A stretch of DNA of 62,236 nt, filler included, from Fonticula-like sp. SCN 57-25 (lineage: Eukaryota): assembly GCA_001724245.1 (NCBI GenBank). It is 10 parts of 10 records of this genome, joined end to end, with 100 filler letters (N's around TTAATTAATTAA, not from the genome) between each part and the next. Parts side by side here need not be neighbours in the genome. Positions count along the whole stretch, not along the records: positions 31,484 to 37,580 come from MEDX01000484.1; 9 more parts are not named here. One strand, written 5' to 3'. Below are positions 1 through 62,236 of this stretch, piece after piece; within the stretch, counting starts at the first letter, position 1, and each line of letters begins with the position of its first letter. Made by a program: the position numbers and the translations under genes. The notes under the pieces are model-generated. The model had not been told where the DNA came from. It did no database searches and saw nothing but the letters and a program-made list of their open reading frames with translations.

Positions 1-133
1 GTTTTATGATGCTGCGATTTGTTGACCCTGTCGCTTGTTGATGAAGACCGTCTGATTTTCTGATTTTGTTCTGATTTGTCTGATTGCTGAGCTTGCTGAG
101 CGCGGGCAAAAAGCAGCCAGGTAGCGAGCGACG

Positions 134-1291
134 ATGGAGGAGGACACGTCGCCCCTCGCGGCGCTCGTCACGTACTCGCTGAACCGCGTCGGTATTTCCA
201 CGGCGATTTCGCCCTTTTCTATTGCACGTCGGTTACTGCAGGTACGCAGCGTGTACGTCGCTCCCGCCTCCGCGACTGACGCATGCGATCGTGCAGATCC
301 AGTTTGTTCCCTTGGCTGCGCGGCAAGCGAGCGAGGAGCAGCGCGCCCGTGCTGAAAAGGAGGCGCTTGAGCGCACGGCCACTGCCGCGAGCGGCTATGT
401 TGTTGAGGAGCCGCACGCGCCCCTCACCGTTCTGAACGGCTACTTCCACGCCATGTCGGCGACGATGGCGGCTCCTTCGGAAGGGTTCACTTCGCTCTGG
501 AAAGGGAACGTGACCTCGATTGCTGTCGATATTTCGCGCTTTTTTATTCAGCCGACGGTCGAGAGCTTACTCAATGAGGCGTACGGTTTGAATGACGACA
601 TGCCGCTGCATTACCTGGACAACTACATGCCGAACGTGGGCACCCTTCTCGCTTCGCACGCCCTCACGAGCGTCCTGCTTGCGCCGTCCGAGCTCGTCCT
701 CACGCGCCTTGCTGTGCAGCCGCGTCAGGAGTGCAGCCGGGCGTACTCGGGTTACCTCCACTGCCTGCGCACCGTCGTTGCAGAGGAGGGGTATAGCGGC
801 CTCTTCCGCGGCGCACCGACCCAGTTTGTCCTGCACCTTTTCCGGCCGCTCTACCGGTCATGCGTTCCGATCCTTCTCGAAAGGAGCTTTGGGCTCAGCG
901 AGGGTTTCCTTAGCTTTGACGTCGCGCGCTCGCTCTTCCACCTCTTGGTGCGCGCACCGCCCGCTTGAAAAGGCCGGCTGCTCACACAGTGGCTTTTTAG
1001 GAACTGCTCATCACCCTGCCCCTCGAGACCATCTCGACGCGCCTGCAGGTGCAGTACCAGCTAAAGTACCTGCAGACCGGGAAGCGGTACCGCACGCTCG
1101 TGGCGACGTCGCCGCTGCCGTACGCCGGCGCGGTCGACTGCGCGAGGAGAATCATCGATGAGGAGGGCGTCGGCAGCCTCTACCGCGGCATCTGGATGCA
1201 CCTCGCGGTCGGGTTGCTCGAGTTTGCCACTTCCGTTTTTACCGTCGTCGAGGTCGATGAGGACGCGTACGAGGATTTGAGCGACGCGTAA
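134..1291 (+). CDS. Mitochondrial carrier-like outer-membrane protein, Ugo1/SLC25A46 family (3 exons: 134-241, 297-947, 1001-1291)
   Basis: The spliced frame gives degenerate carrier motifs PFSIARRLLQ|IQF, PSELVLTRLAVQ and ELLITLPLETISTRLQVQY, plus EGFTSLWKG and EEGVGSLYRG. GT-AG introns at 242-296 and 948-1000. Confidence 0.75.
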
Positions 1292-1579
1292 TGGGAACAG
1301 CGGCTCGGGAAAGTCGTGGGGGGAATGTAAAGAGTTTTGTTTGATGGGCTTTGTGTATCGCGCTTTGGAATAGAAAAGTGTGGAAAAATAACTGCTCTCT
1401 TTGAGATATAGAAGCTTTTAAAGTGAAGGGCTTTATGAATTGTAGAAAAGTGCGGAAACGAACCTGCTTCAAAATCTAAAAGTGCCCACAATGAATTCTA
1501 AAACGTGCGCCATGCCCAATTTGAATTTGCATTTGGACGTTGGCGGGAAGTCGAAAACTTGCACTCGTCTCGGTGAAGG

Positions 1580-2948
1580 ATGCAGCGTCGGTGGGCAGCC
1601 GTTTCGGCTGAGCGCGCGGTGCTGCTCAATACTGTCAAGCAGCAAAAGGATGAACTGGTAGTGTCAAAGGAGCTGGCAAGTTCGCTCAAGAGAACGTGCG
1701 ACAACCTGGAGAAAGAAAATGTGCGTCCTTGTGTGGAATGGTCAGTTTTTGCTTACGCATGCGGCACAGGTGACGCTAAAGCAGCAGCTGGAGACGGAGC
1801 AAACGCAGTTTATCAAGTCAAAGATGAATGTAGAGGGTCGTCTGAGTAATCTCGAATCGTCGTCGACCAATGAACGCCGCCTGCTCGAGTCTCGCCTTCA
1901 CGACACGGAGCAAGAACTGCGCAAGCTGGAGGAAACACATTCGGCTGTCGTTGCGCAATTTGAAGCCCTGAAGCAAACACATGATGCCCAGGAAAACGAG
2001 GTGCAGCGCTGCGCTCGCCTAGCGCAGGACAGCCAGTCGGCGACCGACGCACTTGCCGCCACTCTCGCGACGTGTCAGGCGGAAGCGCAGCGACTTCGAG
2101 GAGATGTCCAGCAGCTCGAGACAACAAGCGCGTGGCTTCAAAAGTCCCAGGCGCTGCTCAACACCGCCCTTGAGGAGCGAGTGCGCCGCTTGGGCGAGCT
2201 TGAGAATCAGCTGAGCGCTGCAAACGAGCGCGCCGTCGAGCATGAGCGCCGATCAACTGAGCTGCATGAGCAGCTCATCAGCAAGACCGTGGCGTTTGCG
2301 GCGGTGGACGCGCGCTTGGCGACTGCAAAGGCGGAAGTAGCGGCGACCATAGTACAGCTGGGCCAGGCGGAGCGCGAAAAGGGGGCACTGATAAGGCAAG
2401 TTGCTCACTACCAGGCTGTCATCGACCGTCAGACCATCGTGACAACCGGCCTGGAAGACCTGCTTGCAGAAACTGTCCTCAAGAAGAACGCGCTTGAAGA
2501 AGCCTCAGGCAAGATGCCCGCCGCTGCTGTGGAGGATCCAGAGGCGATGGTCAGCAGCAATGCCGCAGACACCCAGACTGTTGTGGCAACCGGCGCGGAA
2601 GACCAGCTCATCGAAACTGATCTCTCAACGAGCGCGCTTGAAGATGCTTCAGGCACGTTGCCTGCTGCTGCTGTGGAGAGTCCCGCTGCACTGAACGACA
2701 GCGAGGCGGCGAGTATCCAGACCATTGTGACAGCCGGCCCGCAAGACCCTATCACCCATTCTGTCGCGCCCGAAGATGCTTCGGACAAGGAGCCCGCCGC
2801 TGCTGTGGACAGTCCCGTTGCGCTGACCGCCAGCGAACCCGCAAATATGCCAACGACCGACCAACTGAGCATTGATCAAGAAAAGGACGCCAAAGCCGCA
2901 GAAGAAGCGCTGCCTGCGCAGACTGTAGAGGACGGCGTCAGTTCGTGA
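1580..2948 (+). CDS. Coiled-coil protein of unknown function with three C-terminal ~48-aa repeats (intron 1721-1769)
   Basis: Heptad-rich E/Q/L/A sequence. The GTGCGT...CACAG intron joins ORFs 1580 and 1719 in frame. Confidence 0.6.
2430..2850 (+). repeat. Three diverged 144-nt coding tandem repeats
   Basis: Units start CAGAC(C/T)..GTG.CA.CCGGC at 2430, 2574 and 2718. Peptide consensus QT(I/V)V..G..D....A.E(E/D)AS...PAAAV(E/D).P.A. Confidence 0.8.
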
Positions 2949-3359
2949 AAATTCATTTTACACGAGTACTTGTGGTTTGCAATAAAACATATATTAATAT
3001 AATATATCGGATTTCGTGAAAATGAATTGGCCATTCAATTTCTATTGTAGTTTTCAACACAGTGTCAATGGTACAGTGGTCGCATTTGACCTGCACCCGC
3101 CCTGCACCCGCCCTGCCGCCCTGCACCCACCCACATACTCCATTCGAATTTGCTGACAACATGACATTTGGCGCGCTTTTGCCGCCAACCCCATTTTCGT
3201 CTCAAGAAAGATAATCACACTCGAGAAGTTCCAATATTTTTCATGATGATCCCAATTTCGTCTCTGCAGCCATTTTGAAGCGCGACCGACGCGGGTGGTG
3301 AGCGCGCGAACGCAACTGCACAGCATTCGCGCGTACCTACCGTTGCAAGGCCGTTCGAC

Positions 3360-5858
3360 ATGCCTGGAAAGCAGGTGCAGTCGCATGGAAGCCAGCGGCA
3401 GTCGTCTCTACTTCAGTTTTTTCGAGCCGCCAACAGTTACACGGCGTCATCGGATCCTTTGGACGAGTCGACACTTGACCAGCGTTCGCCTGTGAAGGCT
3501 CGCTTGAGCAGCAGCCAGAGCGTGCAGGACGAGTCCACACTCGACGAGGAGCCCGCTCAACTGCTCGGCGATAGTGGGTCATTGTTGAATGCCCGCGATG
3601 CTGAGACGGAGAGTGCTCTTCCATTGGATGCTGCGGTGGACCACAGCGGAGCCGCCACCATCGAACCGAGCAGTCCATCAGCAGTTGGTACCAGTGACTC
3701 GGCTGCTGTAACCAATGACTCTATGGAGACGGCGGGTGCCGTTGAACAGAGCTCGTGTTTAGAGAAAGTGGAGTTGACGAACCCCTTTGATTCGGTGCGG
3801 CCAACTTCACCCTCGCATCAGGCCAAAGGTAGCGGTGCCGACGACAGCTCCGTTTCTGGCCCTGATACGAATGCGATCGACACTGGCGACGAGGTATACA
3901 CCCCACACCGTAAGCGCGCCCGCACCGTGGCAAGTGATGACGACTCTGTCGACACTCCCGATAGCTTTTCATCCGCTGCAGCCTTGCCAGAGCGTCTCGA
4001 TTTAGTACGTTGCTCAACCGCATCCGTGTTCATGGCTGACCCTCTTGACCGCAGTCGAGAAAGTATGAATCGTCTATTGCGCTGGAAGACGAGATGGACG
4101 ACGAGGATTTGCCTTCGTTTGCGCGCGTGGTGTCGCCGCGGACGCCAAGCGTGGGCAACCGGTCAACGGCGTCGACGCCGGATTCGGGCGGCAGCACCGG
4201 AAGCGTTCGTTCGCTACGCGTGAGGAGAACACCAGAAGAGGCGATGCAGCGGGAGAGGGATGAGCTTTTGAAGAAAACGGCGGCCGCCGCCGCCCTGAAG
4301 TCGCAGACCGCCGCCTTGGACAAGATTTTAAGGGAGCGGACTAAGCGGGAGCGGGAGCGGGAGATGATCGACCGACTGTACGAGGAAGCGAAATCAGTGC
4401 GTGATCCATTTTTTTTCTTTTGCTATGTGTGCTGACGATGAGCTATGAAGGGTGCCGAAGCTGATGTTCTGGATGACGGCTTTTCTGTTGAAGATATTCG
4501 CGACAACATTCGCATGGTGCACCGCCCTTGTAAACCTTTCATTCTTTACTAATTCTGTTCATATTCAGCTGAATGCCTACACCGATTTCGATATTACTCG
4601 CCTTTCGGTTGACGCCTTTCCATCGTGGTTGACGCGTACGAGTCTTCCTTTACGTCTTTTAAAGTCCGTGTCGGATATCGGCTCTGGCATTGCAAGGCGA
4701 GCAGAGTGGCTCCGGCTCCGGATGGGGAGAGGAGATGTTGATTTTGACGGCCAAGCACGCGAGCTGGACGAGCTTTTTGAGTATGTCGTTTCCTGCAACG
4801 GCTCGAAGCAGTCGAGCGCCGCCGCTGGTTCGGTGATTCGCGCGGCGATTGAAGGCGAGCGCCATCAGCCGCGCATGGATGTTTTGTCGATGCCTTATTG
4901 CGCTACCGCTGCGCGCCCAACACAGCCGTCTCTGGTTCCCTCGTGGATCGCCGACGGGGGCGCATCTATATATAGCTCCTCATCAATGTTGACAGCTGCG
5001 CTTGATTCACTGGGCACGGGCTCGCCTGGGGCGAGCATGGTTGCGATTGATGCGAATAGCTTGGCCGTGTTGCCGCGCTCGAACGTCGTGGAGGCCGTTC
5101 ACTTGCTGTCAGCCATGGCGATCGCCAGCGCCGATAAGGCTGTTGCGTCGTTTCGCTCGCGGATGGCGTCGCAGCTGTTCTTCATGCTTGCTGACGATCG
5201 GTTCTGTGACGACCGTCCTTCGCTGGAGACGCGCCTCGTTGCGTTGCTGGAGTGCGATGGCATTCCGCAGTGCATGCTTGATGATATTGTCGCACGCGCG
5301 TCTGGTCAGTCCGGTTGGCTGAAAGAACGGCTCTTGCTTGCGGTTCCGCGAGTGCGTGCTGGAGTGTGGGTACGGCAGCGGCTCGCGTCGAGGTGGCTCG
5401 TTCGTGAGTTTGTCGGACTGCTCGAGTTGGTCGGCATGGACCGGCCGCCGGCTGCAGGTGCCCTTCTTGATAAGGCTGACAAGGAAGCTTTGACGGTTGC
5501 TGATTTGTCTGAGATCGTATCGGTATTCAGTGCAGCGCCGCCGCATCCGAAGTACTCTTTCGGAAACAATTCACCGTTTGCAAATTTTTACTTTTTGTTT
5601 ACATTCATGCTACACGCCATTCCGGAGCCTTCCGAGGTCAAGGCAGCACCTGCTAAAGATGTTGAGGAATTGCGGCTGCATCTCAAGGCTGGGATTCATT
5701 CAAACATTAACGAGAAGAATGGACTACATATTGACAGGTCGAGAGTCAAGTTTGTGATTGAGAGAATTGAGGGGCTTGTGGTTGCTGCCGTTCAAAAGGA
5801 GATGAGCGGATATGGGCAGATCTCGCTGTCAAACTTTTTCAAGAATTCTAATGAGTGA
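3360..5858 (+). CDS. Multi-exon protein with disordered N-terminus and helical C-terminal domain; possible SLF2/FAM178 (CANIN/Nse6-like) SMC5/6 loader
   Basis: Introns at ~4006-4054, ~4398-4450 and ~4517-4569. The C-terminus LKAGIHSNINEKNGLHIDRSRVKFVIERI resembles the CANIN-domain end as I recall it. The gene is solid; the family call is tentative. Confidence 0.45.
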
Positions 5859-6159
5859 TAGTGGCTGAAACTCACTGCATGCGTCTACGCGCATTGTACT
5901 ATATCACGTCTGTCTTAATGGCTCGTTTCTTTGCTCGCTTGTCTTTATGCATCTGTAAGTATCGTACATAAATAATATACCAGTAGTGTGATGATGGAGG
6001 AGATCTGCTGGTTGGGTAACAGAGGTTTATTACCAGTGCAGAAGGAAGAAGAACACTGAGCACAAAAAGCTACACGTATTTATACTAGTGCTTATTCAGC
6101 ATGACATGTGACATTACGTAATAAATGGAAGAGCCTAGAAGAGCCTCGAATACTCAAGT

Positions 6160-6259
6160 NNNNNNNNNNNNNNNNNNNNNNNNNNNNNNNNNNNNNNNNN
6201 NNNTTAATTAATTAANNNNNNNNNNNNNNNNNNNNNNNNNNNNNNNNNNNNNNNNNNNN
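6160..6259. other. Artificial contig linker N44-TTAATTAATTAA-N44 (same linker at 12403-12502, 18642-18741, 25185-25284, 31384-31483, 37581-37680, 43769-43868, 49952-50051, 56118-56217)
   Basis: Identical 100-nt spacer with stop codons in all six frames. Genes are truncated at its edges. Confidence 0.98.
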
Positions 6260-6499
6260 CAGGAAGCACTTGCTTATGCCCAGGAAAACGGCCTTGCCTA
6301 CTTTGAGACATCCGCCCGGAAAGGCACCAACATCGCCGACATGTTCCTTTCCATCGCGCGCACGTACGCCGAAACGGTCGCCGCCAAGAGCGCCGGTCGC
6401 GAGCCCGACGTGCGGCGCAACAAGTACGCCATCCTCGAGGGCACCGTCGAGAGCGTCGACGCCGCCGAGCCGCAGGCAAAGTCAAAGTGCTGCACGTGA
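6260..6499 (+). CDS. Rab-family small GTPase, C-terminal fragment (5' truncated)
   Basis: Reads QEALAYAQENGLAYFETSARKGTNIADMFLSIA (G5 ETSA box) and ends KSKCCT* (double-Cys prenylation signal). Absent from the ORF track. Confidence 0.85.
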   Translation, partial: QEALAYAQENGLAYFETSARKGTNIADMFLSIARTYAETVAAKSAGREPDVRRNKYAILEGTVESVDAAEPQAKSKCCT

Positions 6500-6672
6500 C
6501 ACGCGCAGGCCCCATTTTTTTATTGTATATTTGTACAGACATATCCATGCCAGATGATCCAATTTGACAGTGTATTGCATCAAAGCCGACTTTATTTTGC
6601 GTTCCTTTTCACACAGAATGAACCACTGATTATAGACTATTTACACTGATACTGTACAGAGAGCGGCTCGCC

Positions 6673-7576
6673 TCACGCCTGGATCGTACGGACCGTCTCG
6701 CTCACCATGCGCGCCGTCTCGTCGAGCGTCATGCTGTCGCTCAGGCGGAGCGTGTTGGCGAGCAGGACGGTGAACTTGTGCGAGGGGGCCTTGACCCACA
6801 CGCGGCCGTTCATGCCGACGCAAATGTCAAAGGCCATGTGCTTGGTGAGAAGGGCAATGACGGGGTTGTCGGGGTGAAGTAGCCTAGGAAAATGGTTAGC
6901 AAAGAGAGAAATAACGAAAAAGTGCGCAATATTGGCCAAAACAAAGATACTAATAATTATACTCAAAAAGCAACAAAAAACTCGCCAGAAGGACGACAAG
7001 AACGCCCTTTCGTGTGCCTTCCCCAACAAATTCTTCTCCCCAAGAACGTACTTTCTGGCCTGACTGAGGGACACCTGGAAGCACATGCCGCCCTCAAGCG
7101 GTCCAAGCCCGTCGGTGCGGCCTTCGAGCGTCATGCACGACAGCTCCGGCTCCATGTCCTTGTTGGCGAGCGACAGCCGCGCGTGCACGAGATCACCGGG
7201 CTGCAGCTCGGGGCGGTTCTTCTTTGTCGCGCCCTCAAAGGCAAACGCCGAGAGTGTCGCGAGGCCGCTGCTACCAATGTCCACCTTGAAACCGTCAACG
7301 ACGCGATCCGTCACCATGCCGATGACGCGCTCCTCCTGCGCGGCAACATACTGAGGCAAGCATCATGAGCATTGCGATCGGACACGGCGGCATGCGTACC
7401 CGGCGCTGCGATGTCTCGAGCCAAAAAGTGTTATTGTTATGCGTGCGCTTGACACCTGCCTTGGTTGCCAACAGGTCTGTACCATCGCGGCGCACGCCCT
7501 GGCCGATGCGCAGCGTCGCGCCGGCCGGAAGCTGCGCCGTCGTCGACACCTCGTCGCCCGGAAGCACCACCTCCAT
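6673..7576 (-). CDS. RRP40: Exosome complex component RRP40/EXOSC3 (3 exons)
   Basis: Motifs MEVVLPGD, RIGQGV, FEGATKKNRPELQPGDLVHARLSLANKDMEPELSC and FDICVGMNGRVWV. Confidence 0.92.
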
Positions 7577-8289
7577 CGCTATGGTCAGTTTGCAGTTTGC
7601 AAGTTGAGGATCGGTATATAAAGCCACGTGTGTCGAGGGAGCGCGTACTCTTTTCCCTTTGTCCCTGCAGCCCACAGCAGGACGATGGCGACGATGTGGA
7701 ACCGCCCTTGCGGCGCGCACGAGGCCGATACGTAGGCAGACTGCTTGACTAGTGACACGGCTATTATGGTACGTTGGTAGGACATGGTTTGTTGGGCTGT
7801 GGGCAGGCTCTGTCAATGATGAAGAAAGTTGTATGATCGTGTGGAATCAGTCGGAACCTGTTATGCAGGAAGAACCCTCCGGCTCCCACTCGTATGAAAT
7901 CCCAACCTCTTTACTGAGCACTATTCATTGTGTATTACTATTCTTTTCATGCCTCTTTTCTCGTGTCTAACCCTGGTTCTTGAAGGCCTGCTACAACGGC
8001 ATTTTACGGTGACATCACCCACCCTCCCGAGGAAACCAACGAAACCCTCTTAATGGCTACCAGTGTTGCTCTCGCCCGTTCAGTCAGCAACAACAAGGCA
8101 GAGCTCACTCCATCCATGGCATTGTATTGCTTCAAGGCAAACCGCTCCCATACCTTGAACATACTATACATGACCCCGGTCGTGTACCCTTCAACACAAT
8201 ATATTGTGCTTTTATATTCATGTCACCTCTATTTTCATGATAAAATTGAGACGAAAAACGACAATTGTACAATGCGCCCACTTTCCCTC

Positions 8290-10259
8290 TTAGTCGAGCA
8301 CGTCCACCGGGTGATCGTCGCTCGGGTGCGCCGTGAGCCCCTCGACCTGCTCGTTCTGCTCCTGCGTGAGCAGCTTGTTCACCTCGAGCGAGCGCTCCCA
8401 CGCGTCGAACGCGTCCTCGAGCTGCTGCGCCATGCGCACAACGTCGCTGTTGGGCAGGTTGTACGTGTAGCAGTTTTGAAAGATTTGGTGCACGTCGGCG
8501 CGCAGCGATGCGTACGACGCGTACCGGTCCAGCATCAGGTTCTTGTACACAGTCGACAGGTCCATCGGCCGCTTAATGACACTAGAAAGGAACGGTCAGC
8601 AATGAATTAAGCAATATTTAAAGGGACGTACTCAAAGTAGTCCGGGATTCCGAGCGCCACTGGATCGACGGGCGCGACGAATGGGAACGCCATCGGGTGC
8701 GCCTTTAGCATATTTATAGCGTCACGGCACGCAATTCTACGCAAAATACACGCTCAATATCAACCAAAACAGTATAAAAGGCGTACTTTAGGGGTACACT
8801 GTCGACGATCGACATTGACCGCAGCAACAAAAGCCACCTCTGCCTATCATGCGCCGTCGCAATGTCCACATTGACCTCGTCCGGCGCGGCAATCGTCGCG
8901 TGCACAACAGTCGCCGGCGGCGGCGTCATTTCAGCGTCGGCGCCGCGCTGCGCCACGCGAATCGCCCGCTGAGCAACAGTGAGCGCCTTTTCGGCGCGCG
9001 ACACAGCCTCGGCCTCCTCGCGCGCCACGCGCTTCTGTTCGGCCTCGCGGGCGCGCGCCTCGGCAATTGCAGCGGCACGCTCCTGCTTCTCGCGCTCCTT
9101 GCGCTCAAGCAGCTCACGTTCCATGATTGAGCGGTTGATCTCTTCGAGCTCGCGGTCCTGCTCGTCCTTGATGCGCTTTTCAAGCACGCGCGACGAGCCG
9201 CGGCGCGGAAGCATGTCGAGCATCGCTGATGCAACAAGAATGAGTAAAGAATGCACCACAGCATAAGAGCGTACCGCGACGCGCCTCACCGCGCTCCTTG
9301 GCTTCGTTGCGGGCGACAATGCGGCGGGGAAGGCCGCCGAGCATCTCGTTGAGGTCCTTTTCGACGCGCGAGCGGCTCGCGTCGAGATGGTCGGCGAGCA
9401 GTTGCCAGTCGCCAACACCGGCGGCGCCAAGCAGCCACTGCGGCTCAACATCCTCTGCAATACAGCGTCAATAAACAATACACCTAATTGTGCAGACGTA
9501 CTGCGCTTAAGTGGCGGGCACTCGCAGTAGAGCCGCGACGGCGCGAGGCCCTCAAACATCCAGTAGCGGACGCCGTTCGCGTCAGAGCCGAGCGGAGACA
9601 GGCGCTGCAACGCAGTTAGCAACAACGCAACATGCAGTAAAATATCGTACGAATTCGTCCGCGTGATCATTGTCGACGAGCACGGCGGGCGCCTGCACCT
9701 CAAAGACGAGCTCCTGCAGCAGGTAGAGAACCTCGATCTTGACGTCAATCGGCATCGCGTTGATGGGCCCAGCCTCAAGCTCGATCCTGTCGCGCAAAAC
9801 GTACCGCACGCGGTCGTCCACGTTGAGCAGTGTGACCGACTGGGACTGGAGCGCGGCGGCGAGGCGGATCAGGAGGGTCACGTACGCCTCGCCGTGCGGC
9901 CGTACAAAGCTCGATTCGAGCTCGTCAACGGTCAGACGCGGAAAGCCAAAGGACGAACGAAAGAGATAGATAAAACATGCACAATTCAGAAACTTCCACG
10001 AGCGCTGTAGCCACTCGATCCCCTCCAGGGCCCCGGCATCGGTGCGCGCCAATTCCTCGGTGCGCTGGCGATCGAAAAAGGTTGGGACGGCATGCGTCGC
10101 CTTTTCCTGCAGCTCGGCGAGCTCGCGCTTCTGGCGCTTGGCCTCGCGCGACTCGCCCTCAGCGCGCTCCTGCTCGCGCTGCTGGATATGCTTCTCGACC
10201 GTCGATCGCCGCAGTGGGCGCGGCGACTCGAGGCCGTCACCGCTGCCGACCGCAAGCAT
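8290..10259 (-). CDS. DDT/WHIM plus C-terminal bromodomain protein (CECR2/Ioc3-like ISWI partner), multi-exon
   Basis: WHIM-like MPIDVKIEVLYLLQE and PLGSDANGVRYWMF. Bromodomain AHPMAFPFVAPVDPVALGIPDYFE|VIKRPMDLSTV...QIFQNCYTYN. Confidence 0.75.
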
Positions 10260-10381
10260 CGCCCTCACAAATCGTCTCTGCGCACCGCGTGAATTGACTA
10301 TGGGCTCTCAATACCGATCGGTCAGCCCGCCAATCTGTTGAGACGATTTCTGATTTTGGCGGGATCGCTCGCTGCGCAAAC

Positions 10382-10945
10382 ATGGCGGACCGCTCGGCCG
10401 CCTCGTCGGTGGGCGATGACGACGAAGACGACCGCAACGTGTACGACTCTCCCGAGCCGCTCGACAATGACAACAATGAGGACAAGCTGCGCAGCGCCCA
10501 GGACGTGTGTACTCCGGCCAAGAAGCGCAACCAGTGGACCGACATGGACGCGCGGCCGAGCAAGGAGCCATCGCCGGCGGCCCCGCCCGTGCCAACATCC
10601 AACAAGCGAACCGCTGACGAGCTCGAAGAGGACGCGCCGTGGACAATGGACGAAGTGCGTTTTGTTGGCCTTATTGGGCAGATGATGGCGACGGCGCCAA
10701 AGGACCTCGAGAAGGATCTCGCTCAGGTGCTCCTGCCGGGTCGCTCGCTCGAGGCCATCGAGGCCAGCCGCCAGGATGCGCGCGTGGCCGAGGTCGCCGA
10801 GTCACAGCGCCACCGCGAAATGGAGCTGCTTATGCGCGACCAGCGCGTCTACCAGGCACGTCAGCTCGTGGCGCGCCTCGAGGCCGCCGGCGCATCCCGG
10901 CCAAACGTCGTTCGCATCTCGCCAAACAGGACCACTAAGCCGTGA
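10382..10945 (+). CDS. Small protein with a degenerate Myb/SANT-like domain
   Basis: PWTMDEVRF...LLPGRSLEAIEASR. Single exon with strong GC3 codon bias. Confidence 0.55.
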   Translation: MADRSAASSVGDDDEDDRNVYDSPEPLDNDNNEDKLRSAQDVCTPAKKRNQWTDMDARPSKEPSPAAPPVPTSNKRTADELEEDAPWTMDEVRFVGLIGQMMATAPKDLEKDLAQVLLPGRSLEAIEASRQDARVAEVAESQRHREMELLMRDQRVYQARQLVARLEAAGASRPNVVRISPNRTTKP

Positions 10946-11130
10946 ACGATATTTTATTTACCTTTCGAGCTGTACATATTACATGTAGTATCACATTTCC
11001 AATGAAATTTCGCCTATATCTTTGACGCTGTAGCCATGCCGTCGAAGCATATCTGCTGTGAGTCTGTGGCATCAATCAAAAAGAACAAAAATAACGTGCA
11101 TAAAAGAATACAAAAAATGAGCTAGAGACC

Positions 11131-12265
11131 TCATCCTCCGAGGTCGTTGAGCGCAATACATACAATTGACTTTGAGTGGCCTGTATACTGGCGCATCGTC
11201 TCGCCCGTGCTCAAGTCCCACAGCCTTGCCGAGTGGTCCGACGACGCTGCATCATGCGTTAGCATCAGCATCAAGCTGCAATCGGGATCCGCACCTGTCA
11301 CAAGATACGCCGAGTCGGCCGAGAACGAGCAGTCCCACACCCACCGCTGGTGCCCCGTGAGCGTCTTTTCCAACGTAAAGTTTGTCGTGTTCCAGATCTT
11401 GACCGTGTGATCGGCCGATGCCGTGGCGAGCAGCTTGACATTCGGGCTCAGCAGGCACTTTAGAATGTACGTGTCGTGCGCGCGGATCATCGTAATTGGC
11501 CGAAGGTCCTGCGTGTCCTTGCCATTGTCCATCCGCCAGACGTACACATTGCCGGTATTGCTGGCGGCGACGAGGAGCGTGCCGTCGGCGGCGACGGACA
11601 GCGAGCGGATCGCGACGCCTTCCTCGGGCACGAGCTCGTGCGTGCACATGTTCATCGTGAGATCCCAGATCTTGATGCAGCCGCTCTGATCCGCAGAGAT
11701 GATCTCACCCTGGTTCGGGTGAAGAACAACCGTCGTCACCGCCACTTTGTGCGCGTAATCGCGCTGCCAATGCGGCGAGCGCATGTCCCAGATCTTGATC
11801 GTTCCGTCCTCGCTGCCTGTGTACATCCAGCGGCCCTCCTTCTGAAATCCAACCGCAATAACATTGCCCGTGTGGCCATCAAAGCTCGTCACCTGTACCG
11901 CTGTTAGCATCCCGCCCCGCACAACATTAGAGCACGTACGGGAGAAGGATTAAGCGTCGTCAGGTCGTAGAGGCGGACATGCGGGTTTCCGGCAGCCGCA
12001 ATGTACCGCTTATCTGGCGTGATGGCGAGCACATTTACTTGCTGCAGGGAAGATGCAGTCAGCATCAAACGTGAGACAGGGATATGCGCACCGTTTCAGG
12101 GTACTGGATAGCGCGGTGGCAGATGCCCGAAAGCGCTTCCCAGAAACGAATCGCGTGATCGTAGCCAGCGGTGGCAAGAATCACCGCATGTGAGTCGGCG
12201 CCTCCCTGCGCTGCGCCTCCTGCGCCGCCGCCCCGCGACCCGGAATCGGACTTGCCCATGGCCAT
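11131..12265 (-). CDS. LST8: TOR complex subunit LST8 (WD40), multi-exon
   Basis: [50 protein letters not shown] and [20 protein letters not shown]. Confidence 0.95.
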
Positions 12266-12779
12266 CCCCTTCCTGGCACTCAACAACAGCCGAGCGTGAA
12301 AAATACCGTAGATTTCGGTGTCGTAGGGAAATCGACGGGGGTGGGCCCCACGATTTTGTCACCCCCAACTGAACAATGATCTGCAAATGCTGACTGTCCC
12401 ATNNNNNNNNNNNNNNNNNNNNNNNNNNNNNNNNNNNNNNNNNNNNTTAATTAATTAANNNNNNNNNNNNNNNNNNNNNNNNNNNNNNNNNNNNNNNNNN
12501 NNGCTGCCATCGTGGCTGCCTCTGCGTCCGCTTAAACGGAACTATCGGTAATCACGGTAACAAATATACACAATTGAAATAAAAGATAATGCTCCAAATG
12601 TTGCCAGAGCAGGCAAGAGAATCGGGGAGAAACAGATTCAGTCAATAGTGCGGCGAAACGGCCGTGTTGGGAGCACAAATAATTCTTTTATGCCGGAATT
12701 TATTACACACTGCGCCAAATAAAGAGGGCGCGCGCGCAAGTCTCAATTCATACATGCTTCAAAAAATGAACAAATATAC

Positions 12780-14021
12780 CTAGTCATTGAGGCCAAAGAA
12801 CATTGTCGGTCTGTCCTTGCGGGCGCGCTTGACAAACGCCGAGTGCGTCGAAAGGCAGTTGCCGACAAATATATCTGCTTCACTGAGAACCTGCAGGTCG
12901 AGAAATTGCCTTGTCGGGAACGCCGGCTGCGCGGGCCCGAGGTGTGCCAGGTCAGCGGCCTCGTCTGTCGACACGACGACCGGAAGCGACAGCTGCTTCT
13001 CGAAAACGACCGCGAGCGCCCTGTCGTCCGTGGCAATGAACACGGACCGCGCCCCCGAGCGGCGGACGGCCTGCCTGACCCGCTCGAGGATGTGCGGAAA
13101 CGTGGGCAGGCACATGGCGCCGGTGATGGCGGCGCCGTCCGGGAGGCACTGCGGCGACGCGAGGAAAGGACTGGTGCGCGCGTCCGCTCCGCGGCACACC
13201 GACACCCACGCGGGGTTGTTCCGGAGGTGCACGCCAACGTACGGCCGCCGCAGCGAGCGGTCGATAAACTTTTCGGCCATCTCGCGGAGCACCGGGTGCC
13301 ACTCGAGGTGCGCTTGAAGTGCGCGGTTCGCGCGATCGACAGGCGCGACTGGGCCGGAATTCAGAGTCACATACGGGTGGCGTGACGCAGGAAGCGTAGC
13401 GTCCCACTTGAGCTTCGCGTCAGAAGTCATCTCCTGCACGTCGTGAGTGAGATCGCTCTTAAGGATTTGATCGCGTACCGCAAGGTCGGTCGAGATATAG
13501 TGGCTGGAGGTGAACGAGACGCCAAAGTGATCCCAAAAGAGCGCGAACGGGTTGCCCACCTTGTGGTTGCACTGTGGCGCCGGGTCGTTGAGCGCGGCTG
13601 GCGAGCGGAAGCAGTAGCCAGGGCGAGGATGCCACGCAGAGCCGTGCGACTCCATGAACGATTCGAGCGTCACCACACGGTGGTACGCAAGAATCGGCGC
13701 CATTTCAAACACCTGGTCAAAAGAAGCAAACCGGGGCGTCGTGGAGGACTCGACAAGAAGGATAAACGGCGGGATCACGAGCGTGCGATTGGCGCTCTTG
13801 GCGAGCGCCAGGGCGCCCAGCAACATGTCCACCTGGCCGCCAAACCGGCCGACGCAGGGGCAGTACAGAAGGAACCCCTCTGCTCCCTCAACATCATCAT
13901 AGCCGACCGCAACGGGGTGCTCAAACCGGCCATCCACAATGACACTACTGTGGCCGAGCGCGTGCGATGCGCACAGCAGCACCGCCGCCGCCACCACCGC
14001 TAGACCCCATGCCGTGCGCAT
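12780..14021 (-). CDS. POFUT1: GDP-fucose protein O-fucosyltransferase 1-like (GT65)
   Basis: Signal peptide, then YCPCVGRFGGQ...ALAKSANRTLVIPP, CNHKVGNPFALFWDHFGVSF, YVGVHLR, ASPQC and DLQVLSEADIFVGNCLSTHSAFVKRAR. Confidence 0.85.
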   Translation of the reverse strand: MRTAWGLAVVAAAVLLCASHALGHSSVIVDGRFEHPVAVGYDDVEGAEGFLLYCPCVGRFGGQVDMLLGALALAKSANRTLVIPPFILLVESSTTPRFASFDQVFEMAPILAYHRVVTLESFMESHGSAWHPRPGYCFRSPAALNDPAPQCNHKVGNPFALFWDHFGVSFTSSHYISTDLAVRDQILKSDLTHDVQEMTSDAKLKWDATLPASRHPYVTLNSGPVAPVDRANRALQAHLEWHPVLREMAEKFIDRSLRRPYVGVHLRNNPAWVSVCRGADARTSPFLASPQCLPDGAAITGAMCLPTFPHILERVRQAVRRSGARSVFIATDDRALAVVFEKQLSLPVVVSTDEAADLAHLGPAQPAFPTRQFLDLQVLSEADIFVGNCLSTHSAFVKRARKDRPTMFFGLND

Positions 14022-14181
14022 CCCCGAATCGGGGGTCGATTATTGGTTAAAGATTATTTTCCCGCCAAAAATTGATGAAACATGCATTGGGGGGTACTTG
14101 TGGGTAATGAATAATGACGTACTATACAAAGAGGAAACACACTGGCGAAAAAGTTACAACGTGCAAAATGGTACAGAGAAA

Positions 14182-15862
14182 TTAGTATGCGTCCGCGAGC
14201 CGCATCGCGCGCATGATCAGCGCGCCCAACTTGAGGTGATTTGTCGGTACTTCGAATGGCGGCGGCGGCCTCTCGTGCGTTCCGTTGCAGAAGCAAACTG
14301 ACCACTGGGACTGCATGAGCTCGGGCACGGACATGTGGTCGCGCTACAATTAATTGTGAGTACAGCTCATTAGTGCGCGGGCGCCGTACTGCCACCGGCC
14401 TGCAGCACGGGACGACGGTAAAGTCGTTCCCCGGAAGAACCGTCCCGTTCGTGTCGTACTGGGACGGGACGTGGACAATCGACTCCTTATGCCGGTTGGC
14501 CGCAAGGATGATGGCGTCGAGGATACCGTACGGAATGTCGTGCTCGCTGAGGACAAAGCGCTCGCCCGGGTCCTTTTCGACGTTGAAGATGAGCGGCGGG
14601 TCGTGGCGCTTTGGCGGGTCGTCCTCAAAGCCCGAGCGCGTGACAAAGTGCGCCTTCCAGGCCAGATGCCGCACAGCCATGAGCGTGTGCTCGCGCCAGA
14701 AAAAGATAAAGTCGTGCGGCCCGGTAGCGTTTGCGCCAGTGATGAGCGGCACGAGGCTCTTTCCGTCGAGCCCCAGCGCCGGCTCGAGGCCTGCGAGGTC
14801 GAGGAGCGTGGGCGCAATGTCCATGTGCGTGGCGAGGGCGAGCGACGTTTCGCCGGCGGGCACAACGCCCGGCCAGCGGACGACCGTCGGCTCGCGCACG
14901 CCGCCCTCCCACGTGCTGCCCTTGCCCTCGCGGAACGGCCCGTTGCTGCCGCCATCCGGCTGCACAGACTCTTGCTCGGCAAGCGGCTCCACGGCAAACG
15001 GCCACGCGCCATTGTCGCTCGTAAAGATGGACAGCGTCCGCTCGTCCTGGCCGATCAGGCGAACGTGTTCAAGAATGGCGCCAATCGCATCGTCCATCTC
15101 TTCGACCATGTCGCCATACGCGCCCGCGCGGCTGACACCACGCCATGAAAGCGAAGAAAAGGAGGGGATGTGCGCCTGCGGGAAGGAAAACAACAGGAAA
15201 AATGGCTGGCCGTTGGCAGTCGCATTGTCTATCACGCGGATCGCCTCGTTCACAAGGCGCGGCGTCAGCGTCGACAGATCAACCGGCTGCTCGATAAGCT
15301 CCGTCCCGCGGTACAGCGGCACGGGAGGGAAGACTGTGTCTGCGGGAGAGGAGCCGGGGTAGCCCTCGTCGTGCGCGTACGGGATACCGTAAAAAGTGTC
15401 AAAACCACGCATCGTCGGGAGAGCATCAACGTGGCCAAGGTGCCACTTGCCGATGAGGGCGGACGCATAGCCGGCGGGGCGCAGTAGATCGCCGATTGTA
15501 GCCTCGGACTGTGGCAGCGAGCCGACGGAGGAGGGGAAAAAGACGCGGTACACAAGGTCCATCGGGTATGGGTATTTTGTGTACAGGCCGATCCGGATCG
15601 GCAGGCGGCCCGTCAGCAGCGCGCCGCGACTCGGCGTGCACAGCGGCGCAGCAGAGTACCATTGAGTAAAGCGCATACCTTCGGCTGCCATCCTATCAAT
15701 GTGCGGCGTCTGGATAACAGGCGCGCCGAACGCGCCAATGTCGCCGTAGCCGACATCGTCGGCCAAAAAGAGAATCACGTTCGGAGCCGACGGCGCGCCA
15801 GCGACCGACAAGCACAAACAGCAAAGGACAGATCCTACTAGAGATAACAACGGTCGCGACAT
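14182..15862 (-). CDS. Secreted/lysosomal arylsulfatase (ARSA/ARSG-like); intron 14344-14389
   Basis: PNVILFLADDVGYGD, FGly motif CTPSRGALLTG, GKWHLG, FTSDNG and GKGSTWEGGVREP. Signal peptide from ATG at 15862. Confidence 0.92.
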
Positions 15863-16530
15863 GGCGCTAAGCGACGGACGACGAGTATGCAGGAACCAAC
15901 GTCTGTTGAAAAGACGATGACGACTGTGCTCGTAAGCCGGAAATACGAAAGAAACTTTCGAATAAGGGTAACAACTTGGAATCCGGGTGAGAAAAAGGAA
16001 AGAGCTTGAGCAGGGGAGAGAAGCGCGATCCTGTCCAGGAGACACCCCGACGACGTCACCGAAAACGATTGTGTGATGACGCCATCGTTTCGCAGCCACG
16101 CTGTCGTAAACCTCCGTCCCTGCAAACAACAACTGCGCGGGAAATACACGTGACCGGCAACGTCAACCCCACGGTCAACGAGCCGGTCGCAGACCTGTCG
16201 CGGGGTGAAAGGGTCGCATCGCAAGTGAAACTTGATGCGACGGTTAAATGGCACCCGCTTCTTCTTAATTTATTCGACAGATCGCCGCGCAGATCGATCC
16301 CTTTCGACAGCAGCCGAATTCCTGCGCTGATTCGGTCGTTATCTCACACATGACCTCTGGTAGAACTCTTATCAATCGCGATCCAGTTAAATATGATCGC
16401 GATTGGTGGCATGTGATGTTTTCTTTTCCGGGGCCACGGGGAGTCTGATACAGAGGACCTTTCTCCACTGCGCCCGCCGCGACCCGACTTTGCCTTTGGC
16501 TGTTTGACGGACACGCGAGGTAGTGCAATC

Positions 16531-17775
16531 ATGGTTGGAAAGACTGCCAAGGCCGCGACCAAGGCGTCGGCTGCGGGCGAGTTCGCCACGGTCGCCAAGG
16601 CTAGCTCTGTTGGATGGGGCGAGGCGGAGAACCTTGCTGCGCTTGACGGCGCGGCGACCGAGGCCAAGAGCGCTGAGGATCGCCGCAAGCGCCTCGTCGA
16701 CTGCCAGGGCTTTTCGCTCAAGGGCGTCTACCCGGAGCAGGGCTCGTGGCACTTCCAGCGCAAGAAGGCGATCCTTGAAAAGTACCCCGAGATCGAGAAG
16801 CTCTTTGGCCCCAACCCGTGGTCGGCGGTCGTCCTTGCGGTGGCCATCTTCCTGCATCTCTTCACCGGCTACTCGCTCATCGGCGCCTCGTGGCCCGTGA
16901 CCATTTTGGCTGCGTACACGCTCGGCGCTGTGTTTGCGTGGCAGTGCACTGCCGTGGGCCACGAGGGTGCCCACAAGAACGTGTTCAAGAACTCGACGGC
17001 CAACAAGGTGATCGCGTGCATTGCCTTCACGCCCGTGCTCAACGGTCCCTTTGGCAACTTTTGGTCGGTGGAGCACATGTACCATCACCAGGTGATCGTT
17101 GACAAGATGGCTCGCTACGGCCCCCAGAAGAACTCTCCGCTCGCCAAGGCCCTCGGCGCGCTCTTCTTCTTCCCCATTGTGAACTTTTTCTTCACCGTCA
17201 TCAGCATGATCGTCTTCCTGCAGGCGTCCGTGACGCTCGCTCTGTACACCGTCGGCCTCCGCAAGACGCCGTACCCGTCGTCCTTCAAGCTGCCCCCGTA
17301 CAAGATCTTCCCTCAGATCGTCAACAACTGGTTCATGTTCAACAGCCTGCTCTCGATCGCCTTCAACGCGGTCCTCTACGCGCTCTGGGGCTGGGACATC
17401 GCCATCTACCTCTTCCTCTCGTGCGCCTTCTCCAACGGCCTCCACCCGCTCGGCATGCGTCAGGTGCAGGAGCACTACCTCCAGCGCGAGGGCCAGCCCA
17501 CCTACAGCGTCTACTCGATCTTCAACCCGATCCTCCTCAACATTGGCATCCACGTCGAGCACCACGACTTCCCCTCTGTCGCCTGGAACAACCTCCCCAA
17601 GATCCGCAAGATCGCCCCCGAGTTCTACGATGACCTCTACTACTACAACAGCTACACGGAGGTGCTCCGCACGTTCCTCTTCACCGACGGTATCCCGATC
17701 AGCACGCTCCTCCAGGGCTTTGAGGATCTCTTTGAAATCGACGCCACCGACAGCGAGGCGAAGAAGAACATCTAG
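16531..17775 (+). CDS. Sphingolipid delta(4)-desaturase/C4-hydroxylase (DEGS/DES1-like)
   Basis: Lipid_DES-like HFQRKKAILEKYPEIEKLFG. His boxes HEGAH, HMYHH and HVEHHDFP. Also NLPKIRKIAPEFY. Confidence 0.88.
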   Translation: MVGKTAKAATKASAAGEFATVAKASSVGWGEAENLAALDGAATEAKSAEDRRKRLVDCQGFSLKGVYPEQGSWHFQRKKAILEKYPEIEKLFGPNPWSAVVLAVAIFLHLFTGYSLIGASWPVTILAAYTLGAVFAWQCTAVGHEGAHKNVFKNSTANKVIACIAFTPVLNGPFGNFWSVEHMYHHQVIVDKMARYGPQKNSPLAKALGALFFFPIVNFFFTVISMIVFLQASVTLALYTVGLRKTPYPSSFKLPPYKIFPQIVNNWFMFNSLLSIAFNAVLYALWGWDIAIYLFLSCAFSNGLHPLGMRQVQEHYLQREGQPTYSVYSIFNPILLNIGIHVEHHDFPSVAWNNLPKIRKIAPEFYDDLYYYNSYTEVLRTFLFTDGIPISTLLQGFEDLFEIDATDSEAKKNI

Positions 17776-19204
17776 AGGACAGCGCAGAATGTGCGCGCGC
17801 ACTGGCTCGCGCCAAGCCCTCTGTGATGCATGGGGGCGCCTGGCGCGCTTTCGAGCGGGCCGGGGCCTCTCCTTTTAGATTCCTTTTTTGTTTTCGGTTG
17901 GTGGACGCTTTGGTTTTTATATTGGTTTTGTTTTCCTTTATATGAGGTTTGCCCGACTATAGATGGCGACCCGAATACCAGTGTACTACATTGTGCCTTT
18001 TTGTCTTGTCTACTGTGACCGTGCTGTATGGACGCATGCCGCCCTCGCAGGCCAACGACAGTACACGAAATAAAATATTATAGTCACGTGATCAATCCCC
18101 TTTTTTCAATTTTTTTTTCGCACTTAAAAGCCCAATGTTCATGGCATCGAAGCAATAAGAAGCAGAAAGGAGTGCGGGCCAATGACCTATAACCCCCGTG
18201 CCTGTTACGTGTAGATTAGAAAAGTTTGTGTTTCGGCGTTATTTTACGAATGAAGACTTGTAGCAATGTTTCGCATGGATGAGACCTGGTCTTTTGCTTT
18301 ATGAGCATTCTTAAAACGGAAAAGGAGCCTAGATATGCGTTTAAATGATTTTCCCACAAGACGCATACGCTCAGCACCACGCAATAGACCTGCTAGGTTG
18401 TTTTGAAGGGCAGGACGCATCCACAGACGGCGTAAAAGAGACAAAATCAAAAATGAACAGTCATCATTTCGGAAATTTCCGTAATCCAATCCAAGGCCCA
18501 AAGGTGTACTCTTTAATAGGGCGGGGTGTGAATATGAGGGTACCATGGGCTGCCATCCATAGAGGCCTGGCGCTTTGATTCGCAGTCTTTTGCTATAAAA
18601 TGCAATACGCGTTTATTCCACTTACAAGAGGGGAACATAAANNNNNNNNNNNNNNNNNNNNNNNNNNNNNNNNNNNNNNNNNNNNTTAATTAATTAANNN
18701 NNNNNNNNNNNNNNNNNNNNNNNNNNNNNNNNNNNNNNNNNGATGCGAGCGCGGCACAAAGAAAAGAGGTCCAGCACGCCGTGTCATGGACAGCTTCTGC
18801 TAGAATTGTAGTTTTATGTGCCCCTGGTGAGAGTGTGCCGGTCGTACCGGGAGAGTTTTTCTTGCGAACTGCCGTGATGCGCATTTAGCTCCGTATTGCT
18901 TTTAATGACGCACTAGTCTTGTAAATAAAAACAACGCTTTATTCGAATACATGTATATTTTCCCTTACGTTATGCATGGAAGAGTATGACTTTTCACTGT
19001 ATTATATTATTTTCTTACTTTTGTGATGTTTACTTGGCGGTCAACGAGATGTTGCCAGGATGTTGCAGGCGCGGTTTGTTATCGGCCCACGTGGATGGCA
19101 GTTTGATGTCGGGCTCAAACAGCCAATCAGAGGACAGACGTCATCCTTTCAACACGTTTTTGATAAGCCGCCACGCCGCCGCCATACCGCCGACGGACCC
19201 GCTC

Positions 19205-20632
19205 ATGATGATGCCACGAGGGGCGAGGTATATGGCAGCACTCGCCTTAGTTATTGTGCTTTTCGTTTATTCGACGTATTTTGCCGTGGGGGCGAGCCAG
19301 GCTCAGGCGGCTGTCGTCGTGCAGCCGACGTGCGTGTCGCTGCCGCCCGTGCAGTGCGACGACGTCACGGGTGGCGAATTCAACACGTACGGCGGGCTTA
19401 TTCGCAACCTCGAAAGTGTCCCCGCCTCGTTCAAGGTCTGGACGTACCCGATCCCGAAGGAGATGCTGTGGAATGATGTCAATGCCAGGATGTTTGAGGG
19501 CCCTTTGAAGGACTTTGACGCCGGGTACCGCTGGGAGACACTTTTGCATCACCGCCTGTCGGGCGCGGTCAAGATCCCCGCGAGCGACACGCGCTGGCGC
19601 CAGTGGACAACCAAAGACGCTGCTACGGCGACCGCTTTCTACCTGCCGATGTATCTGGCCGGCGGCCTCACCATCACCGACGATGACCCGCGCAAGAATG
19701 AGGAGGGTATCTGGGAAAAGCGTCACAACGAGCGCGCCGACTATGCAATGAAGGTGCTGCAGCACGCGTGGGACAATTGGCCGTACTGGAACCGGACCTC
19801 TGGCATCGATCATGTGATCCTTGCCGCGATCGACCAAGGCCTCGGCCAGATGCCCGACCCCGCGTCGATGCCGACGCTCCTTAGCCATCTCCGTCAGGCG
19901 CATGTGATGAGCTGCCTCGGCGCGTACACTGCGCCGTACTTTTACTCGAACCGCGACGTTGTTCTCGCGCCGTTCGACACGCGCGAGGGTCTGAGGGAGC
20001 GCTCAATGAAGGACAATATCCCCCTGAACGACCCGTCCGACCCCGCGTCGGCGCGCAAGACGCTCGCCGTATTCGTTGGCAAGCCGCACCCGACCAACAC
20101 GTGGCCGCCGGAGATGCCGCAGTGGGGCTCACTCCGCAACCACATCTTTGAGCTCTACCCCGACGACGCCGACATCAAGCTGATCAACACGGACAAGGTC
20201 GGCTTCCTCGGCGACTATTTCAACTTTCTCGACTCGGCCACGTTCTGCCTGCATCTGCCCGGCTATTACCCGGCCCGCTGGAGCAGCCGTCTCGCTCACG
20301 TCCTTGCGTCCGGATGCGTGCCCGTCGTCCTCATCGACAACCTCGAGCTGCCGTACGAGGAGTACATCGACTGGAGCCGCGCCGTCATTCGCGTGTCCGA
20401 GTACGAGGCTCACCAGCCCGGCAAACTGCGCGAGATCCTCAAGGCGATCCCGGCGGAAGTCGTCCGCGAAAAGGCGGCCAACGTTCGCATCCTCGCGAGG
20501 CTACTGGGTGCCGACCTTGAGAACGGGCCAGACCTCACAAAAGTGCCGCGCGACCCCGACACATTTGACTTTGCCATGGCGGCGCTGGAGAAGCGCATGA
20601 GCGCGTGGCTTGGGTCGCGTACTGCCGTTTAG
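19205..20632 (+). CDS. Exostosin-family (GT47) type II membrane glycosyltransferase
   Basis: N-terminal signal anchor, FKVWTY, WPYWNRTSGIDHV, SATFCLHLPG, WSSRLAHVLASGCVPV and LPYEEYIDW. Confidence 0.88.
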   Translation: MMMPRGARYMAALALVIVLFVYSTYFAVGASQAQAAVVVQPTCVSLPPVQCDDVTGGEFNTYGGLIRNLESVPASFKVWTYPIPKEMLWNDVNARMFEGPLKDFDAGYRWETLLHHRLSGAVKIPASDTRWRQWTTKDAATATAFYLPMYLAGGLTITDDDPRKNEEGIWEKRHNERADYAMKVLQHAWDNWPYWNRTSGIDHVILAAIDQGLGQMPDPASMPTLLSHLRQAHVMSCLGAYTAPYFYSNRDVVLAPFDTREGLRERSMKDNIPLNDPSDPASARKTLAVFVGKPHPTNTWPPEMPQWGSLRNHIFELYPDDADIKLINTDKVGFLGDYFNFLDSATFCLHLPGYYPARWSSRLAHVLASGCVPVVLIDNLELPYEEYIDWSRAVIRVSEYEAHQPGKLREILKAIPAEVVREKAANVRILARLLGADLENGPDLTKVPRDPDTFDFAMAALEKRMSAWLGSRTAV

Positions 20633-21351
20633 CAGGTCAATGAACATCACACTATTTTATCATTTGCTTTCTTTGTCGACCGTATGGCATTGCACAATAC
20701 AATCTGTCAGTAGCGAGATATGTTCTTTTGAGTATGTCGCGCAAATAGGCGATAATCATGCGCATCCAAATGCGCATCCAAATCGTTTCAAAAATGAAAT
20801 AATATATTCACAAACGAAAGTATATGGACATAGTAGCCCGATCAACATCGGCGGCTGTTGCGGACTGACGTCGGGGCGCGCCACAGGCCGACCAGAGTGG
20901 GATGGCAATGCAAAACTATACTACAAAACGGTCTAGAAAATATGCCACCCCAGAGACAACTTGCGCGACCACCGCAGGTGCAGGTTCGCGTGAATGGTGG
21001 AGAGTTAGGTAGGGACAGCCATGACTAGCCGAAAGGATTCCCGCGCAGGATTCAGGGCCGTCATCGCGACCATCGGCCAAACCCATCCGGGGCACAAACC
21101 TAAAACAGACAGCCTGAATACACCCACAAGACTGTACAGTGAGCTCTAACGCAGGCTGGTACCAATGCAGGGTGGGGTGCCGAGGAACGCCCGCGCTCTA
21201 CACACCAACCCAGACGAACCACGACGGCGTTTGGCGCCGTCAATTCAGCGTACAGCTCATCGGAATGCCTCCATAACATAATCTGTGCATCCTATTACCA
21301 AAGATTTAGCCAACTGGCAATATTACACGAATACATACGCGAAATATCTAG

Positions 21352-22394
21352 CTACTTGCTGCGACGGCAACGGTGGTCGCCATCCAGTCTGCGCGGGAAG
21401 CCGAGCAGCGAGCCATTGCTGATTGGTGAAGAAACGATTCGTCTCAACAAAAGGAAAGATATACATTCCAGGGAATAGAAGCCCATACAAAGTTGTCTCG
21501 AGTTGAGACGATTATTGACACTTACTAGGCGACGAATTCGCAGCGCGAGCCTGGCTCATTCCCTGCTCTTTCCCCTCTCCGACAATGTCAGGCTAACTGC
21601 AATGGCGTTGCTTCGCTCCGCACGTACCTCGAAATAATCAACGGCTGGACCCGCAGCTTTTTTTCTTTGCAAGATGCGAACGGCATTTCAGGAAGGTGAC
21701 TTTACCATGTCTGGGCATCCCGAGGTCTGACATCGAACGACGCCGAACTGGTGACCAGGCCGGTTGCAGGCGTGACTTTCGCGTCCCTTTCCAGCTGGCT
21801 GGGCAGCGCACTCCTTTGCTGGTAGATGCCGCTCATCGGCGACAGACCGGGTTGGCGAGAGAGTTGCTCGAAGATTTTGGCGGCGGGAACTTGATCAGGG
21901 CGGTCGGCGACAAGAATGAGGGTGTGCACGTTACGCAGGCTTTGTGCCCTCTGCCATGCCACCTCTGCAATCTCGCCCACCTCTCTTTCCCCCTCCTTTT
22001 CGACAAATATTTTCATCATCAGCTGGGTGAGGTCAATGGCCAGGACCCCTCCATTCGCTGTGCTGGATGTGGGCGCGAGGCTGCGATATACGGCTGGCGT
22101 CTCCGACCTATTGGCTCGAATCGGCTCGCCGGTCGGACTTGCCAACAGCGGGGAAAATGAGAGCAGCTAATCAAGCACGCTAAATTAATTCTGCGGCCGC
22201 ATCGCCGCCGGGCCTTCGTTGTGCTCCACAACGGCGAGTTCCACCCGAGACTCATACGTCTGCCAAAAGTCCGTGCGCTTGTTGACATACGATAGCTTCG
22301 AGTGGTGGAAGCTTTCAGAGTGGGAGGTGCGCAGGCTCGTTACGAGCCGCTGGCTTTCCGGCGACTTGGTCGCGCGCCGAATCGCCTCCGACAC
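21352..22394 (-). pseudogene. Uncertain gene or relic with PIN/XRN-like nuclease motifs
   Basis: ORFs 22185-22394 and 21702-22145 share a frame but are separated by two stops with no clear donor site. Motifs VLAIDLTQL and LILVADRPDQVPAAKIFEQLSR. Donor-like sites at 21705, ~21627 and ~21526. Boundaries approximate. Confidence 0.3.
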
Positions 22395-22780
22395 CTATCG
22401 GACGACCCTCGACGGCTTGCCACATAGATGGGGCGTCGGCAGCACCAGCTCGTCGTTGCGGTGGAAAGTACAAAGTGTGGGCCAGCACCCGTCGTGGTTG
22501 CCCTGCAGGTGCAGAGCGATGCCTACCGCAACGTTTTGGTTTGAGGTTGTATTCGAAATCAAATATGAAAAACTTTTTTCCGATAAACGTTTTTGACAGT
22601 CGCCTTCGGTTTAATAAACACCTTCAAAACATCTATTGGGTTACATATGAAAAACGAAAAACAGCTCCAGGGGTGTTATTTGATTATGATACTTCCTTGC
22701 CTGACAGCATGGACGACGGTAAGAACATGACGACGCAGCGTAAACCGAGCGCATCCCAAGCAGTGACAGCATCGCTGCTA

Positions 22781-22885
22781 TAAAAGGGGGTGATGGTTTC
22801 AGTATTATTATCCCAAGGTCAATGACCTACAAAGAGCTCAAAATGGACACAGACTACATAAAACAAACTTGCCGCCGAAAGTAAA
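22781..22885. repeat. Diverged ~105-nt dispersed repeat, copy 1 (copy 2 at 25081-25184)
   Basis: Identical core TCCCAAGGTCAATGACCTACAAA with alignable flanks on both sides. Confidence 0.8.
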
Positions 22886-23696
22886 CGATCTGCCGAGCAG
22901 TTGATGCTGATATGACGAAAGCCACTCCAGGTATCCAAAACCATGTCGCGCCGCCAAACGAGCCGCCGTACAACAGCATAGTAACAAAAAAAAGGACCTC
23001 CGTGTTTCAGACGCTTCGCGGCACAGAACGACGTGGCTGACTGCCGGACGATGCGGCCGATGCCCAAGATCAAATCGAGCCGCGCAAACGAAATCGCAGG
23101 CGTGCTACATCCCAAACGACATGCGACCGCACAGGCGCCAGCGAGCAACCACCGACACTCAGAAAAGCCAATAGAGAGCAGAGATGTGTGCACGATGCTC
23201 GACAGTTCGCGCGGAATCGTGCCGCCGCCCGCCCCGGGCGGTGTGCCGCGCGCGGAAAGTAATGCGTCGATGAGGACTTTCTAAAAGCGGAATTCGGAGG
23301 GTCAAGACCAACCAGCACCTAAAGTCCGGCTTTGTCGGCATCCCCGGCGCCTCAGAGCAGGTCTGGTTCGGTCAGGTTTAAACCTGGTTCGAGCGAGATT
23401 TGTCGGATGCGCTGATTCCGGCATGTACGATGCGAGGAATGTCAACGGCTTCATAAGATCATTGCGCTGAGCATAAAGAACAAACAACAGCAAAAGTGCC
23501 GCGATTCTACACGTCAAGGTACTCGCATGTTCAAACCCAAAGTAGAAGGGCCAGAGTGGTAGACGGGGGGCATCATGGGCATGCGGAGGCCGGCGAGCGG
23601 CCGATGCTGCCGTAAATAGGCACATGGGCTCACACGATTGGATAAAAGCCGACCAATCAGAGCGTCAATCTAGACCAGCTCAGACTCTGCAGCGGG

Positions 23697-24694
23697 ATGG
23701 CTGGATGGCGGGCCGCGCTGGCGATGCTGGCGACGATTCTCGTCTGCGGTATGTGCTCGTGTCGTCATCTGTATTCTTACACACATATACACGTGTTTTT
23801 TAGTTGGGGGCGTGAACGACAGCAGGGCGTACGAGTTTGCAGGTGACTACACGAACATACATGCGAAGGGAGACAACTTTGGACCTCACAGTACGTTTGC
23901 GGTTGATGCCCTGGGCTAAAGCTGACGTGTTTCATGGAATAATAGAAAACACATACTACCACAACCAGGGGTCAGGAACTTCCGCAGCTCTCTATAACTA
24001 CGTCCAATTCAACTTCATGTCGAGTGCGGTACGTTCGTCTAAGAATCATCCCGTGTTGCCGTGACGACGATGATTTCAGCAACCTAAATCTTGTGCCCCT
24101 TTCTTTCATGATCGTAGCCAACACCGTCGCGTTTTTGCGCCTATGGTAGTCCGACCTTCAACATGATGCCCATCGCAGCAGCTGCTTTGGATCGAACCTT
24201 CAGTCAAATCCGCGTCGACGCGCCGACGGAGACTTGGTGCGCGCCCCCAGACTAGAACCAACGAGCGCAGAGCTGATCAAGTTGCGTCGCCGTATTAGGA
24301 ATCACAAGAGTATTACATACAACAACCAGCCCTCGATTGATGCACGCCTGGGTTCATTGGCCACCGCGACAAAGTACATCAAGAATGGAAGGTATGCGCC
24401 TGACAAACGTTATTGCTTGCTCCATTTTAGTAATCGCTTTTTGTCCTGATAGCTTTGGCGGTGTTACGATCACTGCAGCCACTCTGAACGCAGCCGTCCG
24501 ACTTTCCAACAGCAAGGTGCGAGGCGATTCTGTGGCCGTAGCGCTTGCTAAAAGACCTGTTGCAGACTGGCTTCCGCCACACGTACATTGATGATGTATT
24601 TCTACAGTATTATAGCTGGATTTCTGGAGAGTCATATCGTGCATCAACATATATAGTTGTAATTCTAGCGGAAAGTAAGGAGAGAGTGGGATAG
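23697..24694 (+). CDS. Secreted ~210-aa protein with DNRLRE/CBM96-like motifs; 7 exons (23697-23748, 23804-23890, 23946-24028, 24118-24236, 24299-24391, 24453-24516, 24566-24694)
   Basis: Six GT-AG introns splice into one stop-free frame: signal peptide MAGWRAALAMLATILVC, then YVQFNF and ETWNHKSITYNNQP. Inverted CCAAT pair upstream at 23637-23657. Confidence 0.7.
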
Positions 24695-25030
24695 TATTTA
24701 ATAATGAGAGAGAGAGAGAGATAGATAGGGATTGATAGAAATAGATAGGGAGAGAGAGGGATAGGGAGTGATATAGATTGATAGGGATTTTATTGTGATT
24801 GGTAAGGAGATATAGGGATTTAAAGAGAGTGAGTAAGAATGTAATAGTAGGAGATATAGGGATTTAAAGAGAGTGAGTAAGAATGTAATAGTGGGGGAAA
24901 TCGAAAGTGAAAGTGTATAGGTTGGGTAGTATATAGGAGTATAGTGTGTTCTTTCTCTCTATATTGTATTGTGTTTTATATTATGTAGTAGAGAAAGTAT
25001 AGATAGTAGAGAAAGTAATATGTTGTTGTG
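24671..25030. repeat. Purine-rich, C-free low-complexity tract with an exact 44-nt tandem duplication (24805-24892)
   Basis: Only one C in 24671-24950. Contains (GA)n and ATAGGG units, and AGGAGATATAGGGATTTAAAGAGAGTGAGTAAGAATGTAATAGT twice. Confidence 0.9.
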
Positions 25031-25080
25031 ATCTATCTAGTCTCTGGTATTTGTGGGGGGTTGTGTTCCCCCTGGTTGTG

Positions 25081-25184
25081 TAAGGAGGGTTGGTTTCGTT
25101 GTTATTTTCCCAAGGTCAATGACCTACAAAAGAGCTGACAATCGACACACACTACAAAAGAGATCATGCGACGAAAGGTGGAAG
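25081..25184. repeat. Diverged ~105-nt dispersed repeat, copy 2 (runs to contig end)
   Basis: Matches 22781-22885 in the same orientation. Confidence 0.8.
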
Positions 25185-25284
25185 NNNNNNNNNNNNNNNN
25201 NNNNNNNNNNNNNNNNNNNNNNNNNNNNTTAATTAATTAANNNNNNNNNNNNNNNNNNNNNNNNNNNNNNNNNNNNNNNNNNNN

Positions 25285-25992
25285 CACGAGGACGTTGCTT
25301 CGACGATGAGCATGCTCGCCACCCTGTACCACAGCAGCGGAAACCGCGAGCTCGCGCTGCAGCACCAGGAGCGCTCTCTGCTCATTGCCGAGCGCGTTTT
25401 GGGCACGGACGACCCCGAGGTCCTTCGCAACCTGTGCAACCTGGCGTACATGCACCACTCTGCCAACAACACGCGCCTGGCCCTGTCGCTGATGCGCCAC
25501 GCGGAGAACATCCGCGCCGTCACGCGCGGCGACGCTGGCGCGCACCCGCAGCAGGCCTACGCCGACACCAATGTCGGCCTCATGCTCCAGGACGTGAACG
25601 AGCCCACTCGTGCCGGTCCTTACCTCACCGGCGCGCTCGACGCCAACCGCGCCATCTTTGGAGTCGAGAGCATCTCGGCCGCCTCCAGCGCGCACCTTGT
25701 CGCCCGCGTGCTCGCTGAGCAGGGTAACTTCCGCGAGGCGCTCGAGGTCGAGCGTACGGCCTTCCTTCTTTTCAAGGAGAAGCTCGGGCTCGAGGACCCG
25801 CGCACCCGCGAGGCGGACACCCTGCTCAACATCTTTACGCAGCGCGCAGTCATGAGCGAGCGCGGAAAGCGCCTTCAGGAGGTCATTAAGGCAACGGCCG
25901 GACAGTTTGCGCCGCAATTGTCGGAAGCATCTTCGTCGTCGCGCTCTGGGACCGCTGCTGCCCGCAAGCGCGCGGCCGCCGGCAAGCGCTGA
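25285..25992 (+). CDS. CLU1: Clustered mitochondria protein CLU1/CLUH, C-terminal TPR region (5' truncated)
   Basis: IAERVLGTDDPE, HPQQAYADTNVGLMLQ and FREALEVERTAFLLFKEKLGLEDPRTREA...FTQRAV. Confidence 0.85.
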   Translation, partial: HEDVASTMSMLATLYHSSGNRELALQHQERSLLIAERVLGTDDPEVLRNLCNLAYMHHSANNTRLALSLMRHAENIRAVTRGDAGAHPQQAYADTNVGLMLQDVNEPTRAGPYLTGALDANRAIFGVESISAASSAHLVARVLAEQGNFREALEVERTAFLLFKEKLGLEDPRTREADTLLNIFTQRAVMSERGKRLQEVIKATAGQFAPQLSEASSSSRSGTAAARKRAAAGKR

Positions 25993-26284
25993 GAATGGAT
26001 CGACTAGACCACACCTATTTTTCTTTTAATTTCGCTTCACATACCTATACAGTCCCCCTTGTTGCCCCGATGTACAGACTGACATGTGGAATAATTCCAT
26101 CGAAAATTAATACATATTATGTTTCCTATACTATATTACTACCTGGTGGATCAACTGAACAAGTTGTAATTTATGAAAAAATGATCAAGAAAAGAGATGA
26201 AAGATGACGCAAGAAAGTGTGGCGTGACATCAAAAAAAGAGAAAAAAGGAAAAAAGGAAAACCTGAACAAGGCTGTGCTGGGCG

Positions 26285-29100
26285 TTAAAAAGGCATGGCA
26301 AGCTTGACCTGTTCCAGTCCATGTGCAAAGTGCTGTGAATGTGCAGTAATTCTTACAGCCAGTAGTTGAGACTGAAAAGCCACCGGAAGCCCCTCGGTCC
26401 CTCCGCAAGCGACCAGCTGTTGCTCGAGAAGGGATTCCTGGGCACCGTACGCCTCATCTGGAACGATAAACCTTGGCGGGGAGGCCTGCGCCCCTGTGCG
26501 TAGCCCTTTTGCGATCACACGACCAGCTTGAAGTAGTGCTCCAGCGCTGGCTTTGCCTGCCGCGAGGGTGATACACCACGGGGTGGCTGACGTCATGCCG
26601 CCAAAGTACGAGTTAGCTAGGCTGTCGAGGACGCCGAGAATTACTGCAAGGCACGAAACTGGTTCTGCCTGCTCGCCGTCATCCAATGTGACTCGCAACA
26701 CGCATGATGTTGCAGCACTCCCCGCTGCCGCCAGCTGCTGCTGCTCGGCCGTCAACAAATTCGATATGAGGCCAGAGATCTCGTTCCGAAGCGAGTACAG
26801 CTGCGCGTTCGAGTTTACGAGGATTTCCCGGCCATGAAGTTCGGCGCCTGCAGAGGAAGCGGGCACGCCATCAAAGCGCAGAGAGACTTCGCTTGTATAC
26901 GGTAGAAGCGAGATGTTTGGATCGTGCGACACGATGTTCAACAACGGAATGGGCTGCCCCGTGGCAGTGGTCGCACCAAACGAGAGCGTTCTCGTGACGG
27001 CGTCGAGCATGACAAATGGCGCGCCCTTGTGCACGGCGTCATAGAGCGCATCCCATCTCCGGCTGTCGACCACTCCCGCAAACTGAAACTTGCACTCTTG
27101 CGCAAACGATAAGAGCGATGCACTGTCCAGCGGTGTAGGAAGAAGTGCGGCGCATGACGGGTGGGCGAGGAACAAGCGCACTGAGCGCCGAACGGACGAC
27201 GGAAGCGCCGCGATGAGCTGAAAAATGGACTCTCGCGGTTGCGTCTTGTCGGACGTTGCAAGCGCGGCGGGGGAAGGGGACGAGTTAGGGGACGAGTTAG
27301 GGGACGATTCGGGCGAGACCGACCTCGCCTCACTTGGTATCCCAATCAGATCCGACACTTCTTTTACGGCCCTCGCGACGTGGGCTTGCTCAATGCCAAA
27401 GATGAAAATTAGGCCGGCGTCCTGCGCAGCCTCGGTGTGGGACTGCTGGCACACCTGAATGATCGAATCAAAATCAACGTCCGAATGCGGTGGCATCCGA
27501 ACAACCTTGCTCGCTGGCGGATCCATGCCCTCCAGGGCGTGCACGGCCATCTCCAATGACGGCGGGCTAGCTACCAAAACGAGGCCACACGTGTTCGGCT
27601 GCCATTGTACTTCAACACCAACGACAATCTGCAAAGAGCGGAGGTTGTCGATGGACTTTTCGACGTACTTGACGGCGATTTGCCGCGCGGGCTCAACCGT
27701 GAGCGGAAGACCTTTGAGGGAAGGCCGGTGATGTGCAACCTCCAGTCCCTGAAAGATATTAGCGACGGAATCTGCCGCCCTTTGCACGGGGCCCCAGCCC
27801 CCTTCAAGCGTTATCGTGTCTGCTTCGGTCCTGTCATTTCCTTGCGTCGCGGACAACGCGGTACTCAGCTCGACACCGTCCAAATCAATGTCTCTCGGAC
27901 TGTCAGACCAGCTTCGAAGCCAGCGTGAAAACGCCAGACTCCACTGGGCATCGGGTCCTTTGACTCTCCTAAGCAGCTGAGCTGCACCAATACGCAGTCG
28001 AGCGGGCAGCTCATCAACCGCCTGAGCGACCAACCCGCCCGTCGTCCCACGCACCACCACCACCTCGCGCGAGTCTTCCTCGCTTAACTCCACCCGAACA
28101 GAGTTTCTCTTCTCAATCTCGACAATCCGCTTTGAAATAGCCGCATCCGCACCTGCCGATGAGTAACCCTGGCTGCAACGAAGGGCATTTAGGGGCCCCC
28201 TCAAAAAGTCCACAACTGCCGAATCGTCCACGCGCAAAATGTAAGAGCGAGGAGGAGTAGGGCTTGTGTGTATGCTCTTCGGGGCCCCACCAGCCTTGGT
28301 GTAGACTGGACCAGGGATAGTCTTGGGAGGCGCCTGCGTACGCTTCATAAGTGGGTCAACTGCGCGATCCTGCGCTAGTCCCGCCAGTCGGGCGCTGCTG
28401 GGATCGCCGGGGCTCTCACCCGACGCCTTCAGAAACGCAACAACCGCGTCACGGTCAACGATGTCAACCAGCCGAATAACAGATCCGGCTGATGTGGAGA
28501 GTGCCTGAGATGCGCCTGGAGGTAGCACAACGACTGTAGAAATTCTACCCGGCTTCTGGTTGAGGATGGAGAGGATTAGAGCATAGTCGCCATCGCCACT
28601 GAAAATCGCCACTACAACATGTTGGGACGGTTTACTTAGCTGTTGAACGACCACCTCTGTGACCATCGCCATGATATGTTTATCAACATCCTCTTTACCT
28701 ATAGAGCAAGGCGCGTTTAGCAGAGACACGAGGCGCAAGCGAGGATACCTTTCCTATAGACCGGGGTGACTCGGACGTCGCTTTGCTGACAAACCTTGGC
28801 AAAATCAGCACCATAAATGACCAAATCGTTTCCACCTACAACAGCATCCATGCGGAAACTGACCGCGTCGGGCGGTAAACGCCCGGCGAAAGGGGTGACA
28901 GCAGCCTCATACACTGCAGCTTTGACACTTTTTATAAAGTGTCGAGCTTGCTCGGCAGACTTTGGCGGAGGGCAGTTTTCCACGTCCCAGAAGAGGCGAA
29001 TAACTAGTTCGGATACGGAGGGAGATAGACTTCTGCTCTGCAGGGGGGAGGGGGAGGGCGGCGAAACGGTGGGGGGCACCGGGCGCGGAACAAAGTCCAT
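26285..29100 (-). CDS. Large NYN-domain (LabA/DUF88 PIN-like, MARF1-type) putative ribonuclease with a long divergent C-terminus; intron 28699-28748
   Basis: RLFWDVENCPPP, RK|GKEDVDKHI and IFSGDGDYALIL retain the NYN acidic motifs. Confidence 0.75.
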
Positions 29101-29553
29101 CAGGGAACGAACTCAACGCCCGCAAATGGCGGACGTGATAGTTCAAACCGGCCAAGGAAAAGCAAGCAAGAGCAACCTTGCCGTTTCAACGGCGCAAAAT
29201 TGCGCGCCGGATATGCTTTCAAGCGTTCCCTGCGCCGAGCGATTGGGTTGCCCCCCACCAGTGTCTCGCCTGAACCCGCGCTGGAGGTGTGGTGCGGTGG
29301 AGTGGGAGACCAAGAATGATGCCAACGCTGCAAACCGGCAGAAGTTTGCACTCGGTGCAAACTGATCGCAAGTTTGCTCGTGTCGGGGAGAGCAGCAGCA
29401 GCAGGCAGGGACAGCGTGTCGGCGTCTCTACGACGGTGGCTGAACAGTGCTTGCTTCCCACCGCTGCGGAAACGAGTAGTGTTCTGTCTAGCGCGGCTTT
29501 TTGGTGCCTTTTTCAAGGACGGTAGGCTCTGTAGGTTTGGTTGGTATTTCATC

Positions 29554-30448
29554 ATGGCGAGCACTGCTGAGGAGGTGAGAGAGCTGCTCAACGCAGAGGT
29601 GGTGGTGGAGGTTGCCCAGCTACGAGACATTGCGCAGCATGGCCTTCCGAACGAAGTGCGGGGGGAGGTTTGGATGTACCTTCTTGGTGTTCAGCACCCG
29701 GACAAGTCGCGGGAGTTGACAATGAGCAAAAGCAAGGCGCAGGATTACCGCGATTTTAACAAGCAAATGTCCGACACGACCGTCATGAGTCGCTTGAGGG
29801 CAGAGATCAAGCGCTACCAACCTGACAACGAAACTTTTCGAGACAAGGACGTTGCACTTATTTTTGAGCACGTCATTTGCGCATACTTGAACAACCGAGG
29901 CGTAGAGTACTACCCAGCTTTGGTGCACCTTTGTGGCCCCTTTGTTCTCTCTGTGCGGACAGAGAGCGACGTGTACTTTTGCTTTGAGCAGTTGATGGGG
30001 ATGCTCACCGACGAGTTTGCTCGGCAAGAATTCAATGAAGTTCTTGCGCGGTTTACTCTCCTCTTTCGCACCATGATTCCCGACCTCTATAGCTACTTTG
30101 AGGACGAGGAGGTGGACTACTCGCAGTGGGCCACCTCGTGGCTGCGACACTTGTTGGCAAAGGAGCTTCCCATTAAAGCGCTTATGCGCTTATGGGATAC
30201 ATACTTTTCTACTCCTGGTGGGATCAGCCTTCATGCATATGTTTGTCTCGGTACGCGTTCCCTGCTCCCTATGTCGGCGCTAATGATTCTCTGCAGTGGT
30301 TCTGAGAAAGTTCAAGGACGAACTGGAAGACCTCGAGCACTCTGAGATTGTTAGCTTTCTGCATCGCCTGCCATTCATGGACATGGACCAGATCACAACG
30401 GAGGCATTCAACCTCAAGGCCGAAGTTCTGTCTCTCGACTTGCTTTAA
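29554..30448 (+). CDS. TBC-domain Rab GTPase-activating protein; intron 30251-30296
   Basis: HGLPNEVRGEVWMYLLG, SDVYFCF and WLRHLLAKELPIKALMRLWDTYFS. Confidence 0.88.
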
Positions 30449-31483
30449 CCCAAAGCTGTATTGTTGTATATATTTTTGCTGTTGTATATTTTTTTCTTAT
30501 TCTGTGAACCATATATTGATATTTATTACTTTTGAAGTTTATTTTAGCAAGGCTCGAATGCCTTTTATGTCCAAATACTTTGCACAACAAAAGTGTAACA
30601 GCCCAATAGTCGATCGTTGGTGCTTCAAGGGTTTTGGAGGAATGGTGGAATTTTTCGTCATTTGCAGTGCGAATTGCGCTAGCGGTGATGGCGGTGTTAG
30701 TGGGTTGTAACATTGTATCCCCTCCAAAGTGGGTTATCCCTACAGTGGAAGTTGTCGCGCTGGTGCTGCTTATAGCGGAAAACTGTCACTCGCAGATCTT
30801 CCAGTTTTTACGCTCCTGTGTTAGGGATGCCGATCTTAAGGAGGTTGCGGCGAATGGCTGGGTGCCAATTAAGACCAGTTGGGCGCCAGTCTCAAAAGCT
30901 ATAATTGCCGCGCGCGTCAGCGGCGAGTCAAATAGAAAAGAAGAAAAACGCATACGCTGGAAGCGGCGCAGATCCCTTTGACTCTTGGGTTTCACCCCAT
31001 TGTAGCGCCGTAGCCCCTATAGCGCAGAGTAGCGCGTCATCCGTCCACGTGGACCTGGCCATGTGGATTTGGCGGGATTTGGCGCTTTCAGGCAAGTTGT
31101 CACCATACTTTTGAAATTTTTTTTCCCTGTAGTTTTGGTATTTTTCTTTCCCTGTAGTGGCGACATGCTGGCGACATGGCCAAGCGCGTGATCGGCGTGA
31201 CGGTAAATGTCAACGCGCGAGTGGTCGGCTAACTTGTACGTACGGAGTCTTAGGACTCGAAGATGTCAACGAAGAGCGAGTCAACATCGCCGACTTTACC
31301 AAGCTTGGCTTCTTTGCTAAGTGGTTCGCCGTTCCTTGTTGTGCGAAGCTGGTTGGTTCGGACTTGAATACGTCAACATATAGNNNNNNNNNNNNNNNNN
31401 NNNNNNNNNNNNNNNNNNNNNNNNNNNTTAATTAATTAANNNNNNNNNNNNNNNNNNNNNNNNNNNNNNNNNNNNNNNNNNNN

Positions 31484-32230
31484 CCATCTTCTCACGTGGC
31501 CATAGCACTATGACTATCATCACGTGATCGTCGAGGACGACGATGAAGAACTTCTCCTGCATCACTTTCCCATGGCGCTCGCATTTATCGAGGGGCAACT
31601 CAGTCAGTCACGTGGCATCCTTATCAACTGGTGCGCCTCCTCATCTCTTTTGCCCATCCTCATCTGCTGATCTTGTTCTTCCCTTTTTTTCTTCATGATC
31701 TTCTCGCAGTGATGCCGGGATTGCGCGCTGCGCCGCGTTCGCCATCGCCTACCTGATGAAGAGCGGATCGCGATCGCTCCCCGATGCCGTCGCCATCACG
31801 CAGCTCTCCCACCGCGACGCATGGTACGCATCACATGACCACATCCCACGTGACCACATATGCTGACTGTTCACAGCCCGAATGAAGGCTTTGTCGCCCA
31901 GCTGCATCTGTTCCACAAGATGCGCTTCCTGCTCGACATGAACAACGCCGAGTACCGCGAGCTGCGATTGGCTGCCATGGCGAGGGAGCGCGAGCGGTAC
32001 AGTCACGTGTCACCGGCACTCTTTTACAGCGACGGGGACAGTGGTACGTGGGAAGATGAGGGTAGGGAAAGGGTAAGGGTAAGGGTAAGAGAAAGGGTAA
32101 GGGTGAGGGAAGTGTATATGTGTATGTATATGTCTAAATATATATATGTGTATATGTATATCTATGTATATATGTCTATTAAACAAGTACTTTTTTTATC
32201 AATCTATCATTAAAAAACTCTATCTATCTG

Positions 32231-32264
<34 letters not shown>

Positions 32265-32932
32265 ACACGTTCATTCTATCAATTTGTCCCTTAAGACTCA
32301 CCCCTGATTCCACCCCAGACATCGCCCCAGACACACCCACCACGCGCGTCCTCCGCTGCCGCGCGTGCACCCGCCCCCTACTAAAATCGCATGCGATTAT
32401 CGACCACGACGCGTCTTCCCGCCCAAAGGGGTTTGGCTGGCACAAGGACCCCGTGGGAAAGGGAGGGAAGGGCGTGGCCACGTGCACGAGTTGGTTTGTT
32501 GAGCCGATGATGTGGATGATGGGCGAGGAGGGTGAGGAGGAGGGAAAGGTGCGCATAATATGGCCACGTGGGTGGGTTGAAGGAAGATGTTTATATTGAC
32601 ATTGTGTATATATTATGATTCAATATGTATATTTGTGGCATTATCAGTGTGTCTTTTTATGGCATTGGTCATATGTGTCTCAATATCAGTCTAACTATCT
32701 ATCTATCTATACATTCTATATCTATCCATCGTTCTATCACTCTATCCTTTACCGGTCCTTACCATTTCGTCTGTAGATCACGTGCCCAAAGTGCAGTGCC
32801 AAGCTTGGCTCCTTCTCGTGGGTCGGCTCGCAGTGCTCCTGCAGTGGATGGGTGTCGCCCGCCTTTATGATTCACAAGCGAGCGGTTGACGTAATCATTC
32901 CAGTGCAGCGGCCGCCCGCCCCGCCATCATAG
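31484..32932 (+). CDS. DUSP12: Dual-specificity phosphatase YVH1/DUSP12 with C-terminal zinc-binding domain (5' truncated, multi-exon)
   Basis: Spliced NC|DAGIARC, AYLM, PNEGFVAQL, LRCRACTRPL, CTSWFVEPMMWM and GK|ITCPKCSAKLGSFSWVGSQCSCSGWVSPAFMIHK. Confidence 0.88.
32058..32264. repeat. Intronic simple repeats: (GGGTAA)n, (TA/TG)n and (TATC)n
   Basis: Read directly in the DUSP12 intron at ~32044-32296. Confidence 0.9.
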
Positions 32933-33464
32933 GCACCTTTTTCAGGCATCATGGCATTTTGACTATCAAATTCGTGTACATTTCAACTCTTCTTCACAAC
33001 TCTTTACTGGCATGAATGTAGTGTGCAATCATCGAGCAACTTTAGCGCATCAATAGGGCTGCCACACTGCTTGTTATACCCCATTGTCCATGAACAATAC
33101 CACAACCATAGTCTGTATTACAGCAGTGTAACAAGTCTCTGTGTCTCTCTGTGTCTTTCTTTCTCTCTGATACTTTCTTTTGTCTTCACGATATAATTGG
33201 TTTTCATTTATTGTCTGCTGAAAGAGATAGAAGAGAAAAAACTACACGGCAATGCCAGGAAATGGTCCGAAAGAGAGCGAGCGACCACCGCGCCGCCGCG
33301 TCACAAGCACACGAGGACCAGCCCCGCCGCCCGTTCCGCCGTCGGCACAATGCACACACGCCCGGCCCCCCTTCCTCCGGCGCGCTTCAAACTCAAACAG
33401 GTAAAAAAAAGATATACGATATCGCTCAAGATGAACAGCGCTCAGTCAGTCTGCCGAGCTGCGC

Positions 33465-35591
33465 TTACACGCGGCTCTTAAACTTGCCCGAGAAGCTGAC
33501 CTTCTTGGTGGCGACGAGGAAGACGGCGGCGCCGATAAGCGCAACACCGGCAATGACACCAATGACGATACCGGCGATGGCACCGGCCGAGAGGGTGTTG
33601 TCGGCGACGATGGTGCCCTTCTGCGAGCGGTTCGAAAAGTTGTTGTTGCGGGACGACATGTAGTAGAAGGTTCCGGTGCTCTGCACCTGCGCCATGTGGT
33701 CAAAGTAGGGCGTGGGCATGAGGCTGTTGTTGGGGTCGCGGGGGCCGTTCAAAAAGTGGCACGAGCGCGGGTTGTTGTTGGCGTTGGACTGGGTGGTGAG
33801 CATCTCCTGGGTCGAGAAGCAGTCCGACGGGTCCTGGCCGACCCAGGCGAGCGCCGCCAGGTCCTCCTCGGTAAAGAGGCCGCTGGTGCGGTTGATCGAG
33901 CGCGGCAGGTTGGCGTCAAAGGTCTGGAGCTCGACAACGTTGTTGCGGTCAGTGCCGGCGCGGCCCTCGCCCGCATTGTTGTTGTCGTTGTAGTCGGTGC
34001 CGTCCCACTGGAAGTGGACATAGTCGCCCTGGCGCACGTGCAGGTTGTTCGGCACAAAGTCGTACTCGACGCAGTTGCGGACCTGGGCAATGTTGCCGCG
34101 CTTGCCGCGCACGTTCAGGTTGTGAATGGTGGCGCCAGAGAGCTCGGCGGGGCGGCGGCGGATCTCAAAGATGTAGGTGCGGTCCTCAAAGGTGCGGCCG
34201 TACTGCGCAGTGTTGATGGCCATGCGGACGGGGAGCGCCTGGAGCGGGCTCAGCGTCGCGTTGCCCTGGCCGTACGTGTGAACCGGGTTGTTGCGCTGGA
34301 AGACGCGGTTGTTGGTGGCGTCAAAGTTCCACGCGACCTCGGCCGTCGAAATGTTGTAGCGCACGCGGATCAGGCAGCGCACGCTGTCCTTGTCGCCGAG
34401 AATGTTCTCGGGCACGTTCCACTCAAAGTTGGCAAAGGCGTCCTCGTTGCTCTCGTCATTGTCGCCGCGGTTGTCAATGTTGCCGAGGCGGTTGTCGGGC
34501 TGGTGGGCCGCGAGGCGGCACACGGGCAGGTCCCAGTTCCAGCTGCCAAAGCACGACCACTTGGCGCCCGCGCTCTCGCAGTCCAGCTTGTTGTTGTAGT
34601 AGAAGGCGGTCACGTTGGCGGCAAGGTCGCCGCCGGGCGCAGCGATGCAGTGGCACTTGTCCTTCTGGTTCTGCGACTCGGCGAGGTAATAGTCGCACAT
34701 GGACGTGTTGGACGTGAAGATGGCAAGATCGCGCCACGGGGTCGGGTGCCAGTACGGGTAGTAATCCTTCTCCTCGGGGCACTCAAAGCCGTAGCGGGCG
34801 CTGTTGGGCTCCTGGCGATCGGCGGTGGCGCCGCGGTTGTTGTTCACGTTCTGCGTCGACGTCCAGAGGCCGCGGTTGCGGTCGCGCGAGCGGCACATGA
34901 CCCACCAGTGCTCGGGCTCGTGGTAGCCGTACGTCTTGAGCTTGCGGGTGGAGCACTCGCACGTGTCAGAGTTGAAGGTGCCGCGGTCGCCGCCGTTCGA
35001 CAGCTCGAGCTCGTTGCACTGGGGAATGTCAATGAAGCCGTTGGGGCAGTCCGCGTTCAGGTCGGTGCGCGCAGTGTCGACAGTCACGGTCGTCGGGCGC
35101 GTGTTGGTGCAGGTCGAGCCAAAGGTCTCAAACGGATTGTTGCGGTTGCCGTTGGCGCACTCCTGATCGGGGCGGTCAACGCAGGGGCGGCCGAGCGACA
35201 TGCCGTCGGTCAGGCGGTACGAGTCCTGCTCGGACGGGCCGGCAAAGGCCTTAAAGTCATCCTCGCAGCCGAGCTGGATCACATGCTGGCACTGATCAAT
35301 CTCGGGGTTGGTGGGGGTGTCCTTGGTGGTGGCCTCGCCGTTACCGCAAGAGTGCTGCGAGTACCACTCGACGCGGAGAACGGTGTTGGGGTAGAAATAG
35401 AGCTCGTGGTTCTCGGGGGTGCCATAGCCGCCAGCGGCATTGTTCTGGGAGTTAAACATGCGGTTCGCGTTGCGGCGATCATTAGACTTTTCGTCGCAAC
35501 GGTCGTTCTGGCCACGGGGGAAGTGCAGGTAGACATCACCAAGGGCGACAGCCATGACGGCCGCCAAAACAAGAAGCGTCGAGGCGCGCAT
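33465..35591 (-). CDS. DD3-3-like type I membrane protein
   Basis: Signal peptide, DVYLHFPRGQNDR...NANRMFNSQNNAAGGY, RYGFECPEEKDYYPYWHPTPWRD, NLNVRGKRGNIAQV and SRNNNFSNRSQKG, then a C-terminal TM helix. Confidence 0.85.
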   Translation of the reverse strand: MRASTLLVLAAVMAVALGDVYLHFPRGQNDRCDEKSNDRRNANRMFNSQNNAAGGYGTPENHELYFYPNTVLRVEWYSQHSCGNGEATTKDTPTNPEIDQCQHVIQLGCEDDFKAFAGPSEQDSYRLTDGMSLGRPCVDRPDQECANGNRNNPFETFGSTCTNTRPTTVTVDTARTDLNADCPNGFIDIPQCNELELSNGGDRGTFNSDTCECSTRKLKTYGYHEPEHWWVMCRSRDRNRGLWTSTQNVNNNRGATADRQEPNSARYGFECPEEKDYYPYWHPTPWRDLAIFTSNTSMCDYYLAESQNQKDKCHCIAAPGGDLAANVTAFYYNNKLDCESAGAKWSCFGSWNWDLPVCRLAAHQPDNRLGNIDNRGDNDESNEDAFANFEWNVPENILGDKDSVRCLIRVRYNISTAEVAWNFDATNNRVFQRNNPVHTYGQGNATLSPLQALPVRMAINTAQYGRTFEDRTYIFEIRRRPAELSGATIHNLNVRGKRGNIAQVRNCVEYDFVPNNLHVRQGDYVHFQWDGTDYNDNNNAGEGRAGTDRNNVVELQTFDANLPRSINRTSGLFTEEDLAALAWVGQDPSDCFSTQEMLTTQSNANNNPRSCHFLNGPRDPNNSLMPTPYFDHMAQVQSTGTFYYMSSRNNNFSNRSQKGTIVADNTLSAGAIAGIVIGVIAGVALIGAAVFLVATKKVSFSGKFKSRV

Positions 35592-36228
35592 GACGAGTCA
35601 GGTGCACCGGCAAAAAATCGACGAAACTTGCGGATTAAAAATAACAAAAAACTTTTTCTTGGCCCGCCAGCAGGATAAGAAAAAAGCCTTCTTTAGTGAA
35701 ACACGGGCTGTGTGCGCGCGCTTCCCTGGACTCCTCTCTTCCTCCGCTCCTTTACTGCTGAAAGAAGGGGGAAAGGGTCGGAAAAGGGTCGGGGACGGAG
35801 AAGAAGCACAATAAAATGGTGCCACGGAAAAGGCCTAGCCTAAACGTGTGTTTGGGCGCCTCCCCCCCTCTAACGAATCAAAAATTTCCTCTTTTGGGTT
35901 GGCATGCAATCAGGAATCGTCTCGAAGGAATGGCATTCACCATACCCCATCATAATACGTCAATAGTCAATGAGACGATTTTGAGGAGAAGTGAGTAACG
36001 GCCCACATTCACTGTGTATCGATTGACTATGCCCAATATGGCATCTCACTATTCGGCGAAATCGTCCACGTGCATTCCCTTTGTAATTAATCTCGTTGAC
36101 CATTGTGTACCCCACCCCGGTCCGGACCCCGGGGGTACCCTGTTCCGCCTACTCGTTACATTGTTTTTTCAACGTTCTTCTTTTGGCCTCCCGGGCACTG
36201 CCGATCCCCGTCGACGACCGCCGCCGCC

Positions 36229-37580
36229 ATGGGTCGCATCGCCTCCCCCTCGCTGGTCGTCCTTCTGGGCCTCCTGCTCGTGACTTCCAATGCGTTCCCC
36301 GCCATGAACGCGATCCCTCCCTCTGATGTGAACTCCGCCGTCAACCACTACTTTGTGGCCCCCCTTCTGCCTCAGTACGCGCGCCCGCTGAATGGCGCCA
36401 ACGACAACAACAATGGCGGCTTCCTCGGCGTGCTCAAGGGCAACGATCTTCACTACAAGATTGCGCACTCGATCACTGCCGTTTCCAAGATTGGCATTTA
36501 CGGCCCGCGCCGCGCCACGACGGACCCGAACAATCTCGGCGTCGTGATCAATGACCAGGCTGATTCGCGCGTCGTCGGCATGGATGCCCCGCTCGTGAAG
36601 GAGCTTGACCCCTACCCGCGCTCGCTGAGCGGCGTGTGGACGCTCACCTCGGCCGAGATGCAGATGCTTTTCAGCCAGGCGCTTTTCGTGCGCATTGACA
36701 GCGAGGGCTTCCCGAATGGCGCGCTCGCCGGCGCCATCCTGCGCGACTCGTACGTCATCAACCTCCCGTCGTACCTGATCGACATGGTCGGCAATGACGG
36801 CTATCAGTTCCCTATCCCGACCGACACCTCGTCCAACTTCCCGAGCAGCGCCGGCACGACGAGCGTCGGCGTCGGCTACCTGTACATCTCGCTCACTGGC
36901 GCCCAGAACCGCTGGAACGGCTTCATCTTCCACAGCATGGAGACGCCCGGCCGCCTGCTCGTCCGCTGCAAGAACGGCCTCAGCGCCACCCTCGTGGCCA
37001 ACGGCGCCAGCCCCTTTGTCCTCAACAACGTCGAGGTCGATGAGGCCGTCAGCATGGAGATGCACGTCACTGGCCAGTGCTACCTGTTCGCCACTTCCGC
37101 CGCCTACCCCGACGGCGAGCTGTTCGCCTACCCCTTCAAGTCGTCGCACTTTGACGTGCAGCTCAACGGCGCCAACATGGGCGTCGCGAGCGGCTACGTC
37201 GCCTCTGCGCACATCTGGGCCGACCGCGCCTCCCGCTGGCTCTACGGCAACTACTTCTCCAACCTGACCACCGCCGACATCACCGACATTTCCGTGCACA
37301 ACCAGGACACGGACGCGCTCATCTGCCGCATGTTCCCCGGCGGCCTCCCCGCGACGCGCACGCTGCCGACCGTCGGCTGCCGCGTCAACGAGACCGACAT
37401 GGACGCCATCTGGAACGCGCGCACCTACGTCGTCGTGTCCACCACCGCCAACCCGGGCGGCGAGCTCAGGGGGCTGGCCAGGGTGACCGAGCAGCCGGAG
37501 ACGTCCAGCGGGCTGGGCGCCGGCGCCATCGCGGGCATCGTCATTGGCGTCATCGCGGGTGTCGCGCTCATCGGCGGCGT
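36229..37580 (+). CDS. Type I membrane protein with three CHRD (chordin)-like domains (3' truncated)
   Basis: Signal peptide. Three CHRD C-terminal motifs: FVRIDSEGFPNGALAG, YLFATSAAYPDGELFA and YVVVSTTANPGGELRG. TM helix at the contig end. Confidence 0.72.
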
Positions 37581-37680
37581 NNNNNNNNNNNNNNNNNNNN
37601 NNNNNNNNNNNNNNNNNNNNNNNNTTAATTAATTAANNNNNNNNNNNNNNNNNNNNNNNNNNNNNNNNNNNNNNNNNNNN

Positions 37681-37972
37681 CCCAACGTGTTTGAGCATTT
37701 GCAGCGCGTCGTGAACGAGCCGTCGCCGGCACTCACCCGCGGTGTGTACGCCGACGAATTGTGCGACCTGGTCGACACGTGTCTTCAAAAGGAATGCGCG
37801 GACCGCAAAGATTATGCCCATTTGCTTCAGCATCCCTTTATTGTGCGGTACGTTATATCAGACTTTCTTTTCTGTTCGCTCACTTTTTTTCCATAGGTAC
37901 TCGTCGACCGATATATCGACCTGGGTACAAGAAACGGCACAAAACCTCACGCTTCCAAGCCAGTCTCCATAG
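37681..37972 (+). CDS. MAP kinase kinase (STE7 family) C-terminal fragment; intron 37848-37896
   Basis: VFEHLQRVVNEPSPAL...LVDTCLQKECADRKDYAHLLQHPFI. Confidence 0.75.
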
Positions 37973-38339
37973 CAAGTTGTCCAAATAAGTGTTGTGAGCA
38001 GGTTTCAGGCTCTCAGGCTTGAAAAATAAACATTATTTCATTTGGCTCGCGCCCTCCCGTACAATTTTACATCGGCACGCAAACCCGCCAAACCCCTCAG
38101 TTTTGCGCATCATGGGAGTGGTCAAGGGAATTCCAGACACAAACCTACCAAATCGGGCGATGGTTGTTTTAAACACTATCTGATGACTATCAGCTTGACT
38201 GATCAGATTTTTTGATTGGCCGATTAGCCGGTCTCCGTGAAATTATTGGCCAACCACCAACTTCCGGTTCCAAGAAAACGCAGGAGACTCTTTCCGCCCA
38301 CCTTTTACTTTTCGTTGCTCTTCTCCGCGCCCATCAAAC

Positions 38340-41300
38340 ATGACGGACGACGAGCAGCAGGAGCCCCGTGTGGAGGAGCCCCAAAACAATGAGGAGCAGG
38401 TTGAGGCCTCCAACAGCAACGAGGAAGCCCAGGAGGCTCCCGCTGCCGAGCCTTCCTCGGAGGCCCCCGAGCCTGCCTCGGACGCTGCCGAGCCTGCCGC
38501 CGAGGCCGCCGAGCCTTCGGAGGCGGCGGTTCCCGAGACCTCCGCGGAGGCCGCTCCCGCCCCCGAACCCGAGCCTGCGCCGAAGAAGGCCGCTCCGAAG
38601 GAGGAGAAGCGCGTGAAGATCGAACTTGAGGACAAGTTCATCAAGGTACGGCGCCCGCACGCAGCGGTTTTGCATTGTTGACCGTTTGTTTGTATAGCTC
38701 TGCAAGGGAAGGGCGTCTCCCCATGAGCGCCTCTTTGTTCTTACTTCGGACGAGCCGCGCGCTATTCGCTGGAGCTCCCCGAAGAAGGTGCAGAGCAAGA
38801 GCAGCATCGACATTGACCTCGTTGTTGAGGTCATCGAGGGTCAGACCCACAAGTCGTACGTGAAACGCCCCACTTTGTTTCAAATCTGACAATCGGGGCT
38901 TGCTAGTTTCGCCAAGCATAAGAAGGCTGCTTGGGAGTCGCGCGCTCTGACCATTGTCTACCACGACTTTGCCGGTCACAACACGATCGATATTGTTGCT
39001 CACACCAACGATCAGCGCAACAAGTGGGCGCGTTCTATTCGTACCGCGATGACTCGCGTCAAGCACGATCCTATTCACCGCTTCCTGAAGATTGCCTGGA
39101 AGCACGCTGACACCAACGGTGACGAGAAGCTTGACTTCCCGGAGATTGTCGTGCTGCTCCACGGCCTCAATGTCCCGCTCAGCAAGTCCCAAGTGCAGAA
39201 GGAGTTTGATGGAGCCGATCCGGACCGCCTTGGTTACCTCGACTTTAAGCGTTTCGAGATTTTCTACCGCCGTCTCAAGTTCCGCCCCGATCTCCAGAAG
39301 ATCTTCTACTCGGTTGCGGTCGCGCGCAAGGAGGCGGTCTCGCACGCGGAGCTCCGCAAGTTCCTGAACAACGTGCAGGGCATTAAGGCGACCGATGCCG
39401 ATGTGTCGCTCATCATTCAGAAGTACAAGGACAACTTTGCGCCGAACGGTCACCTTTCCGTTGAGGGTTTCACCAATTACATGCGCTCGTCGGAGACGAA
39501 TGCGGTGTCTGCTTCTTTCAACAAGGTCACCCACGACATGACCCAGCCTCTCGCTGCTTACTGGATCAACTCGTCCCACAACACTTACCTCACCGGCGAC
39601 CAGCTGAAGAGCAAGTCGTCTCCCGAGGCGTACGGCTCTGCGCTCCGCCGCGGCTGCCGCTGCGTGGAGCTTGATTGCTGGGATGGTCCGGATGGTGAGC
39701 CGATCATCTACCACGGTTTCACGATGACGTCCAAGATCCTTTTCAAGGATGTTATTCAGGCCATCAAGGATAACGCGTTCCTCACGAGCCCCTACCCGGT
39801 GATTCTTTCGCTTGAGAACCACTGCGGTCTCATTCAGCAGGAAACCATGGCCAAGCACCTCACCAAGATCCTTGGTGACGCGCTCAAGGTTCCTGCTCTC
39901 GAGAGCGACGACTCCCCTCTCCCCTCTCCCGAGGCACTCAAGTTTAAGGTTCTCATCAAGGGCAAGAAGCTTCCCAAGGACCCCGAGATGTCAAAGGCCG
40001 AGAAGAAGAAGCTGGACCAGCAGCGCCTGAAGGAGGAGAAGAAGATCAAGGAGGCTGAGCGCAAGGAGGCTGCCCGTCTTAAGCAGGTTGAGGCGGACCG
40101 TGTCAAGCAGGAGGCCGAGCGCGCCAAGCAGGAGGCTGAGCGCCAGAAGCAGGAGGCCGAGCGCGCCAAGCAGGAGGCGCTTCGCCAGAAGCAGGAGGCC
40201 CAGAAGGAGGCCGAGCGCGTTAAGCAGGAGGCCCTTCGCCAGAAGCAGGAGGCCCAGAAGGAGGCCCAGCGCCAGAAGCAGGAGGCCCTTCGCTTGAAGC
40301 AGGAGGCCCAGAAGGAGGCCCAGCGCCAAAAGCAGGAGGCCCAGCGCCTTAAGCGCGAGGAGAAGCGTCGCCTTGCTGAGGAGCGTGGCGAGCAGCTCGC
40401 CGATGAGTCTCAGGATGTCATTGGCGGTGAGTCGCAGGATGCCATCGGCGAGGACGGCGAGAACGTCAACGAGGACGGCGAGAACGTCAACGAGGACGGC
40501 GAGAACGTTAACGAGGACGGCGAGAAGGTTGATGAGGACGGCGAGAAGGCTGACGAGGACGGTGAGAAGGCTGATGAAGCCGCCGCCGACACCGAGGAGC
40601 CCGTCGCTGAGCCCGAGGAGCCCGTCGCTGAGCCCGAGGAGCCTGCCGCTGCGCCCGAGGAGCCCGTCGCTGAGCCCGAGGAACCCGCTGCCGAGCCCGA
40701 GGAGCCCGCTGCCGAGGAGCCCGCCGAAGAGTCCAAGGACGAGGTGGCCGAGGAGGCCGAGGAGGCCGAGGAGGAGGAGGTGGAGCAGACTGGCAACGAG
40801 TCGGACTTTGAGAGCGACTCTGACGACGAGGACGTGTCTTCGGAAGTCAAGGCCCTCAAGAAGGCGCAGGGTAAGAAGGGCAAGGTCAAGCTCCCTGTTG
40901 TTTCCAAGGAGCTGTCTGCCCTTGTGCACTACTTTGCCGCCTCGCACTTCAAGGGCTTTGAAACGAGCAAGACCGCCCCCACGTGGCAGATGTCGTCGTT
41001 CGCCGAGAAGAAGGCTGTTCGCCTGAGCACCGAGACGCGTTCGGAGTTTATCGAGTACAACACGCGGAGCATCAGCCGCATCTACCCCGCTGGCGCTCGC
41101 GTGGACTCGTCCAACTACGATCCCACGCCCATGTGGTGTGCTGGTTCGCAGATTGTGGCCCTCAACTTCCAGACCATCGACCTCCCGATGCGCCTGAACC
41201 TCGGCAAGTTCTTGGAGAACGGCAACGCTGGTTACCTCCTCAAGCCGCAGTATCTGCGTGATACCTCGGTGGCCCCCCCGAACAAGCTCAAGAAGGTGCA

Positions 41301-41670
41301 GATCACGGTCATTTCTGCCCAGCAGCTTCCCAAGCCGGAGAGCCAGTCCAAGGGCGAGGTTATCGATCCTTACGTCGAGGTGACGATGCACGGCGTCGAC
41401 GCCGAGGGCAAGTTCCGCACCAAGGCCATCCAGGACAACGGTTTCAACCCCGAGTGGAACGAGACGTTCGTGTTGAGCACGACCGACGAGTCCACCGCGC
41501 TGGTCTCCTTCAACGTGTTTGACAAGGATGTCAACGAGGATGACTTTATCGCTGTCGCTGTCGTCCCGCTGTCGCTCCTGCAGCCCGGCTACCGCCACAT
41601 TGAGCTCCGTGACCACCGCTTCACCCAGCTGAACATGGCGTCGCTCTTTGTGCAGGTCAAGTTCTTGTAA
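38340..41670 (+). CDS. Phosphoinositide phospholipase C (delta-like PH-EF-X-Y-C2) with expanded X-Y linker; introns ~38646-38696 and ~38855-38905
   Basis: HDMTQPLAAYWINSSHNTYLTGDQL, GCRCVELDCWDG, YHGFTMTSKI, SLENHC, ISRIYPAGARVDSSNYDP and C2 motif NGFNPEWNE. Confidence 0.95.
40090..40730 (+). repeat. Coding minisatellites in the PLC linker: KQEA-based units, (EDGE[NK][VA][ND])x6 and (EEP[VA]A[EA]P)x6-7
   Basis: 21-nt units GAGGACGGCGAGAACGTCAAC at ~40450-40575 and GAGGAGCCCGTCGCTGAGCCC at ~40594-40730. Confidence 0.9.
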
Positions 41671-42070
41671 ATTGCCGCTGGCAGGTCCAAAATCAAGACA
41701 CCTCACTTTCTTCATCTTTCCATTACCCTCACTTTGTAATGTTTTCATGGTGGTACCGATATCCGTAAATCTTCAGTGGTAGTTTTTTTCGTGCCAGTAT
41801 TTTTCTCTTGTACCGATCGTACTTTTACCTGTGTACCTCTGTTGAAGCGGTGGGGCAGTGGACTAAGCCGCTCTCCCTTGCCTTGTGTATCTCTATCGTC
41901 TTCCATCTCCACCAACTAGCCTTTGTCATCAATACAGCCGGAAGCATCCAGTAAATTCCCATTCCCGAATATTCATTAGAAAGGCCAACACAGCTCGATC
42001 AAAAAGATGCATTCATGTTTATGACATGTTACTCGTTGGAGTTTGCAGATTGCATCCACCTCATAACGAT

Positions 42071-43768
42071 ATGGATGACCTGGACATAGACGAGGCGGGC
42101 GCCACGGTAAATGTCCAGGACATTCCTGCGCGCTCGTTTCTGGAAGTGACGGGACGAGACCCCACTGCTCTAAAGGATATGTTTTCTCGTTTGCCAATAG
42201 AGACCATGTTTGAGGAAGCGTACGGCTACGCTCGGCGGTCTCTGATTTTAACGTCCCTGTTCGACGTAGACCGTTGCCGGCGAGCGCGCCACAGGACGAA
42301 CTCCAGCAGTCGGCGAATGAGCTGGACGATCTTAGGTATTTTGCTTTATAGAGTGCTTCATGCGCTAATGTGTAAATGTGCAGTGTACCGTCGCCAGAAT
42401 GGTCTGTACAGAAACAGAGCAGCGTAGATCGGAGGCCGGCACCGAGGGGGAACCTATTGTTCTCCTCCACCCCAGCAGCAACGCCATTGCGGTCGAGCTT
42501 CCGGCCTCATGCTACTTTATATACTCCTCAAAATATGCTTCAGCAGAGCGCCATGAATTTGTTTTCCGTGCAGCCGCCTTTTGAGATTGACGCGGACATG
42601 ACCGACGTCGACGATGCCCTTCCTTCGTTGGCTGCCTCATCGCACGGGGTGTCAATGTCGTTGCTCAAGAGATCTGACATGAGCATCCAGGCGCCTTCAT
42701 TCCCGGACTTTTCTTTGCCCGACTCTCAACCCGAATCGGCGCAGGAGACACCAAACGAATCTAGGTTAAGCGGCCTGAGCACGATCAAGGTCTGGGATGG
42801 CGACGACGGAGATCGCAGCCAAGGCCAGAGCGCCGAGCAGATGACAATTGACGCAAGTAGCTCTGAAATGACGGGGCCACTCAAAGAGTTGCCTGTCGGC
42901 ACGGAGCAGGCGCCCACCCAGCTGTTTCAACAGACGATTAACCTCTCTGCGTTCCCGGAAGTGTCGCAGCTCACAAGCCAAGCGCCCCCTTCAAACGGCG
43001 TGCTGCTTGCCGCGACAACCGGGCTGTATGAGCAACAGGACAGCCAGCCAACCTCTGATCAGCATGATTGGTCGAGTGACAAGGAGACGCTGCACTTGAA
43101 CCACCTCCAACAGTCGGCAGCCGATACCAAGGCTCAGTCTCCCGCCCCTGCCACCAAGGCCCAGTCTCCCGCCCCTGTGACCAAGACTCAGTCTCCCGCC
43201 CATGCGGTGCGCATCTATTGCTTTTTTCCAACGCCACTTACCGGATGACGTAGGCGTTGTTTGCCAGCACGTTTGACGTCCCGAGCGAAACGCCACAAAA
43301 GGCAGGAGGTATTGATTTGGATGCGTATCTCCAGACCGCCAGCACACCGTCCATTCTCGGCACTTCTACTCAGCGTGGCGGGACCTTTGCCGACTGGGGA
43401 TATCCGCCAGAGATTGCCAGCCAATTGAGGCAATCGGCTGACCGAGTGCCTTTGGGGATCTCGAATAGCCGTACGAGCACGCCGTGCACGAATATCCCCT
43501 CATTAACGATTCTTAGAATTGCACCAAGCTGGCGCCCAGTCACCAGCGCAGGCGGGCAAATTGGATTTTGGATCGCCGGCGGTACCCACCATTGCGCCTG
43601 CGTCGAGCGGCGTCGCCTTGAAGCCGCTGACATCATTGTTGGACGAAGTGGATGACCGCTTTGTGGAGGACATTGCTCGCGAAGAAGCGGAGCTGGCGCG
43701 GTCTACGAATGAAACGAGCGTGCCTGTTGCGTATTTGTCGTCATCTGCTGGCGGATCCGTGAGGCTAT
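42071..43768 (+). CDS. Multi-exon low-complexity protein of unknown function (3' truncated), with a 27-nt x3 repeat (TKAQSPAPA) at ~43126-43200
   Basis: Serial ORFs flanked by GT-AG intron-like segments; S/P/Q/D-rich. Exon limits approximate. Confidence 0.45.
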
Positions 43769-44217
43769 NNNNNNNNNNNNNNNNNNNNNNNNNNNNNNNN
43801 NNNNNNNNNNNNTTAATTAATTAANNNNNNNNNNNNNNNNNNNNNNNNNNNNNNNNNNNNNNNNNNNNCACTGCTGCATGGCTGCAGATATGGCCATACT
43901 CAATCCATATTACCGCTTGCAAAGTTGCACTTATAGATATTCATCATGGTAGATGTATTCGATAGTGGTCACAAGACATGAGATGAGCGACCAAAAACAA
44001 TTGGGTAGGCATCATGCTACAAAAGTATAGAAAGCGCGGGAAGGGCTCGGTGCGGCGGCATCTCGGGATGGATATCCATACAATATATGAGGTAGGAGAA
44101 AAAATTCCTACCTTGACGACGTACCTGAGCTGCGCCGAAAAGGAAAAAGCCAGAAAGCACATAAAGAGAAAAAGACCTGGAAGAGTAAAAATGCAAGATA
44201 TATCGTGTGCGGGCAAA

Positions 44218-45177
44218 CTACTCCTTGGTGTCGGACATTGGCATGTCTTCAAAAGGAGAGTAGAAATCGCCGTCGTTGATGTCGCTGTCAAAAGCGTGCT
44301 GGAGGTGCTCTGCGTCGTCATTGACCTCAAACTCAATGTCGACAGCGTGAACGACGACGAACTTTGGCGCGTGCGTCCAGAATGCGCACACGCCAAAGAC
44401 GATGAGCTCGAAAAGGACGAGAACGCCGAGCACTTGCGTGGCAAAATTCTGAGCAGCCTTCACAGCGTCCTCAGAGTCGTAGGGCGCGTGGATCAGCTCC
44501 CGGCGCAGGACGCCCTGGAGCACGAGCGACTGAATGACGAGAACGGCAAATACGACCTTTTGGTAAGTGAACTTGCGAACAAGCTTGTGGCCCTTGACGG
44601 CAGGCGCGGCGAGCCGATAGATGCCCAAGACGCTCACAAAGAGCACGACCAGCGAGATGATCTTGACCACTTCGAGGAACACAAAGGCACCGCCGCTGTT
44701 CGGGTCATTCGCGACAAAGAACATTCCAATGGCGACGAGCGGCACAATAAACGTGTACTGGAAACAGCCGGCAAGAAGAGCCCGCAGCATCGTCCACGAA
44801 GGGCGGATGTTGACCAGGCCGCAGATGATCCGCCCGCTTGCGAGGGACCCGCTGATGTACGGGAGGCGCGCCCAGCCGCCCAAACTTTCAACCAAAATCG
44901 ACACGAAAAGAGACATAAAGACGGCACCCAATGTCTGCGTCAAAATGCCAATGACGGGAGCTGTCCCGGGATCAATTACCGTGATCAGGAACGCGATCGC
45001 CCACAGAGGGAGGCAAGCCACAGTCAGGGCATGCAGCTGAATCGCGCGCTCGTGCGCGCGGTGGCTTTTAAAATGAAGAAAAATTAGAAACAAATTGAGC
45101 AGAATGGCAATGCTTCCAAATACGCTCCCGACCGCAATTAGCAAGGTGTTGCACGACGCCTCATCCTCGCAGCCCAT
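44218..45177 (-). CDS. OST-alpha/TMEM184-family multi-pass membrane protein
   Basis: About seven hydrophobic helices, LIFLHF, GCFQYTFIVP and HKLVRKFTYQKVVFAVLVIQSLVL. Confidence 0.7.
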   Translation of the reverse strand: MGCEDEASCNTLLIAVGSVFGSIAILLNLFLIFLHFKSHRAHERAIQLHALTVACLPLWAIAFLITVIDPGTAPVIGILTQTLGAVFMSLFVSILVESLGGWARLPYISGSLASGRIICGLVNIRPSWTMLRALLAGCFQYTFIVPLVAIGMFFVANDPNSGGAFVFLEVVKIISLVVLFVSVLGIYRLAAPAVKGHKLVRKFTYQKVVFAVLVIQSLVLQGVLRRELIHAPYDSEDAVKAAQNFATQVLGVLVLFELIVFGVCAFWTHAPKFVVVHAVDIEFEVNDDAEHLQHAFDSDINDGDFYSPFEDMPMSDTKE

Positions 45178-45945
45178 GCTGTTCACGCTGCGTTCAACCA
45201 CGGTCAGGCTGCCTGCAGACGTGCGACGTGGTAAGTGTGCTCTCGAGGGGCAGCCTGAACCACCTTTTATCAACCAATCAGAGACGTGGAAGACCTGATT
45301 TTTGTCTGATTTATATTTCCTGTTTCCCTTTTCTATGAGAAACGAGACTCGTACTGCATCGAGAGGATACAGCCACATGCGTGGCACTTTATATTTTTAT
45401 TTTATGCGTAACCCCCGCCGTTAAAAAAAGTGATTATGCTGAAATCTCGAGATTACTTATAGCTTGTCAAGTAGAGTATTGAAGCTGTTCTTCTTCAGGA
45501 ACATTATGAAAATGAAAAAACACCGTGGGGGCTGCTGGGGCATTTACCAACACAAAGCGCATAATGTAGAATGTAAATGGATGAGACCCATGCTCTTTCA
45601 GCTTTTATTTTGTGTTTTCTGCGAGAGTAATAGCTAAAAATACGGTCGAAATAGGTCGCAACTCTATGCTGATTCATTCAGCTTGACCTTTTCTCCTGTA
45701 TTGCTCAAAGTGCATCTTTGGCCTGCTGCAACTCTTGCTTTTCTACATTCTTTCCTTTCGTCTTTCTACTTTCTGCGTCTTCTTTCCACTTTACCCAGTC
45801 TGCTCGAGTCTGCACGGAGTCTGCAGATCCTGAATGATGACTCATCCTACTTGATGCACATGATCTATAATTTGATGGTCATCATCTGGCGGTTACTTTT
45901 AATCACAAACCGCCAAAAAGCGCGCGCCCAACTGACGCCTCGCCG

Positions 45946-48900
45946 ATGGACGCATTCGAGCTTGGCGAGGAGCTGCTGCGCCTGCAGGACGAAGGGCTCA
46001 CAGAGTACTTTGTGCCTGGAGGACCTGCGGACGTTCCAGATTGGTCTCGCGATGAGATCAAGAGTGAGCTTGACTCCGCTGCCGAGCGGATTGCCGACAA
46101 TGCCTCGGCTGTGAGCGATCGCGCGACATACGGCTTGCTGTGCACGCTAGTGCGCTCAATAGCGACGCTCGACGCTCCCACTTCTCTTGAAATTATTTCT
46201 GCTCTCGTTGGCGGTGCGTTTTTATATATTCTTTTTGTTTCGCTCATGGCTCCTCTCATGTCCAGTGCTGAAATCCGTGACGACGCATGTCCGCGAGGCA
46301 CAGGAGCAGGAGCCGAACGGAAGCTTTGAAGAAGAGCGTGAGCAGCTGGAGCGCGCCGCATTCCTTATTTACTACGCCTTCTTGGTGATGGAGCAGACGC
46401 ATGGCGGGAAAGGCGCCGACGGCGGGATCATTGCGGCCGTGAAGCGCACGGTTGCCAAGAAGGGCGCCAAGGGTAAGAAGGCCGCCAACGCAGACGGCGA
46501 CGCGCCTGCCGTTGACTGGAACCAGACGAAACAGGCAATTTTGGCGGCGCAGGTGGACGCGCTCGAGCTCCCGCTCGGCGCGCGCCTCTGGCAGCTCTCG
46601 CACGAGCGGGACGCCTTCATCGGCCTCTTCACAAAGCCCTGCTGGTCCATGCTCGAAACGGCAGAGACGCAAAAGGAAACGGAGCTTTGCGAGCTGATTA
46701 TCCGTGTTTTGATTAACGCTGTCATGTCCTTTGGCCAGCGCTTTGGTACGTACTGTGGTCTTCGTGTATTTTTCTCCACTTACACCATGGCTAGCCACGG
46801 TCACGTCGGTCACGCAGCAGTTGACGTACTTTAGCCACGCTGCCGAGCTGATGGCCAAGCTTGTTGCCGAGCTTTCGGGCGAGCGCGGGCATGCCGAGCT
46901 GGCACACGACGTGCTCACCGAAATTTCCAAGATGCAGTTTGCGAGCCAGCAGGAGAATGCCAAGCACTTTGCCGCTTTTTTGAGCACTCTGGCCGAGCGC
47001 CAGCCACGCGTCATCAATCACAAGCTTGCGCAAGTCGTCAAGCATCTTGATAGCGAGGTACGCAGACACACTTTTTTGTCTTTTTTAGCTCATGGGGCCT
47101 GCAGAGCTATGTGATGCGCATTGCTGTGGCCGAGGCGGTTGGTTTCATCATTTCCGACAAGCTCACCTCTGCAAGCGGCGAGGAGGGTGCCGACCAGCAA
47201 GTCGACAGTCTTTTGGACGTTCTTCTTGAGCGCTTCCGCGACAATAACGCCTTTGTGCGCTCTCGCATTCTGCAGATCACTGCGCGCCTTGCCGAGGCCC
47301 GGCACATTCCCCTTCAGTATCGCGCCGACTTTGTCGCGCTCTCCACGGGCCGCATCAAGGACAAGTCGAGTATTGTGCGCAAGAACGCGCTGCAGACGGT
47401 GTCCCTGCTGCTGCGGACGCACCCGTTCCTCAAAGACGGCGGCAAGCTGGACCTTGCCGTCGTACAGGAGCGCGTCGCCGAGGCCGACATCAAGCTAGCC
47501 GCTTTCCTTGAGAACGCCTCGCTCCCGTCCGAGGTGCGCACGATGACGACACCGCGGGCCAAGCGCACGCGCAGCGCAAACGACGACGACGAGGCCGACG
47601 CCGAGACCACACAGGATGAGAGCGACGCCGAGGACGCGCCCCTACCGCAAGAGTCGGGCAACGAGGACGCAGCTGCGACCGTCCTGAGCCCCAGCGCCGC
47701 CTCTGAGCTCGCCATGCTCAAGGTGACGCAGCGGTACTACCAGGACGCCGTCAAGTTTTCCCAGCAGATGGAGGTTTGTCCCCTTTTTGGATTGCGTGTT
47801 TTGGGCTAACTCAATGGTGACACACAGGGCGCGGCCGCCATTGCCGAAAAGCTGCTTTTGTCGACGACCAAGTCGGATGTGACAGAGGCGATTGCCTTTT
47901 TGATTGTTGGGTATGACTATGGCGTTGCCGCTGCCGTCGTCGGTGTTCGCAAGATGGTTCACCTCGTGTGGAGCCGCGACGACGGCGCCGCTGCGGGCCG
48001 CTCCATCAAGGACCACGTGGTGGATGCCTACCAGTCCCTCTACTTTTCGGCGGACCCGCGCCAGAGCGCCCGCGAGCGCGCTAGCCACATTGCGCGCGGC
48101 GTGTTTGAGTGCGTTATTGCGGACTTGTTGCTCGGCCGCTAATTTTTCCACCTTTTGTAGGCTGCTGTCCGACATGTCGTACGCCGAGGTGACGTCGTTT
48201 GAGGAGCTTGTTTCGGTGCTGATGGCGCGCGGCCTTGTGCCCGGCGAGCTTGTCGATGTGCTGTGGACTTTTTACTCGGCGCAGAGCAGCAAGGTGGAGG
48301 TGCCTGCCTCGTACCGCCGCGGTGCTGTGATGCTTCTGGGAATGCTTGCGCAGTCGGACCGCGCCGTCATCGCCGACCGCCTCGACACGCTCGTGCGCGT
48401 CGGTCTTGGCCCGGCCGGCCACGCGGACCCACTGCTCGCCAAGGCGACCTGCACGGCGCTGCTGCGCCTGGACACGCGCGAGCGGCGCAAGAAGCCCGAT
48501 CAGAAGGCCGCCAAGGCGGCGCCGTCGCCGCCTCTGCCGCCGACGCACGCGCTCGCTGACCGCCTTGGTGATCTCATTTTGCTCGAGGCCGAGTGCCCGC
48601 TGCCCGTCTGGTTTGGCCTCGCAGAGACCGCCATCGAAGTCATCTACGGCCTGTTTGAGCAGCCCGACACCATCTCGGCGCGTCTGCTGACCGCGTGGGC
48701 GACGCGCGCGTTTACCACGCCCGGGATCGACTCGCTCCACCGCATGCTCTTTTTCGTCGGCCTCGTGGCGTCCAAGCAGAACGCGCACCTCGAGACGATT
48801 GAGAGGCACTGGAAGCGCACGCGCGGCGGCGACGCCAAGCAGCAGCAGCCCGCTGCGGAGGACGCCAAGAAGCCGGCCGGGAGAAAGGGCAAGGCCGCGG

Positions 48901-49951
48901 CTGCCGCCCCTGCCGAGGTGGACGACCTCGAGCAGTGTGCTGCGGCCGGCACGAATGAGGACGAGTTCATGGACACGCTTGCTGCTGTGCGCGAGAACGA
49001 GCACCTGTACGGCGGCCAGTCGCTCCTCGCGCACTTTGCCCCGATGGTCGTGTACATTTGCTCGCAAAACAGCCTGTTTGAGGACGAGGTGCTCCAAACG
49101 GTCGCTGCTTCGACGCTTGCGCGGCTCATGTGCCTGTCGTCGCGCTTTTGCGAGGAGCAATTGCAGCTCTTGCTCACCATCCTGGAGCGCTCGCCTTACG
49201 AAGCCGTCCGCAACAACATTGTTGCCTCGCTGGGCGACATGGTTGTTTTGTTCAGCAGCCTTATCGACGAAAATATTGGCTTTTTGTACAATCGGCTGAG
49301 CGACCGCTCGCTGATGGTTCGCAAGAGCGCCCTGATGGTGCTGACGCACCTCATCCTGAACGGCATGATCAAGGTCAAGGGCCAGATTGCCGAGATGGCG
49401 CGGTGCATCACGGACTCCGACGAGCGCATCTCGGACATGGCCAAGCTCTTTTTCACCGAGCTCTCGCTCAAGGACAATGCGCTGTACAACAACCTGGCGG
49501 ACATTATCAGCGGTCTGTCGGTCGGCGCGACGCCGCTCTCGGAAGAGTCGTTCCAGCAGATCATGCGGTTCCTGCTGCAGTTCATCTCCAAGGAGAAGCA
49601 CACCGAGAGTCTCGTGGACAAGCTCAGCCACCGCTTCAGGCAGTGCGACACGGTCCAGCAGTGCCGCGACCTTGCCTACTGCCTGTCGCAGCTCTCCTAC
49701 ACCAACGACAAGACGATCAAGCGCCTCCTCGAAAACTATCCCGTGTACAAGGACAAGCTCGCCGACGACCGCACGGCCGCGCTCATGCTCGAGGTCGTCG
49801 TAAAGGCGAGAAAGAGCCAAAAGACGGAAGGAAAGGGGTCCATCGACGAGCTCGAGCAGCGCATCCGCGAGGGCGCAGGCATGCCCGCGGCGGGTGCTGC
49901 GTCGGCGGAGGTCAAGGAGGAGGAGGAGGCTGACCAGGCCGAGGCTGAATA
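45946..49951 (+). CDS. NCAPD2: Condensin complex subunit 1 (CAP-D2/YCS4/Cnd1), multi-exon, 3' truncated
   Basis: LLERFRDNNAFVRSRILQ, DKSSIVRKNAL, VRNNIVASLGDM and LTHLILNGMIKVKGQIAEMARC...ISDMAKLFF. Confidence 0.93.
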
Positions 49952-50075
49952 NNNNNNNNNNNNNNNNNNNNNNNNNNNNNNNNNNNNNNNNNNNNTTAAT
50001 TAATTAANNNNNNNNNNNNNNNNNNNNNNNNNNNNNNNNNNNNNNNNNNNNCAAAAAAAAACAAAAAATAGAAAG

Positions 50076-50146
50076 TGCGCCGGCCGGGAATCGAACCCGG
50101 GTCTACCGCGTGGCAGGCGGCAATTCTACCACTAGACCACCGGCGC
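50076..50146 (-). tRNA. tRNA-Gly(GCC)
   Basis: GCGCCGGTGGTCTAGTGGTAGAATTGCCGCCTGCCACGCGGTAGACCCGGGTTCGATTCCCGGCCGGCGCA folds as a cloverleaf with anticodon GCC. No encoded CCA; followed by a T-run Pol III terminator. Confidence 0.95.
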
Positions 50147-50230
50147 ATCACTCGATGAGTCTCACATTTCCGAAATGGTTTAAAAACCTTTCTCCCTTCG
50201 ACGTGGCGGGTGAGGACGTGGTACCTGACG

Positions 50231-52153
50231 ATGGAGGCCGCGGCGCCAGCGAGTGATCGGAAGCGGCGGGACGAGGACGACGCTGTGGTGGATTTGGACT
50301 CAAAGGCCATGGAAGACGTTGACGACTATGAGGAGAGCGAGGAAGAGGAGGAAGAAGAGGAGGACGATGATGGTAAGCTGTACTGTGTGTGTCAGCGTAA
50401 ATACGATGGGTCGGTGATGGGCCAGTGCGATGGATGCAACGAGTGGTTCCATCCCGGCTGCCTGGGCTACTCGCAGGCGTACGTGAAGCGCAGCCCGACT
50501 TTTTACTGCAAGTCCTGCGACAAGGACGGCGAGCACAAGCGCCGCGCCGAGGAGGCGATCCGCAAGGCCAAGCAGGCGCGAAAGCGCATCCGCAAGGAGG
50601 ATTACGAGGATGAGGAGGCGAGCAGCAGCGATGAGGAATTTACAGAAACTGCAGGCAGCGGCACGCAAACCAAGCGCAAGCGCACGGCGTCGCCCAAGCC
50701 GTCTGCTCTTTCCGGCCTCGACAGCAGCACGGCCGCCGATCTTTTATTGGCCGAGCTGCTCGGCGGCGGCCCCGCCCCCGCAGCCGCCGCGCGCCCGGCA
50801 CCAAAATCTCCTTCTTCCAAGGCGGCCCCCGCGCGCCGCTCGACAGAAGACCGTGTTGCCGCCGCGCGCGATGCCGCCTCTCGCAAGCTCAAGATCGCCG
50901 CCGCGACGACCCCCACTGCCGCCTCCTCTGACCCCGTCCGCCGCGCGGCCGTCAAGTCGCTCACCAACGTCCTCTCCTCTTTCTGGAGCGAAGCGTACGC
51001 CGCCTCGCACGCAAACATGTCTACCGCCCGCGTTGCCGCCGAGGACATTGAGCGCGAGCTCTTCCTCTCCGCGCACACTGAGGACGACGCCACCGGCAAC
51101 CTAAAGTGCTCGCCCAATTACAAGTCGCAGATCCGCCGCCTCGTCTTCAACCTCGGCGACCCCTCAAACGACTCTCTCCGCGCTTCTCTCACGAGCGCAG
51201 AAATCACGCACGCGCAGCTCGTCCGCATGGACCCCGACGAGCTCGCCTCCACTGAACTCGCCGAGTGGCGCGCAAAGCAGCGCGAAATCGCCCTCAAGGA
51301 CACGATCGTCGCCGACGACGACATTCAGGCAGGCGCAAGGATAATAAAAACCCACAAGGGCGACATTGTCGTCGGCGGCGACGAAGAATCGCTCGCCGCC
51401 CTGGCAGCGCCCATCTCTGCCATCGACGATGAAGATCAAGATCAGGATCAGGATCAGGATCAGGATCAGGATCGGGATCAGGATCAGCAAGATCAGCAAA
51501 AAGAAACCAATAATTCCCCCCACGTGGATGACGCAGCCTCATCCGAGTCCACGCCCACCCCCTCAGAGCCGCTGTCTGCCTCCAGCAGCAGCATCACCTT
51601 GCCCACCTCAGTCCCCACTGTATCCGCCCCTGACTCGGTCCCGACCGTCTCAGCCGCCGAACCCCCCCCGCCCCCACCCCCCAAAAAAGACTTTTCCTCG
51701 CCCACGTGGACAGGCACCCTAACAATGCACGGCCTGCCGACCCTTTCCGTCACCTGCCACGTCGCCGACTCTCTGTACCTCGACCTGTCCCTTCTCGGCC
51801 GCACCCTCCAAGTCCAGGGCCGCATCGACGTCGGCGCCGTCCACCGCTACCTCAGCGGTGTCGTCGCCGGCGGCCGAGCGCCCCCGCTCCGCGTGATCCG
51901 CATCGAGCCCGCCTCGAATGTGGACCGCAGCGCGCTCGAAATATATTACGAGTATTTCGTGTCGCGTGAGCGGCTTGGGGTGATCGCCGCGCCAGAGGGG
52001 TTCAAGGATGTGTATATGATTCCGTGGACGGAGGCGGCGAGGGAGCGGTTTGGGGAGGTGGGGGTCGAAGGGGGGGAGGAGGGGGGCATTGTGGGCGTGA
52101 TGGTGCCACAGGGGGGGGAGGGGAAAGAGAAAAGGAGACATGCAGAGTATTGA
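50231..52153 (+). CDS. PHD-TFIIS(M)-SPOC transcription factor (BYE1/DIDO1/PHF3 family) with a (DQ)n tract
   Basis: PHD LYCVCQ...QCDGCNEWFHPGCLG...FYCKSC. TFIIS-M YKSQIRRLVFNLGDPSN...LVRMDPDELAS. SPOC WTGTLTM...VQGRID...KDVYMIP. Confidence 0.88.
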   Translation: MEAAAPASDRKRRDEDDAVVDLDSKAMEDVDDYEESEEEEEEEEDDDGKLYCVCQRKYDGSVMGQCDGCNEWFHPGCLGYSQAYVKRSPTFYCKSCDKDGEHKRRAEEAIRKAKQARKRIRKEDYEDEEASSSDEEFTETAGSGTQTKRKRTASPKPSALSGLDSSTAADLLLAELLGGGPAPAAAARPAPKSPSSKAAPARRSTEDRVAAARDAASRKLKIAAATTPTAASSDPVRRAAVKSLTNVLSSFWSEAYAASHANMSTARVAAEDIERELFLSAHTEDDATGNLKCSPNYKSQIRRLVFNLGDPSNDSLRASLTSAEITHAQLVRMDPDELASTELAEWRAKQREIALKDTIVADDDIQAGARIIKTHKGDIVVGGDEESLAALAAPISAIDDEDQDQDQDQDQDQDRDQDQQDQQKETNNSPHVDDAASSESTPTPSEPLSASSSSITLPTSVPTVSAPDSVPTVSAAEPPPPPPPKKDFSSPTWTGTLTMHGLPTLSVTCHVADSLYLDLSLLGRTLQVQGRIDVGAVHRYLSGVVAGGRAPPLRVIRIEPASNVDRSALEIYYEYFVSRERLGVIAAPEGFKDVYMIPWTEAARERFGEVGVEGGEEGGIVGVMVPQGGEGKEKRRHAEY

Positions 52154-52209
52154 AGATGTTTTGTATTAATAAACAATGTATAGAATTGAGACATGAATAG
52201 GTCACTTTT

Positions 52210-52390
52210 TGAATGATACTGTATATTTATGGTCATATTCATGATGATGATTGTATTATGGTCAGATTCATAGCCATGATTGTATTATGGTCAGATTCAT
52301 GGCCATATTCTGATATCCATGGTCATATTCAAACACTCATGATAGTCATATTCAAATAGTCATGATCATGTAGTCATGTTCATGAACATC
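52210..52390. repeat. AT-rich degenerate tandem repeat (ATGGTCA(T/G)ATTCAT units; ~29-nt duplication at ~52247-52304)
   Basis: Seen directly between convergent 3' ends. Confidence 0.75.
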
Positions 52391-52573
52391 AGTGTGTATT
52401 CAACTATACTACAATTTTCATGCCATATCTGAATAATTATCAAACTCGTTCTTCAATCATGTTCATTGAATCATACTCGATTGATATTCACACCATATCT
52501 ACGCCCATAGTCTTACAGTTCCTCGACAGTTCCCACTAATATACACAAACATCACAATTACAGTCTAACCACT

Positions 52574-53039
52574 CTAGCACAGCTGCCTATCAACAGCGAG
52601 ATTGACAAGGTGTGCACTGGCGCTCTCCACGTGCCACGCGATCTCGCCACGGCCGCCCATGCTCGACTGCAGCGACATGGCGCCCCATACACCGCGCGCC
52701 GATCTACACACACGCCGTGTCAGATGCAGCACACAGACACATCCAAATAATACGCACGTTGAGGGGACGCGCAAGATGCCGCGGCCACGCGATGAATCCC
52801 ATTGGAGAACGTCCACGGGCACGGCGGATCCCGTCAGGCCAAAGGCAGATCCGAGCGCGGCATTGATCGCTTTCTTGGCTTCTATTGCGTCAGGAAGCGC
52901 CGCTGCAGGCCGACTAGCACAAATAATCGTTAGAATGTACGTAAAAAAAGACAAATTTGCCGAAAAAACGGCCAAAAACGCACCACACGACGCGCATGTA
53001 CCACCATGCCGGCCGCCGCTCGACCACGACGCGCTCCAT
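52574..53039 (-). CDS. RPP14: RNase P/MRP subunit Rpp14/Pop8-like (3 exons)
   Basis: WWYMRV, ALGSAFGLTGSAVPVDVL, GILRVP, VWGAMSL and VESASAHLVNL. Confidence 0.7.
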
Positions 53040-53040
53040 T

Positions 53041-53300
53041 GTCACCACTTCTTATGTGACGTCATCAAACGCATCCACCAATCACACGCACTTTGCTTGT
53101 GACGTCACCACTTCTTAGAATGGCAGTCTGATGGCAGTCGGACAAGATGTGATCATCACCCGAACCAATCGATCTCCTCGGAAAGTGACGTCACCACGTG
53201 AATCCTTCCCTGACCAATCACACGCACCTTGACACCCATGACGTCATCGCATTCCACCAATCACACCGATCCTTTTCCCTGACGTCACGCCCTCTCCGAT
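53041..53300. promoter_or_regulatory. Bidirectional promoter with an alternating array of 5 TGACGTCA (CRE) and 4 CCAAT boxes
   Basis: TGACGTCA at 53057, 53100, 53186, 53239 and 53280. CCAATC at 53078, 53165, 53214 and 53257. CACGTG at 53195. Confidence 0.8.
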
Positions 53301-53468
53301 TCGCACTTTTCTGTTTCCTTTTCACCTGACTGGCTGTCGGCTGGACCAACGGGCGCGCTCGGTCCTTGGCGGTTTCTGGTTGGCGGTTGAAAAGCGCGCG
53401 CGACGCATCCGTGACAAGGTGTCAGGCAACTGTTGAACGACAGAGGAACGGCTTATTCGTTGGCTGGA

Positions 53469-54126
53469 ATGGTGCGCGGTGGGAAAAGTGTGGAAAGTGG
53501 TTTGGCTGGGGGATCGTTTTGGCCGTTGGGGGTTTGTGTTTTTTTTGGCGCGAAATCCGTTGGGGTCTGCAACTGACGCGGGGATGCTGCAGGACGCGAC
53601 AAAGGGCATGCAGGGCGTGTACGACCCAACTCGCCAGGGTGTGGTTGGCGGGCCCGGGATGGCGGGCAACGGCGTGCAGGGCGGCTCCAATATGATGACG
53701 CAGCTCATGATGAATCACCCGATGCAGGGCGGCATGGGCAACGCCATGCCGCACCCCGTCCTGGCGCCGATTTACCGCATGCCGCTCCCGAGCGAGCTTG
53801 TTGAGGAGGAGCCGCTCTACGTCAACGCCAAGCAATACCACCGCATTCTGAAGCGGAGACAGGCGCGCGCCAAGCTCGAGGCCGAGAACAAGCTCGCCAA
53901 GGCGCGCAAGCCCTTTTTGCACGATTCGCGGCATCAGCATGCGATGAAGCGCCCGCGCGGGTCGGGAGGCCGCTTCCTCACGGCAGAGGAGGTCGCCAAG
54001 CGCAAGCAGGACGAGAGCGCCGCGGCGCAGCAGCAGGTGCCCGGCACGTTGTCAAACCAAAAGGGCGGCATCGACGCTTTTGGCCAGGCGCTCGGAAACG
54101 TCGGCTTCACCAAGACCGACAAGTAA
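53469..54126 (+). CDS. NFYA: CCAAT-binding factor subunit NF-YA/HAP2; probable ATG-only first coding exon, intron 53472-53592
   Basis: [25 protein letters not shown] and [34 protein letters not shown] donor, CTGAC branch site and CTGCAG acceptor. Confidence 0.93.
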
Positions 54127-54708
54127 ATACTCTATTGAGGCGCGGAAGGGCCGCGGCGGCGTCTCGGCGTAGCGCGCCGCTTTTTTTTCGTTCCGCGCGC
54201 GCGCGGGATCCCATCTGTAGTGTGTGAGAGTTTGTGCAGTTTGCGTTTGCAGGTGTTTTTGTTTCTGTTCTTTTGATCGACGGCGGTGACGCCTGCGTTT
54301 TTTTTACGTTTTCGTGTGCGCTGCTTGGCAGCAGTGTGCTTTGCGAGGAAAACATACTTGATCTTGTGTAGCGCGGCAGTGCATGGCGCGCCGCGGGTGC
54401 AACGCCACGGTTAACACTGTGGCATGCAACTCCCGGCTCACCGGTGCCGCTGCCGCTTTTTCTTCCTTGCTTCACTTAATAAAAGTATGACTATGCATTC
54501 TGTGCACATTTGCCAACCCAAATTAATCAAAATTGCCTCAAAACCCGCCCTCGATCGGCCGATTCGCGCGCTGCGCACGTTCAGTTGGCAACTGTTCCGG
54601 TCGGTTTCGTCCTTCTCGGTCGTTCACGCGTCGGTTTTGGTCGGTTTTGGTCGGTCAGAAAAGATGGTGACGCGGACTTGATTTGTTGTGGGCGCATCCA
54701 CTGCTACA

Positions 54709-56117
54709 ATGTCCAGTGGTAGTTTGGCATCCCAAGTGCTCACGATGGACATCCGCGTAGGAGGAGGCCGCTATCGCCTCGGGCGGAAGCTCGGGAGCGG
54801 TTCTTTCGGCGAAGTGTTCAAGGGTACGCTGGATGGGCGCTCTGGCGCGGATGGTATGTCGGTTGGATGCTGATGATGATCTGCTGTGGTATGCTAGGGG
54901 TCAATGTTTTGACGAACCAGGAGGTCGCGATCAAGCTCGAGCACTACCGCTGCGATGTGCCGCAGCTCATGTATGAGATGAAGGTGTACAAACTCTTTTC
55001 TGGTGGAGGTGCGCGCGCAGTCTGGCTATGCCGGTTGATCCCTCCATCCCAATGCTGACATATGGTGACGTAGTTGGATTCCCGGATGTGTTTTGGTTTG
55101 GGCGCGAAGGAGATTACTCTGTGATGGTCATGGACCTTCTCGGCCCGTCGCTAGAAGACCTTTTTGGGTTTTGCGATAGGAAATTCTCTGTCAAGACGGT
55201 GCTAATGCTGGCGAATCAGCTCGTACGCCATTTTCCCGCGCACTTTTACTGTTTGCTAATCATGGCGGGATTCCGTTCAGATTTCTCGGCTCGAGTTCAT
55301 GCACGAGCGCCACTTTTTGCACCGCGACCTCAAGCCGGACAACTTTTTGATGGGCGTCGGCAACAAGGAATCGACCGTCTACCTGATTGATCTCGGCCTC
55401 GCCAAGCGCTACCGCGATCCCAAGACGATGGTCCACATTGCCTACCGCGAGCACAAGTCGCTCACCGGCACGGCCCGCTACGCCTCATTGAATACCCACT
55501 TGGGCATTGGTACGTTCTTTTTGGGTCATTTTTGGGTCTTTTGTGGCCTTTATTTTCCGTTAACTGTTTTTTTTGGTCCGATTACTTTTCCTTTTCGATG
55601 ATTCCCGCCATGATTCCTCGATGATTGCCGACATGATGTCTGACTTTTCCCCCCTTTTCCCCTTTTTCCACCAATCAGAGCAAAGCCGCCGCGACGATCT
55701 CGAGTCCCTCGGCTACATGTTTGTCTACTTTTTAAACGGCTCCCTCCCCTGGCAGGGCCTGCGCGGCATCTCCCGCCGCCAAAAGTACGACAAGATCAAG
55801 GAGCGCAAGCTCGCCACGCGCGTCGAGAGCCTCTGCCGCGGCCTCCCCGACGAGTTTGCAACCTATTTAAACTATGTCCGCTCGCTGCGCTTTGACGATC
55901 GCCCCGACTACAACTACCTTCGCGGCCTCTTTCGCGACCTGTACGAGCGGCTCGGCTTCCCGCACGACGACGTCTTTGACTGGAAGGACCCCGCGCGCGC
56001 AAAGGCGGCCGCCATACCACGTGGCCTCAAGACAGAGTCGGTGGCCGCGGCGGGCGGTGATGACGTGGCGGCCGACGGCGGGCAGCCGGGATCGTCGGCG
56101 GCGAATGTGGCGGGAAA
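54709..56117 (+). CDS. Casein kinase I (delta/epsilon/Hrr25-like), multi-exon, 3' truncated
   Basis: [68 protein letters not shown] and LPWQGL. Confidence 0.95.
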
Positions 56118-56249
56118 NNNNNNNNNNNNNNNNNNNNNNNNNNNNNNNNNNNNNNNNNNNNTTAATTAATTAANNNNNNNNNNNNNNNNNNNNNNNNNNN
56201 NNNNNNNNNNNNNNNNNAAACATGACTAGAATACACGGCAATTCGCCTT

Positions 56250-57820
56250 TCACTCGTCCTCCTCCTCCTGCGCGAGCTCCTCGAGCTCCTTCAGCGGCCA
56301 CTCTGTATCCTCCCTCTCGACCTTGCACGCCTCGACCGCGTCCGCCAACGACGCCAGCGACGCCTCGCTCGCGTACTGCACCCACACGCAATAGTCTGTG
56401 AGGTACAGCCGCGCGACAATATGCATCGCGTCGTCCATCTCGACGGCGTGCTTGACCGCCAGTAGCGCGCGAAGGACCGCCGCGCGGCCAAGGCGGAGCA
56501 GAACGACCACGTCGGCGTGCACGGCGCGAGACAGTTCCCAGTTGCGGAAGAGCGGGTAGGCAAGCGACCGACGGTAGCACGCGACAAGGACGTCCTTGAC
56601 TGAGGGGAACACTTCGAGGCAGCTCAGCGTGGCGCTCAGGCGGCAAAGCGTCCACGCGCTCTCGACAGTGCTCTCGCCTTCGGTCGACCGAAGATTGTAC
56701 GAATAGGCAAAAAGAATGTCCACAAGGCCGAGGTAAAGCGGGCGCGGGTCATCAATCAGGACTGAAGCAGCGGAGTGTCAGAGAAGCGTGCCACAATAAT
56801 ATGAAATACGCACACTGCTTGCGGGGCAACTCGCGCAGCAACTTTTGCTCCGCGTCAGAAAACGCTGAAATTGACTCTGTGTCGAGCGGCTGAGCCGGCG
56901 CTTCGGCTTCGTTCGTCTCCTTTGGCGGCTCCTCTGCCGTGTTCGCCTCGATCGCGCGCAACAAATCGGCGGGATCGGCGGGGTCGTCGCTCGGCTCCTC
57001 CTTTTCAACGACGGCGGCAGTGGCAGCCACGCGCTTCTCGAGCTGCTTTGCCCAGAATGTCTTGTACGCGAGCGGCCCCTGGATCGGCTCGAGGTCAACC
57101 GAGTCGGCACTGCAGGAGGTGAGCAGCGGGTCACAGTCATGCGTGAGAGCGTACATGTAGTGATCCTCGTCAAACTTTTCGTCCTCGCGCATGATGCGGT
57201 TCGCGCGGCGCTCCGATTCGGAGGCGCGATCAGGGTCGACGTCGAGATCGACGACCTGATGGCGGGCCTCGCCGAGCGGCGCAAACGCACCGCTGTACTG
57301 CCGGTTAAAGCCGTACTTGGCACCGGTCAGCACAGTCGCGTCATCGTCATCGTCAAGGTTCAGACGCTGCTCAAGGCTCCAGTCAATATCGTCCATCGAT
57401 GCTGTGCATCCCACAGTTAGATCGACAGGCTATCATGAGCATGCGCGTACCGTGGTCCGACGGGCGCGACTCACCGCCGATAAGCTCCACGACGGCGCTG
57501 CCGGCCACGCGGCTCTCAAGGGGCTGCGCGGGCGCAAGCAGCCGCGAGAGCATGTCAAGGCCGTCAAAGTTTTCGCCGGGCGTCAGCTTGGGGAGCGTGA
57601 TCGACATCCAGCCAGTGCCAATGTCGTACTGCGCCGCCTCGCGCTCGTCCTCGGCAAGGGGGCCGGGAAAGTGGAGGCGCAAAAAGTACGGCTTGGCGAG
57701 AAGGCGGAATTCATTGTCGGCGATCGCCGTCTCGACGTCGCGCGCGCGAATGTACGGCGTGTACACGCGCAGGAGCACGTTGTCCGCATCCTGCGTCACC
57801 TCAAACTTGGGCGTCAGCAT
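56250..57820 (-). CDS. SHQ1: H/ACA RNP assembly factor SHQ1, multi-exon
   Basis: MLTPKFEVTQD...KPYFLRLHFPG, YGFNRQYSG, EDEKFDEDHY, STEGESTVESAWT and RRSLAYPLFRNWEL. Confidence 0.93.
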
Positions 57821-57889
57821 GGCAGGCGGTTTGTACAGTCAGCATTTCAGTTTCGCGCGGATTGTTCACATCATCGCGGGTGCTCCGTC

Positions 57890-58573
57890 ATGTTTCGGAG
57901 GGCATTGTCGTCGCGCTATGTGTTTGCGGCGATTCCGCTGACGGCGTTTGGCCTCGGCACGTGGCAGGTTTACCGCTTACAGTGGAAGACAAAGCTTATT
58001 GAGGACCTGCGCTCGCTAACAGAGCTGGACCCCGTTGATCCTCCGGCGAACCTCTCGGATCTCCTCGGACCCGACTACCAGTGGCGCCGCATCAAGCTCC
58101 ACGGCGAATTTGACCACGCGCGCGAGGTCCGCGTCGGCCCGCGGACGCGCGAAGGCGTTGCCGGCATGCACGTCGTCACGCCCTTTACGCTCGACAATGG
58201 CCAGCGCCTCCTCGTGAATCGCGGCTTTGTGCCAACGTCATCCGCCGATCCCCGCAAGCGCCCCGAGGGCCAGGTCGAGGGCAAGCTTACCATCTACGGC
58301 CTGCCGCGCAAGTCGGAGCGGCCAAACAGGTGGGTACCTGACAACGAGCCCGACCGCGGCCTCTGGTTCTGGGTCGACGCACCGATCCTCGCGAGCCTCA
58401 ACAAAACAGAGCCGGTGGTCGTTGACGCGCTCGCCGACCCGCCGAACCCGGGAGGCCTCCCCATTGGCGGGCAGACTGCCGTGAACATTCGTAATAACCA
58501 CCTTGAGTATGTCGTTACGTGGTATCTGCTGGCGGCCGCCACGACCGTCATGACCGTCATGCGGTGGAAGTAG
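57890..58573 (+). CDS. SURF1: Cytochrome c oxidase assembly protein SURF1/SHY1
   Basis: AFGLGTWQVYRLQWK, LLVNRGFVP and PIGGQTAVNIRNNHLEYVVTWY. Confidence 0.95.
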   Translation: MFRRALSSRYVFAAIPLTAFGLGTWQVYRLQWKTKLIEDLRSLTELDPVDPPANLSDLLGPDYQWRRIKLHGEFDHAREVRVGPRTREGVAGMHVVTPFTLDNGQRLLVNRGFVPTSSADPRKRPEGQVEGKLTIYGLPRKSERPNRWVPDNEPDRGLWFWVDAPILASLNKTEPVVVDALADPPNPGGLPIGGQTAVNIRNNHLEYVVTWYLLAAATTVMTVMRWK

Positions 58574-58657
58574 GGTTCAAGGAATATTTCAACATTTATG
58601 CCTCATTTATAACAGTAATATACAATAAAAATGTACAAAGTTCAAAAGTAGCCAGAG

Positions 58658-59725
58658 CTAGGACGACGCGCGGCGTGGCGTGCGACGCTTGCGCTGCCTC
58701 GCGGCGGCCGGCTGCACCACATTATGGGCGCGCGCCACAGGGACAAACTGCTCGAGCTCCTCGACCGGCAGCAGCGCCCGCGCCAAATCCTCCAATGGCC
58801 GCTGCCTATCCACAAGATGTTGCCTTATGGAATAAATGCGTCAATATTTGAAGTAAACATAAAAATAAGCGCACCGCTCGAAAAGGCGCTCGACGTCGGC
58901 TTCTTCGATGCGCGCGCGCTTTGCGTGCGTCGCGGCGGCCGCGAGGTCCTCCGACACCTGCGTAAAATACCTGTGCGTAATGTCCATGAGCTCCTCGTTG
59001 GCGTCGCGGGTGACGCGCATCGTCGTGAACGACCCAAAGAGGCGCGCCACAAAGCGCGGGTGGAACATCGTCGGTGCCTTGCCGTCGCCCTTTCCGAGCG
59101 CCGAACGCGCCACCGCGGGGGGAGCGTCCGCCAGAACGCCGCCGACAACGGGCGTCGGAGGGAGGCCCGCCACGAACCGCGCGGCCGTCGTCGTGATGTC
59201 GTCCGTTCCAAAGGAGTACTCGGCATTGGCGAAACGGTCGACGGTGTCGGGCGTAGCGCCGTAGCCGCCGACATCGACCGGGGGCGTGTCGGGCGTAGGC
59301 GGAGCCGGAACAGGAGTAGCCTTGGCAGGCGAGGCGGCGCCGCGTGCAGGCGAGGATGGCGTCCGGACGGCCTTTTGGCGAGGGGGGCGCGCCTGAACAA
59401 CCGACGCAGGCGTCTCATTCGCAAGGATCCCGCGAAGCTGAGCAGCGAAGATCGGACGTGAGAAACAGAAACATACAACAAAAATGAAATATTCAAACTA
59501 CAAACTAGACAAAAAACGTACCAGTGCGCGTGGCGTTTCCTTGGCGCCCTTGCGGCCCGACGGCGGCGTACGGCCAGTCGGCGGTTTCCCGGCGCGCATG
59601 CTCGGCGATGTGCCAAGTGCCCGCCCCGCACGAGCGGTCGACGATGACGACGCCGAAGCCGGCGTGTCGGCCGCGATAATCGCACGCATCAGCGAGCGCG
59701 GCGTATCCTTTTGTTTCGGCGGCAT
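58658..59725 (-). CDS. CENPT: Centromere protein T (CENP-T/Cnp20)-like histone-fold protein (introns ~59520-59460 and ~58875-58824)
   Basis: N-terminal TPRSLMRAII and many S/T-P sites. C-terminal YFTQVSEDLAAAATHAKRARIEEADVERLFER|QHLV...LARALLPVEELEQFVPVA. Confidence 0.75.
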
Positions 59726-59839
59726 CGCGACGATCGAATCACTCCCTGCTGGAGGTGCGCGCCAAAAACTGTCACGTCCACGTGGATGAGCAGGCAACGG
59801 AAATACTGCTGACTCACGATAGTCGTTACTAAATCCACC

Positions 59840-60600
59840 ATGCTGTCCGCTGCGCGTGCCGCGGGCCGGCGCCCGCTGCTCGCCGGGCCGTCCGTTCGTA
59901 CGATGTCGGTCATGAACAAGCTCCGCGGTATGCTTGGCATGGCCGGCGGCTCAGACTCGTCGGCCTCGATCGCCGACTTTCAGAAGCTCGATCCTGCCGA
60001 GATCAAGGCGCAGGTGGAGCAGATGACGCTCGACACCTTTGTTGCCGGCAAGCGCAGCTCGCTGTCGGGCATCAAGGGAAAGATGATTGAGTTTGCTGTA
60101 CGTGTACTTAGTATATTGTGTATATGCTGACACGGCGGGCGTTGACAGACAAAGGTTGATGCCGACGCGATGCTTGCGCAGGTCGAGGTGGAGGAGAACA
60201 TCCTCAAGGCCATGTCCGATGCCGAGAAGCAGAACGCGGCCAACCTCACGTCGGGGCAGATGCTCGCCATCAGCCGGCGCTCGGCGTCGCCGCCGGACGT
60301 ACGCCTTGCTTCTTATCTTTTGCGGTTCCTAATGTGGATGGCAGGCCGTGTCGCAGCTGCTGCAGACGTTCGTGATGAGCCGCGCGCAGCTGCTCATCCT
60401 GGCCGACATGAAGGAGCGCGGTGCGCAGATCCCTTCCGACCCCAAGGCGTTGCAGGACATGCTTGGCCAGCACGCGCAGCGCATGATCCGCGAGTCGCAG
60501 TTGAAGCCCATCGATCGCGGCGTACGACACTACTCGATGAACGCGTGCACAACTAACACAACCCACATAGGCGACCAAATCGCGCTTCTATCGCCGGTAA
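59840..60600 (+). CDS. Probable mitochondrial stand-alone Ffh/SRP54 M-domain (SRP_SPB)-like protein; exons 59840-60097, 60149-60298, 60345-60521, 60571-60600
   Basis: Arg-rich, acid-free presequence MLSAARAAGRRPLLAGPSVRTMS. QMTLDTF...ENILKAMSDAEKQNAANLTSGQMLAISRRSASPPD|AVSQLLQTF matches the M-domain pattern. Confidence 0.6.
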
Positions 60601-60750
60601 TTATAAGAGAGTCTACAGTTAAGGATGTGCGTAAGCGGAATTTGTATGTATTCACAATATACCATAAACATAATGCAAGGCTGGAAAGTTTTACAAGATG
60701 GCCAAAGAATGTTCAAATAATGTTTAATAGCCGACGTCACGCACAACAGC

Positions 60751-61726
60751 TCACCGCTCAGAGCCCGCAGTGCCACTCCCGACGTCGAGCGGCGACATTA
60801 GGAACTCGACAAAGCTGATCTGCCCGTCGTCAACCGGGATCATGAACTGGAGCGACAGGAACCCGTGCTCGTTTGTCCTGAGCGACGTCTTTGAGGACGC
60901 CGTGAGGGCATGCGCGCACGCCTGCACCATGCTGAGCCGGTAGCTGTTAATCTGCGTCTGCTCGCACTGGAACGAGTCTATAATGTCGGCGTCGCGCGGG
61001 TAGTCAAGCTCGGTGCTGCCGGTGATGCCGACGGCGGATATCCGCAGGTAGGGCGCCTCGGGCGACACGAGAAAGGTGACCGACTCGGTCGTCTTGTCGA
61101 GCTCTTCAAAGGCCTCACGGAGCCACTCGGACTTCATAATGACCTTGTTTAAAATGCGCGCGTCGCGAATGTTCATGTCTGAGAGAAGCGGCGCCTCGTA
61201 GGTCCGCAGCTTGCACGTCGTCAGAACACCGCGCTCCTCCATCCTGACGAATCCCGGTCAGCAGAAATTTGAAAAGCCGCTGTGCGTACAGAATGTGAAG
61301 GTCGTGCCCGTAGCCGGCCCACGTCAGGCGGAGCGTTGTTGTCACCATTGGGATCGCCTGCGTCGCCGAGGGAAAGATGGACAGGCAGTCGAGCAGCACC
61401 GAGAGAGGCACGCCAAACGTCACATCGTCCGGAAGCGAAAAGTCAAAGCGGTCAAAGAGCGGCTTTTGAATGTACGCGTGCGCCTGCATGCTGCGCGCGT
61501 CCTCGACCGACACCTTCATGCCGTTCGACGTTACCATCACGACCGCCTTGGATTGCTGCAGCCGCGTCAGCATGGCGACGTGCGCGCGAAAGCGTCATAC
61601 CTCTTTAAAACTGATTGCTCGCAACAAGTTATACACTGTCCTCGCATTCTTGATACTCACAGAAAGCACGTCGCGCCCCGACGTCGACTGCTGCGACGAC
61701 GGCACGCCCGCAAACACGTCCGTCAT
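60751..61726 (-). CDS. RAD1: 9-1-1 checkpoint clamp subunit RAD1 (Rec1; budding-yeast Rad17), 3 exons
   Basis: NARTVYNLLRAISFKE, NGMKVSVEDARSMQAHAYIQKPLF, KVIMKSEWLREAFEELD and KTSLRTNEHGFLSLQFMI...SFVEF. Confidence 0.9.
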
Positions 61727-62236
61727 GGTGCCGCGATGCTGGTGCGCCACGCCCTGTCACCTTTTTTTCCCGCGCAACACAATTCAAAATCAGCCAATGG
61801 CAATGCTTGAAAAGGGCGCGAAAGTTTTGAAAGAAGAAAAAACGAACATCACGAGTTTGGCGCGCATCGCGGATCGCTAATTAGGACACACAGCCGCGAC
61901 GCAATAAGCCGTTAATAACAATGCATTCGACGGTGCGGAGAAGCGGGGCACCGCCGTCGCCGCGGTCGATGCGGAGCGACCCTCCCGGCAAGCATGCCTC
62001 GTCATCGCCGGTACGCAGCCACTGATGACGCACGCATGCGCTGATGTAGCCAACTAGCCGTCGTCGCCGGTGCGCACGCGCGCCTTTTCGCCTGCGCCTT
62101 CGTCGCCCATTGGAGAGCCCTGGACGCCCGCTGTGGAGTTGACGGAGCGTATTGAGCGTGAGTCGCCCACCGTAACGCCCACCGACCAGGGCATCGTGGT
62201 CGAGACGCCCTCTGCCCCCATCCGCGGTACGCATGC

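Follow-up and report, generated by a model that had tools for sequence, protein, structure and literature searches.

The alpha and beta chains of MHC class II molecules are encoded by neighbouring genes. Both are type I proteins with GxxxG-bearing transmembrane (TM) helices, which are reported to contribute to the formation of homo- and heterodimers (PMC6769064). Tandem GxxxG motifs also occupy the outer end of the helix in CEACAM1, a type I animal protein of the Ig superfamily. Replacement of Gly by Leu in the GxxxG motifs of rat CEACAM1-4S reportedly altered its oligomeric state and biological activity, and in the double mutant a species of ~100 kDa was lost from blue-native gels, which its authors read as impaired dimerisation (PMC3250453). 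In Giardia VSPs, a fixed module of helix plus CRGKA tail lies beneath variable ectodomains. Dictyostelium DD3-3 and the invertebrate DD3-3-like proteins form a family of large glycosylated single-pass surface proteins. One of them, HrSMLP1 of Halocynthia, is described as a membrane glycoprotein of hemocytes with a link to self/non-self reactions, and the available portion of that report mentions no partner gene, CHRD neighbour, helix function or cupredoxin-like domain (PMC6916515). Chordin carries four CHRD domains that are reported to bind sulfated glycosaminoglycans (PMC13382577), and chordin/Sog shares its tandem CHRD modules with one of the proteins described here.

A 62,236-nt stretch of DNA from Fonticula-like sp. 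SCN 57-25 (the window) was analysed, in which a DD3-3-like gene and a CHRD-domain gene lie head to head and encode an identical 19-residue TM segment. As in MHC class II, adjacent genes encode type I proteins with GxxxG helices. However, the MHC chains are paralogous, have complementary rather than identical helices and are proven to pair, whereas the ectodomains here are unrelated and the pairing is putative. As in the VSPs, a constant helix underlies different ectodomains; in contrast to them, the genes are unrelated and their DNA carries no copying signal.

A divergent pair of surface-protein genes

The window is not a single molecule: it consists of ten ~6.1-kb contigs joined by N44-TTAATTAATTAA-N44 linkers, and the gene pair occupies the contig at 31484-37580. 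The first-pass annotation had described two otherwise unrelated type I membrane genes diverging from a 637-nt interval, each with the same helix. This layout was confirmed, with both start codons pointing outward and 637 nt between them. The features of the locus are as follows.

33465..35591, minus strand: gene for the DD3-3-like type I surface glycoprotein (P0001, 708 aa), an intronless ORF assigned from its translation
33531..33587, minus strand: copy 1 of the shared glycine-zipper segment of 19 residues, AGAIAGIVIGVIAGVALIG, which makes up the outer two-thirds of the predicted TM helix
33468..33530, minus strand: inner TM part and putative cytoplasmic tail of P0001, AAVFLVATKKVSFSGKFKSRV, compared with the C-termini of homologues
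35592..36228, no strand: divergent intergenic region of 637 nt, presumed from its geometry to be a shared bidirectional promoter
36229..37580, plus strand: gene for the CHRD-domain type I surface protein, intronless, cut by the contig end at residue 450
37519..37575, plus strand: copy 2 of the same 19-residue segment, 5 nt downstream of which the contig stops

The DD3-3-like assignment of the minus-strand product held. Its nearest Atlas structural cluster was 'Protein DD3-3-like' (TM-scores 0.63/0.58 over 529 aligned residues), a match strong enough to warrant a name, the comparison being with this cluster. A feature match of 0.81 to 'Protein DD3-3 family protein' was taken as a lead only. Homologues of P0001 numbered 1721 at E ≤ 0.001 across eukaryotes, the best named ones being from Fonticula alba (50%) and chytrids (~45%). 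Behind its signal peptide, the protein has a beta-sandwich region on the N-terminal side and a cupredoxin-like domain at ~489-664; the TM helix follows, with a tail of 14 residues that closes on SRV. Its translation holds several N-x-S/T sites. A signal peptide and a single C-terminal anchor are indicated by a hydrophobic stretch at the N-terminus and by a helix that the AF2 model (pLDDT 81.7, pTM 0.83) places at 669-694. A Foldseek search of the model retrieved plastocyanins at E 2e-4 (TM-score by target ~0.6), and VIA aligned 93 residues of the region 489-664 to purple cupredoxin with an rmsd of 2.5 and a Z of 7.5, which being under 8 is middling. P0001 is thereby predicted to have a cupredoxin fold. 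In blue-copper cupredoxins, a copper loop with Cys, His and Met lies close to the C-terminal strands; before its last strands P0001 reads ...FYYMSSRNNNFSNRSQK..., as judged by eye without Cys or His. Within this segment, R648, N649, N650, F652, N654 and R655 are invariant in the family.

The CHRD gene had been described as having a truncated cytoplasmic tail, but the truncation is not biological: the contig runs out 5 nt past the 19-mer. A full-length protein in the public collection (P0122, 470 aa, 100% identical to the cut gene product and ending ...IGGVIYFGVTKGWFSKVGGNSRV) supplied the tail for comparison, and it terminates in S-R-V as P0001 does. The CHRD domain itself was recovered by Pfam (PF07452; 40.4 bits vs a cut-off of 24.1, E 6.3e-10) in two stretches, the best at residues 342-415. 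The AF2 model contains three beta-sandwich (CHRD-like) modules (~40-170, 181-300 and 308-419) to the two stretches reported by Pfam, and multi-CHRD clusters of the Atlas align over residues 32-420. The family profile matched chordin PDB chains (9qvv, 9igm and 9rd6) with E-values near 1e-8 (8.2e-9). Unlike in chordin/Sog, three CHRD-like modules would constitute the whole of a membrane-anchored ectodomain that lacks VWC domains. A search of 1.84 billion representatives yielded only about a dozen eukaryotic relatives built in this membrane-anchored way. By translation and modelling, both members of the pair are thus predicted to be type I membrane proteins, as first annotated: in each, a signal peptide leads into a large ectodomain, and a single C-terminal helix is followed by a short tail.

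Sequence comparison shows the pairing to be old, conserved and divergently transcribed. In a distant relative (L001), a DD3-3 orthologue (P0028, 50% identical) and a CHRD homologue (P0142, 28% identical) also form a head-to-head pair, and their start codons are 624 nt apart vs 637 nt here. The flank compared shared nothing with this locus, and the intergenic region showed no conservation above chance against that of L001, with one non-trivial shared 9-mer vs ~1.5 expected by our estimate. From its geometry, the shared intergenic region probably co-regulates the pair. Both proteins were seen on four contigs, the longest of 7461 bp for each, which is consistent with their being the same contigs. 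At least 0.44 of the sampled words of the locus were present in four runs from three studies, one possibly the source. On the differences listed, which are all but 91 rows, a contig of run X4 covering 37244-37580 had the helix segment unchanged, its one differing letter being absent among them. One RNA run gave fragments only, lying over the DD3-3 gene with 85-99% likeness.

The shared helix and its occurrence elsewhere

A recount agreed that the two 57-nt stretches encoding AGAIAGIVIGVIAGVALIG differ at 8 positions, all of them synonymous and in third codon positions. The GxxxGxxxGxxxG spacing also stood: Gly residues at positions 2, 6, 10 and 14 form three tandem GxxxG motifs, and a fifth Gly occupies position 19. 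Inside the membrane span, the tandem G-x3-G motifs line a single face of the helix and are flanked by beta-branched residues. The identity block has sharp edges, with 19/19 residues shared and then 0/7 (AAVFLVA in P0001, GVIYFGV in the CHRD protein), and beyond it the tails differ except for TK and SRV. Codons were identical at 11 of the 19 positions, against 11.09 expected from both genes' own codon usage (P(≥11) = 0.62). Since this is chance level, recent copying is not indicated; a recent gene-conversion tract between the neighbours was ruled out, the DNA identity being no higher than the peptide and codon bias predict. As deduced from the mismatch positions, the longest exact DNA match between the segments is 11 nt. 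The helix segment of P0001 is enriched in T-ending codons (8/19 vs 23/190 of the G/A/V/I/L codons elsewhere in the gene; Fisher p 0.002).

Helix and tail types were also compared within each family and point to family inheritance for both proteins. Among homologue C-termini, DD3-3 orthologues have a helix of the form SAGAIAGIV[IV]G... and a tail of the type TKK.SFS...SRV, and of 119 C-termini from the DD3-3-like family 66 end in [RK][VIL] and 36 in [ST][RK][VIL]. By this sequence comparison, the tail type is inherited within the family. Of the CHRD-TM relatives, P0134 carries LSAGAIAGIVIGVVAAVAIVG and P0142 carries KKGW...RKV, and 9 of 12 end in [RK][VIL] by our count from the printed endings. 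Class I PDZ-ligand type C-termini have the form [ST]-x-[VIL]-COOH. With Ser at -2 and Val as the final residue, the C-termini of P0001 and P0122 are both putatively of this type.

To the extent of exact copies, the helix appears confined to the pair. Neither the 19-mer nor the G-x3-G-x3-G-x3-G pattern occurred anywhere else in a six-frame scan of the whole window, which also held no further short-tailed single-pass protein with such a helix type. The exact 19-mer was likewise found in no other protein of 80-2000 aa in a collection of 5.8 billion, where a copy with a different tail is expected to score about as P0122 did (29 bits, E 0.18) and hence to be listed. No helix from 119 further DD3-3-like family members matched at more than 15/19, a score that two of them reached, so that exact identity with a neighbour is unusual.

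Near-copies matching at 16-18 of 19 positions, by contrast, occur in proteins with other domains or from other organisms, including a possum CEACAM1-like protein (18/19), P0129 and P0132 (17/19 each), RCC1-repeat proteins (17/19) and a Bipolaris protein (16/19). The TM segment of rat CEACAM1-4S, GAIAGIVIGSVAGVALIA, is identical to the protist helix at 15 of 18 positions by our count (PMC3250453). CEACAM1 has an unrelated ectodomain and tail, and the resemblance is convergent rather than homologous. Sub-threshold Pfam matches fell on the anchors of podoplanin, CD99L2 and Giardia VSP, and both tails weakly matched the anchor end of the VSP model. Podoplanin (PF05808) was rejected as an assignment, with 25.1 bits for P0001 and 14.4 bits for P0002, below the cut-off of 30 and in the anchor region only. 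An early caveat had been that GAIAGIVIG is a common eukaryotic TM start, and the helix type is indeed widespread and recurs in unrelated proteins. On these comparisons, the 'LS.GAIAGIVIG...' glycine-zipper helix is a generic, convergent anchor type that has been repeatedly re-invented.

Explanations for the identical helices

We tentatively favour a conserved, co-regulated pair with a generic self-associating anchor, in which the same helix was reached as a lineage state, without recent DNA copying. On this account, two unrelated single-pass surface glycoproteins, one DD3-3-like and one with triple CHRD modules, would stem from an old divergent gene pair in an uncultured fungus-related protist, both anchored by the widespread helix and ending in short basic tails with SRV. 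The pair would stay linked probably because the ~630-nt region drives both genes. Each protein would have received the helix type from its own family, and both would have settled on one version of a common optimum, which would fit a shared membrane, shared sorting and insertion machinery and a shared base-composition bias. By analogy with the CEACAM1 helix, the three tandem GxxxG motifs are most likely self-associating. Identical helices, if co-expressed, could form homo- and mixed oligomers equally, or be sorted alike; helix-mediated pairing of the two proteins is, by the same analogy, possible. Against convergence alone, a coincidence of roughly 1 in 100 or rarer must fall on immediate neighbours, and the sharp edges of the identity are equally what an interface under selection, or gene conversion long ago, would leave.

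The first-pass annotation had instead proposed that selection acts on the exact helix, in a receptor/adhesion pair that oligomerises or co-sorts through it. As a pair-specific receptor complex, the two proteins would be an obligate hetero-oligomer held together by matched glycine-zipper helices that selection keeps identical. All 19 residues agree while synonymous sites are at chance, so that the identity is held at the protein level, and the rarity of the exact 19-mer, both in the collection and across the 119 family members of other genomes, points the same way. At helix positions 10-12, moreover, P0001 has G-V-I, the state of its CHRD neighbour and not the G-[ST]-V usual in its own family, and linkage with ~630-nt spacing survives in the distant relative L001. 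The same GxxxG helix type is reported to support CEACAM1 dimerisation (PMC3250453). Nevertheless, the conditions that the annotation had set for its own refutation divide: the linkage is kept in L001 and exact copies of the 19-mer are not numerous, which spares the proposal, but the helix identity is absent in L001, which refutes it. The helices of the L001 pair are alike at 12 of 32 aligned positions, inside the range of cross-genome comparisons (9-14/32), so that the pair as such does not conserve a helix match. Nor can identical helices separate hetero- from homo-association. With identity in one lineage only and the helix type recurring in unrelated proteins of other organisms, the proposal was not sustained, and we regard such a complex as unlikely.

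That many type I proteins of the organism share (nearly) the same helix, making the identity of the neighbours incidental, appears quite improbable. The contig breaks 5 nt past the helix segment, as assemblies tend to do at repeats, and one further contig of run X4 matches 37542-37577 only, with unlike sequence on either side. Read in the helix frame, its flanks give a Ser-rich stalk, the match and more hydrophobic residues, which to us resembles another single-pass protein. The bin depth of 5.83, vs 3.5 for the gene-spanning contig in run X4, puts this extra contig at roughly the organism's own depth. However, it is a single, low-depth, metagenomic contig that is not assignable to the organism, a third copy of the 19-mer or of its Gly pattern is absent from the ten-contig window, and the collection held the exact 19-mer in no other protein of 80-2000 aa.

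An old gene conversion or recombination that copied the helix between the inverted neighbours, followed by purifying selection, would fit the sharp boundaries, the inverted orientation at 3.9 kb and a mosaic-like 19-mer (V-I at 11-12 as in CHRD relatives, AGVALIG as in DD3-3 relatives), but is very improbable, since codon identity at the level of codon bias requires a transfer old enough to saturate silent sites, the longest exact DNA match is only 11 nt, and orthologous helices change in such time (P0003, 67% identical overall, differs at 4 of 19 helix positions), so that zero changes in either copy would need special selection.

Significance for the DD3-3 and CHRD families

The identical 19-residue helix is a caution for readers of sequence, as it only looks like strong evidence of specific interaction. 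The helix is an 'attractor' with independent origins in unrelated proteins of other eukaryotes, a marsupial and a filamentous fungus among them, and identity alone is therefore insufficient to infer interaction; the match is a curiosity and does not prove that the two proteins form a special machine. A more far-reaching reading, which we hold to be rather unlikely, makes the DD3-3-like protein and the CHRD protein the two subunits of a so far undescribed heteromeric surface receptor or adhesin, ancient in nucleariid/Fonticula-like protists, expressed from one bidirectional promoter and joined in the membrane by matched glycine-zipper helices that co-evolve in each lineage. If this were true, the 19/19 identity would be an extreme case of within-lineage helix co-evolution, and the poorly understood DD3-3 family, tied to self/non-self recognition in an ascidian, would gain its first functional partner.

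The conserved linkage carries its own meaning. DD3-3-like proteins are widespread eukaryotic surface glycoproteins whose mechanism is still undescribed, and CHRD proteins with a membrane anchor are both uncommon and unstudied. A pairing kept at 50% and 28% protein identity, with near-constant spacing, is a rare contextual clue to the role of either protein, and suggests that the two act together at the cell surface in a lineage near the root of fungi.

Head-to-head gene pair and its setting

The DD3-3-like and CHRD genes lie head to head on one piece of the window (31484-37580), with start codons 637 nt apart, the interval that the first-pass annotation had reported. The features of the locus are listed below.

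Features of the DD3-3/CHRD locus in the window
33465-35591, minus strand: DD3-3-like gene, encoding P0001 (708 aa)
33468-33476, minus strand: C-terminal S-R-V end of the DD3-3-like protein
33531-33587, minus strand: helix segment, DD3-3 copy, encoding AGAIAGIVIGVIAGVALIG in P0001
36229 onwards, plus strand: CHRD gene, encoding P0002, cut by the contig end
37519-37575, plus strand: helix segment, CHRD copy, encoding AGAIAGIVIGVIAGVALIG in P0002

The contig stops 5 nt past the helix segment and truncates the plus-strand CHRD gene. A full-length protein of 470 aa and 100% identity, P0122, was present in a public collection and gave the missing end as ...IGGVIYFGVTKGWFSKVGGNSRV. Nine linkers of the form N44-TTAATTAATTAA-N44 were located across window positions 6160-56217 (e.g. 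37581-37680), corresponding to eighteen 44-base N-runs in nine pairs with a 12-base gap inside each pair; the gap reads TTAATTAATTAA in the two linkers whose sequence was inspected. The linkers cut the window into ten pieces of ~6.1-6.2 kb each. The gene pair sits on the piece 31484-37580 of these joined contigs, so neighbours past those limits carry no meaning. Adjacency of genes on either side of a linker is an artefact, and contig ends cut several ORFs, the CHRD gene among them. On another contig, an 873-aa ORF (39049-41670, plus strand) encodes a putative protein resembling phosphoinositide phospholipase C in translation, with a ~250-residue highly charged repeat region (KQEA..., EEPAAEP... 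units) between its halves.

The long, intronless ORFs of the window, its G+C content of 48-63% and the nearest named homologues of P0001 (Fonticula alba, 50%; chytrid fungi, ~45%) point to a fungus-related protist. The locus was present in metagenome runs from bioreactor, wastewater and aquatic sources; X5-X16, sequencing runs matched to the locus with small shares of sampled words, were left out as habitat evidence. In the RNA run X14, the DD3-3 gene was covered by short contigs only, of 85-99% likeness and likely to come mostly from relatives, and no contig covered the CHRD gene; the uncovered parts in runs X2, X4 and X5 were given no weight. Among the papers listed by searches of an open-access library, none gave an account of a DD3-3/CHRD gene pair.

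In cluster look-ups, P0142 (a CHRD relative) and P0028 (a DD3-3 orthologue) had the same longest contig size, 133,143 bases. The P0142 locus, L001, was taken from JGI metagenomes.

The gene pair in L001, a locus of a distant relative
3321-1123, minus strand: P0028, DD3-3 orthologue, 50% identical to P0001
4830-5864, plus strand: P0142, CHRD homologue, 28% identical to P0122

With the signal-peptide exons located, the start codons in L001 are 624 nt apart, compared with 637 nt in the window. Both L001 genes contain introns: each has a signal-peptide exon, and the CHRD gene has at least two introns. In the window each gene is one continuous ORF, and the pair has therefore either lost or gained introns. 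The head-to-head order and the spacing are kept in L001 and have therefore outlasted a separation as deep as the one from Fonticula. To the extent that a single relative is informative, DD3-3 and CHRD form a true pair. Persistence over such a distance suggests that the two genes probably share a bidirectional control region and are functionally linked. The 637-nt and 624-nt intergenic regions had nothing in common but an A-rich 12-mer and a single non-trivial 9-mer, which is close to chance by estimate, and these were not taken as conserved promoter motifs. On the left flank, none of the 41 ORFs of at least 40 aa from 31484-33464 matched L001 or L002, and those flanking ORFs that were searched gave no Pfam match.

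Predicted folds of the two proteins

Homologues of P0001 occur across eukaryotes (1721 at E <= 0.001). Its AlphaFold2 model, built from a 42-sequence alignment, reached a pLDDT of 81.7 and a pTM of 0.83 and contains a single C-terminal helix at residues 669-694. The closest structural cluster in the Atlas was 'Protein DD3-3-like' (TM 0.63 over 529 residues), which backs the DD3-3-like label that the minus-strand gene had been given. Residues 489-664 are predicted to adopt a cupredoxin fold, with matches of the model to plastocyanins (Foldseek E 2e-4) and, by VIA-align, to a purple cupredoxin (Z 7.5, rmsd 2.5, 93 residues). At the plastocyanin copper position, the loop as read by eye is the family-invariant RNNNFSNR, without Cys or His. 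The domain looks like a copper-less cupredoxin in the style of ephrins, which are copper-less cupredoxins too and appear in the structural match list of P0001 at Z 5.8. For residues 19-480, VIA-align returned middling matches (Z ~6.4) to LPMO, X325-type copper proteins and other beta-sandwiches, and the LPMO/X325 likeness of the model is taken as a lead only. The whole ectodomain (P0001 residues 19-664; window 33600-35537, minus strand) is modelled as a large N-terminal sandwich followed by the cupredoxin-fold domain. This model may be the first fold-level description of the DD3-3-like family. In the literature excerpts consulted, function is discussed for Dictyostelium DD3-3, one sponge homologue and one ascidian relative; the ascidian relative, HrSMLP1, is described as a membrane glycoprotein of hemocytes with a link to allorecognition (PMC6916515).

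The Pfam CHRD match scored 40.4 bits against a cut-off of 24.1, and the CHRD family profile matched chordin structures at E 8e-9. The P0122 model comprises three beta-sandwich modules, and multi-CHRD Atlas models align with its residues 32-420. A macroglobulin/complement likeness of the whole CHRD model suggested by Foldseek was rejected, the alignments being globally poor (rmsd ~25). Sulfated glycosaminoglycans are bound by the CHRD domains of chordin, according to the abstract of a 2026 study (PMC13382577). In an exhaustive HMMER search over 1.84 billion representatives, 55 matches reached E <= 0.001, and no more than about a dozen of these were eukaryote-like single-pass relatives; membrane-anchored CHRD proteins of the P0122 architecture are rare.

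The shared helix segment and the C-terminal ends

The first-pass annotation had claimed that both genes encode the same 19-residue helix with regularly spaced glycines, and that the two 57-nt copies differ only silently. Each of these points was borne out: AGAIAGIVIGVIAGVALIG is encoded at both sites, its glycines at positions 2, 6, 10 and 14 form three tandem GxxxG motifs, and all eight nucleotide differences are synonymous and in third positions. A six-frame scan of the window found neither a further exact 19-mer beyond the two genes nor the bare G-x3-G-x3-G-x3-G pattern (small/aliphatic residues) elsewhere, and a hydropathy scan of the window found no further short-tailed single-pass protein of the same kind. 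Beyond the 19-mer, the inner-leaflet halves are unlike (AAVFLVA vs GVIYFGV).

Recovery of the truncated CHRD tail for comparison, also proposed in that annotation, was achieved through P0122. As P0122 supplies the missing end, both proteins terminate in S-R-V, whereas the rest of the tails is unlike (TKKVSFSGKFKSRV vs TKGWFSKVGGNSRV). An [RK][VIL] end is present in 66 of 119 DD3-3 members and 9 of 12 CHRD-TM relatives, and basic-then-aliphatic endings (SRV, SKL, SKI, RKV and others) are common to both families (P0003-P0121; P0134-P0193). Such an end looks like a conserved sorting or PDZ-type signal common to unrelated surface proteins.

No recent DNA copying between the two helix copies was visible in a codon-usage test. 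If each gene had encoded the 19-mer independently with its own codon preferences (GC3 0.89-0.91), 11.09 identical codons would be expected, and 11 of 19 were observed (P(>=11) = 0.62); exact DNA matches between the copies reach 11 nt at most. Codons ending in T, otherwise rare, occupy 8 of 19 positions in the DD3-3 helix copy (four of them GGT) against 23 of 190 G/A/V/I/L codons elsewhere in the gene (Fisher p 0.002), and the CHRD copy carries no such excess (2/19). Possible explanations of this excess are slow-translation codons at the anchor and the avoidance of DNA that would form an inverted repeat with the neighbouring gene.

Readings of the helix identity

We tentatively favour, at a little under even confidence, a conserved, co-regulated pair on a generic anchor, the identity of the helices being lineage-specific convergence. 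DD3-3 orthologues carry helices of the form SAGAIAGIV[IV]G..., and the nearest CHRD relative matches the 19-mer at 15/19; the helix type has come to each family by descent. Proteins with other domains or from other organisms match at 18/19 (a possum CEACAM1-like protein), 17/19 (P0124, P0128, P0129 and P0132) and 16/19 (P0130, which bears an aspartic-protease-type Pfam domain, and a protein from Bipolaris), and the helix type is thus re-invented widely. Sub-threshold Pfam matches of the anchor region were to podoplanin, CD99L2 and Giardia VSP anchors. The helix of rat CEACAM1-4S, counted by hand, is as in AGAIAGIVIGVIAGVALIG at 15 of 18 positions, and passages of the same paper report that the GxxxG glycines of the CEACAM1 helix are needed for dimer-sized species on native gels (PMC3250453).

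A heteromer specified by the helix would account for several features of the pair. Of 119 other proteins in the DD3-3 family, two matched the 19-mer at 15/19 and none exceeded that level, and P0001 helix positions 10-12 are shifted off the family-typical G-[ST]-V towards the state of its neighbour. A 45-residue helix-plus-tail query run against a word index of 5.8 billion proteins, in place of a proteome-wide count, left 13 of 617 candidates at E <= 10, with the exact 19-mer in P0001 and P0122 only. However, the two L001 helices are alike at 12 of 32 aligned positions, within the range of four cross-genome comparisons (9, 10, 13 and 14 of 32), and matched helices are therefore not conserved in the pair. 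Of the synteny and TM identity that the first-pass annotation had proposed to test in relatives, the linkage thus stood and the within-locus helix matching did not. Inheritance of the helix type in each family and its re-invention elsewhere weigh in the same direction, and a helix-specified heteromer is unlikely.

The contig break at the CHRD helix segment hints at a genome-wide cassette, as does a contig of run X4, at about the organism's own depth, that matches 37542-37577 alone and is unlike the window on both flanks; read in frame by eye, these flanks resemble another single-pass protein. This is, however, one low-depth metagenome contig that is not assignable to the Fonticula-like organism, and we regard a cassette as distinctly improbable. 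The X4 contig, whose match covers only 36 bases within the CHRD helix segment, may come from a further gene that has a similar helix, and such a gene may be the reason for the contig break. An old transfer of the helix segment is very improbable. It would have required unusually strong constraint afterwards, since an orthologue of 67% overall identity already shows changes at 4 of the 19 helix residues.

For the conserved pair on a generic anchor, the observations are co-located genes whose type I products have the same outer-leaflet helix segment, three tandem GxxxG motifs and S-R-V tails, with the linkage kept in one distant relative. The helix would act as a self-associating or sorting anchor and, being identical in the two proteins, would permit both mixed and homotypic oligomers, while the common basic-aliphatic C-terminus could route both proteins to one export or scaffold partner. 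The helix itself belongs to the well-known GxxxG anchors, and it is the pairing of DD3-3 with CHRD that is worth following.
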